A stretch of 64,000 nucleotides of DNA from an uncultured Planctomycetota bacterium (GTDB lineage: Bacteria > Planctomycetota > Planctomycetia > Isosphaerales > Isosphaeraceae): the NCBI GenBank assembly GCA_963845755.1, contig CAWJTV010000028.1:256001-320000 (forward strand). Direction: 5' to 3'. Positions 1-64,000 of the stretch are shown here, in pieces; position 1 is the first letter of the stretch; the number at the start of each line of letters is the position of its first letter. Position numbers and translations under genes: made by a program. The notes beneath the pieces are model-generated. The model saw only the letters and a list, made by a program, of their open reading frames with translations. It searched no databases and was not told the origin of the DNA.

Positions 1-311
1 TCATGGTCATGGATGTATGCCCCGGGAGTGGATGCCGTGGCGGTCGTCCTCGGCGGGAGATCGGTTCGACGGCGCCGCGCCGCCGGTTACCCATACGATC
101 CGCACATGCGCACTCCCAGTTGCATAAAAGTTTCTGCATGTCAGGGGTTTTTGACGAGGCATCGCCGGAGTCCCTGCCGCAACCCATAACGTGGCAAACC
201 GTTACATCGAGGGGCCAAAGAGCAGGAGATGCTTAAAAAAACCCGGGCGGGTGACAAAGCTGGCGGGAACCGTCCCTTGAGGGCTTGCCGGGCCGGTGTA
301 TGTCCGTCTGA

Positions 312-467
312 CCTAACGCGGCCTTCGGCCGCAACCCAATCGGGATTCCCGATTCGCGATTCCGGATTCCCGAAGGGGAATGATCCGGGAATCCGGAATC
401 GCGAATCCGGAATTCGGAATCCCCAGAGGTGCGCAGGGCGCCGGGATCCTACGGAGGAAGACTCTAC
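312..467 (+). repeat. ~155-bp composite palindromic repeat (element A), copy 1
   Basis: CCTAACGCGGCCTTCGGCCGCAACC head, GATTCNN/GAATCNN heptamer inverted core, CCCCAGAGG...CCTACGGAGGAAGACTCT tail; near-identical to 567-720 and to the reverse complement of 30441-30596. Confidence 0.95.
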
Positions 468-566
468 GTTTTTTCGGGACTGCGCCCGGAACAAATGACC
501 CCTACCGGGCAGTTGAATTAAAAGTCAACCATCGACAACAAATTGTCGATGCGCGGCCCATAAGGG

Positions 567-720
567 CCTAACGCGGCCTTCGGCCGCAACCCAATCGGGA
601 TTCCCGATTCGCGATTCCGGATTCCCGAAGGAAACGATTCGGGAATCCGGAATCGCGAATCCGGAATTTGGAATCCCCAGAGGCGCGGCACGGCGCAGGG
701 AGCCTACGGAGGAAGACTCT
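567..720 (+). repeat. element A, copy 2 (direct repeat of copy 1)
   Basis: Aligns to 312-465 over its full length with only a few substitutions. Confidence 0.95.
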
Positions 721-770
721 CAATCGACTCGACGCGTCACCTGTCTTGACTTCGTTCCCTCAAAGAGTTC

Positions 771-857
771 AACCACGAAATCCACGAAAAAAGACGAATG
801 GGAAAATCAAATTCTGATCCGCTTTCCTCTTTCGTGTGTTTCGTGGATTTCGTGATT
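771..857. repeat. inverted repeat of 9-bp-period CACGAAA units (element B); possible terminator or stabiliser of the upstream minus-strand gene
   Basis: Left arm AACCACGAAATCCACGAAAAAAGACGAA (771-798), right arm TTCGTGTGTTTCGTGGATTTCGTGATT (831-857); related arms at 30140-30163 and 30418-30437. Confidence 0.85.
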
Positions 858-869
858 AATTCAGGGACT

Positions 870-2750
870 CTAAAGGGTCGTGAGGTAGGCAATCAGGTCG
901 TCGAGCTCCTGCTGAGTCAACTCTCCCAGGCCGGTGACGCTCTCGGGGCTGTGGGGCCCTTTGAGGGCGTTAACAAGGGTCTTGGAGCGGCCGTCGTGGA
1001 GATAGGGGTCTTTGTCGTAGGTGCCGCGGAGGGAGGGGGGATTGTATCCGCGATAGGCATCGTCGCGCTCTTCGAGTCCGGCGACGTGGATCTTGCCATC
1101 CGTGAGCTCGGGGCTCCCGTGGCAGGTATTGCACGCGGCCTTGGCGGATCGGAAGATTTCCCGGCCACGGCGGGCGGCGGTACCGAGACTCCCATCGGGC
1201 TCCAGGAAGGGATTCCGCGGATAATCGAGCGTGTCCAGGTAGGCCACGAGCGCCGTTACGTCCTCCTCGCGAGGCTTGGGGCCTTGCATGCTCTTGGTGA
1301 AGGACTCGATCATGGCGTCCTCCAGCTCGGTTTGCCAGCCGTGCCAGGTCCAGGGCCTGGTGCGGGTGACCCGGCGGAGGGTGGGGACCTTCTTGCGGCT
1401 CCGCAGGTGGAACGTGCTGTTGTCGAGCCGGCCGTCGTTGAGCGTGTCGAAGTCCAGGCCGTTGGTGTGCCCGTCGCTGTGGCAGGTGTTGCAACTGTAC
1501 CACTGGTTGTGGGATCGCGTGGCGTCGTGGAACAGGATCTCGCCGCGGCGGACCATTGACGGCGTCTTGGGGCCACCGAGGGGGATCGTGCCGACGAGCC
1601 TGGCCGCGTCGGCGTCCACGACCTGGATGGCGTCGGCCAGGTAATTCGCCACGTAGACCGTCTTACGATCGGGGGCGAAGGCCAGCTCGGTGGGCCGGCC
1701 GCCGAGGGCGACGCGGCGATACCGGCCGTCGCTCTTGAGCAATTCGGGTGCGATCAGGTCGCGCGAGTTGTCGTCCCGCCAGGGGAGTCGCTTGCGGTCG
1801 GTCCGGAAGATCATGAGCTCGTGGGTCCCGCCACAACTCACGACGATCAGCTTCTGGTCCCCGCTGACGGCGACGCCATGGGCATCGGACGCGGCCTTGC
1901 CTTGCGTATCCAGCGAGAGCGTCGCGAATGAGGGCTCCGTGCTCTCCAGATCGACCCGGGTCAAGCGCTGGCCCAGGACCCAGCCCAGGTCGATGTTGTT
2001 CCGCGTGGTGGGGAACCGCCGATTCTTCATATTGGCGAGGTAACCCATCTTGCCGTCGGCACTGATGGTCACTTGACGGAGGTTATCGCCATCGATGGGG
2101 ATATTCCGGGCGACTTTCCAGGCCGGGACGTCGATGATCGAGACGTCCTGCGACCGGGCATTGCTGACCAGGAGCCGCGATCCGTCGGGCGACAAGGCAA
2201 TCCCGCGCGGCTCGCGGCCCACCTTCAACCGACCGGTGATCTTCTTCCCGTCCACGTCCACCCGGACAACCTCGTTGCTGACGCCCACGGCCACGAACGC
2301 CGTCGCGCCGTCGGCCGACAGCGCGACGCCCCGCGGTTCCGGCCCGACCTCGATGCGGCTCGATAGGGCGACCTTGTCGTCTTTCAGGTCAAGAACCGCG
2401 AGGTCATAGCCGTACCAGTGGGTGACCACCCCGCGGCGGCCATCGCGAGACAGGGCGACTCCGGCGGGCTTTTCCCCCGTCCTCCGCTCGTGGAGCACCC
2501 GCGCCGATTTCGTATCCACCAGCGAGACGGTGCCGGCGGTCTGGTTGGCGGAGAGCAGTCGCGAGCCGTCGGCCGAGAGGGCCAGAGCGATTGGCGAGCG
2601 ATGGAGATCGTCCCGCGCCGGGGTCGCCGGGGTCGGACTGGGACTGGGACCGGCCCCATCTCCGCCGCGGACGAGGGTCCAAGGCGCGACGACCGCCACG
2701 GCGATCGCCATCGCAATGAACATCCGAGACGGAAGTCGTCTGTCAATCAT
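870..2750 (-). CDS. secreted YVTN/YncE beta-propeller protein fused to a di-heme cytochrome c (CCP/MauG-like) domain
   Basis: N-terminal signal-like hydrophobic stretch; repeated 'VG.EPRG.ALS.DG' propeller blades; two CxxCH motifs (both CNTCH); 'YLHDGR' motif. Confidence 0.88.
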   Translation of the reverse strand: MIDRRLPSRMFIAMAIAVAVVAPWTLVRGGDGAGPSPSPTPATPARDDLHRSPIALALSADGSRLLSANQTAGTVSLVDTKSARVLHERRTGEKPAGVALSRDGRRGVVTHWYGYDLAVLDLKDDKVALSSRIEVGPEPRGVALSADGATAFVAVGVSNEVVRVDVDGKKITGRLKVGREPRGIALSPDGSRLLVSNARSQDVSIIDVPAWKVARNIPIDGDNLRQVTISADGKMGYLANMKNRRFPTTRNNIDLGWVLGQRLTRVDLESTEPSFATLSLDTQGKAASDAHGVAVSGDQKLIVVSCGGTHELMIFRTDRKRLPWRDDNSRDLIAPELLKSDGRYRRVALGGRPTELAFAPDRKTVYVANYLADAIQVVDADAARLVGTIPLGGPKTPSMVRRGEILFHDATRSHNQWYSCNTCHSDGHTNGLDFDTLNDGRLDNSTFHLRSRKKVPTLRRVTRTRPWTWHGWQTELEDAMIESFTKSMQGPKPREEDVTALVAYLDTLDYPRNPFLEPDGSLGTAARRGREIFRSAKAACNTCHGSPELTDGKIHVAGLEERDDAYRGYNPPSLRGTYDKDPYLHDGRSKTLVNALKGPHSPESVTGLGELTQQELDDLIAYLTTL

Positions 2751-2824
2751 GGGAGAACGCTCCAGGCGGTCGGCGAATTCGATTTGGAAGGCTCGAGGTC
2801 GGCTCAGAGCTGGTGAAAGAAACG

Positions 2825-2943
2825 GATTCCGGATTCGAGATTCGAGATTCCGGATTCGAGATTCGAGATTCCGGATTCGAGATTCCGGATTCGAGATTCC
2901 GGATTCGAGATTCGAGATTCCAGATTCGAGATTCCAGATTCCG
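2825..2943. repeat. tandem heptamer array, 17 x GATTC(CG/GA/CA)
   Basis: 17 contiguous 7-mers read directly from the sequence, upstream of the cytochrome c gene start at 2750. Confidence 0.97.
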
Positions 2944-3066
2944 AATCATAAGTCTCTAATGCATCAGATTTAACATCCATTCGGAGTCCATCCGGGCTGG
3001 GTGGCCGGGCGGCTGCGTGCGGTTTACCCTCTTATCAGCGACAAAACAGCTCGTGCGGGCCGCGAC

Positions 3067-4785
3067 TCACATCCGGTCCACCACATCGATTCCAAGTAGT
3101 CCGAGCCCGAATTTCAAGGTCCTGGCGGTCAGATCGCAGAGTGCCAGCCGGCTGTCGCGGCGTTCGGGGGACTCCGCCTTGAGGACGGGGCATTCCTCGT
3201 AGAAGGTACTCAAGGCCGTGGCCAGATCGAAAAGATAGTCGGTCAGGATGTTTGGTTTGAGCTCCTCGGCGCTCAACTCGAGGACTTCGGGAAGTCGGAG
3301 CAGCCGGAGTCCCAAGGCTCGCTCGGCGGGATGGGTGAGTGCGATCGTGGGGCAGCGGGTGCGGATCGTACCCGCTGTCACTTCCCCCTTGGCGAAGATA
3401 CTCTGGGTCCGCGCGTAGGCGTACTGGAGATAGGTCGCGGTGTTGCCGTTCTTGGCCAGCATCTTCTGCCAGTCGAAGACGTAATCGCTGATCCGGTTCT
3501 GCCGAAGATCGGCGTACTTGATCCCGCCGAGTCCGACGACCACGGCCACCCGCCGCTGTTCCTCCGGGTCGAGCTGGGGGCTGTTCGCCTCGACGACCTT
3601 CAGCGCCTCGGCCGTCCCCTCATCCAGGAGGGACTCGAGGCCGACATTATCGCCCGCCTTCGTCTTGAATGGCTTTCCATCCTTGCCCATGATCGTCCCG
3701 AAGGCGATGTGCTCGAAGTCGGCCGAGGTGTAGCCCCACTTGCGCGCGACCTCGAAGAGCTGCTTGAAATGGTCGCCCTGGCGGTGGTCGACCACGTAGA
3801 GCATCTGGTCCGGCTGCCAGGTCTGGGCGCGGTACTGGATGGTGGCCAGGTCGGTGGTCGCGTAGTTGAAGGCGCCGTCCCGCTTGCGGACGATGAAAGG
3901 GGCCTCGGTCTGCTCGACGAAGACGACGATGGCGCCCTCGCTCTCGACGGCGAGCTCTTTCTTCTGGAGGTCTTCCACGACGCCGGCCAGTTGCGGGTCG
4001 TAGAAGCTCTCGCCGAGCTGGACGTCGAAGCGGACCCCCATGCGGTCGTACATGGCCTGGAGCGCCCCGAGACAGTGGGGCATGAACTGATCCCACAAGG
4101 CGCGGTTCTCGGGATCGCCCGCGTGGAGCTTGGCGGTCTCGACCCGCGCGGCGTCCTCGACGGACGAGTCGCCGGCCTTGATCCGATCGTTCGCGAGCCG
4201 ATACAGACGCGCCAGCTCGCCGACGGGATTGCCGGCGAAGTTGGCCTCGTCGCGGGCGTTCTTCCAGCCCCAGAGGATCATGCCGAACTGCGAGCCCCAG
4301 TCGCCGAGGTGGTTGTCGCGGATGACCCGGTGGCCATTGGCCGCGATGATCCGCGCCAGGCTGTCGCCGATCACCGTGGAGCGCAGGTGACCCACGTGCA
4401 TCGGCTTGGCGACGTTGGGCGAGGAGAAGTCGATCACGACCGTCTTGACCCGGGCGGGAGGGGCCAGGCCAAGGTCGGGGTCGACCAGGAGGTCGCGAAG
4501 GGCCGCGGCGATCCACGCGTCGTTGAGGCGGACGTTGAGGAACCCGGGACCGGCGACCTCGGGCGGGCCAGCTATGGGGGACAGGTTGACCTGGCCGGCC
4601 AGCTCTTGCGCGAGGTCGCGGGGCTTTCGGCCGATCGCCTTGGCCAGCGCCATGCAGCCGTTGGCCTGATAGTCGCCGAATTTGGAGTCGGTCGCCGGGC
4701 GCACCGCCTTTTCGAAGGCGACCCGATCGGGGCCCTCCGGGATGGCGGAGCCGAAGACCGTCCTCAATTCCTGGAGGAGATTCAT
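3067..4785 (-). CDS. argS: arginine--tRNA ligase
   Basis: FGDYQAN, 'FSSPNVAKPMHVGHLRST' HIGH-type motif, 'NHLGDWGSQFG', 'YLQYAYAR', C-terminal 'DRM'. Confidence 0.98.
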   Translation of the reverse strand: MNLLQELRTVFGSAIPEGPDRVAFEKAVRPATDSKFGDYQANGCMALAKAIGRKPRDLAQELAGQVNLSPIAGPPEVAGPGFLNVRLNDAWIAAALRDLLVDPDLGLAPPARVKTVVIDFSSPNVAKPMHVGHLRSTVIGDSLARIIAANGHRVIRDNHLGDWGSQFGMILWGWKNARDEANFAGNPVGELARLYRLANDRIKAGDSSVEDAARVETAKLHAGDPENRALWDQFMPHCLGALQAMYDRMGVRFDVQLGESFYDPQLAGVVEDLQKKELAVESEGAIVVFVEQTEAPFIVRKRDGAFNYATTDLATIQYRAQTWQPDQMLYVVDHRQGDHFKQLFEVARKWGYTSADFEHIAFGTIMGKDGKPFKTKAGDNVGLESLLDEGTAEALKVVEANSPQLDPEEQRRVAVVVGLGGIKYADLRQNRISDYVFDWQKMLAKNGNTATYLQYAYARTQSIFAKGEVTAGTIRTRCPTIALTHPAERALGLRLLRLPEVLELSAEELKPNILTDYLFDLATALSTFYEECPVLKAESPERRDSRLALCDLTARTLKFGLGLLGIDVVDRM

Positions 4786-5306
4786 GGCGCCGGTTCGTCC
4801 TGCGAGTCGGCCGGTGACCCTTGCCAGTCGAGCTGGGGCGCATCGCCCCAGATGTCCTCGAGCGCGTAATACAATCGGTCGTCGGGCGAAAAAATGTGGA
4901 CGACGAAGTCACCGTAGTCGATCAAGGTCCACCGGCCTTCCTCGGACCCCTCGAGACCGAGCTTGGCCTCGCCGAGTTTCTTCATCTCGTGGTCGATCTC
5001 GCTGGCGATGGCATGGCTCTGCCGGCGCGAGACGGCCGTGACGATCACGAAGAAGTCGACCAGCGCGGTGGCCTTCCGCAGATCGAGCAACAGGATGTCC
5101 TTGGCGCGATTATCGTCGGCGATCCGGGCGCAGAGTCGCGCGTGTTCCAGCGCCACGCCCACGCGGCGCGGCTCGCGCCGATCGGTGGCGTGATGGGGAA
5201 CATCATCTTGGATCGGACGGGTCTCGCGGGTTCGGAGCGAACTCGCGCGACGACTGGAGACGGGTTCCGAGGCGGGCAAGCTCTTCGCTGCGTTGTTTTG
5301 TACCAT
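4782..5306 (-). CDS. rsfS: ribosome silencing factor (iojap family); start uncertain
   Basis: 'DFFVIVTAVSRRQ', 'WTLIDYGDFVVHIF', 'YYALEDIWGDA'; stop overlaps the argS start. Confidence 0.92.
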   Translation of the reverse strand: MVQNNAAKSLPASEPVSSRRASSLRTRETRPIQDDVPHHATDRREPRRVGVALEHARLCARIADDNRAKDILLLDLRKATALVDFFVIVTAVSRRQSHAIASEIDHEMKKLGEAKLGLEGSEEGRWTLIDYGDFVVHIFSPDDRLYYALEDIWGDAPQLDWQGSPADSQDEPAP

Positions 5307-5596
5307 TCCACTCTTCCGCACAGCCCGAGATGGATTGACGGATCGAACCCCCTGATTGAACGTCCTGGGACCTGGATTCACCCTCCGCCGGCCCAGACAC
5401 CGTTTCGCGGCGGGCGGTTCAACACTCCATCTTAACCCGGGGATGGGCGGATGGCTATCGGGCACTCAAGGGACTTCCGCTTCGAGGCGTACTCGCCATC
5501 GCTTCTCGACATCCGCTCTTCACGGGGAAAGAATGATGCAAAGAAGAAGGCGGCACGGTGGAACCGGCCGCCTACGGCGAGAATCTGATTTGAGAG

Positions 5597-5669
5597 CACC
5601 CCCACGGGGACTCGAACCCCGGTCCCTTGGCTGAGAACCAAGTATCCTAGGCCGCTAGACGATGGGGGC
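5597..5669 (-). tRNA. tRNA-Glu (anticodon CTC)
   Basis: Reverse complement GCCCCCATCGTCTAGCGGCCTAGGATACTTGGTTCTCAGCCAAGGGACCGGGGTTCGAGTCCCCGTGGGGGTG folds as a cloverleaf with a GGTTCGA T-loop; no encoded CCA. Confidence 0.95.
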
Positions 5670-5684
5670 GTTGGATTCTCTAGT

Positions 5685-5712
5685 ATCATACATCGAAGGC
5701 ACTCGCGATCAA
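5685..5712 (-). promoter_or_regulatory. putative sigma70 promoter of tRNA-Glu
   Basis: Minus strand TTGATC-N16-TATGAT, ending 15 bp before the tRNA 5' end. Confidence 0.5.
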
Positions 5713-5799
5713 GACGGTTGGTTCAGTTTCAGACGGACAAACCGATTCCTGCGGTTCGCGGACGGCTACCCGTCTTTGTCGAGAATGTTGATCGCCTGG

Positions 5800-6340
5800 C
5801 ACCGATGAAGCCCTCAGCATGGCAAAAGGACCGGTCCTTGACCATCAGTGTGCTCGGCACCGACGGCAAACTGTTGACTGGCAATCAGGTCGCCGGAATG
5901 AGGGACATGGACTACTGGGAAACTCCTCCGGCGGAGGCATCGACTTAGGCGATCCTCAGCCTCAGGCCGGGCAAGCTCGTCCACTGACTGTCTTGAACCC
6001 GAAGCATGGCTTTTCGGGTCAGCTCGTGCAGCGCGGAGATGAGACGAAACCACAAACGATCACGCCACAGAAGTGGGGTGTGCTCACCGGCCGGGTTGTC
6101 GATGACCAACGCGAACCAGGGAACGTGGAGGCCCAGCTTTACCCCGTCAATCTACCGGGGGGGGTTACCCGAAGGTCGGTCAGGACGGCCGGTTCCGGAT
6201 TGAGGGCCTTATCCCCTGGAAGGCCTACACATTTTGACTCCTCGAGAAGGGTACCACGCTGGGCAATCTCCTCGACAAGGACGTAATAGTCGGGCCGGGA
6301 GAGGTCAAAGACCTCGGTGAAGTCGTGCCCAAACCGCAAG
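5800..6340 (+). pseudogene. decayed C-terminal remnant of a carboxypeptidase-regulatory-like (Ig-fold) domain protein
   Basis: Fragments in different frames: 'SLTISVLGTDGKLLTG', 'WGVLTGRVVDD', 'DGRFRIEGLIPG'; in-frame stop and no start. Confidence 0.5.
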
Positions 6341-6376
6341 TCAACCGAAGAATGGGCTCGCAATCCGTCCGGGGCG

Positions 6377-7207
6377 TCACTCCAGGTAACTCTCGTCTTC
6401 CAATCCTTTGATATAAGCCAGGACCTCGTCGATCGTCTCGACGGGCTGGCCGGGGACGCGGCCGGCATCATCGACGGCGCGGAGCTGCTTCAGATCCTCG
6501 TAATACTCGGACGCCTCGAGCTCGCGTTTCAATCGCGGGCTCAAGGAACGGTCGCGACCGGCCAGCAGGTCCATGTGGTGCTCGATCAGCCAGTAGGTTC
6601 GCTCCGTGATCGAACCGCGGAGGGCGTCGAGGCCCGCGACGACATGGTCCTGCGGATCGATCGCTTTGCCCACGTCGTGCAGGAGCACGGCGAGGAGGAA
6701 TTCCTCGTCGTAGGGTCGCGCATCGCGAGCCAATTCGAAGACTTGCAGGCTGTGAAAGAGCGCATCCCCCTCGGGATGATAGCGCGGATTCTGCTTCACG
6801 GACTCCAGCGGCTCAAGCCGCATTCGATAGATCGCGAAGCGGTCGAGATGCTCGGCCATCGAGGGGACCGCGGTCGCTGTATCGTCGTCAGGATGTTCGT
6901 CCGAAAGCGGTTCGACGGTGTCTTTCCCGCCGGTCGCATCTCGCCAGAGCGCGACGAGTTGTTCGCGAACTTCATCGTCGGAGGGAAGGTCACCGGGGCG
7001 GATGCGATGTCCCAGAACGGCCGCGGCCTTTCGTTTCGCCACGTAATAATCCTGAGCACTCGATGCGTCGAGCCAGTCCGGTGGCGGCTGCTCGCCTTTC
7101 GGTACGATCGTCGAATAGAGCCGCCGCGCGGCCTCCAGGGCGATCTGCATCCGGAGCCGGTTCGTCGCGCTTGGGACTCGATAACGACTACGATACCTGT
7201 CATGCAT
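6377..7207 (-). CDS. HD-domain protein with an N-terminal helical domain
   Basis: 'HPEGDALFHSLQV', 'LLHDVGK', 'LIEHHM', 'DDAGR'; GGAGG RBS upstream. Confidence 0.85.
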   Translation of the reverse strand: MHDRYRSRYRVPSATNRLRMQIALEAARRLYSTIVPKGEQPPPDWLDASSAQDYYVAKRKAAAVLGHRIRPGDLPSDDEVREQLVALWRDATGGKDTVEPLSDEHPDDDTATAVPSMAEHLDRFAIYRMRLEPLESVKQNPRYHPEGDALFHSLQVFELARDARPYDEEFLLAVLLHDVGKAIDPQDHVVAGLDALRGSITERTYWLIEHHMDLLAGRDRSLSPRLKRELEASEYYEDLKQLRAVDDAGRVPGQPVETIDEVLAYIKGLEDESYLE

Positions 7208-7248
7208 GGCCTATCCACCTCCTGGTGAAATCTATCCTTATCACAAAC

Positions 7249-7307
7249 GTAGGTCAGGCTTTCCGGCCTGACGGCAAATGGGAGTCAGGCGGGAAAGCCT
7301 GATCTAC
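7249..7307. repeat. GTAG-type REP doublet (REPIN)
   Basis: GTAGGTCAGGCTTTCCGGCCTGAC (7249-7272) and inverted GTCAGGCGGGAAAGCCTGATCTAC (7284-7307); each arm is itself a hairpin. Confidence 0.8.
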
Positions 7308-7897
7308 GCGGTGACCCGGTCGGTCATGACCAGGAGCACGCCACGTCGTGCCCAATCGGTCGTTAACTCGGCCTCCTTCGCGGGATCAATGCCTCGGACC
7401 GCGTCGGACACAACGGCGACCCGGCAGCCGCGGGCCAGCAAGCCTTCCACCGCGGCACGCACGCAATAGTCGGTCGCCACTCCATACACTACGAACGTCG
7501 GTGCCGATCGGTTGTACAGCGCGATCAGATCGTCGGCGTCCGGGCGGCTGAACACGTCGAACACGCGTTTCTGCAAGGTCAGGTGCTCGGGCAACTCACC
7601 CGATAGCCGGTCGGCAGGGCCGAGGATGAGGGAGTGGGCGCAGGCTGTCGCCGCAACTCGTTGCTGGCCTTCGGTTCCCGCCATGCAATGCGCTGGGAAA
7701 TCAGCCAGCTCGGGGTCGTCGATCGTGTGGTTACACGCGGTCGCCAGGATCGGAATGGCATGAGATTGGGCGAAGTGCGTCAACCGTTGCAGATTGGGTA
7801 GGATCTCCCGGGAACCGACGACGTAGAGGGCGCCCGAGGGTTCCAGGAAATCGCGCTGGGTGTCGATATCGACAAAGACGAGCGGGCCTTCGAGCAT
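7304..7897 (-). CDS. isochorismatase/nicotinamidase-family cysteine hydrolase
   Basis: 'VDIDTQRDF', 'FPAHC', 'GVATDYCV' (Asp/Lys/Cys triad pattern). Confidence 0.9.
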   Translation of the reverse strand: MLEGPLVFVDIDTQRDFLEPSGALYVVGSREILPNLQRLTHFAQSHAIPILATACNHTIDDPELADFPAHCMAGTEGQQRVAATACAHSLILGPADRLSGELPEHLTLQKRVFDVFSRPDADDLIALYNRSAPTFVVYGVATDYCVRAAVEGLLARGCRVAVVSDAVRGIDPAKEAELTTDWARRGVLLVMTDRVTA

Positions 7898-8002
7898 CCG
7901 CGTTGACCTCCGCGCGGCGTTTCGCCGGATGTTGTAAACGACAATCGGTTTGTTACCATAAGTCTTATCGAGGATTCGGGACGACCTCCACGGCCTATTG
8001 TA

Positions 8003-9383
8003 ATGGAAACGCCCTTGTCTGCCTCTGCGGCAACTGGTTACTCGCGCCGCGCCTGGCTGCGCCGGGGCGCCGTCTCCTGGTTGGGGCTGAACTTCGCGGA
8101 CATGCTGCGATGGCGGGCCGAGGCTTCACCGCGCAAGGGTCGACCGATCCGCGGAGTGATCCTGGCGTTCTGTCCCGGTGGACCGAGCCACCTGGAGACC
8201 TTCGACCCCAAACCGAACGCACCGCGGGAGATCCGGGGTGAGTTCGACACGATCGCCACGGCACTTCCCGGCGTCCGGTTCGGGGAGCATCTTCCGAACC
8301 TGGCGCAGCGGCTGGATCGATTGACCGTGGTGCGCTCGATGACGACCACTAGCCCCGTGCACGAGCTGGCGGTGCACCGGCTCCTGGGCGGCGTTACCGA
8401 ACCGCCGTCGGGGACGGGCGTCGCCGCGACCCGGAATGACCGCCCGCACCTCGGTGCCGTGGTGGCCGCGGCGCGGCAACCCGGCCAGGGGATTCCCCCC
8501 GCAGTGATCTTGCCGACCCGGTTGACTTTCGAAGGGACGACATTTCCGGGTCAGAATGCCGGCTTCCTCGGGGCGCGCTATGATCCCTGGCACCTGGTCG
8601 GCGACCCCTCCGATCCCCGATTCGCGGCGTCCGTGCTGGAGATGCCCGCGGAGATCTCCATGGCGCGGAGTCGCGAGCGATTGGACTTGCTCGGCCTGGT
8701 CGATCGACAGCGCCGGGAGTTCGACCGCGAGCGGTCGGTCCAGGACTTCGACGTCTTCCGACGCCGGGCGATGGACGTCCTGGCTTCGGGGGAGTGCCGG
8801 CGCGCCTTTGGCCTGGAGAGGGAGGACCCGCGCCCGCGATCGGTACGGACGGACGCTGATGGGCCAAGGGCTGCTCCTGGGCCTCCGCCTGGTGGAGGCC
8901 GGCGTACCGCTGGTGCAGGTCAACCTGGGTGATTCGAACGTCTGGGATACGCACGAGAACAATTTCGGACGGCTCAAAGGCATTCTACTTCCTCCGTTCG
9001 ATCGGGCGGTCTCGGCGCTGGTCGACGACCTGGAGCGGCGCGGACTCTGGGAAGAGGTGCTGGTGATCGTGACGGGCGAGTTCGGCCGGACCCCGCGCGT
9101 CGGCCAGCCGATCAAGGGGGGGGCCGGGGCCAAGCCCGACGGCCGCGATCACTGGCCGGGCGTTTTCAGCCTGCTGGCCTTCGGTGCCGGCGTCGCGCGG
9201 GGACAGGTCCTCGGCGCCAGCGATCCTCTCGCTTCCTTCCCCAGGTCGGCCGCCGTCTACTCTCCCGCCGACCTGGCCGCCAACGTGCTCGAGGCCCTGG
9301 GTATCGATCTCACGGGTACCTTGACCGATGCCCTGGGCCGGCCGTTCCCCGTCAATTCCGGGACGCCGATCCCTTGGGCGTGA
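8003..9383 (+). CDS. DUF1501 domain protein (frameshift ~8832)
   Basis: 'SRRAWL' Tat-like motif, 'GGPSHLETFDPKP', 'WDTH', 'GEFGRTP', 'GRDHWP'; joins ORFs 8003-8932 and 8556-9383. Confidence 0.9.
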
Positions 9384-9426
9384 GCCATCGCGTTGAGAGC
9401 GAGCCGACGGCGGGAGACCACTCTTC

Positions 9427-10405
9427 ATGCGTGTTCTGATCACAGGCGGCGCGGGTTTCATCGGGTCCCACCTGTCCGACGTGTGCCTGGCGCGCGGCGA
9501 TGAGGTCTACATCCTCGACGACCTCTCCACGGGCAGCATCGACAACATCCGCCACCTCAGGGAGAATCCGCGCTTCCACTATACGATCGAGAGCGTGCAC
9601 CACGGTCCGACGGTCGCCGAGCTGGTCAACCAGTGCGACGTGGTCTTTCACCTGGCGGCGGCGGTCGGCGTTCGTCTGATCGTCGAGAGCCCGGTCCGGA
9701 CCATCGAGACGAACGTCCATGGCACGGAAGTCGTCCTGGCCAAGGCCAACCAGAAAAAGAAGAAGGTCCTGATCGCGTCAACCTCGGAGGTCTACGGTCT
9801 GAGCGACCAGGTTCCGTTCCGCGAGGACGGTAACCTGGTGCTCGGCCCGACTTCCAAGGGTCGATGGAGCTATGCCTGCTCCAAGGCGATCGACGAATTC
9901 CTGGCGCTGGCCTACTGGCGCGAGCGGAAGCTTCCCACGGTGATCGTCCGGTTGTTCAACACGGTCGGGCCGCGCCAGACGGGCCAGTACGGGATGGTCG
10001 TGCCGACGTTCATCAAGCAGGCCATGACCGGCCGGCCGATCACGATCCATGGCGATGGCCGGCAATCGCGCGTGCTTTGCCCATGTCAGCGACGTGGTCT
10101 CAGCCCTGGTGGGGCTCATGGATCATCCCGGTGCCGTGGGCGAGGTCTTCAACATCGGATCGAACGAGGAAGTGACCATCCGCGCGCTGGCCGAACGGGT
10201 CAAGGCGTTGGCCAACTCCGACTCGGAGATCGTCACGGTCCCCTACGAGCAAGCTTACGGCGAGGGTTTCGAGGACATGCCGCGCCGGGTGCCTGATATC
10301 AGCAAGGTCGGTCGATTGGTCGGCTATCGGCCGACGAAATCGCTCGATGAGATCCTCAAGAGTGTGATCGAGTTCTTCCGGAATTCTCCGCTGGGTGCCT
10401 TGTGA
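9427..10405 (+). CDS. NAD-dependent nucleotide-sugar epimerase/dehydratase (frameshift ~10072)
   Basis: GGAGFIGS, 'ASTSEVYG', YxxSK, 'RLFNTVGPRQ', 'EDMPRRVPD'. Confidence 0.92.
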
Positions 10406-10416
10406 GCGCCGATCCG

Positions 10417-11419
10417 TCAGGAGACATCGATTCGAGGCTCGCCGCGTCCGGATGCCGTTTCACTTCGTCGAACGATATACGACGGCCGCTGCTTGGATTC
10501 GAGGAAGATGAGCCGGAGGTATTCGCCGATGACGCCGAGGCTCATGAGCTGGACGGCCCCCATGAACAGGACGACGATCATCGTGGAAGCCCAACCCTGG
10601 GGTGCAGTGTGATGATGGATCGCGTCATTGAGCACCCAGACGGTCAAGCCCATCGCCAGACAGGAAGCGGCGACGCCGAGGTAGGTGACGAGTCTCAGCA
10701 GGTGCGCCGCTGAAGCTGACCAGACCGTCGATCGCCAATCCCATTAGTTTGTTCAGCGTGTATTTCGGATGGCCTGCTTCCCGGGCCGGTCGATCGTAGG
10801 AGACGCCCACCTGGCGAAAGCCGAGGAAACTCCGAAGGCCCCGCACGAACCGGCAACGCTCGGGTAGCCGGTTGAGCGCATCGACAACGCGCCGGTCCAT
10901 CAGGCAGAAATCGCCGCTATCCCGCGGGATCTCCAGGTCGCTGATACGGCCCAGGAGACGATAGAAGGCCTGGTATGCGAGCCGCTTGAGGGGTCCTTCC
11001 GCGCGGCTGCGCCGGACGGCATAAACGACGTCCGCCCCGTCGCGCCACCGGCGAACCAGTTCGGGAATCAGCTCGGGAGGGTCTTGCAGGTCGCCATCCA
11101 TGACGATGACGGCCCGACCCCGGGCGTGCTCCAGGCCCGCCGAGATCGCCGCCTGATGACCAAAATTGCGGCTCAGGTGCACCACGACCACGCGCATGTC
11201 CTGTGCGTGCAACGCATCGATCATGCGCGGGGTTTCATCCGTGCTCCCATCGTTGACGAACACGATCTCGAACGGCGAACCCGAGGCTTCCAGGACTGCG
11301 TGCAGCCGATGCCAGAGCGCGGGGACGTTGTCCTCCTCGTTAAACACGGGGATGACGACGCTGAGCAGGCCAGATACGCGGAGGCGTCGGGGCTCCGAGA
11401 AATGGGGTGATTGAACCAC
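10417..11419 (-). CDS. GT2 glycosyltransferase, polyprenol-phosphate glycosyltransferase (GtrB/ArnC-like) (frameshift ~10705)
   Basis: 'VVIPVFNEE', 'VNDGSTD', 'LSRNFGHQ', 'MDGDLQDPP', 'SGDFCLMDR', two C-terminal TM helices and 'GEYL'. Confidence 0.92.
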
Positions 11420-11753
11420 GTCAACGTCCCTGTCGAAGGGGGGTAGGTCATTCCTGGCCCGGCCACTATAACAGAAGCCCCTGGGAGCGGAAGCCGTCTT
11501 GGTGCATGGGTGACGAACGTTCTTAACAATGGGAGTCTCAAGGGGGTTTCGCGATCGGCCCGGCCGGATCAGAATGAAAAGTCAGTGCGACATGGAGCGA
11601 GTCCTGGCCGGAGTCAACGCTTGCGTTGCCGAGAGCGGTGTTCTAGAACGAGTCCGTTGCGTTTCCGGCCAGGAAAGCGGGATCCGAAAGACAAGCGGCG
11701 GGGTCAGCGTGCGCTCCCCGCGCCGATTACCGAGAACTCGAGGCGTAGGAGTG

Positions 11754-13000
11754 ATGGGATGGGAGAACAGAATCTCGCCGCGCAGGCTCGCGCAGGCGCT
11801 GGATGGCGGTGAAGGGGTCCTCAGGCTGGCCCCGACATGGGTGCCCCGGTCGTTCTTGATGCCCGGCGCACGTTTGAAGCTATCGCGTGAGGACCTGTAT
11901 GCACTGGGGACGCATCGGGGCGGGATCGACGAGCGCTGGTTCGCCTCCACCACCGCCGCGGCCAACGAAGGCGCATCCGCCGGATGAGGGACTCAGCTAC
12001 GTGGTCCAGGATGGGGATCGGTTTACCCTCAAGGACGCGATCGCCGAGCTCGGCACGGAGATGATCGGCGCCTCGCTCTGGGATACGTACCAGCGCTGGC
12101 CGGTCTACAGCAAGTTCTTCGACAATCTCGGACCGATTCCACACCACATGCACCAGAACCAGGAACAGGCGGCCAAGCTGGGCCTGGAAGGCAAGCCCGA
12201 GAGCTACTACTTCCCGCCACAACTCAACTGGACCGGCAATCATTTCCCGTACACGTTCTTCGGCCTGGAGCCCGGGACGACGAAGCAAGACCTGCACCTC
12301 TGTCTCGAGCGCTGGAACCTCGGTGACAACGGCATCCTGGACCTGTCGAAGGCCTATCGCCTCAAGCCGGGGACCGGCTGGCTGGTCCCGCCGTGTGTCC
12401 TGCACGCCGCCGGGTCGCTCGTGACTTACGAGCCACAGTGGGGCTCCGACGTCTTCGGGATGTATCAGTCGATGGTCGAAGGTCGAACGCGTCCCCTGGG
12501 AGCTGCTGGTCAAGGATGTCCCCAAGGAACATCACCAGGACCTCGATTATCTCGTCGATCAGCTCGACTGGGAGAAGAACGTCGATCCCGAGTTCAAGAA
12601 GCACAATTACCTCGAGCCGATCGTCCGGTCCGGCGGCCGTGAGGCGGGCTATGCCGACAAATGGATCGTTTACGGACGTGTCAACGGCAAGCAGCTCTTC
12701 AGCGCCTGCGAGCTGACCGTCGAGCCCGGCCGCTCGGCGACCATCAAGGACCCGGGCGCCTACGGCCTGATCGTCGTCCAGGGGAGCGGCACCATCGGCA
12801 AGTTGGCGGTCGATAGTCCGAACTTCATCCGCTACGGTGAAGTCACCCAGGACGAGGTCTTCGTCACGGCCAAGCGGGCCGGCGAGGGCGTCACGTTCAA
12901 TAACACCGGCAGCGAGCCGTTCGTCAGCCTCCGCTACTTCGGGCCGGATACGCATTCGGACCTGCCGGACGTGGGGGATCATCACAAGACCAGAAAGTGA
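11754..13000 (+). CDS. cupin-fold sugar isomerase, phosphomannose-isomerase-like (frameshifts ~11975, ~12490)
   Basis: 'ERW', 'SKFFD..PIPHHMH', 'GKPESYY', 'LHAAG..TYEPQ..SD' metal-binding pattern; AGGAG RBS. Confidence 0.75.
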
Positions 13001-13009
13001 GGAGTTGGC

Positions 13010-13717
13010 ATGGCGACGACGTCCACCATCTCGGTCGCCATCGAGGATGGCGAGGAACAGTTCGTGATTCCGCGCGTGAGTTGGGATGCTTACCTTGCCT
13101 TCAATGACGCGCTGGGTGAACGGTCCTATCCCCGAATGGTCTTCTGCGCAGGACGACTGACCTTAATGGGAAAATCGAGACGCCATGAGAGGTTGTCGCG
13201 CTGCCTCAGCTACTTTGTGGTTGGTGTGGCTGGTGCCTTGGGGCTCGAGTGCGAAGCGTCGGGCGAAGCAACTTGCCGGCGCCGCGAGAAGGAGGCCGGT
13301 CTGGAAGGAGATGAGACGTTCCATTTCGGTGCTAACGCCGTCAGGATGCGCGGGCTGAGAGACTACGATTTTGACGTGGATCCACCACCAGACCTGGCCG
13401 TCGAAGTCGAGGTGAGCCACTCCGCCGATGACGCCGTCGAGGCATGGGGGCGACTGGGCACGACCGAGATTTGGCGTTTTGATGTGCGGCGCTACTCCTG
13501 CACGTTCTGGAACCGTAGCGCGGACGGATCGTACCAGCAGATTGCACGTAGTTCGTTCCTGGCTGGGCTCGAGCCTGCCGACGTCGTGGACCAGATGCGG
13601 CGCGTGCTCGAGATCGGAACGACCAAGTGGCGCGTGCATCTCGACGATTGGGTTCGTGGCACACTCATACCCAGACAACGCAAGGCCAGCCCCAAGCGAC
13701 GTAAAGGGGGTGGATGA
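13010..13717 (+). CDS. Uma2-family PD-(D/E)xK endonuclease-like protein
   Basis: 'VSWDAY', 'GLEGDETF', 'PPPDLAVEVEVS', 'EIWRFD'. Confidence 0.88.
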   Translation: MATTSTISVAIEDGEEQFVIPRVSWDAYLAFNDALGERSYPRMVFCAGRLTLMGKSRRHERLSRCLSYFVVGVAGALGLECEASGEATCRRREKEAGLEGDETFHFGANAVRMRGLRDYDFDVDPPPDLAVEVEVSHSADDAVEAWGRLGTTEIWRFDVRRYSCTFWNRSADGSYQQIARSSFLAGLEPADVVDQMRRVLEIGTTKWRVHLDDWVRGTLIPRQRKASPKRRKGGG

Positions 13718-13772
13718 CGGGTAATTCGGGTTGGTCACGGCGTCAAACGGGCGAATGGCCGGGAGGTGTCGG

Positions 13773-14473
13773 ATGGTAACGGACTCCGAGGAAGGTCGGA
13801 CCAACGAATTCGGGGACATGGCCAACAACGATCTCGCCAGCGATCTGCCGGACGACCTGCGCGCCGGGTCAAGGGCGAGCTCGACCCGGGCGAGCGCTTG
13901 TTGTGGGCTTCCCGCTCCTATCCTCCGTTTGTCCGCCCGATCGCGGGACACTTCATCGCGAGTGCAATCGCGCTACTCCTCCTGATCGGTGGGGTTCTCG
14001 TCATCACCCTCGCCTGGAAAGAATTGCGAACCCATGACAATCCGAATCCCACGATGCCCTTCGGGATTATTCTCTGCGTTGCGAGTGGCGTGACGATGCT
14101 GGGGACGATCGCCCACTGGATCGGGATCTCGCACGAACAACGCCGGCGATCCGGCGCCTACTACGCGGTAACCGACCGTCGTGCGATCGTCTGGATTCCC
14201 GAGCCGAAGTCCGATGCGATCAGGGTTATTCTGCTGCCCAAAGGGCAGATCGAAGGCGTGCTGCGCATCGAGCCGCCGGATGGCTCTGGCACCCTGGAGC
14301 TTTCCTGCCCGAACTCTCCAGTGGGTATACCCTGGTATCCTTTCGGTTTCCAGCACATTCACGATGTGCGTCGCGTCGAGCACATCGTGCGGGAAAATCT
14401 CATCACGGCGAAGGAAGGGTCGGCGCGAAAGGCCATCCGACCCGGAGATAACGATTACGAACCATTGTTTTGA
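13773..14473 (+). CDS. two-TM membrane protein with PH-like domain, paralog 1 (frameshift ~13863)
   Basis: 'ELDPGERLLW', two TM helices, 'YAVTDRRAI', 'DGSGTL', 'IHDVRRVE'; GGAGG RBS. Confidence 0.75.
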
Positions 14474-14533
14474 TGATCGATAGAATCGATGGGGCTGTGT
14501 CGTCGAAATGGCGAACCGGCCTGGAGCCGTCCG

Positions 14534-15184
14534 ATGATAACAGATTCCGCCGAATCTCGAACCAAGGACTTTAGCGACATGGCCGGCGACGATCTCGCTG
14601 GCGATATGCCGGACGATCTGCGCCGCCGAGTCGAGCGCGAGCTCGAGCCGGGCGAACGGTTGCTCTGGGCGGGCGTCTCCTCGCCCCCTTCCGCGTCCAT
14701 CGGGGGCGGATACATCGTGGCAAGTACGGTCGCGTTGACCCTCCTGGTGGGAGGAGCCGTGATGATCGTCGCCGGCACACTAGACACCAGGGTGTATATC
14801 CATCGGGATTCTCCGATCCAGTTCGGGATTCTTCTTTGTATCCTGGCCTTCCTGACCATGATCGGGACGATCGCCGCCTGGTTCGGTGCGCGAGGTGAAC
14901 GGCGCCGGCAATCGACCGTCTCCTACGCCATCACCGATCGGCGCACCATCCACTGGCAGCCGGAACCGAACTCGGATGCCGTCCGCCTTGTGTACCTGCG
15001 ACGTGGCGAAATCCAGCGCGTGGTCCGGATTGAGCGTCCGGACGGTTCTGGCAGCCTCGAGTTCCGGCGGGCGGAGCACATGAACTACTACTCCGGTTCC
15101 AACACATTCAAAGACATACTCGACGTGCGTCGCGTCGAGCAGATCGTCCGGAACAACTTGATGAACGACGAGAAGACCGGCTGA
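14534..15184 (+). CDS. two-TM membrane protein with PH-like domain, paralog 2
   Basis: 'ELEPGERLLW', 'YAITDRR', 'DGSGSL', 'ILDVRRVE'. Confidence 0.8.
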   Translation: MITDSAESRTKDFSDMAGDDLAGDMPDDLRRRVERELEPGERLLWAGVSSPPSASIGGGYIVASTVALTLLVGGAVMIVAGTLDTRVYIHRDSPIQFGILLCILAFLTMIGTIAAWFGARGERRRQSTVSYAITDRRTIHWQPEPNSDAVRLVYLRRGEIQRVVRIERPDGSGSLEFRRAEHMNYYSGSNTFKDILDVRRVEQIVRNNLMNDEKTG

Positions 15185-15223
15185 GTGGAATTCCGACTCG
15201 GCCAGAGCGAATCGAGGTTCGAG

Positions 15224-15902
15224 ATGCCGGCGGATCCTGGAGAGACGATCATCGGCACCCCGTCGGGCACCGGCGGCGAAAGTCAGGTCGGCGACCTGAC
15301 CGACGATCAGCGCCACCGCACTCAAGGCCGAACTCGCACCGGGCGAGCGAATCCTCTGGGTGGAGCGGGCGGGTGCACCGCCGACACCCACGATCGGCGT
15401 GTTTCCGGCCCTCTTCGCGTCGGTCATTTGCGGCTCCAGCGGCTTCGCCTTGATGGTCCTGTTCGGAATCTATGGTGCCCGCAACCGGCATCCGGCCGAG
15501 ACGGTGTTCTTGCTCTGCCTGCCACCGGCCGCGATCGGCGCCGTGACGGCGATCGGACTCATCGGGCGCTGGGCCCACCACGAACGGACGAAATGGCGCC
15601 TCTCGCGGACGTTTTATGCCCTGACCGATCGGCGGGCGATCGTCGGGTCGGATTCGCGGAGTACCGGCGAGGTTGCCATCGGTTTCTTCACCCGCGAGAT
15701 GTTCGATGACACCCGTTGCATCGAATACGGTAACGGCTCGGGAGACGTGTTTTTCGTGAGCCATGATGACGTCGTCTGGCCGGAGTGGGGCTTCCTCGGC
15801 ATCTCCGCCTCGAAGCATGTGGAAACCCTGGTACGGCAGGTTCTGCTCGGCAAAGGCCCGGTCGTCGGGTCCGAAGAATCGGCGGGAATCGACTGTCCGT
15901 GA
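15224..15902 (+). CDS. two-TM membrane protein with PH-like domain, paralog 3 (frameshift ~15315)
   Basis: 'ELAPGERILW', 'YALTDRRAI', 'NGSGDV', 'KHVE'. Confidence 0.72.
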
Positions 15903-15962
15903 ACGATCCTCCGGGCGGGCAGAAGCTCGCCGGTTTCTCTCCTCTTTTGACAAGGGCCTTCC

Positions 15963-17012
15963 ATGAGTCGCAATCATCCCCACAAATACCCGAAACTGCA
16001 CAATGCGATGTGGCCCGGACTGGTCGGCAAGGGGAGCCCTGGCGCCGAGCCGACCATCGACCTGGATACCATGCTCAACCTGACCGCCGCGGCGGAAGTC
16101 GATGGGACAAGGTTCGACGGGGTCAACATCTTCCTCTACGATCCCCACATCAACATCGACATCAGCGACGACGACCTCAATGCCGTGGCCGGCAAGGTTG
16201 CGAAGAAGGGATTCGTGGTCGGATCGGTGGTGGCCCCGGTCTGGTTCGACGGCTCGGCAATGGGAGATGACCGCCAGCGGGAGAACTACCTGACCGCGAT
16301 CCGCAAGGCATGCCGGATCGCCCAGAAGCTCCGCGAGCTGGGGGTACGACCCTATGGCATCGTCCGGATCGACTCGGCCTCCTCCCCGGCCGACTGGGCC
16401 AAGGACCCCGAGGCCAACCAGAAACGGATCGCGGACACCTTCAAGCAGGCCGCGACGATCGCCCGGGACCATGGCGAGCGGTTGGCGGCCGAAGGCGAGA
16501 TCTGCTGGGGTGGGATGCACTCCTGGCGCACCATGGTCAACCTGCTGGAACGCGTCGGCGAACCGGAGACCGTCGGCTTCCAGGCCGACATGGCCCACAC
16601 GCTCCTCTACACTCTGGGAGAGAATGCGCCCGAGGATCGCATCCTCCCCGAGGACTATGACTGGCGCGACCATGCGACGCTCGACTCCGCCCTCAAGACG
16701 CTGACCGCCGCGCTTCGGCCCTGGACGATCGATTTCCACGTTGCCCAGAACGATGCCACGGTCTTCGGATCCGGGACCCACGATCATACCGGCCGCCATT
16801 GCCTGGCCAACGATCCCAAGGGTAAGCTCGACATCCCCCACCACGCCCGATTCTGGCTCCGCGACGAGCACGGCCGGCTGACGAAAGCCTGCCGGCACAT
16901 CTGCTGGGACGGCTGCATGTTCCCCAACGCGGTCATGATGCAGCAGCAGACCTGGAACGATATCCTCGGGGTGATGATCCAGGTGCAGGATGCGCACGGT
17001 TGGAGCGAATGA
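15963..17012 (+). CDS. xylose-isomerase-like TIM-barrel sugar isomerase (possibly D-apiose-isomerase-like)
   Basis: 'LAAEGE', 'QADMAH', 'FHVAQND', 'CWD' metal-ligand pattern; N-terminal '[15 protein letters not shown]'. Confidence 0.8.
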
Positions 17013-18199
17013 CGGTTCCCCGATCCTCCTCCTTCGAATTCAGGAATACTCATGGCGCAAAGAAAACTCTGAACATCGGCCTCGTCGGCTACGGCTTCAT
17101 GGGTCGGACCCATTCCAACGCCTACAAGCGGGTCAACGACTTCTTCGAGGTCGAGTACCGACCGGTGCTGAAAGCGGTCTGTGGCCGGACGGCCGATGGC
17201 GCGAGGGCCTTCGCCGACAAGTGGGGCTACGAGTCGGTCGAGACCGATTGGAAAAAGCTGGTCGCCCGCAAGGACATCGACGCAATCGACATCTGCACGC
17301 CCAACAATACGCACGCCGAGATCGCGAACGCCGCGGCCGCGGCCGGCAAGATGGTCCTGTGTGAGAAGCCACTCTCGATGAATCTTGTGCAAGGGCAGGG
17401 GATGGTGGATGCCGTCGAGAAGGCCGGCGTGCCCAACACCGTCTGGTACAACTACCGGCGGATTCCGGCCATCACCCTGGCGAAGCAGCTCATCGATGCC
17501 GGCCGGCTCGGCAAGATCTTCCACTACCGGGCCAACTTCCTCCAGGACTGGACGATCTCGGCCGACCTGCCACAGGGCGGTACTGGTCTCTGGCGGCTGG
17601 ACGTCGCGGCGGCTGGCTCGGGCGTCACCGGCGACCTGCTGGCGCACTGCATCGACACCGCGCTCTGGCTCAACGGCTCGATCGGTTCGGTCTGCGCCAT
17701 GACCGAGACGTTCATCAAGGAGCGGAAGCACAACCTCACCGGTAAGGTCGAACCGGTTGGGATCGACGACGCCTGCGCCTTCCTCTGCCGTTTCGACAAC
17801 GGCTCGCTCGGGTTGTTCGAATCGACGCGCTATGCGCACGGCCACAAGGCTCTATACACCTTCGAGGTCAACGGCGAGAAAGCGTCGCTCAAGTGGGACC
17901 TCGAAGACCTGCATCGGCTCGAATACTTCGACCATCGCGACGACTCGATCGTCCGCGGCTGGCGATCGATCCACGTCACCGACGGCGACATGCCCTACAT
18001 GAAGAACTGGTGGGTTCCGGGGCTCCAGATCGGCTACGAGCACACCTTCGTCCATCAGGTGGCGGATTTCCTGGAGAACCTCTCCAAGGGCCAGCCGACG
18101 GCACCGACGTTCCGCGACGCCCTGGCCACACAGGCCGTTTGCGACGCCGTGCTCGACTCGGCCGAGCATAGCAAGTGGGAGACGGTAGTGCCGGTGTGA
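17000..18199 (+). CDS. Gfo/Idh/MocA-family oxidoreductase (start uncertain)
   Basis: 'GYGFMGRTH', 'CTPNNTH', 'LCEKP', 'DLLAHCID'. Confidence 0.93.
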
Positions 18200-18264
18200 C
18201 CATTTGGATCGATCGCTGCCTCGACAGGGGACCAAGCGATGGCTCTCTGGTGTTCCAGGAAGCT

Positions 18265-18793
18265 ATGAGCCAGAAGTCCGCAGACAATCATCGATTGGAT
18301 AGGCTGAGCATCGGCGTTGTCATGCTGCTGATCGCCGGCGTGGCATTTGGGCTTTGGCTGGTCGTATCGGGGGACGGCCCGGAGGGCGAGAATCGGTGGC
18401 TGGTTGTGCTCGAGTTTGTGCTCGGAGGTCTGTCGCTGGTAGGTCCGCCGCTGCTACTGTGGACCGCGAAACGACGGCCCTGGGGGGCTGGGAGGTTCCT
18501 CTGGTTCGCTCACGGCACGGCGGCCTGGTTGCTCTGGCCCCCCGTGGTTTATATGCGGACTCGCGGCGTGACTGCGAATTCCACCACCGCCGCTTGCTTC
18601 TTCTACGGCACCCCGCTGATGGCCGTTCACGTCACGGTCACGCTTCTGGCCGGTGGCCACTTCAAGGCGCTCGCGCCGGCGGCGAATCCGCCGCTCCTGG
18701 CAGGAAACCTTCGGACTCCTTCTGGGTCTCGTGTGGGCCTGCACGGGGCTTTACTGGATTTCGCGATTCTATCTCGAGGATCTCCAGAAATAA
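18265..18793 (+). CDS. multi-pass membrane protein of unknown function (frameshift ~18668)
   Basis: About five hydrophobic segments; the shifted frame continues 'RRSWQETFGLLLGLVWACTGLYW' to a TAA at 18793. Confidence 0.65.
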
Positions 18794-18817
18794 TTCCTCA
18801 ATGAGGGAAGACAGCTC

Positions 18818-19657
18818 ATGAAAACCGGCATGAACTTGCTCCTGTGGACCACCCACGTCACCGAGCAGCACGACGCGACCCTGGATCAGATCAAGTCGCT
18901 GGGCTTCGACGCCGTCGAGGTGCCGATCTTCGACACGGCGGACTTGGCGCCGTTCGAGCGGCTGGGCAAGCGGCTCAAAAGTCTCGGCTTGACCGCGACG
19001 GCCGTCACGGTGATGACCCCGGAAACCAACCCGATTTCTCCCGATGCCAAGATCCGTGATGCCGCCGTCGCCCATCTCGACCGCGTCATGGAATGCGGCC
19101 AGGCATTCGGCTGCGAGATCCTCTGCGGTCCGACCCACTCGGCCATCGGAGTCTTCTCGGGTGAAGGACCGACGGAGGATGAGTTCAAGTACGGTGTCGA
19201 GACGCTCCAGCGCGGCGCCGAGAAGGCCCAGGCGCGGAGCATGCGGATCGCCGTCGAGTATCTGAATCGGTTCGAGATCTACTTCCTCACGACGGCCGCG
19301 CAGACGTCGCGGTTCGTCCGGGCCGTGAACCATCCCCACTGCAAGATGATGTACGACAGCTTCCACGCCCACATCGAGGAGAAGAGCCAGGCGAAGGCGA
19401 TCGCCTCCTGCTCGGCCGAGACGATCCACGTCCACGTCTCGGAGAACGATCGTGGCATCCCCGGCACCGGCCAGGTCGACTGGGACGAATTCTTTGGCGG
19501 ACTGAAGAAGAGCGGCTATGATGGCTACCTGACGATCGAGGCGTTCGGCCGAGCGCTACCGGCCCTGGCCGCCGCAACGAAGGTCTGGCGCGACCTGTTT
19601 CCCGACGCGATGGGCCTGTGCCGTGACGGCCTGGCGTTCGTCAAGTCGCGGCTGTGA
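18818..19657 (+). CDS. sugar phosphate isomerase/epimerase (D-psicose/D-tagatose 3-epimerase-like)
   Basis: 'EYLNRFE', 'DSFH', 'HVHVSENDRGIPGTG', 'TIEAF'. Confidence 0.92.
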   Translation: MKTGMNLLLWTTHVTEQHDATLDQIKSLGFDAVEVPIFDTADLAPFERLGKRLKSLGLTATAVTVMTPETNPISPDAKIRDAAVAHLDRVMECGQAFGCEILCGPTHSAIGVFSGEGPTEDEFKYGVETLQRGAEKAQARSMRIAVEYLNRFEIYFLTTAAQTSRFVRAVNHPHCKMMYDSFHAHIEEKSQAKAIASCSAETIHVHVSENDRGIPGTGQVDWDEFFGGLKKSGYDGYLTIEAFGRALPALAAATKVWRDLFPDAMGLCRDGLAFVKSRL

Positions 19658-19749
19658 CCGACCCTCGCCGAATCCCTTCGAACCGGCCACCGACGTCCGG
19701 TGTCCGATCCCTCGACCGACAGGGCGTCGGCCTTCGCCTGGAGGATGGT

Positions 19750-20376
19750 ATGCACGATCGAGTTCGCATCTTCGGATTCTCGGTTGCGGGGCTGGTCCTG
19801 GTCCCGTTCGTGATGGGCCAGGCCCCCGCGCCCCAGCCACAAGCAGAACGGCCCGCGGCAAAGGCCCAGCCGCGCCCTCACGGTCAGCGGGTCCGCGTCG
19901 ATCCGACCCTGGTCACGGTGGAGGACGGCGACGGCGTCGTCATCCGCTGGAGCGACAAGGATGCCGAGATCGTCCGCATCCTGGGAATCGACACGCCCGA
20001 GGTCCGCCGCCTGGAGCACAACTTGCCGTATGATCAGCCGTTCGGCCCCGAGGCCAGGGCGTTTGCCCAGGGCGCCTTCGCCGCCGCCACGGAAATCGAG
20101 CTGCTCCGCTCCCCGACTCTCGACCCGTACGACCGGACGCTTGCTTACTTATTCATCAACGGGAAAAACTACTCCGTCCTCGCGATCAGGGCCGGGTACA
20201 CGGGGGAAACGGTCAGTCACTACGGAGATAATGGGCTGCCGCGCGAGTCCGCAGAGGTCCTGGCCGCGGCGAAGCCCGCCGCGCCTCTCCCCTTCGAGCC
20301 GCCTCACCTGTATCGCGCACGGATGCGCACGCTGACGAACTGGCTCAAGGAGAACGGACAATACCCCAAGAACTGA
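19750..20376 (+). CDS. secreted thermonuclease (SNase family)
   Basis: Signal-like N-terminus; 'EDGD', 'VRILGIDTPE', 'DPYDRTLAY'. Confidence 0.88.
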   Translation: MHDRVRIFGFSVAGLVLVPFVMGQAPAPQPQAERPAAKAQPRPHGQRVRVDPTLVTVEDGDGVVIRWSDKDAEIVRILGIDTPEVRRLEHNLPYDQPFGPEARAFAQGAFAAATEIELLRSPTLDPYDRTLAYLFINGKNYSVLAIRAGYTGETVSHYGDNGLPRESAEVLAAAKPAAPLPFEPPHLYRARMRTLTNWLKENGQYPKN

Positions 20377-20463
20377 GCGTTCGACGGCCAGCGACCATCC
20401 GCCCGGCTCGGCGTCGGGCAACCGGCATCGCTCCGCGGTCGAACCGGCGCCGAGAGGACGACT

Positions 20464-21012
20464 ATGCCGATCATCGGCTGGAAGGGCAAGCGCACCGTCT
20501 GGTGCCACCGGACCGGGCGCTCCACCTCGAAAACGCGTTGCACTGGTTCAACGACCCAGAGATCACCGCATTGCTCAAACTCAACCTGGGGATCACGCCG
20601 CCGCCAGGAGGAGAGAATCTTCGACCGCATCGAGGAGGGCTCGTCAACCGATTACGTCTGGGCGATCCTTGACGACGCCGAGCAGCACATCGGCTTCATC
20701 GGGCTCCACGAGATCAACTGGAGGCATCGTTGGGCTCTCGGCGGCCTGGTCATCGGCGAGCGGTCGGCCTGGGGCCGCGGTTACGCCTCGGACGCCGTCC
20801 GGATCCGGACGGGGTTTGCCTTCGGCCAGCTCGGTCTGCATCGGATCGAGGGCCACACGATGAACCCGGCGATGAAGCGGGTGTATGAAAAGTGCGGGTA
20901 TCGGCATGAGGGCGTCGCCCGGGGCAAGTTCTGGCGCGACGGCCGATGGGAAGACGCCGACCTGTACGCGATCCTGGACGAGGATTGGTTTGCCGGCCTG
21001 CAGGAGCGGTGA
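20464..21012 (+). CDS. RimJ/RimL-type GNAT acetyltransferase (two compensating frameshifts ~20495 and ~20597)
   Basis: 'WGRGYASDA', 'LGLHRI', 'YEKCGYRHEG'; the alternative frame gives the expected 'LHWFNDPEI'. Confidence 0.85.
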   Translation: MPIIGWKGKRTVWCHRTGRSTSKTRCTGSTTQRSPHCSNSTWGSRRRQEERIFDRIEEGSSTDYVWAILDDAEQHIGFIGLHEINWRHRWALGGLVIGERSAWGRGYASDAVRIRTGFAFGQLGLHRIEGHTMNPAMKRVYEKCGYRHEGVARGKFWRDGRWEDADLYAILDEDWFAGLQER

Positions 21013-21105
21013 TCCGACTGAGAGGACATCGCTGGACCCGAGAAAGAGGTCGGCCAGACGATTCACCAACTTTGGCGACAGGTTCTGATCGAACAGGAGT
21101 TTCAA
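21012..21105 (-). pseudogene. truncated DUF5615 PIN-like toxin
   Basis: TTG start overlapping the DUF433 stop; 'MKLLFDQNLSPKLVNRLADLF'; family-like sequence ends after ~31 aa at the GNAT stop. Confidence 0.8.
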
Positions 21106-21332
21106 GCCGTTGCCACCAGCATTTGCCGCTCGCGTTCGACCGCGTACGCAAGGCAGGCTTGGATATCGTCGGCCGTGAGGTACGGGAAGTCCTCGAGGAG
21201 CTCCTCAGCCCTCATGCCGGCCGCAAGGTACGAGAGGACGTCGAAGGCGGTGATGCGCATCCCCCGAATGCAGGGCCTCCCGCCTCGTTTTCCCAGCTCG
21301 ATCGTGATCGAAGACCGCCAATGATCGGTCAT
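21102..21332 (-). CDS. DUF433 antitoxin
   Basis: 'GKRGGRPCIRGMRIT..DVLSYLAAG...EELLEDFPYLT..DIQACLAYA'. Confidence 0.92.
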   Translation of the reverse strand: MTDHWRSSITIELGKRGGRPCIRGMRITAFDVLSYLAAGMRAEELLEDFPYLTADDIQACLAYAVERERQMLVATA

Positions 21333-21389
21333 GGATGCTCTCGCTTTCGATAATGAACCAGTCCCGTTCGGCCCGTGATACGGGCTCGG

Positions 21390-21567
21390 TGCCGCACGCC
21401 GACTCCTTGGGAACAAAGCGCCGCGAGGGCAGCGAGACGAGCTTCCGCCCGCTTTTCTTTGCTTGCTCCCTCAAATCACGGCAAATCGCCTGAAGATCGT
21501 AGTCGAATCGCGCGGCATAGGCTTCACGGACCACCCGGACCTCATCAACAAGAGTGTCGTGATCGAC
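21390..21567 (-). pseudogene. remnant of a small TA-associated protein ('D.IVEEVR..R..YAARF.YDL' type)
   Basis: 'DTLVDEVRVVREAYAARFDYDLQAICRDLRE...GRKLVSLP'; no clear start codon. Confidence 0.55.
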
Positions 21568-21586
21568 CTCTGGGCAGCCCTCTGGT

Positions 21587-23417
<1,831 letters not shown>

Positions 23418-23603
23418 AGGTTCTCGGACGGTCTTGGTTCGGGCAGGCCGGTATGGATCTTCCATCGAGGACGTGCCATAAAGGCGAGCTTCATCGCGGT
23501 TCTTCGAAGTCGGTTAATCATATCCGTCACCCCCCCCATGGACAAGGCCGGTCGACACGGCACCATGCACGATGGCACGCACTCACCCGGACATTCGATG
23601 CAG

Positions 23604-25017
23604 CTACAGGAGTGGGGAGAGGAGCCGCACGACATTCTCGGCGATCTCGCGCGGCCAACCGGATTGCGGCAACTCACGCTGGGAATGGGCCATCAGCCCC
23701 CGCGCCCAGGTTGCGATCTCCTCGACCTGCGATCGCGACCAGACGAAGAGCGCCAACTCGTAGTTGAGGAACAAGCTGCGCATGTCCATGTTGGCCGAGC
23801 CGATGACCGCGAGCTCCTCGTCGAAGATGACGACCTTGGCATGGATCATGACCGGTGAATAGAGCATCACCTTCCCGCCCTCGTTATGCAAATCGCGGAG
23901 ATAGCTGGCACGGGCGAGATCCGCCGAGATATGGTTCGAGCGCGCGGGTACGATCAGCCGGACGTCGACCCCACGACGAGCGGCGAGGTTGAGGGCGCGC
24001 GCGAGCATCTCATCGGGCACGAAGTAGGGAGTAACCACCCAGATCCGCTTGCTGGCCGCGAAGATCAAGGCCAGCAAGGATTCATAGAGGGGATCGCCGG
24101 CAACATCGGGACCACTCGCCACCACCTGGACGGTCGCCGTCGCGCCGGTCGGATCGTCCTGGTTGTCGACGGCGGGCGCCGGTTCCGGCTCCGGCCCCGA
24201 TCCCTTGGCGAACGACCAATCCGAGGTGAACACGGCCTCCAGGTCGGAGACCGCCGGTCCTTCCACCACGGCCGCGATGTCGCGCCAGAGGTCACAGCAT
24301 GCCGGTGGCCCCATGTACGGCCAGGCCAGGTTCATGCCGCCGGTCAGCGCGATCCGGCCGTCCACGACGAGGAGCTTCCGATGGTTCCTCAGATTCGCCC
24401 GCCCCCGGAAGGGAACGTGGAGCACCGGCATGAAGAAGGCCACCTGCGCCGGCCTCGATCAGGGGGGCCAGTACGCGACGGCGGAGACGCCACGATCCGA
24501 GATCGTCGATCAAGAGCCGCACCACGATCCCCTCGGACACCCGCTCGGTCAGTCGTCCCAGGATCGAACGGCTGCCCTCGTCGTTGCCGAGGATGTAGGT
24601 GGTGATGTGGATCGTCGATCGTGCTTCATCGATCAGCCGGATCACGCGCTGATAGGCATCGACCCCGTCCAGCACGACCTCGACGCAATTCCCCGCGCGG
24701 GCCGGCGGTACGCCGTACGACGCCAGCAGGCGCTCGATCCCGTCCTCGCTCGACGGCACTCCCGCCTCGGGCGATGGGCTGTAAATCCGGGCCTTCCTCC
24801 GCGCCATCGGATTCATCTTCCGGCCCCCGAGCATCACATACAGGGGCACCCCGACGTAGGGCAGCAACAAGATGATCAGGAGCCAGGCGATTGTGCTGCT
24901 GGGAGAGCGCTTCTGCCGGAACAGATTCGCCAGGAAGACCAGGGCCAGCAGGAATCCCAGGTGGGTCAAGAGCTCGGAGGAGATCCAGGAGTATCCCGCG
25001 TTGATCCAGCTAGGCAC
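23604..25017 (-). CDS. cls: cardiolipin synthase / PLD-family protein (frameshift ~24445)
   Basis: N-terminal PLDc_N two-TM region; two HKD motifs, 'HRKLLVVD' and 'HAKVVIFD'; 'TPYFVPD'. Confidence 0.9.
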
Positions 25018-25083
25018 CGGCTCATCGTCTCCCTTCCGTCACGCGCGTCCTGGCGCGATCGTGAACGGGATGATCGCGACCGT

Positions 25084-26294
25084 TCACTCCCCGCCGCCGG
25101 GGTGGTTCGACCGCGGAGGGGACAAGACGCATCGGAATCCCACGTGAGATGCCGCACTGTCGGTCGATCCCTTGCCCCGGCGCCGGGGCGGTAGCTTGTG
25201 CAGTATTCGTCGGTGCACAGGAACGAGCCGCCTCGCTGGACTTTCTTGCGAACTCCGGGCTCGTCCGGGTCGTGGCTCGACGGGGGTCCTTGCGGGTTCC
25301 GCGTCTGAGTGATGTCGTATCCCGGGCGGTACCAGTCGGAGCACCATTCCCAGACGTTCCCGGCGACGTCGAAGAGTCCGAATCCGTTGGGCGGGAAGCT
25401 GGCCACCGGGGCCGTCCGGGAATAGCCGTCCTCGGCGGTGTTGCGGGCGGGGAATCGTCCCTGCCAGATGTTGGCGGGCCACTTCTCGCCGGGCTTCAGT
25501 GTATTGCCCCAGACGAACGGAGTCCGCTCCGTCCCGCCCCGCGCGGCGTACTCCCATTCCGCCTCGGTGGGGAGGCGCTTGCCCGCCCAGCGGGCATACG
25601 CCGCCGCATCGTCCCAGCAGACCTGCACGACGGGATAATCGTCCTTCCCCTCGATCGTGGTTTCCGGCCCTTCGGGGTGACGCCAGTTGGCGCCAGGGAC
25701 GTAACGCCACCAGACGAGCGGGTTGTCGAACGAGACCTCGCCGGCGGGCGGCGTGAAGACCAGCGAGCCGGGGACGAGCTTCTCCGGCGGCGCGTCGGGG
25801 AAGTCCTTGGCGTCCGGCTTCCGTTCCGCCACCGTAACGTAACCGGTCGCCTCCACGAACCGGGCGAACCGCCGATTGGTTACCTCGGTCCGATCCATCC
25901 AGAAACCATCCAGGGTCACCTCGTGCACCGGCTTGGCGTCCAGCCTGGAAGCGTCGTCAGCACCCATCCAGAATGTGGCTCCCGAGACCCAGACCATCCC
26001 CGCCGGTGCCGGAGCCTCGGCGTTCGGCGACGCCGGCGGCGCGATCCCGCTCGATGCACCAGGGACCGAGGCGTGTTTCGGCCGCGCCGCGATCGACGTT
26101 GATCTGGCGAGGCCATCAGCATCCGAATCGCGAGAATCGGCCCAGTCTGAGGACTCTTCGACTGGGACGCCACTCGAACGAGACGTCCCGGATGGCTGCC
26201 GGCCGGACTCGCATCCGCCCAGGGCAACGCCCACGATCGCGACGAGGACAATCGCCGGTCGGGCTCCCATGCCTGTGGACACCGGACGATTCAT
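25084..26294 (-). CDS. formylglycine-generating enzyme (FGE/SUMF1) family lipoprotein (frameshift ~25178)
   Basis: Lipobox 'LGGC'; 'RLPTEAEWEYAARG', 'GNVWEW', 'RGGSFLCTDEYC', 'HVGFRC'. Confidence 0.92.
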
Positions 26295-26434
26295 ACTCGA
26301 TTGCTCGCATACCATTATATTAATCATAAACCTGGAGGCGGTTCTGCCGCTGGCTTCGGGCTCGTTCGAACGGTCCACCCCTACCGTTGCGACCGCTGCC
26401 AGTATCGGAGGTGGAGCCTCGATTTGCAACATGG

Positions 26435-28297
26435 TCAAGGAGACGCAGGGAGGCGCCGGATGGTGACGTCGAGCGGCCCGGCGGTCGCGCGATTGCCCTC
26501 GACCCAGGCTTCGAAGCGGCCCGTCCCCGCGGTGAAAGGGACGTCCCGGAAGGTGCACTCGGACGCCTCGCGATCGAGCTTCAGCTCGCGTTCCACGCCC
26601 CGAATTGTCAGGTGCACAACCGTCGGGAAGCGTCGGGGCGTGAGGCGCAGGGACACGTCGAACCGGCCGTCACGGACCACCACGACCTCCCAGTGGCCCA
26701 GGTCATTGACGCCCCAGCCGGAGCGAGGTCCGCGCCAATCCTGACGCGTCAGGATGGTCGGGTTTTCCCGATCGCCGCCGATGGCGATGCGGATCGGCCC
26801 GAACCCGCGCGACGAGGAGACGTCCTTGAACCAGTCCAGGTACTCCGCGTGCATTTTCTCGACAATCTGGGGCACTTTCGCGGCGAGATCATGCTCCTGC
26901 CAGGGGTCGCTCTCCATCTCGTAGAGCTCCAGCGGGGGGACCTTGAGATTGCCGAGCGGGGGCTCGCGGCGCAGGAGCGAATACTTCTGAGAACGCGCGG
27001 CGAACGCGCGATCGGGCTGGGGCTGGTCTCCGCGATGCCACTGGAAGAAAAGCGTACGGTCGGGCCAGGCGACTTCCGGCGCCCCGCTCAGGAGCGGCAT
27101 GAGGCTCCGGCCATCGAAACGGAGGCCGGCCGGCGGCGAGACGCCGCAGGCCTCCAGCAAGGTCGGGGCGATGTCGATATGGGCGGCGATCCGATCGACG
27201 ACCCGTCCCGCCGGGAAATGGCCGGGCCAGCGGATGTAGCAGGGGACGTGGATCCCTCCCTCGTAGACCGTCCCCTTCCAGCCGCGGAGGCCCGCGTTGA
27301 AACGAACGTTGGCCGGGCCGTTATCGGTGAGGAAAATGACGATCGTGTCTCGAGCCAGCCCACGCGCCTCGAGGGCGGAGAGGACTCGGCCCACGTTCGA
27401 GTCGATGTTCGTGATCATCGCGTACACCTTGGCGATCGCCTCAGTGGGGCTGATCGACGAGGCGGGGATCGGCCGGCCGAGTTGCGGAAACTCGCCGGGC
27501 GCGAGGCTGACCGAGCGATAGGACTCCAGCTCGGCCTTGGGGGCCTCCAGCGGTTCGTGGGGGCAGTTGAACGCCAGGTAGGCGAAGAAGGGGCGGTCGC
27601 TGGGCGTGCCCAGGAACTCCATGGCCGCGGTGGTGTAGACGTCGCTGCAATAACCCTGGCACTTCTGCGACTGGCCATTGTGTTGCAACACCGGGTCGTG
27701 ATAGTGACTGCCGCCCGGCGGGTCGGACGCCTGACCGATGCCGCCGCCTCGGATGACCAGCGCCTCCTGGAAACCCTGATCGATAGCTCGCAACGGCGCA
27801 TTATCGCCCAGGTGCCATTTGCCGAAGATCCCGGTCCGATAGCCGGCCGCCGCGAGCATCTCGGCGAGCGTCTGCTCATCCGGGTGCATCAACGAGCGAC
27901 CCGCGTAAGTATCCACGACGCCGGTGCGGTAGTTATACCGACCGGTCATCAGGCTGGCCCGGGTCAGAGAGCAGACGGGCGAGACGTAAAACGACTTGAG
28001 CCGCACGCTCTCGCGGGCAAATCCATCCAGGTGCGGAGTCCGGATCTTGGGATTGCCGTGGAATCCCAGGTCGCCGTAGCCCTGATCGTCGGTCATGATC
28101 AGAAGGATGTTGGGACCGCTCGCGGTCGTCGCCCCCTTCGCACTCGCGCCGATCGTCGAGAGCGATAGACACGCAATGCATGTGAGCCGCTCGAGGCGCC
28201 CACGAATCCCGGTGCCAAGCACGGTGCTTCTCCCCTCTGCGAAACTCAAAGAGATCGTCCCGAGCGTCACGATTACCTCGGCTGGAGGATCTCCCAT
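26435..28297 (-). CDS. arylsulfatase (start uncertain)
   Basis: 'NILLIMTDDQGYGD', 'CSLTRASLMTG', 'GKWHLG', 'TDNG', 'KGTVYEGG'. Confidence 0.93.
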   Translation of the reverse strand: MGDPPAEVIVTLGTISLSFAEGRSTVLGTGIRGRLERLTCIACLSLSTIGASAKGATTASGPNILLIMTDDQGYGDLGFHGNPKIRTPHLDGFARESVRLKSFYVSPVCSLTRASLMTGRYNYRTGVVDTYAGRSLMHPDEQTLAEMLAAAGYRTGIFGKWHLGDNAPLRAIDQGFQEALVIRGGGIGQASDPPGGSHYHDPVLQHNGQSQKCQGYCSDVYTTAAMEFLGTPSDRPFFAYLAFNCPHEPLEAPKAELESYRSVSLAPGEFPQLGRPIPASSISPTEAIAKVYAMITNIDSNVGRVLSALEARGLARDTIVIFLTDNGPANVRFNAGLRGWKGTVYEGGIHVPCYIRWPGHFPAGRVVDRIAAHIDIAPTLLEACGVSPPAGLRFDGRSLMPLLSGAPEVAWPDRTLFFQWHRGDQPQPDRAFAARSQKYSLLRREPPLGNLKVPPLELYEMESDPWQEHDLAAKVPQIVEKMHAEYLDWFKDVSSSRGFGPIRIAIGGDRENPTILTRQDWRGPRSGWGVNDLGHWEVVVVRDGRFDVSLRLTPRRFPTVVHLTIRGVERELKLDREASECTFRDVPFTAGTGRFEAWVEGNRATAGPLDVTIRRLPASP

Positions 28298-28570
28298 GAT
28301 ACGACGCGCGCGGCGACTGACGGTATCCGTCTCCCCTCAACGGTCAAGTCGTCGTCCACGACGGGCCGCCGGACTCCTCCCGGAATGCCCCGAGACCCCG
28401 GGCGGGAACGCGATGGAGGGGTTCGCAATCCCCCGGCGAAATTTTTTTGCGGAAATTTTTATGTCCTGATCTTGTCAAGAGTTGCATCGAGAGATTGTCG
28501 TCATTCGGCGCTAGTTGCATTAACGCTTTTGGAAAGTTGCGGCATCCTGAGAATAGAGCCCACCTCCGTC

Positions 28571-28668
28571 AGAGTCTTCCTCGGCAGGATCCCTGCGCGT
28601 CGGTGCGTCCTGGGGATCCGTGATTTCGGGTTTATCGCTATTGGGTTGCGGCCGAAGGCCGCGTGAGG
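28571..28668 (-). repeat. element A, degenerate copy 4 (heptamer core largely lost)
   Basis: AGAGTCTTCCTCGGCAGGATCCCTGCGC...CTGGGGAT...ATTGGGTTGCGGCCGAAGGCCGCGTGAGG matches both ends of element A in reverse. Confidence 0.85.
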
Positions 28669-28677
28669 AGCAGCAAA

Positions 28678-30081
28678 GTGCGCCAGGCCCTTGAACGCTT
28701 CCGGGCGCGGATCGCCCGGATCGAAGAGGAACCGATCCTGTCAGACCAGTCCGGTGATGTCGCGAGCTTCGATTGGTACGGCGAATCTTGCCCGTGCGGC
28801 CTGCCGCCGGGGGAGTGCCGGGTGCATCCCCGCGCGCGGCTCTCCCAGCGGCCGCCGGCCGGCGACTGGCGAACCTTGCTGGTCCTGGCCGGCCGCGGCT
28901 GGGGGAAGACGCGCGCCGGCGCCGAGTGGGTCCGCAGCCTGGCGGAGTCGCGCCAGGCTCGACGGATCGCCCTGGTGGCGTTGACCGCCTCCGATGCCCG
29001 CGACGTCATGATCGAGGGAGAATCCGGCATCCTCGCGATCAGTCCGCCGTGGTGCCGGCCGACCTATGAACCGTCCCGGCGGCGGTTGACCTGGCCCGGC
29101 GGAACGATCGCCACGACCTATTCCGCGGATGAGCCCGAAAGGTTGAGAGGCCCCCAACATGAGGCGGCCTGGGTCGACGAGGTCGCGTCCTGGCGCAAGC
29201 CTCAGGCCTGGGACAACCTGATGTTCGGACTGCGGCTCGGGGTGAATCCGCGTGTCTGTGTCACGACGACCCCCAAACCCGTTCGACTGATCAAGGCCCT
29301 GCTGGCCGATCCCATGACGGTCCTCGTCAGGGGCTCGACGCATGAGAACCGGCCGAACCTGGCGCCGGAGTTCTTCGAGAGAATCGTGGCCACCTACGAA
29401 GGGACGCGCCTGGGCCAGCAGGAGATCTATGCCGAGATTCTGGACGTCAGCGATGGCGCCTGGTTCACCGGGTTCAACGTTGCCAGGCACGTCACCGAGA
29501 AGGCCGAGTACGATTACCGATTCCCCGTGCACCTCGCCATCGACTGCGGCGTCTCCCGGCACGTCGGCGCCGTGTTCTTCCAGGTCCGCGAGATCGGGCC
29601 CAATAAGCATCGCGTCACCGTCTTCGGCGACTACCACGCTCAGGGGCTGGTCTCCGAGGCGAACGCCAGGCGGATCAAGGCGCGCGCCGAGGAACTGCCG
29701 TGCCGCGGTCAGATCCACACGGTCCGCCTCGACCCGGCCGCGAGCGCACGCACCGGCATCGGCCCGGCGGCCTACGGTGAGTTCGAGCGCATCTTCGGCT
29801 CGCGGATCACGGAGCGGTGGCCGAGCCACCGGGTGGTCGACGGCCTCGATCAGATCGAGATCCTGCTCGATACGGACTGTTTGCTCATCCATCCGCGCTG
29901 CATCGCTTTGAAAACGGCCTTCCAGAACTATGCCCGCGCCCAGCGCGGCGGCGAGTGGCTGGACGAGCCGGCGCAAGAGCACCCCCACGAGGACCTGATG
30001 GACGCGCTCCGGGGCGGCATCCGCGACAGGTTCCCCGGCGGCCGGATCGAGCAACCCAGCTTTCGTACCGTCCGCTTCTAA
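28678..30081 (+). CDS. phage-type terminase large subunit (orphan)
   Basis: 'ARLSQRPP' Q-motif, Walker A 'AGRGWGKT', 'LRGPQH', Walker B 'WVDE', 'TTTP', 'RLGQQEIYAE'; nuclease acidic motifs 'AIDCG', 'LDPAA', 'EDLMDA'; AGGAG 7 nt before GTG 28678. Confidence 0.9.
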   Translation: MRQALERFRARIARIEEEPILSDQSGDVASFDWYGESCPCGLPPGECRVHPRARLSQRPPAGDWRTLLVLAGRGWGKTRAGAEWVRSLAESRQARRIALVALTASDARDVMIEGESGILAISPPWCRPTYEPSRRRLTWPGGTIATTYSADEPERLRGPQHEAAWVDEVASWRKPQAWDNLMFGLRLGVNPRVCVTTTPKPVRLIKALLADPMTVLVRGSTHENRPNLAPEFFERIVATYEGTRLGQQEIYAEILDVSDGAWFTGFNVARHVTEKAEYDYRFPVHLAIDCGVSRHVGAVFFQVREIGPNKHRVTVFGDYHAQGLVSEANARRIKARAEELPCRGQIHTVRLDPAASARTGIGPAAYGEFERIFGSRITERWPSHRVVDGLDQIEILLDTDCLLIHPRCIALKTAFQNYARAQRGGEWLDEPAQEHPHEDLMDALRGGIRDRFPGGRIEQPSFRTVRF

Positions 30082-30113
30082 GAGCGCCTAAAACGACCCG
30101 GACCCTCACAGTT

Positions 30114-30437
30114 CTTGACCCTTTTCCCTTGAGGAGTTAAACCACGAAATACACGAAATACACAGGGTGAAGGAGATGGAGAGCCGATTCTCGATTATTT
30201 TAAGTTTCGTTTTTTTCGAGACTGTAGCAACGGAACCGGGCTCAGGAAGGAAGGCCTCGTCCTCACACCATCGGGATCCTCGTTCCCATGCTCTGCGTGG
30301 GAACGTCCGGGTGCGACGCTCCGCGTCGCCGGGGCCGCAGAGCGGCCAAGACGGCATTCCCACGCAGGAGCGTGGGAACGAGTTCCTATCACCCGGTCTC
30401 GTTGCTAGAGACTCTTTTTTTCGTGTAATTCGTGGTT
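30114..30437. repeat. element B arms (30140-30163 and 30418-30437) with the same left flank as at 745-770
   Basis: CTTGACCCTTTTCCCTTGAGGAGTTAAACCACGAAATACACGAAA compared with CTTGACTTCGTTCCCTCAAAGAGTTCAACCACGAAATCCACGAAA; right arm TTCGTGTAATTCGTGGTT. Confidence 0.8.
30279..30382. repeat. REP-like palindromic element C (CTCGTTCCCA...TGGGAACGAG)
   Basis: Terminal inverted repeats CTCGTTCCCATGCTCTGCGTGGGAAC and ATTCCCACGCAGGAGCGTGGGAACGAG, each able to form its own hairpin. Confidence 0.85.
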
Positions 30438-30440
30438 AGA

Positions 30441-30596
30441 GTAGAATCTTCCTCCGTAGGATCCCTGCGCCCTCCGCGCCTCTGGGGATTCCGAATTCCG
30501 GATTCGCGATTCCGGATTCCCGGATCCTTCCCCTTCGGGAATCCGGAATCGCGAATCCGGAATCCCGATTGGGTTGCGGCCGAAGGCCGCGTTAGG
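30441..30596 (-). repeat. element A, full copy 3
   Basis: Reverse complement is near-identical to 312-467. Confidence 0.95.
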
Positions 30597-30679
30597 AGTT
30601 CAAGGGACCAGCCGGCCCGACTATGATGGGGTAATGGACTCGGGCGGGCCTCATCCCGGTAAAGTGTGAGCTTCTTCTG

Positions 30680-31834
30680 ATGAATGCCTTCGTCCGCATC
30701 ATAACCTCGGAGGGCCGCGGCGCGATCGCGGTCGTGCGCGTATGGGGAGAGCGAGCGGTTGCGGTCGTGGATGCCGTCTTCCGGCCATCGCGGGGAAACT
30801 CGCTGGCGGAAACGCCGCCAGGCCGGTTGCGGCTGGGACGATCGGGGCTCGGCCGGGGCGACGAAGTCGTCGCCGTGCGGATCCCCGCTGTGACACCGAC
30901 CGTGGAAATTCAGACTCACGGAGGGACCGCGGCTGTCCGATCGGTCGTTTCGGCCCTTGAGGCGGCGGGGGCGCTGACCTGGACCGGCAGCGAGTCGGGG
31001 TCGAAGTCGTCCGATGATCCGATCGCCGCCCAGGCCCTCGTCGACCTGCCCCAGGCGCCGACCTTGCGCACCGCAGAGATCCTGCTGGATCAGGCGCAAG
31101 GCGTTCTTCGGGGAGAGCTGGACCGGCTGCGCCTCGAAATGCAACTTGGGACAGGATCGACCCTGGCCAGACTCGACGCGCTGATCGGCCGAGCGGATGT
31201 CGGTCTGAGGCTGATCGACGGATGGAAAGTTGTCATCGCGGGCCGGCCTAATGTCGGAAAGAGCCGGTTGTTCAACGCATTGGCCGGCTTCGCGCGGGCG
31301 ATCGTTGACCCGACGCCGGGCGTGACGCGGGACATCGTGACCTTCCGAACCGCCGTGGACGGCTGGCCCGTGGAACTTGCGGACACGGCGGGACTCCGCG
31401 GGACCGATGATGCCATCGAGCGCATGGGGGTCGCGCGCGCTCGACGCCAACAACAAGAGGCGGACCTTGTCCTCCTGGTCCTCGACCGATCCGAGTCCCT
31501 CCAGCCGATGGATCGCGAGTTGATCGGATCGAACGCACGCGCCCTGTTGGTGGCGAACAAGTCCGACCTGCCCCCTGCCTGGGATTCGTCCGAGGACTGC
31601 GCGGGGTTCCCCGCCATCGCGATGGTCTCGGCCGAGTGCGGCACGGGGGTCTCGGGGTTGGTCGCCACGATCGCCGAACGGCTCGTGCCCAACCCTCCCT
31701 CTCCCGGAGAGCCCGTGCCGTTCCGAGCCGATCACCTGAGGGACCTGGAAGCGGCTCGTGCCTGTCTGTCGGCCGGGAATCGTGCCGGTGCTGAGAGTTG
31801 GCTGGCGGCGATCGGAGGCGCCGTACCGCGGTGA
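30680..31834 (+). CDS. MnmE/TrmE-like GTPase (short, lacks the C-terminal FCxGK motif)
   Basis: 'GRGAIAVVRV', 'EIQTHGG', G1 'GRPNVGKS', G2 'PGVTRD', G3 'DTAG', G4 'NKSD'. Confidence 0.85.
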   Translation: MNAFVRIITSEGRGAIAVVRVWGERAVAVVDAVFRPSRGNSLAETPPGRLRLGRSGLGRGDEVVAVRIPAVTPTVEIQTHGGTAAVRSVVSALEAAGALTWTGSESGSKSSDDPIAAQALVDLPQAPTLRTAEILLDQAQGVLRGELDRLRLEMQLGTGSTLARLDALIGRADVGLRLIDGWKVVIAGRPNVGKSRLFNALAGFARAIVDPTPGVTRDIVTFRTAVDGWPVELADTAGLRGTDDAIERMGVARARRQQQEADLVLLVLDRSESLQPMDRELIGSNARALLVANKSDLPPAWDSSEDCAGFPAIAMVSAECGTGVSGLVATIAERLVPNPPSPGEPVPFRADHLRDLEAARACLSAGNRAGAESWLAAIGGAVPR

Positions 31835-31895
31835 AAGGCATTATATTTATTAAATCTTGAACATAAGATCTTCTATCCGATTCTTTCAAATTCTC

Positions 31896-34800
31896 TCAGA
31901 GGTCGTCGTCGGGAGGCGGAGGCGGGATCCTGTTGAAGTCGGGGCCGATTTGTGCGGCGGGGCTCAGCGGCGCGAGGCGAAGATCGTCGCGATCGAGCTT
32001 CCAGGCCGCGAGCGCGGCGTCCGCCTCGTGCAGGAATTTCACGTCGCCGACCATAGGCAACTCGTCCTTGGGGAGGAAGGCCCTCGTCCAGTTCTCCCGA
32101 TCGTAGGTCCGCGGAAGACTGCCGGTCTGGACGATCTCGTCACGCCGATAGGTCTTGATCCGATGGTATGCGACCCTTCGAGCTTCCCAGCGGATCTTGT
32201 CACCGAGCGGATCGAGCTGATCCTGGCCCTCGACGCGGACCTGACCCTCGATGCGGAAGAGCGGATCATCGCCGGCGGTGGTGCTGACGATTGCGTTCTC
32301 GGCGCGGAAATTCACGGGCGCCAGCTCGGGATCGTCGGGCGTGCTTTCGAGATGGACGAGCCCTCCCTTGACCTGTGCGGTGACCTGATCGATCCGGACC
32401 TTGAGGGCGGGGGAATCGGCGGGCGGACGGCGGGGACTGCCGAGCGCGTGAAGCATGCTGCCCTCGGTGCCGAGTAGCGCGTTGGTGAGGTTCAGACTGA
32501 GCTCGCGTCCCGAGCCGACGAGGACGCCATCACCTCCGGATCGCAGGAAGCTGTCGCGGATCTGAATCACGGCGCCACGCCCGGCGGCCGGGTCGGCGGG
32601 GCCGGGCGGCTCGGAATCGGCCGGCGCTTGCAGGACGAATAACGAGGCTGACGGGCGCGGGACGGCCACCGTGAGCGTGCAGTCGGAGATCGTCAGCTCG
32701 GTACCGGGTAGCAGGCCGATTGCGGCCAGGCGATCGCCGCGGGGCGCGTCCTGATCGGTGATCACGAGGTCGAGCCCCTGAAGGAGGAGCGAACCCGAGC
32801 GGAGGTTCAGCATCACAATCCAATTGGCGGGCGACGGCGGCGGCATCTCGGGCGGGCTCAAGCGAAGACGCGGCCGGACCGTGCCCGGCACGGCGACGAA
32901 TTGGTATCCGCCCGTGCTCTCGATCGCAAGGGTGGGTAACTCGAGGTCCGCGCCGGCCGCGATTCGCAGAATCCCCCCCTGCCGTCCGAGCTGCTTCAAC
33001 CTTGAGAGCAGTTGATCGACGCTACGGATCACGTCCTCATCCGACGACCCGATTACAGCCGGACGGACCGCGGCGCCGGTCTTCTCGGCATCGACCTTCG
33101 CCGGCTCCTCGCGGGCCGGGGGCGCCGGCGCGGGCGAAGTCCCCGCTGCGACGGACCCCGTCACCTCGGATTCCGCGGGCGTGGCACCGGCCGGCGTCGC
33201 CATCGGCGGCATGGTGGGCAGGTTCATCGGATCCATCGGCGTGAGCGGGTCCGGTGTCGCGCCTCCCGGCTCCGCGGAACTGCCTGGCGACGGTTCCTCC
33301 GGAGTCGGCGAGGAGACGCGGGATGCCTCCGAACCGCCCAGCGGCTGGGCCGCGGCGAGCGCGCCGATCCGGCGCCCCGCGTCCTGCGGTTCGGCCACGT
33401 CGGAGCCGGAACGATGGGCCATCCGCACATTCTGGAGGATCGCGCCGAAGGGGCCCTGATGCGCCCCGAGATCCGTCGCCGACTTGAGCCGGGGACTCAG
33501 CAGGAAGACGCGCGTCGGGTTCTCCCGCTCTTGAGCCAGCGCTTGCAAGGGGTCCGACGACTCCCAGACCGTTGCGGTGGAGGTGTGGCTGCCGAGCTCT
33601 CGGGGCTCGGATCCGCCCTGCTCCCAGCCCGCGAAATCGGTGATCGGCGACGCCTGCGGATCCGGACCGGCCGGATCCAGGTAAGCTGCGATCCGCGAAT
33701 AGACGTTGGACCGGCCGCGCCAGGTGAGGTTCCGTGGCTCGTCGATCCTGACCAGCGTGGCCGGCAGCCGGCCCGCGGGCGCGATCACGCTGTCGTCGAC
33801 CCAGGCCCGCGCGAGGCAGCCGTCGAATCGAAAGACCGGGCCGTTTGCCGCCAGGATGCTCGAATGCCCGAGCCGGAAGTCTACCGCGACCGGCGCCGAG
33901 GATCGGGCGTTGTCGAACCAGATCGATGGGAGAGCCGGCCCCATCGTGCAGTCACGAAGCACGACGTCGGCGGGTCCTTCCGCCAGGATGGCGACCTGAC
34001 CCCCATCGAAATGACAGGAATCGGCGAACACCGCCGGCGGCCGCTCGCCGCCGCCGGTCCGCGACCGGACCGTGCGCACCCGGACGGCCGCCACGTCGCG
34101 TCCCTCGGGTTCGCTGGCATCGGTCCGACGGAACGAGCAGCCCCAGAGGGTCAACTCCACATCCTCGCCCTGGATCGCGGCGACGGCCTCTTCGGTCACG
34201 GACGCGTCGAGTTCGAATTCCAGCCCTTCGAGGCGGACATGGCCGCCGACGAAGTGGAGCAAGCTGCTCAGCGGCTGATCCGGCAGTCGAGCGTCGGGGG
34301 CGAACTTCAAGAGCGGCCGGACGCCGGCCTCGGCCTTGATCGTCAAGTCGGCGTCCGTCAGGGCGCGGGCGCCCGGCCCGACCAGGACCGCCCGCCCGAG
34401 AGTTGATACGGGCCATCATCGGCCAGCACGACGACCGACCGGCGCGGCGCCGAGGCGAGGACCGACAGGAGGTCCCCATTCGAATTGACCGGGATCGTCC
34501 GCGGGTAGACCGGTTGGGCATTCACCGGCTTCGTCTCGGCCCCGGCACGCTCCGGGGTGAGCCGGGGATCCGCCCCTTCGGCGCCGCCGGCGATCTTCAG
34601 CTCCTCCGCCTCAAAGCCCAGGGCCAGCGCCGACGTGCCGGCACGGGACAAGCTCGATGACGGCCTGGTGAACTCGTATCCCCACCAGATCACGCCCATC
34701 ACCACGATGAACCCCAATGCGGGCAGCAACCATACCAGGTGCCGCTCCCACGTCGGCCGGTGGGCGTGGAGCATCCAGTACTCCAGCTCGCGGGTGGTGC

Positions 34801-35832
34801 GCTCCAGGCCCAGGGCGCCGGCCAGGCCCAGGAGGTCGCGAACGAGCTGCTCCGGGCTCTGGTATCGCCGGTCGCGATCCTTCGCCATCAGCTTCGTGAT
34901 GACCGCCGCGAGCTCGGGCGGGACCGCCGGATTCATCGTCCGGACGTCGGCCGGCGGCTCCTCCTGATGCTGGATCAATTTCTGGAGCACCGTCCCGCCC
35001 GGAAAAGGCGGACGACCCGTGAGCATGTGAAATAGCGTACATCCTAACGAATAGAGATCACTTCGCACATCCACGTCGCGCGGGTCTCGCGCTTGCTCGG
35101 GGCTGATGTAGTCGAATGTACCCAGGGTCATCCCGCTCTGGGTCAGGCCGCGGTCGCCACCCCGCTCGAAACGGCGTGCGAGGCCCATGTCCACGAGCTT
35201 GGCGCGCCCCTGGGGCGTGATGATGATATTCGAGGGCTTGATGTCGCGGTGGACGACCCCACGCTGGGATGCATGGACCAGGGCATGAGCGATCTGGAGG
35301 GCGAAATCGACCGCCTCGGCGACCGGCAGCGGCCCGGACTCTTCCACGCGCTGACGGATCGTCGCACCCTCGATGTACTCGAAGGCGATGTGATGAAAGC
35401 AGCCGTCCTGTCCGATACTGTAGACTCGTGCAATGTTCTCGTGGTCGAGCTGGGCGGCGGATCGTCCCTCCTGGTAGAAGCGTTGGACGACTTCCCCGTC
35501 GGCAGCCTGGTCGGGAGGCAACAGTTTCAGCGCGACGTGTCGGTCGAGCTTGGTATCGAGCGCCACGAAAGACCGCACCCATCCCGCCGGCGCCGATGGC
35601 GGCCTCCAGGCAGAACTCGCCGATGAGTGCGCCGGGCAGGGGCAGCGGGATCGTCCCGGGGGCAGGCGCTACCCCGCGCCGCCTCTCGGCCGAACTGCCG
35701 GATCCCCGCAGTATGGTGAGCGAGGGATCCGCCTGAGCGGCGTTCAACGCGGTCAACCCGCGCCTCGTCCTCGCGTTCGGGAACGGGCGAAGGGCTGCCA
35801 TCGGTCGTTCTGCGCGGATCGGAGCTCAACAT
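31896..35832 (-). CDS. membrane Hanks-type Ser/Thr kinase with a large extracytoplasmic region (frameshifts ~35760, ~35572, ~34365)
   Basis: 'IGAGGMGAV', 'VALK', 'HRDIKPSN', 'DMGLAR', 'GTFDYISPEQ', 'SDLYSLG', one TM helix, then two beta-rich modules split by a Pro-rich linker. Confidence 0.87.
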
Positions 35833-36319
35833 CGAATCTTGCTCAATAGCTGGGGATCGTCCCCGGGGATCACATCCTTGCAAGCGACCAAGAGCGATAC
35901 GTCGCGAGATGAGCCGAGACAGGATTAGTGCATGCAGTTCTGCGAACCTACACACAGACTATAGATGGACCACCCTGAACTGTCAACCTCATTTACTCAG
36001 ATTATCTACACAAGCTCAAATGCGGCAACACTCTGGGAATTGCCGTCGTGTGCGGACTTTCTTTCCGAATTGAGGGACGGGCTCGACCGGGTTGCGACTG
36101 AGGTAGGGATCGGGGAGAGGAGAACTCCATGCGTGGATACGTGTCTCAAGGACCGAGTCGGCGCGAAATGGGGATCATCCCGTCGGCCGGGAAGACCGAC
36201 TTAAGCCGCTCATCCCTCATAACCGATAGAGGAACAGTCACCGTCGGGGCTTTCACCCGGTAGGACGATACCGGAGACGGGAATCGAGGCGGGTAGCCGC
36301 GAGCCGCAGGAGGTAGCAT

Positions 36320-38233
36320 ATGTGGGACCGGATTCGGATAGGTCGCTTCCAGCCGAGACAACCCGGTAACGGGATGGGTTCTCGCGCGGGGCGCCGATCG
36401 TCCCGCCAGCCGCTCTTGGAAGTTCTGGAGTGCCGACAGTTGTTGACCGGGACGGGGCCCTCTCTGGCATCCATCTCGAACCAGACCGTCCCGTCCCAGC
36501 AGGGACTGACCCTCCCGCTCGATGGGACCGGCACCACCGATCCCCAGACCTTCACGGTGACGTCCAGCAACCCCGATATTGGGGCCGCGATCGCGGATGG
36601 CCAGTTCTGGACGCTGAACGTCACCTACACCGACCCGACGAACTCCGCCAACGACTTCAGCGGTCCGCTCACGTTCCAGCTTCTGGGCGCCCCCTCCCCT
36701 GCGAGTCCAGGCCCGGGGAACCTGACGCCGAACACCGCCGGAATGATCGAACAGTTCACCAACGACGGATATTTTAATAATACCGGCAAGTTTATCACCC
36801 GGATCATCAACGGGTTCCCCGACTCGGCGAGTTTCGTGATTCAGGGTGGGGCGCCCAATGCCAACGGCACGGGCAGTAGCGGGCAGCCGAATACCCCGTT
36901 CGCGAACGAGAACGTCCAGCAGTTGGCCTTCACCGGCACGGACCAGTTGGCGATGGCCAACGCGGGCGGAACGGATAGCAACGACACCCAGTGGTTCATC
37001 ACGACCGGGACCCCCAATAGCGAGCTCGGGTACGGCTACACCATCTTCGGCCAGCTCGTGCCGAATCCTACGTCCGAAACGTCGGCGCAGGCGACCCTCA
37101 GCAGCCTCACCAAGATTCCGGTCACGACCAACTCGGGTGGTGAGGACTCACTTCCGAAATTCCCACCGACGTACTCCACGTCTCTGTCCTCGACCAATCC
37201 CAGCGGTGTCCTGATCCTCGACACCACCCAGGCCACAGCCGGCGAGACGTCCACGATCACCGTGACGGCGACGGATTCGATCACTCACACCTCCACGAGC
37301 CAGTCGTTCCAGGTCAACGTGAGTGCCTACGCGGGGTCCACCACCCTGACGACCCTCGCCTCCCTGAACTTCAGGCCCTTCGCCAATGCAACCACGGCGA
37401 CAACGTCCGTCAACTCGGCGACGACCGTCACGCTGAACGGGCAGGGCACCTTCCCGGTCTCCGGCCAGAATCAAGCCCTGAGTTATGCGCTCGTGTCCCA
37501 ACCCGCCCATGGCACGGTTACCAACTTCAACCCGACGACCGGGACCTTGACCTACACCCCCGCGCCGGGCTTCAAGGGTTCGGATACATTCCAGTACAAT
37601 GTCACTTCGAGCGGACCGAACACGTCCGAACCGTCCGCAACCAGCAATGCGGGCACGGTCACGATCGCGGTCACCTCGACACAGCCCGTGGACACGGGTG
37701 CGGTCCGCGTGGTCGGCAACACCTTGATCATCACTCCCTTGCCGCGCCCCCTGGACCACGGGACCAACTATATCGATGTGATCCAGGTCCCCAGCACGTC
37801 GACCTCCAGCACGCCGGTCCTCCAGGTCTACGTGAACAATCAGCTCGACACGACCCAACCGGCGGTGGACACCATCGACAGCATCATCGCCTTCGGTTCC
37901 AAGGCCAACGATGTCATCACCATCGACCCCACGGTGACGATCCCGTCGGTGATCGATGGCGGTCACGGGGGTGTCAACCGACTCAAGGCCGGCTCGGTCG
38001 AGACCCGCGAGCACGGCTGGTTCGGGCACACGACCTTGATCGGGGGATCGGGTCCCAACCAGCTCATCGGCCGCGCCGGCCAGGTGAAGTTCCGACCAAC
38101 GCGTTCGACGGACCTCATCTACACGGGATCGCCGAAACGCCGGACGCACTTGCTCAATCCCGTGCCACCCAGCGGCACGTTTTACATCTACAAGAAAGGC
38201 CGCCTGATTCCCGTGCCGTCGAACAAGTTGTAG
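36320..38233 (+). CDS. secreted cyclophilin-type peptidyl-prolyl isomerase with an Ig-like domain
   Basis: 'LEVLECRQLL' planctomycete extracellular motif; 'FVIQGG', 'LAMANAG', 'YTIFGQL'; 'PAHGTV...LTYTPAPGFKGSDTFQY'. Confidence 0.87.
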   Translation: MWDRIRIGRFQPRQPGNGMGSRAGRRSSRQPLLEVLECRQLLTGTGPSLASISNQTVPSQQGLTLPLDGTGTTDPQTFTVTSSNPDIGAAIADGQFWTLNVTYTDPTNSANDFSGPLTFQLLGAPSPASPGPGNLTPNTAGMIEQFTNDGYFNNTGKFITRIINGFPDSASFVIQGGAPNANGTGSSGQPNTPFANENVQQLAFTGTDQLAMANAGGTDSNDTQWFITTGTPNSELGYGYTIFGQLVPNPTSETSAQATLSSLTKIPVTTNSGGEDSLPKFPPTYSTSLSSTNPSGVLILDTTQATAGETSTITVTATDSITHTSTSQSFQVNVSAYAGSTTLTTLASLNFRPFANATTATTSVNSATTVTLNGQGTFPVSGQNQALSYALVSQPAHGTVTNFNPTTGTLTYTPAPGFKGSDTFQYNVTSSGPNTSEPSATSNAGTVTIAVTSTQPVDTGAVRVVGNTLIITPLPRPLDHGTNYIDVIQVPSTSTSSTPVLQVYVNNQLDTTQPAVDTIDSIIAFGSKANDVITIDPTVTIPSVIDGGHGGVNRLKAGSVETREHGWFGHTTLIGGSGPNQLIGRAGQVKFRPTRSTDLIYTGSPKRRTHLLNPVPPSGTFYIYKKGRLIPVPSNKL

Positions 38234-38293
38234 CATCGAGGATCGGCGACGGCGGCCGCATTCCTCATCGTCCGCCAGCGAACGGGCACCTGC

Positions 38294-40844
38294 ATGACAA
38301 CGCTTCCGATCGAGGCATGCCTACCTGCGATCCGAGAGGGACTCGCAACGGGGTCCTTGGTCGTCGTTGCGCCACCCGGCTCGGGGAAGACGACCCGGTT
38401 GCCGGCAGCCCTCCTCGACTCGGGATTGCTGCCCCCGCAGCATCCGAAAGTCCTCGTGCTCCAGCCGCGACGGATCGCGGCGTGCGCGGCCGCCGCGCGG
38501 GTTGCGGAGGAGCGGGGCTGGGCCCTCGGCGGTCCGGTGGGCTACCAGGTCCGTTTCGAGCGGAGGGTCGGCCCGGCGACCCGACTCCAGTTCGTCACGG
38601 AGGGAATCCTGACCCGGCAGCTCCTGGCCGATCCGTTCCTGGAGACCGTCGGCGCGGTGGTCCTCGACGAGTTTCACGAGCGGAGTCTACAGACGGACCT
38701 GGCGCTCGCCTTGCTGCGCGAGGTCCGGCACGACGTGAGGCCCGACCTGATCCTCCTCGTCATGTCGGCGACCCTCGACGCCGAGCCGGTGGCCCGCTTC
38801 CTGGGAAGTTGTCCGATCGTGCATGCCGAAGGGCGGTCGTATCCGGTCTCGATCGAATACTGCCCCAAAGACCGACCTGCCAGCGCCGAGGTGCTGGTTC
38901 CGCTTGTCGAGCAATGGTTGGACGAGCCCGGCGGCAGTGGTCATCTGCTGGTCTTCCTGCCCGGGATGGCGGAGATCCGGCGAGCGGCCGTTCGGTTGGG
39001 ACCGTCGGCGGAACGAGCCGGCGCGCTGGTGCTGCCACTGCACGGCTCTCTCACGTCCGACGAACAGGATCGCGCCTTACGGCCGGGTCCGCAGCGTAAG
39101 ATCATCCTGAGCACTAATGTTGCGGAGACCTCGCTCACGATCGACGGCGTGGATACGGTCATCGACAGCGGCCTGGTCCGATCCGTGCGATTCGATGCCG
39201 GCCGGGGAATCGACCGATGGCACCTGGGCCGGATCAGCCGCGCCTCGGCCGATCAACGCGCGGGACGCGCAGGACGTACGGGCCCTGGCCGTTGCATCCG
39301 CCTCTGGTCGGAGCGCGAGGAACGGGGATTGTCCGCCTTCGAGGAGCCGGAGGTCCACCGGGTCGATCTCAGCGGGACCGTGCTGGCCTTGCATTCCTGG
39401 GGCATCAACGATCCGATGAGGTTCGGTTGGTTCGACTCCCCATCGGCCGATCGGCTCGCCGCAGCCGAACGTCTCTTGGACCTGCTGGGGGCCGTCGAAG
39501 GTGATCCCGCACGGATCACCGAGTTGGGTCGCCGGATGCTCGACCTCCCGGTCCATCCCCGGCTGGCGCGGCTGATCCTGGAGACCGCCGACCGCGGCCG
39601 GCTGCGCGAGGGGGCCGCGGTCGCCGCGTTGCTCTCGGAGAAGGAAATCCTGATGCGCGAGTCCGGTTCCGCCGAGCGAGGAGCGAGAATCCGAGAGGTC
39701 GCGAGCGCTCCGTCCGACGTCCTCGTGCGGCTCGACGCGCTGGTCGAGGCGGGCTCGGCCCGTTTTTCCCCGTCCTTGCGGTCCCGGGGCATCGATCCGG
39801 CCGCCGCACGTCAGGTGGCCAGGCTCCGCGATGAGTTGGTCCGTCTGGGCCGGCGGGGCGTTCGTGGCGGTGAGTTCGACCGAGACCCATCAGACTCAAG
39901 AGGACGAGGCGATCCTCAAAGCCCTCTTGCTGGCCTATCCCGATCGCCTGGTCAAGCGGCGCGGTGCTGAGAGGACCGGAGTGATGGTCGGCGGCCGCGG
40001 GGTCCGGCTGGCGCCCGGCTCGGTCGTCCGCGATGCCGAGCTCTACCTGGCGATCGGCGCACGCGAGGACCGACGCGGCGATCAGCTCGCCGTGCACGTC
40101 GACCTGGCGAGCATCGTCCGGCGGGAATGGCTCGAGGAGCTTCACCCTCATCGCTTGAGGCGCGAGCGAGTGAGCCGCTACGACACCACGCGGAATCGAG
40201 TCATCAGCTCAACCCAGCTCTGGTTCCTGGACCTCTTGATCCGCGAGGATCTCCTCCCGGACGTGGACGACGATGAGGCCAGCAAGCTCCTGGCCGAGGC
40301 CCTGAGACCGGACTTTGCGCGCTTCTTCCGCGAGAACTCTCGGATCGCGGCCTGGCTGGCTCGCGTCGAGTTCCTCCGACAAGCCGTGCCCGAATCGAAC
40401 TGGCCGGTCTTCGACGACCTCGCCTTTGGAGACATCCTCGAGCAGATCTGCCGAGGGAAGAGCACGGTCGAGGAAGTGCGACGGGTCGACCTCCTCGCGT
40501 TCTTGCAGGGCCGGCTGGATGCAAAGCAGCTTCGCGAACTCCGCGAGAGCGCCCCGGAGTCCGTCGCGCTGCCGAGTGGACGCCGGGTCACGCTGGCCTA
40601 CGAACAGGGCCGTCCTCCCGTCCTCGCCGCCCGCCTCCAGGACCTCTTCGGCTGGACCGAGACCCCACGCCTGGCGCGGGGGCGAATCCCCGTCCTGCTG
40701 CACATCCTCGGTCCCAACCATCGACCGGTCCAGATCACCAACGATCTCCGCAGTTTCTGGACGACCACCTACCATCAGGTCCGCAAAGACCTTCGCGGCC
40801 GATATCCCAAGCACGCATGGCCTGCTGATCCTTTGAATTCCTAG
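38294..40844 (+). CDS. hrpB: ATP-dependent helicase HrpB (frameshift ~39885)
   Basis: 'GSGKTT', 'DEFHER', 'MSAT', 'TNVAETSLTI', 'QRAGRAGR', C-terminal 'RGRYPKHAWP'. Confidence 0.95.
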
Positions 40845-40996
40845 TGGTCGGTGTTCCGTCTCAGAGAATGAGTGGTATCTCCACTGAGCACGGAAAAAGT
40901 TGACGTTCCCTTACCTGGAGGGGTCCGTTAAGATCCGGCTGCCACGGAGCAAGGATGCTCGTAGCACAGTGCAGAAGGAGAAGGATTCTAGCCTTG

Positions 40997-42198
40997 ATGC
41001 ACCGTCGGCGGCGGGTCGTTTGCGCCTGGGTATTCGTCTGCGCAGGATTCTCGGGATGCGCCACCATGCGGCGCGAGGCTCCGAGCGCGGATCTTCGACC
41101 GTGCACCGACGGGTACGCCTACACGCGCGATGGGTGGCGGCTGGGCGTTCGCCATTACAAGCCGCAGCACCCGGACCCGACCAAGCTCCCGGTCATCCTA
41201 TGTCATGGGCTGGGACTGAACGCCACGTTCTGGACGATCACCGATTACCACCTTCCCTCGCAGTTGACGTCGCGGGGCTACGATGTCTACGTGTTCGACA
41301 TCCGAGGCTCCGGGGAGAACGCCCACCTGGGCCGTTGTGACCGGCTCAACCAATTGATCCGGCAGACACCGATGCGGGAGCGCGGCGAACGGAACTGGAA
41401 CGTGGACGACCTGGTTCGCTACGACGTGCCGGCGATCCTCGACTATGTCCAGCGCGAGACCGGACGGGACAAGGTCAACTGGGTCGGCCACAGCCTCGGG
41501 GGAATGCTGCTGTTTCCCTACCTGGAACTGGACCCTCATGCTGATCGCATTGCCACATTCGTGGGCATGGGGAGCACGATCATCCAGGCGGAAACGCCTC
41601 AGTGGGATATGCTTCGCGCAACCGGGCCCTGCGGCACTCGCCCTCTTCGCCAGCCCGGGACGGCTCGGACGTCCCCTGAGCTACTTCCGGCCCCCCGGGA
41701 TGGATAAGATCGATCGGTTCTATTACTCGAATGAGAATGTTGACCCGGAGACCGTATCGCGGTTCTACGGCTACACCCTGGAGGATACCGGTCCGGCGCG
41801 CCTTGCGCCAGCTCGATCCATATCTGGAATTCGGCCACATGGTTTCGGCCGACCGGAAGATCGATTATGCGAAGCTGCTGGGCCGGGTCCAGACACCGAT
41901 CCTGCTGGTTGCGTCCGAAGGCGATATCATGTCGGACGTGCCCTCGACCGAGTTGACGTATCAGGGTCTGGGCAGTCCCGACAAGGCGATCATGTTATTC
42001 GGCAAGGCGCACGGCCACGTGGCGGAGTACGGCCACTGCGACCTGGTCTGGAGCCGCCACGCGCCCCGGGAAGTCTTCCCGCCGATGATCGATTGGCTGG
42101 ATCGACACCAGGCCCTGCCGTCCGCCCAGACCGTTTCCCGGACGACCATCTCCCCGCCGATTCCCGCCAAGACGGTTCCCGCAAGTCCGCAGGAATGA
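40997..42198 (+). CDS. alpha/beta hydrolase, probable lipoprotein (frameshifts ~41625, ~41798)
   Basis: Lipobox-like 'FSGC'; 'CHGLG', nucleophile elbow 'GHSLGG', 'YGHCDL'. Confidence 0.85.
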
Positions 42199-42348
42199 GT
42201 GGATCCCGTGTTGTTGGAGTCGTGCTCGTCGAATCATGCTGGAACGCACACCGGAGTGGATTCCTGGGCGCCTCTACCGGCTGACCATTCGAGCAATAGG
42301 AAGCGATTGCCGATGCTGGGATCCTCACGGCGCGTGACGAGGTGCATT

Positions 42349-42954
42349 TCAGCGTTGACTGAGCACGGAGTCGATGCAGATCTGGGACCAGGTCTCGAAC
42401 TCGTTCCGGAGTGAGTGGATCGCACCGAGATCGAGAAACCTCGCGTCGGCCAATCCCTCCTCGCGCGGGCTGACTTCGGGGCGATCGAGGTCGTAGAGGT
42501 GGACGACGCCGAGATGCACGCGCCCGACGGGCGTGGCATCGTCATTGATCAGTCCCACGCGGCGGATCCGGCCGGGGCTCGTGATAGCGACCTCTTCCTC
42601 GAGTTCTCGCCTCATCGCGGCCTCGTAGGCGTCGAGCGTCCTGGCGCCTTGCGCATCGTCCTCGGACACATGCCCGCCCACTCCCAGCGATCGGAGCCGG
42701 TGCAATCGGGCCTCGCCTTGGCTCTTGCCACGCGTGTAACAAAATACGCTCTCCGCGCAGCGGAACACGACGTAGGGGATGATCTGTTTGAGGCTCGGAT
42801 CGTCCTCGACCTGCGAGCGGGGGCGATAGTCCATCAGCTCGGGTACGAGGAGCGATGAGAGATAACGCTCGGCCTCTGGCGAGAATCCCTGGAATCGGCC
42901 CAAACGATCGAGTTCCGAACTGGGAACGATCAGGACGCGTTCGTCGGTTTTCAC
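42349..42954 (-). CDS. NUDIX-like phosphoesterase
   Basis: 'EDDPSLKQIIPY', 'GEARL...SLGVGGH', 'RRELEEEV', 'VGRVHLG'. Confidence 0.85.
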   Translation of the reverse strand: MKTDERVLIVPSSELDRLGRFQGFSPEAERYLSSLLVPELMDYRPRSQVEDDPSLKQIIPYVVFRCAESVFCYTRGKSQGEARLHRLRSLGVGGHVSEDDAQGARTLDAYEAAMRRELEEEVAITSPGRIRRVGLINDDATPVGRVHLGVVHLYDLDRPEVSPREEGLADARFLDLGAIHSLRNEFETWSQICIDSVLSQR

Positions 42955-43264
42955 AGTGGGCCTCAATGACGGAGAGCGGCGATCTCGAGCGACTGCGTGC
43001 CAGACTCCATTATGCGCTGTGATTGCCGGTCCAGTCGGGCCCGATATTGAGTCGTAAGGCACGCCCAGCGAGAGTACGGTCGCGCCCTATTTTGCGGGAG
43101 TCCAGGCCTCAGGCGGAACCTCGAGGCGATCCGAGGACCGGCTGAAGCCAGGACTCCAAACTCGGTCCCCAGAACGGGTGGGCCCAGGACAGCCGCGCCC
43201 AGTTGGAGTTGCGCCCTCCGGCCCTTGGGGGGCGATTTGACGCACTCTCCTGTGCGGTGTTGTG

Positions 43265-45745
43265 TCAATGTCGGAACAAGAATTCCTTGGAGTTGACCAG
43301 CACCCAGCCCAGGTCCTCGATACCCTGACGGCGGTCCTTCGAGCCGCTGAGATGCTTCACGGCGGCCTCGAGCTCGCTGGCGCTGGGCTCACGGGAGAGC
43401 GCCACCAGGTAGAGTTCCTGCGTGATCTCCTGGGGCGTCTTGCTGCTCTTGGCAAGCTGGGCCATCCGGCCGCTCTCTTCGTGGAGCTTACCGTTGACCG
43501 TCGCTCCACCGATGAGCTGGAGGGCTTGAGAGAGATTGGATTCGCTTTCTCGCTCGCATTCACAGGCCAGCTCACGGGCAGGGCGTCCGAACGTCTTGAG
43601 GAACGGGTTCTCCATCTTGCCGTCCGGGATCTGGGTCGCGCGGGCGCCGGTGGGTAGGCCGTCGAACCGCGTCGTCGTCGCCGTGAGGGTTGAGATGGCG
43701 TCGAGCAAGACTTCCGCGGGCAGGAGCTTGGTCTGGGCATGGGAGAAGTAAAGGCCGTCGTCGACATTGAAGGAATTCGTCGTCGCGCTGAGCTGATAGG
43801 CTCGGCTCTGCAGAATGGTGCGGATCAACGACTTCAGGTGATAGCCGTTCTTGACGAAATCGGCGGTCAGGCCGTCGAGCAGCTCGTCGTTGGACGCCGG
43901 GTTCGAGTCGCGGAAGTCGTCGACGGGCTCGACGATCCCACGGCCGAGCAAGTGATACCAGATCCGGTTGACGAGGCTCTTGGCGAAGAAGGGATTCTGG
44001 GTCCCGGCGAGCCAGGATGCCAGGCGAACGCGGCGGTCCGGGGTCTGGGATGAATCGTCGAAAACCGGGCCGCCCAGGGCCTTCGGCTTCATCGTCTGGC
44101 CAGTGCGCGGCTGCCGAACGTCCCCCGCGCCGGACGGGTACACGATCTCTTCATCCGGCAGGCTCCCCTTCTTGCGGCCGATCTGCGAGAAGAAGGCGGC
44201 GAACCCATAATAGTCGTCCTGGGTCCACCGCTCGAACGGATGATTGTGGCACTTGGCGCACTGGATCCGGACCCCCAGGAAGAGTTGGGCGGTGGTCTCG
44301 ACGGCGCTCTCGGGGTCCCGGCTGATCCGGTAATAGTTCGCGGCCGGGTTCTTGTAGGTCGAGCCCTCCGACGTGAGCAATTCCCGGACGAACGCGTCCA
44401 TCGGTACGTCCCGCTCCAGGCACTCCCGGATCCAACGATGGAAGACATAAGCCCCCTTGGGCTCGATCAGCCGCCCGTTGGAACGAAGGATATCCGCGAA
44501 CTTGAGCGTCCAGAAGTCATAGAACTCGGGACGAGCCAGCAGTTCGTCGATCGCCTGTTGGCGACGCGTCTTCGCGGGCGCCTCCAGGAATCGCTTCACC
44601 TCCTCGGGCCTCGGCAGGACGCCGATCACGTCGAGAGAGGCCCGGCGAATGAACTCCCGGTCCGTACATAACTCGGAGGGACGGATCCGCATCCGGTTGA
44701 GCTTGGTGAAGACGGCGCGATCGATCACGTTGTTCTGGGGGACCTCGGCCTGGACGAAGCCCGGTACTTCCACCAGGTGGGTCAGACGGATATTGGCGAC
44801 CAGGTTGAGGTAATGGGCGATGATGGCAACCTCGCCCCGCGACTTGAATCGGACGTAACCCTCGGAGTTGACCTCGGCGATCTCGGGATTGGACGAATCG
44901 TAGTAGCAGATCGGTGTGACGTCGCGGACCTTCTGGTCGGCGTCGTGCACGAAGACGACGAGCTGCTGGGTCTCCGCGGGCGCCGTGAGGACCCGCGCTT
45001 CGGGCAAGATCGCCAATCGGACCGCCTTCGTGGCACCCGGGTCGTCTTTGGCCCCTTCCTGGATCCAGTCATGGAGGAACTCGAACGTCTTGGACGTCGC
45101 GCGAAGGCGCAGTCCCCCCTCGTGCGGCACCTGGCCGAGCGGCTTTCGGAGGATCAAGCTCGTGTCGGCCGCCAGGGGATTGATGCGACGCCCTCCCGCC
45201 TCGCGGGACAGGATCAGGAAGTCCTGGTCCGGCAAGTATCCGCGGAGGCTGAGCCGGAAGCCCCCTTTTCCCGTCGGCGTCCCGTGACAGGCACCCATAT
45301 TGCAGCCGGCCTGACTGAACGCGGGGATCACGTCGCGGCGAAAACTGACGGGCGCCGGGCGGTCCATGCCCTCGACGGTGATCGCGGCCTCAATCTCGCT
45401 GCTGCCCAGCCTGGCGACGATCCGTGCCCGACCATTGACCCGGGGGATCACCCGCCCCTTCGACGTGACCGAGGCGACGGCCGGATCGAGGCTCACCCAT
45501 TCGACGGAGCGCGTGGCGTCCCGGACCGAGGCGTCGGCGGCGCGGGCGGTCGCAATCAGTTGTTGCGTCGCACGCCGGCCGACCAGCCGGGCTTGTTGGG
45601 GCACAATGGTGATCGTGCCAAACGCGGGATCTGCCGTCAGGGCCGCCTCGCCGGCTCGGAGAGGATTCCCGATCGGGTGGTTACCGACCAGGAGAGCTGC
45701 GAACGTCAGCGTCAGGACGCACTGGCGAGGATTTCGAGCGTGCAT
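43265..45745 (-). CDS. DUF1549/DUF1553 domain protein with Ig-like domains and heme-like Cys motifs
   Basis: 'CNMGACHG', 'FIRRASLD', 'CAKCHNHP', 'VNRIW', 'FGRP..ACECER', 'SKEFLFRH'; GGAGG RBS. Confidence 0.92.
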   Translation of the reverse strand: MHARNPRQCVLTLTFAALLVGNHPIGNPLRAGEAALTADPAFGTITIVPQQARLVGRRATQQLIATARAADASVRDATRSVEWVSLDPAVASVTSKGRVIPRVNGRARIVARLGSSEIEAAITVEGMDRPAPVSFRRDVIPAFSQAGCNMGACHGTPTGKGGFRLSLRGYLPDQDFLILSREAGGRRINPLAADTSLILRKPLGQVPHEGGLRLRATSKTFEFLHDWIQEGAKDDPGATKAVRLAILPEARVLTAPAETQQLVVFVHDADQKVRDVTPICYYDSSNPEIAEVNSEGYVRFKSRGEVAIIAHYLNLVANIRLTHLVEVPGFVQAEVPQNNVIDRAVFTKLNRMRIRPSELCTDREFIRRASLDVIGVLPRPEEVKRFLEAPAKTRRQQAIDELLARPEFYDFWTLKFADILRSNGRLIEPKGAYVFHRWIRECLERDVPMDAFVRELLTSEGSTYKNPAANYYRISRDPESAVETTAQLFLGVRIQCAKCHNHPFERWTQDDYYGFAAFFSQIGRKKGSLPDEEIVYPSGAGDVRQPRTGQTMKPKALGGPVFDDSSQTPDRRVRLASWLAGTQNPFFAKSLVNRIWYHLLGRGIVEPVDDFRDSNPASNDELLDGLTADFVKNGYHLKSLIRTILQSRAYQLSATTNSFNVDDGLYFSHAQTKLLPAEVLLDAISTLTATTTRFDGLPTGARATQIPDGKMENPFLKTFGRPARELACECERESESNLSQALQLIGGATVNGKLHEESGRMAQLAKSSKTPQEITQELYLVALSREPSASELEAAVKHLSGSKDRRQGIEDLGWVLVNSKEFLFRH

Positions 45746-46247
45746 GGCCTGCACCTCCGTCCGTGCAAAGAGGAGGGTGGGTGTTCTCTGGAGGGAATCA
45801 CCGGAGACCGGACCGCTTCGGCGGGCATCCGGCAAGAGCTTCTCTATAGTATTCTTTCGCCACGATGGCGAAATTTTCAAGAAAAGTCAAACAATTTTCC
45901 GGGCGGCCGTCTTATGTTGGATATCGGCTCCTGGACTTGCGGGAAGCCGTGGAGCTTATACAATTAGAGTGTTCGCGCGCCGTTGGCCGGTTGTTCACCG
46001 AGGCGTGCCCTGTCTCGAACGCATGCCAGGATGTCTTTTCGCAATCCCATGGACGGCCGCGGATCGACTCCTGATGACCATGTCGGGAGCGGATTGAGAC
46101 ATCTTCAGGAAAAGTTGTGGTAGACTGAAGACGTTGGTTGCCATCGAGATTGCGGCCGCGCCCGAGGGTGCGGATGCCGATTCGCCGAGGGTTGAAATCT
46201 CAAGCTCGGAGGGAGTCGGAGAGCTGATTTCAAGGAGGAGATCTTCG

Positions 46248-46712
46248 ATGATGGGGCGAGTGGAAAACGGGTGGGCACGGTTCGGGATTCCGGGCCTGGC
46301 CCTGGGATTGGCGATCGCATGGGGGACGACTGGCATTCGAGGGGAGCAAGCCGCAGCCCAGCAGGCTCCGAGTGGCTCGGCTCGGCAAGCATCCCCGAAC
46401 GACGGAGGTCGTGGCCGCTCGGAGGCGACGAAATCGTCGTCGGCCCGGACGGTCGCCGCGAACGATACGGGGGGTACGCTGGCCCTCATCAGCAATACGA
46501 CCGGGGCGGTCCAGTGGCTCTACCTGGTCGATACCAAGCAGAAATCGTTTGCCATCTACCGCATCGACCCGACCAATCCCAAGGGGAGCCTCAAGCTCGA
46601 GGCATCGCGCAAGTATCGATGGGACCTGGAGCTGGATGAATACAACAACCATGGTCTGGAACCGTCTGCCGTCGAGGCGCGAGTCCGGACCATGACTCAT
46701 ACAACCCAGTAG
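46248..46712 (+). CDS. hypothetical secreted or membrane protein
   Basis: AAGGAGG RBS; N-terminal hydrophobic segment; 'LYLVDT...FAIY.ID...LKLEASR..WDL'. Confidence 0.75.
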   Translation: MMGRVENGWARFGIPGLALGLAIAWGTTGIRGEQAAAQQAPSGSARQASPNDGGRGRSEATKSSSARTVAANDTGGTLALISNTTGAVQWLYLVDTKQKSFAIYRIDPTNPKGSLKLEASRKYRWDLELDEYNNHGLEPSAVEARVRTMTHTTQ

Positions 46713-46813
46713 AAGAGGGGGACTTCCGGCGTGACGGGTCGGGGTCTTCCCTGCGAGAGAGTTGACTTCCAACGAATGCGACAGGGCTGATCACGATCGC
46801 GAGGAGCACGTCC

Positions 46814-48349
46814 ATGGCTCAGTTTTATACATTAGAAGAAGCTGCCCGGATCCTGGGCATGAGCGTTGAGGAACTCAAGTCCAAGGCCCAGGCGCGAGAG
46901 GTCCGCTCATTCCTCGACAGCGGATCGTTGCGTTTCCGCGTCGTCGATGTGGATGAATTGGCCCGCCGTCGCGGGCTCGGCAGCGATGCCGAACTGCGTC
47001 TCTCCGATCTGGAGGTCCCGACGACCGGGGGTGGCTCCAGTTCCGAAGAATTGGACCTCTCCGAGTTCCACCTGGGCGTGGCCAAGCCGGACCTGGGCGC
47101 GGAGACCATGCATGTAGGCAAGGCTTCGGGTTCGGCGTCCGAGGGCTCCTCGGAGCATGACATCCTGCTGGACGACTTGTCGTTACCGCCCAATCCGGTC
47201 ACCGGTTCCAGCTCGGTGATCATCGGCGTTTCGACGTCGGGCAAGCTTCCCACGGATTCGGATGTGCGCCTGGTGCCGGATAATGTCAGCGGATCCAGCG
47301 ACTCGGATGTGCGGCTGGCCCCTTCCGATTCGGGCCTCAGGCAACCGAGCGATTCCGACGTGACCCTGATCAAGGACGACACCGCCGATCACGGCATCCT
47401 CGGCTCGGGCAGCGGCAGCGACACCTCGGTGCGCTCCACCCCGTTCCTCGGCTCCTCGGCGGAGGTCCCGGCCAGCCAGTCCGACAGCGATTTCGACCTG
47501 AATCCCTCGAGCGAGTTGATCGACGCCCTCCAGCCGGACTCGGGAAGCGATTTTGAGTTGAGTGCGCTGGACGCCAGCGACGAGTTCGAGTCCACGCCGC
47601 TGAGCAAGGCGAGCGATTCCGACGTGACCGCCGCCGATCCCAATCTTTCCGGGATCAATCTGTCTCGACCGAGCGATTCGGGGATCAATCTCCAGGCCGC
47701 GAGCGGGCTGGGACTGGGTCAAGCCGACTCGATCGAGCTGGCTCCGCTGAGCGATGAGGACATCAAGTCGACTGGGCCGGCCCGGTCGTCCGCGCCCAAG
47801 AAGTCGCTGTCGGCCACCCCGCCGCCCGCCGTGAAGAAGGGCGAAAAGGACATCTTCGACGACACCGATTTCGAGGTCGACGTCCCCTTATCTGACGACG
47901 ATTCGGACGACAAGACCGTTCAGCTCGAGGCCGCCAGCGACTTCGAGCTGGAGGAGAGCGACAGTGGCTCCGAGGTCTTCGCCATCGACGAGGAAGCCGT
48001 TGACCAGAACGCGGCGACCGCGATGGCCCCGTCGGCATTCGCCGAGGATGACGAGGATGAGGAGGACGATGGGTTCGACGCCGCGGTGTCCAGCGAGATG
48101 ACCAGTGGCTGGTCGAGTGGCGATAGCACGAGCGTGGGTGGCGAACGGACCGCGCCCGCCGTGGTCCTCCAGCGCGATACCGAGGCGGAATGGAGCGGCT
48201 TGTGGGTCGGCCTGCTGGGCGTATCCACGGTCTTGCTGATGATCGTCTCGTTTATCTCCTACGACCTGATGCGCAACCTTTACGAATTCCGCGACGGCGG
48301 GCCGGGTGCCGGTCTGGTCAAAGCCATCGCCGGCCTGTTCGGAGGGTGA
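46814..48349 (+). CDS. N-terminal HTH protein with a long acidic Ser/Asp-repeat linker and C-terminal TM helix
   Basis: 'FYTLEEAARILGMS...LRFRVVDVDEL' (MerR/excisionase-like HTH); many SDSDxxL repeats; TM 'LWVGLLGVSTVLLMIVSFI'; GAGGAG RBS. Confidence 0.85.
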   Translation: MAQFYTLEEAARILGMSVEELKSKAQAREVRSFLDSGSLRFRVVDVDELARRRGLGSDAELRLSDLEVPTTGGGSSSEELDLSEFHLGVAKPDLGAETMHVGKASGSASEGSSEHDILLDDLSLPPNPVTGSSSVIIGVSTSGKLPTDSDVRLVPDNVSGSSDSDVRLAPSDSGLRQPSDSDVTLIKDDTADHGILGSGSGSDTSVRSTPFLGSSAEVPASQSDSDFDLNPSSELIDALQPDSGSDFELSALDASDEFESTPLSKASDSDVTAADPNLSGINLSRPSDSGINLQAASGLGLGQADSIELAPLSDEDIKSTGPARSSAPKKSLSATPPPAVKKGEKDIFDDTDFEVDVPLSDDDSDDKTVQLEAASDFELEESDSGSEVFAIDEEAVDQNAATAMAPSAFAEDDEDEEDDGFDAAVSSEMTSGWSSGDSTSVGGERTAPAVVLQRDTEAEWSGLWVGLLGVSTVLLMIVSFISYDLMRNLYEFRDGGPGAGLVKAIAGLFGG

Positions 48350-48556
48350 TTGTCGGTTCGCATCCTGGCGAGGCCCTCGGGCCTCGCCTCGACCGTTCTA
48401 GGATGCACGGGGACCGGTGTGGGTCGGCTCGACTCCACCGGCCCTGCGGCATCATTCACAGACGGTCTATCCGACACGTGAAGACCCGAGGACCGGATGG
48501 ATGGTCCGGATGGGACGAGATTTGAGAACGATCGGTCCCGAAAGGAGGCGGAACGG

Positions 48557-49078
48557 ATGGTTCATCCCTGCCACCACGTCCCGAGCTCTCGGATCCTCGT
48601 CCTGCTGCTTTTCGCTTCAACCCTCCTTCCCGGTTGCGGGATCGTTCCGCGTTCGCGCATGGACGAATGCCAGCAGCTTAGCCAACTCCTCCGAACCGAG
48701 AATGCACGCCTGAAGGACCGGGTGCTCGCTTTGCAGAGCCAGAACCGGGATTATGGCGATCGCGCGGTTGACGACCTGCGCCGACTGACGGCCCGGGACC
48801 GGGCGATCGCGCGGCTGGAACAGGACATCCAGGCCTATCAGGACGATCGGGAGCGTCTCGCCGCAGCCTATGAGCAACTGCGCGTCAGTCTGGGCCGACG
48901 ATCGGAGGACGACCGCACCGGCTCGGAGTCAGAACAGACCCGGAGAGCCACCACGCGCCGGCTTGGCGAGAAGTTGTCGTTGTCGAACGATTCGCATCGG
49001 ATACCGGTCTCGGGAAGGGATGATGAAGGGATGAGCCGACAACGATCGTCGGGACGGGACGATCAGACTGGCCCTTGA
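48557..49078 (+). CDS. hypothetical coiled-coil lipoprotein
   Basis: AAGGAGG RBS; lipobox 'LPGC'; heptad-rich helix. Confidence 0.75.
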   Translation: MVHPCHHVPSSRILVLLLFASTLLPGCGIVPRSRMDECQQLSQLLRTENARLKDRVLALQSQNRDYGDRAVDDLRRLTARDRAIARLEQDIQAYQDDRERLAAAYEQLRVSLGRRSEDDRTGSESEQTRRATTRRLGEKLSLSNDSHRIPVSGRDDEGMSRQRSSGRDDQTGP

Positions 49079-49163
49079 CTGAGGCCGGAATGCCCACCCA
49101 TAATCCAATGATTGTTGACCACGAAATTGAAACGTCGGTCTACTCGATTGGGAGCGAACTGAG

Positions 49164-49868
49164 ATGCGAATGTTAAGACCAGCGCTATGGTGCACGCTGC
49201 TGACCCTCGTTCCGGGCCTGGCGGTCGCGGCGGGTATTCGAGGCGATTACGTGGAGGCTCGGAACGCGGATGTCTTCACCGGACCCTGCTTCTCCAATTC
49301 CGAGGTTTTCACCTGCGGCAAGCAGGCCGTGATGGCCTGGAAAGTGAACGAAGGCTCCTGGCAGGGAGTGGATCTTGCCGGCTTGTGTGTCGCCGCCGCG
49401 GTGCAGGCGGACACGACCTTTTCGCTGGATCACCCCGACCGGGCCCAGGCCGTTCTGATCGTGGACTCGCAGGCGACCGAGCCGCAACGGCATGCGCTGA
49501 TCGATCTGGCCAAGACGATGGGCGGCGCCCGGCTGGGCCAGGTCAAGACGATCGCCATCACCCGGATGCGTCTGACCCTCGAGGACCACGGGACATCGGT
49601 GAACGAATCGGCCCACGCGGCGCACTCCATGCCCCACTCGCCGCGGGCTTCCTTCTGGGCCGCCGGGATCGCCCAGATCGTCACTCGCCCCCTGGACGAC
49701 CGCGACCATTTCTGCGGGAACGAAGTCATCGCGTATCCGCCGCTCTCCGAGGGCGTCTCCGTCCAGCCGGCCTTCACCCTGGGACATGAATTCAAGGGCA
49801 AGGGCCTCGATACCCGATGGGACGACCCATACTGCCGCAGCAGTTTCGTCGGTCGCTTCACCCGTTGA
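49164..49868 (+). CDS. secreted DUF1326-like protein
   Basis: Signal peptide; 'GDYVEARNADVFTGPCFSNSE', 'CGNE..AYPPL'. Confidence 0.75.
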   Translation: MRMLRPALWCTLLTLVPGLAVAAGIRGDYVEARNADVFTGPCFSNSEVFTCGKQAVMAWKVNEGSWQGVDLAGLCVAAAVQADTTFSLDHPDRAQAVLIVDSQATEPQRHALIDLAKTMGGARLGQVKTIAITRMRLTLEDHGTSVNESAHAAHSMPHSPRASFWAAGIAQIVTRPLDDRDHFCGNEVIAYPPLSEGVSVQPAFTLGHEFKGKGLDTRWDDPYCRSSFVGRFTR

Positions 49869-50081
49869 TCATTGGGGCGAGGGGTGTCGGGGATCGTCGG
49901 AGACAAGACGTGCCCGTCGCTTTGCTGACACTCGACGCTCGGTGTCCGCGTCAGCCGGCAGAGAATTGATGATGGGGCATGGGGTGCCCGGCCTCATCGG
50001 AGGCAGGGCCCGCCCACGCTCTCCCGATCGCCACCCCAACCCTCCAGGCCCGAATTCTTCAGTCCCCGGGATGATTTCACG

Positions 50082-50769
50082 ATGAGACCGATCGTTCTCG
50101 CCTTGGTGTTTTGGGTCACAGGGAGCCGCTGCGCTGGCCCAGGACTCGATCAAGGTCGAGGCCCGCAAGCAGGCGCCTCCGTCCTCGCTGACGCCGGAGT
50201 TACAGGCCGCACTGACCGCCCAGAGCATCCTGATCCAGGATGGCGAGGGAAAAGCCGTCGGGGAGATCTGGCTCCGACAGGCGACTCCCAGCTCCGAGAA
50301 GCCATCTGGCCCCAAGGGAGCTATCCAGTTCCCGTTCCTCGCCGATGGTGAGCTGCTCGGCATCCTGGAATTCGCGACGGAAGGCCACGATTATCGGGAT
50401 CAGCCGATCACCAAGGGTGTCTACACGATGCGATACGGCTTGCAACCGGTCAACGGCGATCATCTGGGGGTCAGCGATTTCCGGGATTATGTGTTGCTCT
50501 TGCCCGCATCGAAGGACAAGGCATTGGCACCACCCACGCGCAAGCAATTGGAGCATCGGAGTGCCGAGGCGGCGGGGACGAGCCACCCCGCATCGTTCCT
50601 GTTATTGCTCGCGCCTCCGGAGAGGAAGTCCGAGCCCGCGGCGGTCCATGATGCGGCGAAGAACACCTGGAGCGTGGTTCTTCCGCTTCGCCTCCAGGTC
50701 AAGGGTCAGAATCCCCAGGTGATGACCTACCCGGTCCAGCTAGTGGTCGTGGGAGCCGCCGCGGCGTAA
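50082..50769 (+). CDS. hypothetical secreted protein (frameshift ~50128)
   Basis: 'MRPIVLALVF' start, continuing in the frame that ends '...DYRDQPITKGVYTMRYGLQPVNGDHLGVS...VVVGAAAA'. Confidence 0.7.
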
Positions 50770-50888
50770 GAGGCCGTCATGAGGGGCCCGATCGCCGAGA
50801 CGCCAAGGCGATGCCCAGTCTCATCTCTCCGGCGATGCTCGAGGAGCCGCGCCCCCTCCAGGAGTGATGGCCCCGGATTGAATCAAAC

Positions 50889-52380
50889 ATGATGCCCCTC
50901 TCCCTCCTGATCGCGCTGGTGCTCGCCTTCGGAATCGATTCCCCGAGGGCCGGGGTTCCTCCCTCGGATGTCGGCGTGCGGGTGCTGGAAACTTGCGGAG
51001 GGATCAGCATGGTCGCGGCCCTGGCGTTCGGCCTGGGCTTGTGGGTTGCCGCCCGGGTCTGGCAGACCGGGCTGGCCACCTCGCGCCTGCGACGGCGATA
51101 TGCGCTAGGAGTTCGGTTCCTGACGGGCGTCGCGCTGCTCGTGTACGGATGGATCATCCATTCGGTCGGGTGGTCTCGGTTGGTTCGCAGCAACTGGGGA
51201 CTGGGGGACTGGATCCTGCTCGACGACGTGCTGGTGTTCCTGCCGTATGTCGTGATCCAGGTCCTCATCTGGTGGGGCCTCTTCTTCGGCGAGCGGGCGC
51301 TTCAGATCCGGTCCGAGCGTGGGTCGGATGGCCGGCTGGGTCGCTACCTGATCCGCAGGGCCCGGCAATCGATCGGGCTGATCCTCCCGGTCGTGCTGTT
51401 GTACATCGTCCGGCGTGACGTCCTGGTGAGGATCTGGCCGCGGTGGGATGAGAGCGTGCTGGCCGAGCCGCTGGAGATCGTCATCCTCGGATCGTTAGTG
51501 CTGATGGCCTCGCCGCTGTTCGTCAGGCTGGCCTGGCCGACGCGACCCCTGGAGCCCGGGCCACTACGTCGCCGGCTGGAGCGCACCGCGGAGCGGGTCG
51601 GCTTCCGCTTCACCGACGTCCTCGTGTGGGATACCGGCCATTCGATGTTCAATGCCTGCGTTACCGGGGTCCTACCCCGATTTCGGTATGTCCTCCTGAC
51701 CGACGCCTTGATCGAGTCCATGACGCCCCTCGAGGTGGCGGCGGTCTTCGGCCACGAAATCGGGCACATCGCCCATCGCCACTTACTCTACTTCGGCTTC
51801 TTCTTCGCGGGGAGCCTGGGCGTGCTCTCACTCCTGGCCGAGGGCGTCGCTGCGAGCGACGCGTGGATGTCCCTATCGTCCACGCTGGCCCCGTTCAGTT
51901 CGAAGCTCCTGAGCGAGAAGGTCCTGAGCGAGACCATCCAGGCCGGCGCCCTGTTGAGCTTGCTGGGCTTGTACTTCTGGCTGGTCTTCGGTCATCTCTC
52001 GCGGCGCTCGAGCGCCAGGCCGACGTCTTCGGCAGCAAGGTCGTCTCCTGCGACCTGCCCGATTGTCCTCCGCACATCGACCGCGACAACGAATTGCTCC
52101 CCGCGCCGCCCGCGTCCAGGAGCCGTCGCTGTGTCCGGTCGGAATCCGGATCTTCGCCGATGCCCTGGCGAATGTGGCGCACTGGAACGGTATGGAATCC
52201 TCGCGGCATTCCTGGCGGCATGGCAGCATCGCCAGCCGGATCGCCTTTCTGGAGCGACTGGAGCAGAATCCCGCTCAAGAACTCCGCTTCCAGCGCGATG
52301 TGCGCCGACTCCGCGTGGCCGTGGGAATCGTACTCGCCCTGGCGATCCTGATCGAGGTATTCCGCCAATTCTCGCAGTAG
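50889..52380 (+). CDS. M48 (Ste24/HtpX-type) membrane metalloprotease (frameshift ~52008)
   Basis: Multiple TM helices, 'FNACVTG', HExxH 'HEIGH', 'ERQAD', 'HGSIASRI'. Confidence 0.9.
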
Positions 52381-52635
52381 TCACGAAGGACAACCTCGGA
52401 CATTCGCCGCGAACTTCGGCCTCGGGGCGACTGGATGGTCGGATGGTCTCACGGGCATGATTGGCTCTTTGAGCCTCCGAGGAGTTTTGTTATAGTGCGG
52501 CCCTTTCGCGGTGAGTGGTCGGTCGTCGGACCTGAGGAGTCGATCGGCAGGCCGTCTGGCCCGGGATTCGGAAGCGCGGGCCGAGGACGCAAGGACTTAA
52601 GGACTCAAGGACTCTTGAGCGACAGGGAGGTCGTC

Positions 52636-54267
52636 ATGCTCCGATGGCCGATTCGGCTGAAGCTCATGGTCGGCCTCAGCCTGGTCGTGGGGATGATGCT
52701 GATCTTGATGGGCGGCTCGATCTTCGGGCTGCACTCCTTTCACATCACCAACCTGACGCTGGGTGATCAGCTACGCGAGATCGGTGCGTCAACGGATCTC
52801 TTCGCCACCGTCTTGCGGCTGTATGAGCCGAGGGAGCATTCTACCGAGGCCGATGGCCGGGAGTTGAAGCGACGGGTGATGGATGCACGCGAGGCGCTCC
52901 AGGTGTATTTCAAGCACCTGAAGAGGAACACGACTCATGGCAATCGGGGCGGCAGCGGGCTCGATGAGTTGGGTCTCGCCCTCGTCATGGACGAGGATCT
53001 GACCGCGATCCTCAACGAGCTCGACCACGATCAGGAGCCCGTCGAGCCGCTATTCCCCGGGACGACGATTTACGTCCCCGATTTGCTGTCGAAGTTCAAG
53101 CCGGCCGCCGGCGTGAAATCCCGGATCGAACGGCTCCACGAGACGGTCAGCACGCTTGCCAAAAACTTACATCTGGATTTCTGGGACGTCTTGCAGATGT
53201 CGAAGGGCCAGTACCAGACGAGCCGTATCATCGTATGGTCGTCGGCGGTGATGGTGCTGGGGATGCTGTGCGGGCTGACGTCCTTGTTCCACCGCTGGGT
53301 GCTTACGCCGGTGCGGATGCTTCAGCGCGGCGTGCGACACGTCGCGCGCGGCTCCTTCGACTACAAGATCAACCTGAAGTCGGGCGACGAGATGCAGGAC
53401 CTTGGCGAGGCCTTCAACGACATGACGGCCAAGCTCAGCGTGACCTACGCCGACCTGGAGCGTCAGGTCCAGGAGCGCAGCCGTCAGCTCGTCCGCTCCG
53501 AACGGCTGGCGGGGGTCGGCTTCCTCGCCGCGGGCGTTGCGCACGAGATCAATAACCCGCTGGCCTCGATCGCGTTCTGCGCCGAGGCCCTCGACCATCG
53601 CCTCGAGCCGTACCTGAGTCGCTCGGAGAATCCCGATGACCGTGTCGTCGCGAATTATCTGAAGATGATCCAGGAGGAAGCGTTCCGATGTAAGAATATC
53701 ACCGAGCGGCTGCTGGATTTCTCCCGCTGCAACGACATCACCCGCGAACGGATCGATCTGGCGAGTCTGATCCAGGGTGTGGTCGAGATGATCCGGCATA
53801 TCGGCAAGTACCGCGGGAAGTCGATCATCTTCAACCCTCGCGAAGCCGTCATGGCGCACGTGGACGGCCAGGAGATCAAGCAGGTGGTGCTGAACCTGAT
53901 CGTCAATGCGCTGGAGTCCATGGACGCCCAGGGCACCTTGCGGATCGACGCCCGCTATCGCCAGGGGATGGCCGAGATCGTCTTCTCGGACGACGGTTGC
54001 GGCATGGAGCCCGAGATCCTGGAGAATATCTTCGAGCCCTTCTTCACCCGGCGCCGCGAGGGCAAGGGGACGGGCCTGGGCCTCTCGATCACGCACCGGA
54101 TCATCAGCCAGCACGACGGCGAGATCATGGCGTCCAGCCCGGGTACCGGACGGGGATCGACGTTCACGGTGCGGCTGCCACTCCTTCCCGCGGAACTTCC
54201 CGAGGAAGGCCGGCCAAGACCCAGGAACGCGAGCCGGCGCCACGTTGAGCCGGTGCCGGCTGCCTGA
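52636..54267 (+). CDS. HAMP-domain sensor histidine kinase
   Basis: Two TM helices, HAMP, H-box 'AHEINNPL', N-box, 'DDGCG', 'FEPFF', 'GTGLGL'. Confidence 0.95.
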   Translation: MLRWPIRLKLMVGLSLVVGMMLILMGGSIFGLHSFHITNLTLGDQLREIGASTDLFATVLRLYEPREHSTEADGRELKRRVMDAREALQVYFKHLKRNTTHGNRGGSGLDELGLALVMDEDLTAILNELDHDQEPVEPLFPGTTIYVPDLLSKFKPAAGVKSRIERLHETVSTLAKNLHLDFWDVLQMSKGQYQTSRIIVWSSAVMVLGMLCGLTSLFHRWVLTPVRMLQRGVRHVARGSFDYKINLKSGDEMQDLGEAFNDMTAKLSVTYADLERQVQERSRQLVRSERLAGVGFLAAGVAHEINNPLASIAFCAEALDHRLEPYLSRSENPDDRVVANYLKMIQEEAFRCKNITERLLDFSRCNDITRERIDLASLIQGVVEMIRHIGKYRGKSIIFNPREAVMAHVDGQEIKQVVLNLIVNALESMDAQGTLRIDARYRQGMAEIVFSDDGCGMEPEILENIFEPFFTRRREGKGTGLGLSITHRIISQHDGEIMASSPGTGRGSTFTVRLPLLPAELPEEGRPRPRNASRRHVEPVPAA

Positions 54268-54345
54268 TCGTGATTGGCTCGTCGGTCGATCCCGCGGCGG
54301 TCTCGCACAACAGCAAATCCGCAGAGAATAGGGAGGGCCCGTGAC

Positions 54346-55742
54346 ATGGAGAAGGCGCGTCAAGGAGGATTGCGGATCCTGTACGCCGATGATGAGTCCC
54401 ATCTTCGGGACTTGATGCAGATTGAATTGCCCCGGCTGGGGCATGAGGTCACGGTCTGTCCCGATGGAACGGCCGCACTGCGCGCGCCTGGAACGCGGCC
54501 TCTACGACGCCGCTCTGCTGGATTTGCGAATGCCCGGTTTGACCGGCATCGAGGTCCTGGGACAGATCCGACAGATCAGTCCGGAGACCCAGGTCATCAT
54601 CCTGACGGGTCATGCCACCGTCAACACGGCCGTCCAGGCGCTTCGACTAGGTGCGTTCGACTATCTGACCAAGCCCTGCAAGTGGGCGGAACTGGAGGTC
54701 ATTCTCACCCGCGTCGCCGAGCGCCGCGACATGGCCAACAAGGCCGTGGCCCTGGAGACCCGGCTCAAAGCCGCCGAAGGATCACCCCTGCTGATCGGCG
54801 AGACTCCGGCCATGCAGCAAGTGCGCCGGCTGATTGAAACGATCGCGCCCACGGACGCCTCCGTCATGATTCTCGGCGAGACCGGAACGGGCAAGGAGCT
54901 GGTGGCACGCAGCCTTCACGACAAGAGCCGGCGATCCGAGCGTGCCTTCATCCCGGTTAATTGCGGTGCGCTGCCGGAGAACCTGGTCGAGAGCGAACTC
55001 TTCGGCCACCGCAAAGGTGCCTTCACGGGTGCCGACGCACATCGCAAGGGACTTTTCGAGGTGGCCAACGGAGGAACGCTGTTCCTCGACGAAGTGGGCG
55101 AGCTGGACAAGAGCGTTCAGGTCAAGCTCTTGCGGTTCCTGGAATCGGGCGAGATCCGCCGCGTCGGCGAGAATGAGCCATTCCGGGTCGATGTGCGCGT
55201 GCTCTGTGCCACCAATCGCGATCTGCGCGACATGGTCGCCGGCGAATCGTTCCGCGAAGACCTGTTCTTCCGGCTCAATACCTTCGAGATCGACCTGCCT
55301 CCTCTGCGCACGCAAGGGCGACATCGTCGCCTTCGCGCATCACATGCTCGCTCGTTACGCCTCACGGCGCGGACTGAGTCAATCGACGATCAGCCCGGAC
55401 TCCCTCGATGTTCTTCAGAATCACGACTGGCCCGGGAACATTCGTGAGCTGGGCAATATGATCGAACGCGCCACGATCCTCGCGGGCGATGGGGCTATCC
55501 TGCCCGAACACCTGCCGACTCAGCTCCCGATCCGCGGCAAGGCCCACCCGACCGCCGCGTCGTCCATCGGCCCTCCTCATTTCCAGATCCCGGAAGGGAC
55601 TCCGACCCTCCGCGACATCGAGATGAAGTACATCCAGGCCATCCTGGAGAAACACAACGGCAACAAGCCGGCGGCCGCGCGGGAACTGGGCATCAGCCTC
55701 AAGACGCTCTACAACAAGATCAATCAGCTTCAGCATAGTTGA
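54346..55742 (+). CDS. NtrC/AtoC-type sigma-54 response regulator (frameshifts ~54488, ~55310)
   Basis: Receiver 'LLDLRMPG', 'GETGTGKE', 'GAFTGA', 'FLDEVGE', 'WPGNIREL', Fis-type HTH. Confidence 0.95.
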
Positions 55743-55744
55743 AG

Positions 55745-55774
55745 CAGTGTTCAGTGTTTGACTGAAAACTGAAA
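55745..55774. terminator. short heptamer inverted repeat between convergent genes; possible bidirectional terminator
   Basis: CAGTGTT x2, TG, ACTGAAA x2 between the regulator stop (55742) and the rnhA stop (55782). Confidence 0.4.
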
Positions 55775-55781
55775 ACGAAAT

Positions 55782-56261
55782 TCAGGATTCCTTGAGCGCC
55801 TTATAGGCGGCGACGGCCATGCGGTCGCAGGCTTCGTTCTCGGGGTGGCCACGGTGGCCCAGGACATGGGTCACCGTGACGCGGTGGCTCTCCAGGAGGG
55901 AGTCGAGCCGCTGCCAGAGGTCGAGGTTGATGACGGGTTTGAGGCGGCCCTTCTCCTTCCGCATCCAGCCCTGGCGTTTCCAGTTGGGCATCCATTCAGT
56001 GATCCCCTTGGCCACATACTGGCTGTCGGTGATCACCTCGACGCGGCACGGCTTCTTGAGGGTCAAGAGGCCCTCGATGACACCCATGAGTTCCATGCGA
56101 TTATTGGTCGTGTCGGGCTCGGCGCCGGACGATTCGGCGATATTGCCGCTGGCGGGGTGATGGAGGATGAACGCCCATCCCCCCGGTCCGGGGTTCCCAC
56201 TGCACGCACCGTCTGTGAATAACCGTACGAGATCTCCGGATGCTGCGGCATCCCGTTCCAT
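55782..56261 (-). CDS. rnhA: ribonuclease HI
   Basis: 'FTDGACSGNPGPGGW', 'TTNNRMEL', 'TDSQYV', 'GHRGHPENEACD'. Confidence 0.97.
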   Translation of the reverse strand: MERDAAASGDLVRLFTDGACSGNPGPGGWAFILHHPASGNIAESSGAEPDTTNNRMELMGVIEGLLTLKKPCRVEVITDSQYVAKGITEWMPNWKRQGWMRKEKGRLKPVINLDLWQRLDSLLESHRVTVTHVLGHRGHPENEACDRMAVAAYKALKES

Positions 56262-56337
56262 TGGGTCGATCCTTCCTGGGCCAGGTCACGGTGGAAGCCG
56301 GCGCCGAAAGAAACTGGCTTGCCGGCTCCTCCGGTGG

Positions 56338-56943
56338 TCAATACTTGCGGACGACGCCCACCAGGACGCCCAGGACGTTGACCCGGTCCCGGTAGATCGG
56401 CTTCATCGTCCGGTTGGCCGGCTCGAGGCGGATGCGGTTGCGTTCGCGGAAGAAGCGCTTCAGCGTCGCCTCGCCGTCGTCATCCCGGACCGCGACGATC
56501 TGCCCGTCGCGCGCCTGCTCCTGCTTGCGGATGATGACATAATCGCCGTCGGCGATGTGCTCGTCGATCATGGATTCGCCCGAGACGCGCAGGGCGAACT
56601 TGTCACCGGGCTCGACCCACTCGGCGAACGTCAGCTCTTCGTGCTGTTCCACGGCCTCCATGGGATGACCGGCTGCGATCCGGCCGACCAGCTTGAGCCC
56701 CGCGTGGTTGGGATTCACCGGGTCTTCCAGGAGCTGAATCGCGCGCGACATGTTCGGCTCGCGATGGATCAGCCCTTTCTTCTGGAGGGCCTTGAGGTGG
56801 CACATCACGCCGTTGGGGCTCTTAATCTGGAAATGCAAGCCGATTTCGCGGACGGTCGGTCCATATCCCCGTCCCTGGATCTTGCTCCTAATAAAATTGT
56901 AGATCTCCCGCTGGCGGGGAGTCAGGGAATCCATGTCGGCCAT
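56338..56943 (-). CDS. lexA: SOS repressor LexA
   Basis: 'LTPRQREI', 'PTVREIG', Ala-Gly cleavage site 'IAAG', 'GESM', 'ATLKRF'; GGAGG RBS. Confidence 0.96.
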   Translation of the reverse strand: MADMDSLTPRQREIYNFIRSKIQGRGYGPTVREIGLHFQIKSPNGVMCHLKALQKKGLIHREPNMSRAIQLLEDPVNPNHAGLKLVGRIAAGHPMEAVEQHEELTFAEWVEPGDKFALRVSGESMIDEHIADGDYVIIRKQEQARDGQIVAVRDDDGEATLKRFFRERNRIRLEPANRTMKPIYRDRVNVLGVLVGVVRKY

Positions 56944-57200
56944 GGTACGCCTCCAAAGTCTGGGAATCGCGATCGAAGAGTCTGCGATTGCCCTCGCACA
57001 CGGGCGATCACGTACTGACTCTTTGGTTGCTAATGTACACCGGTCGGCTAGCGCACGCGAGAACATTTTTCAAAAAAATTTCGAATTCTTCTTTGACCCA
57101 TCCTTCGGTTTGGGGCAAAACACGTCGAAATCCCTGTCCCGAGGATCACCGAACTGTGGCGCCGGATGACCACTCTGACGACGTAATTCGAGGAACTCTC

Positions 57201-57993
57201 ATGTCGGAACCGATCCGGATCCTGGCCCTGCATGCTCATCCCGATGATGTGGAATTTCAGTGCGCGGGCACGCTCATCCTGCTGCGCGAGGCGGGCTGCG
57301 TGGTGACAATCGCGACGATGACGCCGGGAGACTGCGGGAGTGCGGAGCACGATCCCGAGGCGATCGCCGCCATCCGACGCGAGGAAGCCCGGTCCTCGGC
57401 CGCGCTCATCGGGGCCGATTACCTCTGTCTGGAATTCCGGGACCTGTCGATCTTCCAGGATGACGAATCGCTGCGGAGGGTGACCGAGGTCCTGCGCCGC
57501 AGCCGGCCCGAGATCGTCCTCACGGCGCCCCCGATCGACTACATGGTCGATCATGAGATGACCAGCCGGCTCGTCCGGGACGCCTGCTTCGCGGCGCCCT
57601 GTCCCAATTATGCGACCCGGCAGTGGGAGCCCGCGTCGCCGCTTGCGAAGATCCCCCATCTTTACTTCGTCGATGCGATCGCGGGCCAGGACCGCGAAGG
57701 CCTGCCGGTGCCCATCGATTTCTCCATCGACGTCTCGCGGGTCTTCGCCACCAAGCGCGCCATGCTCGCGTGCCATGCGAGTCAGCGCAACTGGCTCCTC
57801 CGCCAACACGGAATCGACGAGTACCTGGAGATGCAGGCCCGCTGGGGCGCCGAACCGTGGCGCCGAGATCGGAGTCGCCCAGGCGGAAGCCTTCCGCCAG
57901 TATCGCGGACATCCCTATCCGCACGACAACCTCCTGCCGGGATTAATCGGCCAGGACGGCCACGGCGGCCTCGTGACGGCAAATGCGCGATGA
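57201..57993 (+). CDS. PIG-L/LmbE-family deacetylase (frameshift ~57856)
   Basis: 'AHPDDVE', 'R..EA', 'DH', 'CHASQ', 'AEAF'. Confidence 0.9.
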
Positions 57994-58061
57994 ACGAACG
58001 GCGATTGATCCCGAACCCGAATCCCCAGGCAATTTTGTGGCGATCTCGCTGGAGGTGATCG

Positions 58062-58910
58062 TCACGACATCGCGTACGTGATAAGCTGGGCGATCGTGCT
58101 CTGGAGGTCCCTTCGGTGCACGATCCGATCGATGAATCCATGCTCGAGGAGGAATTCGCTGGTCTGGAACCCTGGAGGGAGCTGGACGCGAACGGTCTGC
58201 TCGATGACCCGCGGGCCGGCGAAGCCGATGAGGGCCTTGGGCTCGGCGAGGATGAGGTCGCCCAGCGACGCGAAGCTGGCCGCGACGCCGCCCATGGTCG
58301 GATGGGTCAGGACGCTGAGGTAAAGGCAGCCGGCCGCGTGATAGCGTCCCAGGGCGGTCGAGACCTTGGCCATCTGCATGAGCGAGAAAATCCCCTCATG
58401 CATCCGGGCGCCGCCGCCGGATCCGGAGACAATCACCAGCGGGAGATGCTGGCGGGTGGCTTCTTCGATGGCCCGGGTCAGCTTCTCGCCGACGACCGAG
58501 CCCATGCTTCCCATGATGAACTTGCTGTCCGTGATGCCGAAAACGATGCGAATCCCGCGGATGAATCCCTGGCCGACCACCGCGGCCTCCTTGAGCCCGG
58601 TCACGGCCTGCTCGGCCTTCACACGGTCCGGGTAGGGCCGGCGGTCGTTGAACTCGAGCGGGTCGGCCGGCTGGAGGTCGGGATACCATTCCTCGAACGT
58701 GTCGGCGTCGAGGAGCTGCGTGATTCTTTCGGCCGCGGAGACCGGGAAATGGTAGTTGCATTCCGGGCAGACGAGGAGATTCTGTTCGACCTGCTTGCGA
58801 AACAAGGTCGCCTGGCAACCGTCGCAACCCATCCAGACGCGTTCCGGGACTCGCTTGGGCTCGAAATGCCCATGCCAGGCATTCGAGGACCGTCCCTCCT
58901 TTTGTGCCAT
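58062..58910 (-). CDS. accD: acetyl-CoA carboxylase carboxyltransferase beta subunit
   Basis: Zn ribbon CxxC..CxxC, '[10 protein letters not shown]', 'GGARMHEG', '[10 protein letters not shown]'. Confidence 0.96.
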
Positions 58911-58996
58911 AACTTGATCCCTCATCGCGACCATTCAAGAGGGCCGGCTTCGTGCTGCCCCGGAACCGGGATGACACCGGCGCGAGCGGGTGGGAT

Positions 58997-59590
58997 TCAG
59001 GCGATACCATTCCGCAGGAGCACCGGCGCGATCTGGATCCATTCGAACTCGCAGCAAGACCATTGTTCGTCAAGATGGACGCGCGGCTCGCCACGCAAGT
59101 AACAGGCAACCAGCCGCACCAGCGGCTCTCCCACAACCAGGCCGATCGACTCCTCCTGGTGCCGGCGCAGGAGCGGACGGAACGCCGTCTTGATCCGTCC
59201 CATCGCACGTTCGACGGTCTCGCCCAGCGGGGGACAGATCGTCGCGGGATCGTCGATCCACTGTCGGAACAGCTTGGTGTTTCGCCGCTTGATTTCGTCG
59301 ATCTGGAGCCCTTGCCACAACCCCTGGTCGAGGTTGCGGAATTCGTTGATCCGCTTGGGCCGGACCCCCAGGATCTTGCCGACAATCTCGGCCGTCCGGA
59401 TGACATTCTCGCCTGGCCCGCAGTAGAGCGCCGCGAGCGGCGAGTCGCCCAGACAGTGCGAGAGCTTCTGGGCCATCCGTACGACTTCATCATGACCGCT
59501 CTCGCTGAGCGGGATATCCAGAACGCCTTGAACGCGATTCTGCTCATCATAGAGCGTCGCGCCGGGGCGAATCAAAATCACTTGCGACAT
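58997..59590 (-). CDS. histidine-phosphatase-fold protein lacking the catalytic His
   Basis: 'ILIRPGAT' in place of RHG; 'QG.LDIPLS', 'GLWQGL', 'PPLGET'. Confidence 0.85.
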   Translation of the reverse strand: MSQVILIRPGATLYDEQNRVQGVLDIPLSESGHDEVVRMAQKLSHCLGDSPLAALYCGPGENVIRTAEIVGKILGVRPKRINEFRNLDQGLWQGLQIDEIKRRNTKLFRQWIDDPATICPPLGETVERAMGRIKTAFRPLLRRHQEESIGLVVGEPLVRLVACYLRGEPRVHLDEQWSCCEFEWIQIAPVLLRNGIA

Positions 59591-60285
59591 TTCGGATTGG
59601 ACGAGAAAAAAGCGCACGGGCCTTGTCAACCCCGTCCCAGGATGCGACATCGGTCGCAAACCCGGCTCAGTTCGAATGTATAACATGTCCTATCTTGCCA
59701 CGAAAGTGCCCTCCAGGCAACGCGCCCCCATCAAGACCGCCTCTTTCGACCTCCCGCGCCACCCCATTCCAACCTGAAGAGTCCTTCCTCTCAGATCGTC
59801 AACCCAGGGTCGGGAATTGCGTCGCGGCCCCATCTCGACAAGAATCCCACTTCAACCCGCTTCCGATAGAGCGAGGAAACGTCCGTCGAACAATTCCGCA
59901 ACCTTACTTGCAACGCTCAGTAGGATATTCCGTTTAGAGCGAACTGCCTTGTTGAATGCATGCTGTTCTCGAGTCCCATGTGATGATTGTTTAGATCATT
60001 GCTGTACGCGTATTTTGGGCAAGTCACGCGAAGAATCCGGTCGTCCGAAGGCTCGATCGTGGGAGGGAATGCGGTTTACCGGACCGAATCACCATTGGTC
60101 AACAGAATGCCATGCTCGACACCTTGACGGAATTCTCAATGCGTTATTGAATGTATTCCTCAGTTCAATCGGGAGCCACGATTCGGGGAGTCAACGCCGG
60201 GGCGGGCCGGTGACCGACCGCGCATGAATCGAACACCCGTCCACGTTCAACCTGCGATCACAATCTCTCTCGCAAGGATGCAACA

Positions 60286-61848
60286 ATGGCACGGATCGCC
60301 TTGATTAATCCGCGGTTCCAGACCTCGTTCTGGGGGCTGGACCACGGGATGCCGATCCTCGGGAAGCGGTCGAACATGCCGGTGCTGGCGCTGCCAGTCC
60401 TGGCCGGGTTGACGCCCGCAGAGCATGACGTCGTTCTGATCGATGAGAACATCGAGGAGATCGACTTCGACGCGTTGGAGTCGTTCGAGATCGTCGGCCT
60501 GACCGGCATGACGGTTCAGCGCGACCGGATGCGTGAGATCCTGGAAGAGCTCCACACCCGGGGTATCTTCACCGTGATCGGTGGTCCGTGGGTCAGTGTG
60601 GTGGAGGATTGGTTCGAGGGGCTGGTCGACGTCACGTTCGTTGGAGAGGCCGAGGAGACCTGGCCACGATTCCTCGACGAGTGGTCGCGAGGCGAGCACC
60701 AGAGCCGTTATGAACAGGCCGAGAAGACGGACATGACCAAGGTCCCGCCGCCGCGTTTTGACCTCGTCAAGTTCCGCGAGTACGCCATGGGCTGCGTCCA
60801 GACCTCGCGCGGCTGTCCGTTCCAGTGCGAGTTCTGCGACATCATCGTCATTTTCGGCCGCAAGCCGCGGATCAAGACGCCCGAGCAGGTCGTCGCCGAG
60901 ATCGATGCTCAGCACCGGCTCGGCTGTCGCGTGATCTTTCTCGTCGATGATAACTTCATCGGGAACAAGAAAGCCGCCAAGGTCATCCTCCGCGCCATCA
61001 TCGACTGGCAGCGCCAGCACGGCTACCCGTTGGCCTTCTTCACCGAGGCGTCGCTCGACCTGGCCGAGGATGACGAGTTGTTGCGTCTGATGGCCGAGGC
61101 CGGCCTGATCGCCGTCTTCATCGGGATCGAGAGCCCGGACGAAGAGGCCCTTCGCGAGACCAAGAAATACCAGAATGTGCGCGGAAGCCTTGTCGACCGG
61201 GTCCGGAAGGTGCAGGAAGCGGGCCTCGAGGTCTACGCGGGGATGATCGTCGGCTTCGACCAGGACGATGTGACCGTCTTCGATCGGCAGTTCGACTTCC
61301 TCAGCCGGTCGCGGATCGTCGGCGCGATGGCCGGCATGCTTTCGGCGATCCCCAAGACACCGCTGTACGACCGGCTCGCCGCCGAAGGCCGGCTCGACAA
61401 CGCCGCGGCGGACGATCCCCGGATCGCCACCAATGTCGTACCTCTGCACATGACCGTCAGCGAGATGCGCGACGGCTGGCTCGACCTGATGGGCCGTCTC
61501 TATGATGCGGAGAGCTACTTTCAGCGGTTCGACGATCTATTCATCACCGGAAGACTTCCCTTAGCGAGTGCGAAGATGGCCTGGTTACTCCGGCATCGCC
61601 CTCTGCGATACCTTGTGCTCCAGGCCTTGACGATCTTCGGAGCACTCGTGATGCTCGCGCGCGTCTGGTCCGATCCGCGGACGAGGCCCGATCGGCCGGT
61701 CTATGCCAGGTACCTCCGCAAGCTCCTCATCTCGGGCCGGCCGCCGCGTTATCTCTTCCAGTTCGCCTGGAAGTGCATCATGCACACCCACTTCGCCATC
61801 ATGACCCGTCAGATGGTGCGCGGCGAGAGCCGGCTGGTCAACTCATGA
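60286..61848 (+). CDS. B12-binding domain radical SAM protein
   Basis: N-terminal cobalamin-binding region ('GGP', 'GEAE'); CxxxCxxC 'CPFQCEFC'; 'DDNF', 'GIES'. Confidence 0.93.
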   Translation: MARIALINPRFQTSFWGLDHGMPILGKRSNMPVLALPVLAGLTPAEHDVVLIDENIEEIDFDALESFEIVGLTGMTVQRDRMREILEELHTRGIFTVIGGPWVSVVEDWFEGLVDVTFVGEAEETWPRFLDEWSRGEHQSRYEQAEKTDMTKVPPPRFDLVKFREYAMGCVQTSRGCPFQCEFCDIIVIFGRKPRIKTPEQVVAEIDAQHRLGCRVIFLVDDNFIGNKKAAKVILRAIIDWQRQHGYPLAFFTEASLDLAEDDELLRLMAEAGLIAVFIGIESPDEEALRETKKYQNVRGSLVDRVRKVQEAGLEVYAGMIVGFDQDDVTVFDRQFDFLSRSRIVGAMAGMLSAIPKTPLYDRLAAEGRLDNAAADDPRIATNVVPLHMTVSEMRDGWLDLMGRLYDAESYFQRFDDLFITGRLPLASAKMAWLLRHRPLRYLVLQALTIFGALVMLARVWSDPRTRPDRPVYARYLRKLLISGRPPRYLFQFAWKCIMHTHFAIMTRQMVRGESRLVNS

Positions 61849-61863
61849 GTCGCAACCTTCACC

Positions 61864-62544
61864 TCAGGAATAGGGCAGGTTGTGCACCAACGATTCGACG
61901 CGGGCGCGGACGAACCGGACGGGTTGGCGGCAGAGCGAGCCGAACAAGAACGGCGGCCACAGGAAGTGAACCACCTGCACGGCCTGGACCGCCTGGCCGC
62001 GGACATTGGGATGGGGGCTGGGCAGGATGTAGACGAACATGAGGGTGCAGGCGGCGACGAGCGCCACCAGGCCCAGCAGTACGAACAGCCAGCCGAATCC
62101 GAGGAGTATGCGTCCGCTCGGCATCTCGATGGCGTACTCGATGCGCGTCCGCGATCCCGAGGGAGTCAGCCGGAACCGACCGCGGCGGACGCCCGCGGAT
62201 GGACCATGCCCCGACGAGCCGGCTGTCATTCCGGCCGATTCGAAGACCAGCTCGCGACGGTCGCAGGCGACGATCTTGACAGGGCCGAACGGTCCCATAC
62301 CCTCACGTGCCAGCAGGCCGGCTAGCTTCCCCGAGAGTTCTTCGGGCACACCCGCGACCTCGGCCTCGCCGACGATCGTGTTCCTGGCGGCGGCCTCCTC
62401 GATCTCGAACCGCTGGGCAGCCTCCATAGCTCTCGCCTGGCGCTCGCTCGTGGCGCGGATCATGTACGACAAACCCGACAGCCAGGCCACGCCCCCGACC
62501 GTCGCGACCGCGACCACGATCCACTTCCCGATCTCCGGATCCAT
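61864..62544 (-). CDS. hypothetical membrane protein
   Basis: Three hydrophobic segments; GGGAG RBS. Confidence 0.7.
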   Translation of the reverse strand: MDPEIGKWIVVAVATVGGVAWLSGLSYMIRATSERQARAMEAAQRFEIEEAAARNTIVGEAEVAGVPEELSGKLAGLLAREGMGPFGPVKIVACDRRELVFESAGMTAGSSGHGPSAGVRRGRFRLTPSGSRTRIEYAIEMPSGRILLGFGWLFVLLGLVALVAACTLMFVYILPSPHPNVRGQAVQAVQVVHFLWPPFLFGSLCRQPVRFVRARVESLVHNLPYS

Positions 62545-62655
62545 AAGTCTCCCTTCGTCTTCCAATCCTGTCAGCACGACGGTCCCGCATTCCAATCGAG
62601 CCCGATCGGCCCGTCAAGAGTCTCCCTCGGTTCCTGACGGCGACGGCGACCCGAT

Positions 62656-62901
62656 TCACCAACGAGGCCGGAGGCCCTGGATGGCATCGTCGACGGCCAG
62701 TTCGATCAGCTCGACCGAGGCGGCGGAACCGACGCGTCGCGTGATCTCGGCCACGATCGCATCGGCGGCACCGCCGACCTGCGCCGCGGCATCACGTCCG
62801 CTGGCGTGGTCGAACCGAGCGATCTCGGCGAGGCGAGCCGCTTCGCCGTATGCAATCCGATAGAGCAAGCACGATTCCAGGTCGTGGAGGAGTTCGCTCA
62901 T
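62656..62901 (-). CDS. small hypothetical protein
   Basis: 81 aa; start overlaps the ABC gene stop (ATGA coupling). Confidence 0.6.
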   Translation of the reverse strand: MSELLHDLESCLLYRIAYGEAARLAEIARFDHASGRDAAAQVGGAADAIVAEITRRVGSAASVELIELAVDDAIQGLRPRW

Positions 62902-64000
62902 TCTCGTGCACCCGATGGAGTTGGAGTCGCAGGAGTGGACGTCGTTTGTTCGACAAGGGCCCCATCGACCGCGCCGCGTCCCCGAATCGGCGTGACTTGC
63001 CAGCGTCCTTCACCCTGGATTTCGAGCTCCGTATCATGATAGGCACCCAGGCTCCGGCGGTCGCCGATGCTCAGGTAGGTGATCGCGGATTCCCCGAGAA
63101 CCTGGTAGAGCATCCCGACCTGATCGGCGCCCAGGTCCGCGCCGATGTGATCGAGGAAAACGAAACGGGGGCTCGTCAGGAGGACGCGAGCGAAGACCAG
63201 CAGCCGCTGCTCGACGGGTGAGAGCGCGCTGGGACTGTGGACGTCAGCGTCGAGTCCGCCGACGCGTTCGACCATCGAATGCAGCCCGACCTTCTCGAGC
63301 GCCGCGAGGATCTCCCCATCGCGAAGGGCACGCTCGGAAGAGCTGGTGATCAACTGGGATCGTAGCGTGCAGCCGCACGGTCAACGGCTGCCTGGGCACG
63401 AACGTGATCTCTCCGGGACCGGGCCGGACAATGCGGCCTTCTCCGTCCTCCCAGATGCCGACGGTCGCCAGGAATAGGGCCATCTCGGCGGTCACGTCCG
63501 ATCCGGTGATCAGCAGGTTCTTGCCCGAGGGGATTTCCAGCGAGAGGTTCTGGATCAGCGGGCGGCGGTCCCGCCGCGTCCAGAGCGTGAGCCCGTCGTA
63601 AGCCACCCGGTCGGGCGCCTCGGCGACTCGGATGCCCGAGACGGCCGGTGACTGCGCCTCATCGATGGCGTCGACGATCGTGTCCAGACGCCTGGTCACG
63701 GCGGCGAACGAAGAAAGCGTTTCGAACTGCGTCACGATCAGCGAGAACGCACCCAGAAACGCCGAGAACGCCATCGCGGACTGCGTGACGACGCCGAACT
63801 CCACCTGGCCCCGGATGTACATCGGCGCCACGATCAGGAGTGGGATGAGTTGGGTCAGGTAGTTGTACCCGTTGACGAAGAAATTGAGATTCCGTGTGAC
63901 TCGGACGATGGCCTCGTTATTGGCCACCACATCGTCCAGGCGTGAGCGGAGACAGCCGCCGACCGTCCGCTCGGCGCGCATCGTCGTGATCGTCTCGGCC
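62898..64000 (-). CDS. YddA/BacA-like (ABCD-type) fused permease and ATP-binding protein, 5' partial, degenerate NBD (frameshift ~63365)
   Basis: 'IVAPMYIRGQVEFGVVTQSAMAF...FSLIVTQF', 'FVPRQP', 'LSPVEQR', 'FVFLD'. Confidence 0.85.

Follow-up and report, generated by a model that had tools for sequence, protein, structure and literature searches.

A hybrid large terminase gene between two host genes of a planctomycete, possibly a stranded copy of a terminase cassette

Why an intact, phage-type large terminase (TerL) gene stands alone between two host genes with related repeats on both sides, and whether it could still package DNA, are the questions raised by this locus in the window (the whole 64-kb stretch of DNA analyzed). 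The uninterrupted ORF lies between a gene annotated as a sulfatase on its left (Pfam, 2.7e-56) and one annotated as an MnmE-like GTPase with TrmE_N and MMR_HSR1 domains (Pfam) on its right, as had been described in an earlier, sequence-only reading that placed it between an arylsulfatase and an MnmE-like gene. The ORF is predicted to encode a real, intact, two-domain TerL with ATPase motifs and acidic nuclease residues. It matched Pfam family Terminase_6N (PF03237; 1.9e-24, above the cutoff) and the PHROGs TerL family phrog_2 (7.5e-23, residues 63 to 461 covered), with no match in NCBIfam. The true start is likely GTG 28678 (467 amino acids), 7 nt after an AGGAG at 28666 to 28670. The features of the ORF are as follows.

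28663..30081, + strand: TerL ORF, uninterrupted, 472 amino acids counted from GTG 28663
28666..28670, + strand: AGGAG, Shine-Dalgarno-like, 7 nt before GTG 28678; the final 5 bases of repeat A1
28789..28827, + strand: C43-x-C45 ... C52-x2-H55 knuckle, candidate zinc site N-terminal to the ATPase domain
28891..28911, + strand: Walker A, GRGWGKT, residues 77 to 83 (alignment of 30 relatives; T4 gp17 P-loop alignment)
29170..29181, + strand: Walker B, WVDE, residues 170 to 173 (alignment of 30 relatives; gp17 alignment)
29263..29271, + strand: TTT coupling (C) motif, residues 201 to 203 (alignment of 30 relatives; gp17 alignment)
29404..29460, + strand: interdomain linker and mosaic junction, residues 248 to 266 (pLDDT <50 over these residues)
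29461..30078, + strand: nuclease (RNase H-like) domain with D294 (29542 to 29544), D357 (29731 to 29733), and D447 (30001 to 30003)

Residues G77, R78, G81, and K82 of Walker A, W170, D172, and E173 of Walker B, T201 and T203 of the coupling motif, and the acidic nuclease residues D294, D357, and D447 were invariant in a 30-sequence alignment, and the earlier description of a terminase free of frameshifts with both sets of motifs intact was borne out. Walker A, Walker B, and TTT lined up with the T4 gp17 motifs in a profile search of the PDB; the profile was needed, as a single-sequence PDB search (phmmer) with TerL gave no matches. The AlphaFold2 model (mean pLDDT, 79.7) was most similar in Foldseek to the TerLs of phages D6E, T4, Sf6, and HK97, and the predicted fold of the nuclease domain resembled the SPP1 G2P and P22 nuclease domains. 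In the Cys/His knuckle, C43, C52, and H55 were invariant and C45 nearly so among the 30 relatives, and the stretch fell in a gap of the alignment with an IMG/VR phage TerL; the knuckle is possibly a zinc site.

No further phage genes were found in the window with Pfam (44 plus 7 called proteins), no head, tail, or packaging family was found with PHROGs among 19 further window proteins, and the head-tail cluster proteins encoded by this genome gave no tblastn matches in the window. Neither terS, portal, nor capsid genes lie beside the TerL ORF anywhere in the 64 kb, and an integrase or att-like ends were also not found. A search for a terS remnant upstream returned a best score of −0.2 bits, compared to 152 bits for the positive control. 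The ORF is thus an orphan within the window and uncoupled from a head operon, as the sequence-only reading had it, with portal and capsid genes on another contig. In six of eight relatives examined, including a same-genus genome (G046; other G numbers denote relatives, and G000 is the genome under study), the sulfatase and MnmE-like genes are directly adjacent, and none of these six intervals contains TerL or TerS. Homology between G000 and G046 breaks off at window position 28346 and restarts at 30668; both flanking host genes are intact, and homology resumes no more than 50 nt and 12 nt away from them. These comparisons indicate that TerL is a lineage-specific insertion private to this genome, within the following stretch.

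28347..30667, no strand assigned: stretch without a counterpart in G046, containing the insertion and a repeat nest

A genome-wide search for portal, capsid, TerS, and TerL paralogs, which the earlier reading had proposed, revealed a cluster on contig C11 (at ~139 to 168 kb) with portal, scaffold, and SU10-type capsid genes, four TerL loci and one TerL fragment (versus one portal and one capsid gene), and three small-terminase homologs, on contigs C11, C26, and C44. The C11 cluster is podophage-like (SU10-type capsid at 1.6e-40; Gp80 fiber), and its gene order is conserved in relatives, of which 92 of 120 carry such a cluster; in the rest of the phylum it was found in only 7 of 400 genomes. 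Its portal has no Pfam match and was detected only by synteny and PHROGs; a whole-genome Pfam search for portal and capsid families (PF04860, PF05065, PF05133, and PF06074) gave no matches, with the PF06074 positive control also silent. The earlier statement that portal and capsid are missing is therefore true of the 64-kb window but not of the genome. The cluster's own terL is truncated (C11:142240-142635, matching residues 273 to 413 only). Of the other loci, the C37 copy is a pseudogene with one TGA and frameshifts, another intact TerL, likewise unlinked but of the cluster type, lies on C4, and C44 holds a remnant with terS and two cluster-like genes.

Similarity searches divided the window TerL into two parts. 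Residues 18 to 266 were 59% identical to an IMG/VR phage TerL, with similarity stopping at residue 266, and residues 265 to 470 were 45% identical to the cluster TerL, with similarity starting at residue 265; the IMG/VR phage TerL and the cluster TerL showed no mutual similarity. The nearest nonplanctomycete relatives of the ATPase half were in phages and alphaproteobacterial genomes (47 to 68% identity, N-domain only), a kinship compatible with the earlier remark on a gene transfer agent (GTA)-type N terminus. The nuclease half had no matches in 50,697 phage records, and an IMG/VR scan by a method that detects close relatives only returned no relative for it. In the nuclease-domain tree, the TerL lineage of the window gene, named c0 here (23 rows), formed one side of a 100%-supported branch and adjoined the cluster TerLs of large-genome genera. 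As judged from these alignments, TerL is a hybrid of a cosmopolitan, Terminase_6N-type ATPase half and a nuclease half confined to this bacterial family. The nuclease-half type is common to the window TerL and the TerL of the conserved SU10-like head-tail cluster. The two-part mosaic had been overlooked in the sequence-only reading.

TerL of the c0 type was present in 30 of 120 other genomes of the family (best match E value of 1e-69 or better). In 15 of 20 loci terS lies directly upstream of terL, and the cassette terS belonged to phrog_2538 in three of four tested. DNA homology between cassette loci extends from the start of terS up to the stop codon of terL, and the neighboring genes are mostly housekeeping genes that differ at each locus. 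Of the relatives' 20-kb contexts, 12 of 17 contained no relative of the head-tail cluster genes besides TerL itself. The cassette terS was found beside none of the phage or alphaproteobacterial ATPase-half relatives and in none of the conserved cluster loci (0 of 149 other loci). Copies of c0 are often multiple and often broken, with TGA stops and split matches across the family. No flanking sequence common to the window TerL and the relatives' terminase loci was found, and a search for traces of cassette movement revealed no terminal repeats, target duplication, integrase, transposase, or near-identical copies at two sites. As judged from these gene contexts, c0 occurs in this family mainly as a two-gene terS-terL cassette amid unrelated host genes. 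This multicopy cassette family had likewise gone unnoticed earlier.

The reading that we prefer, with a probability of roughly 0.5, is that the window TerL comes from a terminase cassette left stranded here and possibly acts in trans for the resident cluster. A cassette copy would have entered the sulfatase/MnmE-like interval once this lineage had separated from the sister species, its terS either lost or never having arrived, and the element-A repeats around it (described below) would have played no part in moving it. If active, TerL would dock in trans on the resident C11 portal, cut DNA, and pump it into resident procapsids. Because the cluster retains only a fragment of its own terL, it would need a TerL encoded elsewhere, such as the window copy. 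In G062 a c0-type TerL lies directly beside orthologous portal, scaffold, and capsid genes (a full cluster), an arrangement that would speak for compatibility with the resident portal. A complex prediction of the TerL nuclease half with the C11 portal scored 0.00, which gives no verdict and is evidence neither way. The intact C4 TerL, of the cluster's type, could fill this role just as well.

Lacking its small subunit, a terminase may be inactive, and the window copy may be intact simply because it is young. The corresponding alternative, rather unlikely in our estimate, is a dead-end relic: a recent cassette copy that lost terS, has no role, and remains intact only for want of time. The lack of terS or a terS remnant at the window locus fits this explanation, as do the degraded copies common in the family, the broken C37 copy of this genome, and the close relatives in the window's subclade that are also without terS (G069:C2, G037:C17, G068:C172, G070:C20, G034:C21, and G062:C493). 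However, the window TerL retains every residue invariant in the 30 sequences, its terminal branch (0.14 to 0.15) is not elongated relative to its neighbors, terS-less intact ORFs recur in several genomes, which hints at retention, and the truncated cluster terL leaves a vacancy in this genome. Pairwise dN/dS of c0 TerL was 0.21 to 0.38 with dS near saturation (0.84 to 1.34), so these values describe the whole lineage and say little on the window copy since its insertion; six of eight aligned relatives had no internal stops, and the other two had one each. The closest relative available for such comparisons is 81% identical. The dN/dS and phylogeny proposed in the sequence-only reading yielded low ratios and a branch of ordinary length, the former being lineage-wide. 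Even if the gene were a mere relic, the idea of a repeat-bounded cassette would still be corrected, and lone terminase genes in these genomes would be a recurrent pattern, neither annotation noise nor a sign of a nearby prophage.

A further-reaching version of the preferred reading, which we regard as quite unlikely, is that the terS-terL cassettes are undescribed minimal selfish packaging elements. Their nuclease/docking half would derive from the resident SU10-like, GTA-like particle and their motor half from a foreign phage, they would commandeer resident capsids to spread, and the window copy would be the particle's working packaging enzyme here.

It is very unlikely that the window TerL is all that deletion has left of an entire prophage, or of a second copy of the head-tail cluster, formerly located between the sulfatase and MnmE-like genes. 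Some cluster genes were found near c0 TerL in 5 of 17 relatives' loci: besides the full cluster in G062, scaffold-like pieces lie next to c0 TerL in G046 (contig C2) and G040, and a portal lies 6 to 9 kb from it in G029 and G030. Decay of entire cluster copies could thus account for some of the pattern, and the C44 remnant, with its terS and two cluster-like genes, points the same way within this genome. However, there is no other phage-related sequence in the 2.3-kb interval or the 64 kb, and the intact flanking genes and closely resuming G046 homology also oppose such decay. Random decay, moreover, should leave lone portals or capsids equally often, whereas terminases are the amplified part, with TerL versus portal matches (counts that include split HSPs) of 14 versus 4 in G040, 13 versus 2 in G039, 9 versus 1 in G070, and 7 versus 1 in G069.

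Compared to known systems, the window TerL shares with the T4 gp17/Terminase_6N TerLs (of which D6E TerL, T4 gp17, Sf6 gp2, and HK97 TerL are solved) the common two-domain ATPase and RNase H-like fold, and its Walker A, Walker B, and TTT motifs match those of gp17-type phage TerLs. It differs from them in lying outside a head-morphogenesis operon without an adjacent terS, in its extra Cys/His knuckle, and in a nuclease half unmatched in the phage records. Phage satellites of the SaPI/PICI type divert the packaging of a helper by means of a small terminase that they encode themselves. The c0 cassette is likewise a minimal packaging module apart from the structural genes that it would use, but it has no integrase, replication module, or repressor and also carries the large subunit, and its presumed helper would be a conserved cluster in the chromosome instead of an infecting phage. 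RcGTA is siphophage-like, whereas the resident C11 cluster is podophage-like. RcGTA and its terminase served as the GTA comparison system (related publications: PMC6854486 and PMC7947584). Like the terminase of a GTA, the window TerL is a phage-derived packaging enzyme retained in a bacterial chromosome, many alphaproteobacterial genomes are among the ATPase-half relatives, and the distribution and conserved order of the resident cluster resemble the vertical inheritance of a GTA. Unlike in GTAs, the window TerL is outside any cluster as a lineage-specific insertion, and the c0 lineage is multicopy and often broken.

Literature searches on Planctomycetes GTAs, Isosphaeraceae terminases, and Planctomycetes prophage terminases returned nothing on topic by title or abstract start, and no paper was found on orphan, standalone, or domesticated terminases. 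If the preferred reading is true, this large-genome family of Planctomycetota, with its vertically inherited podophage-like cluster, would hold a candidate GTA outside the known groups. A swarm of free-standing cassettes whose enzyme is half resident and half foreign would represent a new evolutionary route to packaging specificity, and the c0 cassettes would be a possible new class of satellite. Which enzyme packages which DNA in these bacteria would become directly testable.

An anti-phage device, either a terminase decoy or a nuclease disturbing packaging by invading phages, is highly improbable. The patchy, multicopy distribution would suit such a role, and some cassettes adjoin toxin-antitoxin or BREX-like genes (HicB/ParE, PIN, BrxA/BrxB, and Uma2). 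However, neighbors are mostly housekeeping genes, TerL, two TerS proteins, and the C4 TerL gave no matches to 5,027 PADLOC models, and the catalytic motifs are fully retained, unlike in the dominant-negative decoy that the sequence-only reading had suggested and that finds no support here.

Five short dispersed repeats form an intergenic nest around the TerL ORF; two belong to an abundant family, element A.

28505..28563, no strand assigned: dispersed repeat family, 35 genomic copies covering at least 70% of its length
28571..28670, + strand: repeat A1, a partial or variant element A, sharing only a 28-nt 5' module and a 37-nt 3' hairpin module
30082..30218, no strand assigned: dispersed repeat family, 6 copies covering at least 70% of its length
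30215..30415, no strand assigned: dispersed repeat family, 12 copies covering at least 70% of its length and 128 HSPs, with 99%-identical copies on other contigs
30441..30598, + strand: repeat A2, a canonical element A with a central 33-nt inverted repeat and a 3' GC hairpin

The 5' modules (28571 to 28598 and 30443 to 30470; 28 nt, 89% identity) and 3' hairpin modules (28634 to 28670 and 30562 to 30598; 37 nt, 92% identity) are in the same orientation in A1 and A2, and the middles differ (35 nt versus 93 nt). Of the two same-orientation copies described earlier, A2 therefore stands as canonical and A1 as a partial copy with the end modules and orientation in common. A2 has 202 genomic copies covering at least 70% of its length, 79 of them at least 90% identical; A1 as a whole has no other genomic copy covering at least 70% of its length. 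Element A is a repeat of ~156 nt that is also found in related genomes; its 20-nt core occurs 192 times in this genome (≤2 mismatches), 185 of these being intergenic. It is like REP/MITE-like repeats in being short, hairpin-rich, and mostly intergenic, with many near-identical copies, but neither of its ends is an inverted copy of the other. Rfam on 27800 to 31000 gave sub-threshold hairpin look-alikes only, with no family at gathering score. Although the AGGAG ahead of TerL ends repeat A1, of the 88 co-oriented genes downstream of a core, only 10 begin 30 nt or less from it, and Shine-Dalgarno supply is therefore not a general trait of element A.

Movement of TerL as a cassette, by recombination between the flanking copies or by their transposition, as proposed in the sequence-only reading, is scarcely credible despite the same-orientation modules on both sides, because A1 is merely partial, neighboring cores lie 1 to 3 kb apart at the chance rate (5 gaps observed, 3 of them in the same orientation, versus 5.03 expected under a Poisson model), none of the six other TerL/TerS loci of this genome has element A within 3 kb, no second A-TerL-A copy was found, and other A-A intervals hold ordinary genes. 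Element A is so abundant that flanking by chance is expected, and the flanks are incidental, ordinary genome-wide repeats. The search for an empty site in relatives, also proposed earlier, succeeded for the terminase (six of eight intervals free of it) but not for a site with a single element A, the G046 interval having none. Four soil-metagenome runs gave only short, low-depth contigs, with no joints, and are uninformative on excision or expression. The genes in two other A-A intervals encode an FAD monooxygenase, an FkbM methyltransferase, and a 542-amino-acid protein with no Pfam match. A DUF1810 gene lies just outside one of these intervals.

The source genome assembly (G000) comprised 14.27 Mb in 49 contigs and was 88% complete, the window being G000:C28:256001-320000. 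The gene for the large terminase subunit (TerL) and the repeats around it, including two copies (A1 and A2) of the intergenic repeat element A, were located as follows.

28505-28563: further repeat family, with genomic copies
28571-28670: A1, a partial copy of element A
28663-30081, plus strand: TerL ORF, 472 open codons
28666-28670: AGGAG, the final five bases of A1
28678, plus strand: GTG, the likely TerL start codon, 7 nt after AGGAG
30082-30218: further repeat family, with genomic copies
30215-30415: further repeat family, with genomic copies
30441-30598: A2, a standard copy of element A

The sequence-only description of this gene as an intact large terminase stands. The ORF matched Pfam Terminase_6N (1.9e-24, residues 74 to 273) and phrog_2, "terminase large subunit" (7.5e-23, residues 63 to 461). 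In an alignment of 30 sequences, comprising database relatives and family copies, the Walker A (G77, R78, G81, and K82), Walker B (W170, D172, and E173), and coupling (T201 and T203) motifs were invariant, as were acidic residues D294, D357, and D447, and a profile built from this alignment placed all three ATPase motifs onto T4 gp17 (5.2e-05). The AlphaFold2 model (mean pLDDT, 79.7; pTM, 0.52) contained two domains, with a linker of low confidence between them (residues 248 to 266). Full-length TerLs of D6E, T4, Sf6, and HK97 were the top-ranked Foldseek hits, and the C-terminal half matched the SPP1 and P22 nuclease domains.

TerL was isolated in the window. A home-made codon-bias gene caller predicted 56 genes, the starts of which are therefore approximate, and Pfam annotation (44 of the 56 genes, plus immediate neighbors) placed TerL among housekeeping functions, including ArgRS, RsfS, TypA, LexA, RNase H, AccD, kinases, a sulfatase and its maturase, and a TrmE_N plus MMR_HSR1 GTPase (MnmE-like). 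None of 19 further or unassigned window proteins matched head, tail, or packaging families in PHROGs, and the head-tail cluster proteins found elsewhere in G000 had no tblastn match in the window, bearing out the observation that the terminase stands alone in 64 kb.

The window TerL is a lineage-specific insertion. The MnmE-like gene was single copy in 114 of 121 family genomes, and its surroundings were compared in eight relatives. The sulfatase was its direct divergent neighbor in six (G046, of the same genus as G000, and G062, G033, G032, G071, and G069), and no sulfatase was found beside it in the other two. Gaps between the two genes were roughly 180 to 1,090 nt except in G032 (3.6 kb), where the gap held a 731-aa repeat-rich gene that, from its sequence alone, we read as TPR/sulfotransferase-like. 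Neither TerL nor the small terminase gene (terS) was encoded in the interval in any of the six relatives. DNA similarity between G000 and G046 ended at window position 28346 and resumed at 30668, and a precise empty site could not be drawn because of the lack of conservation in the intergenic sequence itself.

The proposal that element A marks the ends of a mobile cassette was not borne out. What A1 and A2 had in common was limited to a 5' module of 28 nt (89%) and a 3' hairpin module of 37 nt (92%). A2 had 202 genomic matches over at least 70% of its length, 79 of them at least 90% identical; A1 as a whole was unique in the genome. The genome contained 77 exact copies of the 20-nt core of element A, and 192 when as many as two mismatches were allowed; 185 of the 192 were intergenic, with no orientation preference toward neighboring genes. 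Five core-to-core gaps of 1 to 3 kb were seen, compared to 5.03 expected under random placement, and three of the five were in the same orientation. Two other such intervals held a FAD-binding oxidoreductase, an FkbM methyltransferase, and an unknown 542-aa protein, with a DUF1810 gene just past one of them. No core lay within 3 kb of any of the six other terminase-related loci of G000. Matches to element A were found in G046 (49), G062 (26), and G034 (15), with none in G033 or G069, and no Rfam family matched the repeats of the terminase interval at threshold. We conclude that the flanking of TerL by these ordinary repeats is incidental; any long intergenic stretch of G000 collects them. Tandem copies of element A also occurred at window positions 318-461 and 573-716 (minus strand), 255 nt apart. 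All 39 gaps shorter than 300 nt genome-wide were co-oriented, indicating that element A often forms short tandem arrays.

Matches to the window TerL were found in 96 of 120 other family genomes and fell into two classes. In 30 mostly large genomes, relatives were full length or contained the ATPase domain (best E value ≤1e-69), often in multiple copies with TGA stops or split frames. The second class, one ORF of ~520 to 600 aa in nearly all genomes, matched residues 263 to 470 only. Following these ORFs revealed a row of co-oriented genes, conserved in all 14 genomes sampled and consisting of a small gene, a TerL-like gene, portal, scaffold, capsid, and further genes.

In G000, this resident cluster lies on contig C11 at ~139 to 168 kb (loci L152 and L153; same row in L138 to L151). 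Its portal (phrog_145, 4.4e-33), scaffold (phrog_206, 6.3e-10), and major head protein (phrog_1328, 1.2e-12) were assigned along with head-closure-like and tail/baseplate-like proteins, all of this by PHROGs; Pfam portal and capsid models missed the cluster. In another genome's cluster, the capsid matched Pfam SU10_MCP (1.6e-40) and a later gene matched a podophage fiber. Of 120 other family genomes, 92 had the portal (identities from 89% downward), as did 37 of 47 high-quality genomes, G000 included; it was missing from G046, and only 7 of 400 genomes sampled from the rest of the phylum contained it (25 to 29% identity). The cluster is a candidate gene transfer agent (GTA) or long-domesticated podophage, and might instead be a very successful prophage or something else. 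No account of terminase cassettes or of GTA-like clusters from Planctomycetota was found in literature outside subscription journals. In G000, the TerL of the cluster itself is truncated to a fragment (C11:142240-142635; residues 273 to 413, ~45% identical). A full-length cluster-type TerL (508 aa, intact; phrog_2, 1.2e-12) lies at a contig end (G000:C4:66871-68397, minus strand), away from any portal and among unrelated neighbors (D-serine dehydratase-like). Compared with cluster TerLs from related large genomes, it was only 55 to 57% identical; those TerLs shared 71 to 85% identity with one another.

The lineage of the window TerL (c0) forms a family of terS-terL cassettes. In 20 kb around full-length copies from 17 relatives and three further G000 copies, the sole recurrent neighbor was a gene of 100 to 160 aa directly upstream on the same strand (15 of 20 loci, one more by HMM), which matched phrog_2538 (small terminase) in three of four members tested. 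Similarity between loci ran from terS to the terL stop codon, and the remaining neighbors were ordinary host genes that differed at every locus. Since Pfam is blind to this family's portal, the loci were rechecked with the cluster's own proteins: only TerL matched in 12 of the 17 relatives, scaffold-like pieces lay nearby in G046 and G040, a portal lay 6 to 9 kb away in G029 and G030, and a full cluster adjoined the c0 TerL in G062. No terS or remnant was found by the window TerL (best, -0.2 bits versus 152 bits for the positive control), and several of its nearest relatives likewise had none.

Three contigs of G000 (C11, C26, and C44) carried terS-like genes. That on C11 lies upstream of a second c0-type TerL (G000:C11:108922-111396, minus strand; L039:8923-11396), which is split past Walker B by an intein with an HNH endonuclease (Hint_2, HNH_3, and Intein_splicing); the insert contains one frame change. 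Vint and intein domains were also seen in database relatives. The other two were solitary (G000:C44:67676-70669 and G000:C26:82601-83014); the C44 gene adjoins two genes 29 to 38% identical to C11 cluster genes and is probably what remains of a further copy of the cluster. G033 contained two terS copies in tandem. The nearest relatives of the window TerL, L045 (G033:C4) and L019 (G034:C21), were longer ORFs (706 and 893 aa), extended at the N terminus by ~360 aa before Terminase_6N. Pfam detected neither an intein nor any other domain in this extension.

The window protein is a mosaic. Residues 18 to 266 were 59% identical to a TerL on an IMG/VR viral contig, with similarity ending at 266, and residues 265 to 470 were 45% identical to the G069 cluster TerL, with similarity beginning at 265; those two proteins had no mutual similarity, and the junction coincides with the modeled interdomain linker. 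Relatives of the ATPase half occurred on 162 IMG/VR stretches. A portal lay downstream, adjacent or up to several genes off, on all five large viral contigs examined, with head genes on three. Among 50,697 phage records, 152 matched, all in the ATPase half and none over 80% of the protein; the nuclease half alone matched none. In a one-genome-per-species collection, the sole full-length relative was a Planctomycetota MAG, and the other 53 matches covered the ATPase half only (mostly Alphaproteobacteria, ≤68% identity). The ATPase-domain tree separated the window TerL and 20 family copies from 73 IMG/VR sequences (99% SH-aLRT), the nearest being from G033 and G034, of another genus (77% over the domain), and not G046. 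In the nuclease-domain tree, 23 c0 copies formed one side of a 100% branch adjoining cluster TerLs of large-genome genera (87% support, root uncertain). The c0 TerLs carried a C-x-C...C-x2-H knuckle (residues 43 to 55) not present in the phage relative, and a terS of the cassette type adjoined none of 149 loci examined (phage, alphaproteobacterial, or cluster). On one IMG/VR contig (L059, 9863-19352), two TerL genes separated by ~1.9 kb lay upstream of a single portal, and one of the two TerL genes might be an invading terminase module.

The window copy may serve the resident particle in G000. The nuclease half is common to c0 and cluster TerLs, which suggests that portal docking is common to them too, and in G062 a c0 TerL occupies the cluster's TerL position beside an orthologous portal, suggesting that c0 enzymes can serve the particle. 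The main rival is that the window copy is a young relic. Purifying selection has acted over the TerL lineage (pairwise Nei-Gojobori against eight relatives; dN/dS, 0.21 to 0.38; dS, 0.84 to 1.34), these values being too saturated to speak for the window copy since insertion. No RNA run was found to contain the sequence. Contigs from four soil metagenome runs matched parts of TerL exactly, at low depth and with no joints.

Truncated or split-looking housekeeping genes, which bear on the weight of TerL being frameshift-free, occurred at window positions 8808-9383, 21587-23011, 39831-40844, and 54464-55447 and reflect genuine gene decay or else indel errors in the assembly. In Pfam coordinates, a DUF1501 match spanned only profile positions 214 to 383 of 390, TypA lacked its GTPase domain, HrpB retained only its C-terminal domain, and the receiver domain of a sigma-54 activator was cut. 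Three adjacent paralogous genes at 13898-15902 (191, 216, and 180 aa), with no Pfam or PHROG match, appear to us, from their sequences alone, to encode membrane proteins.
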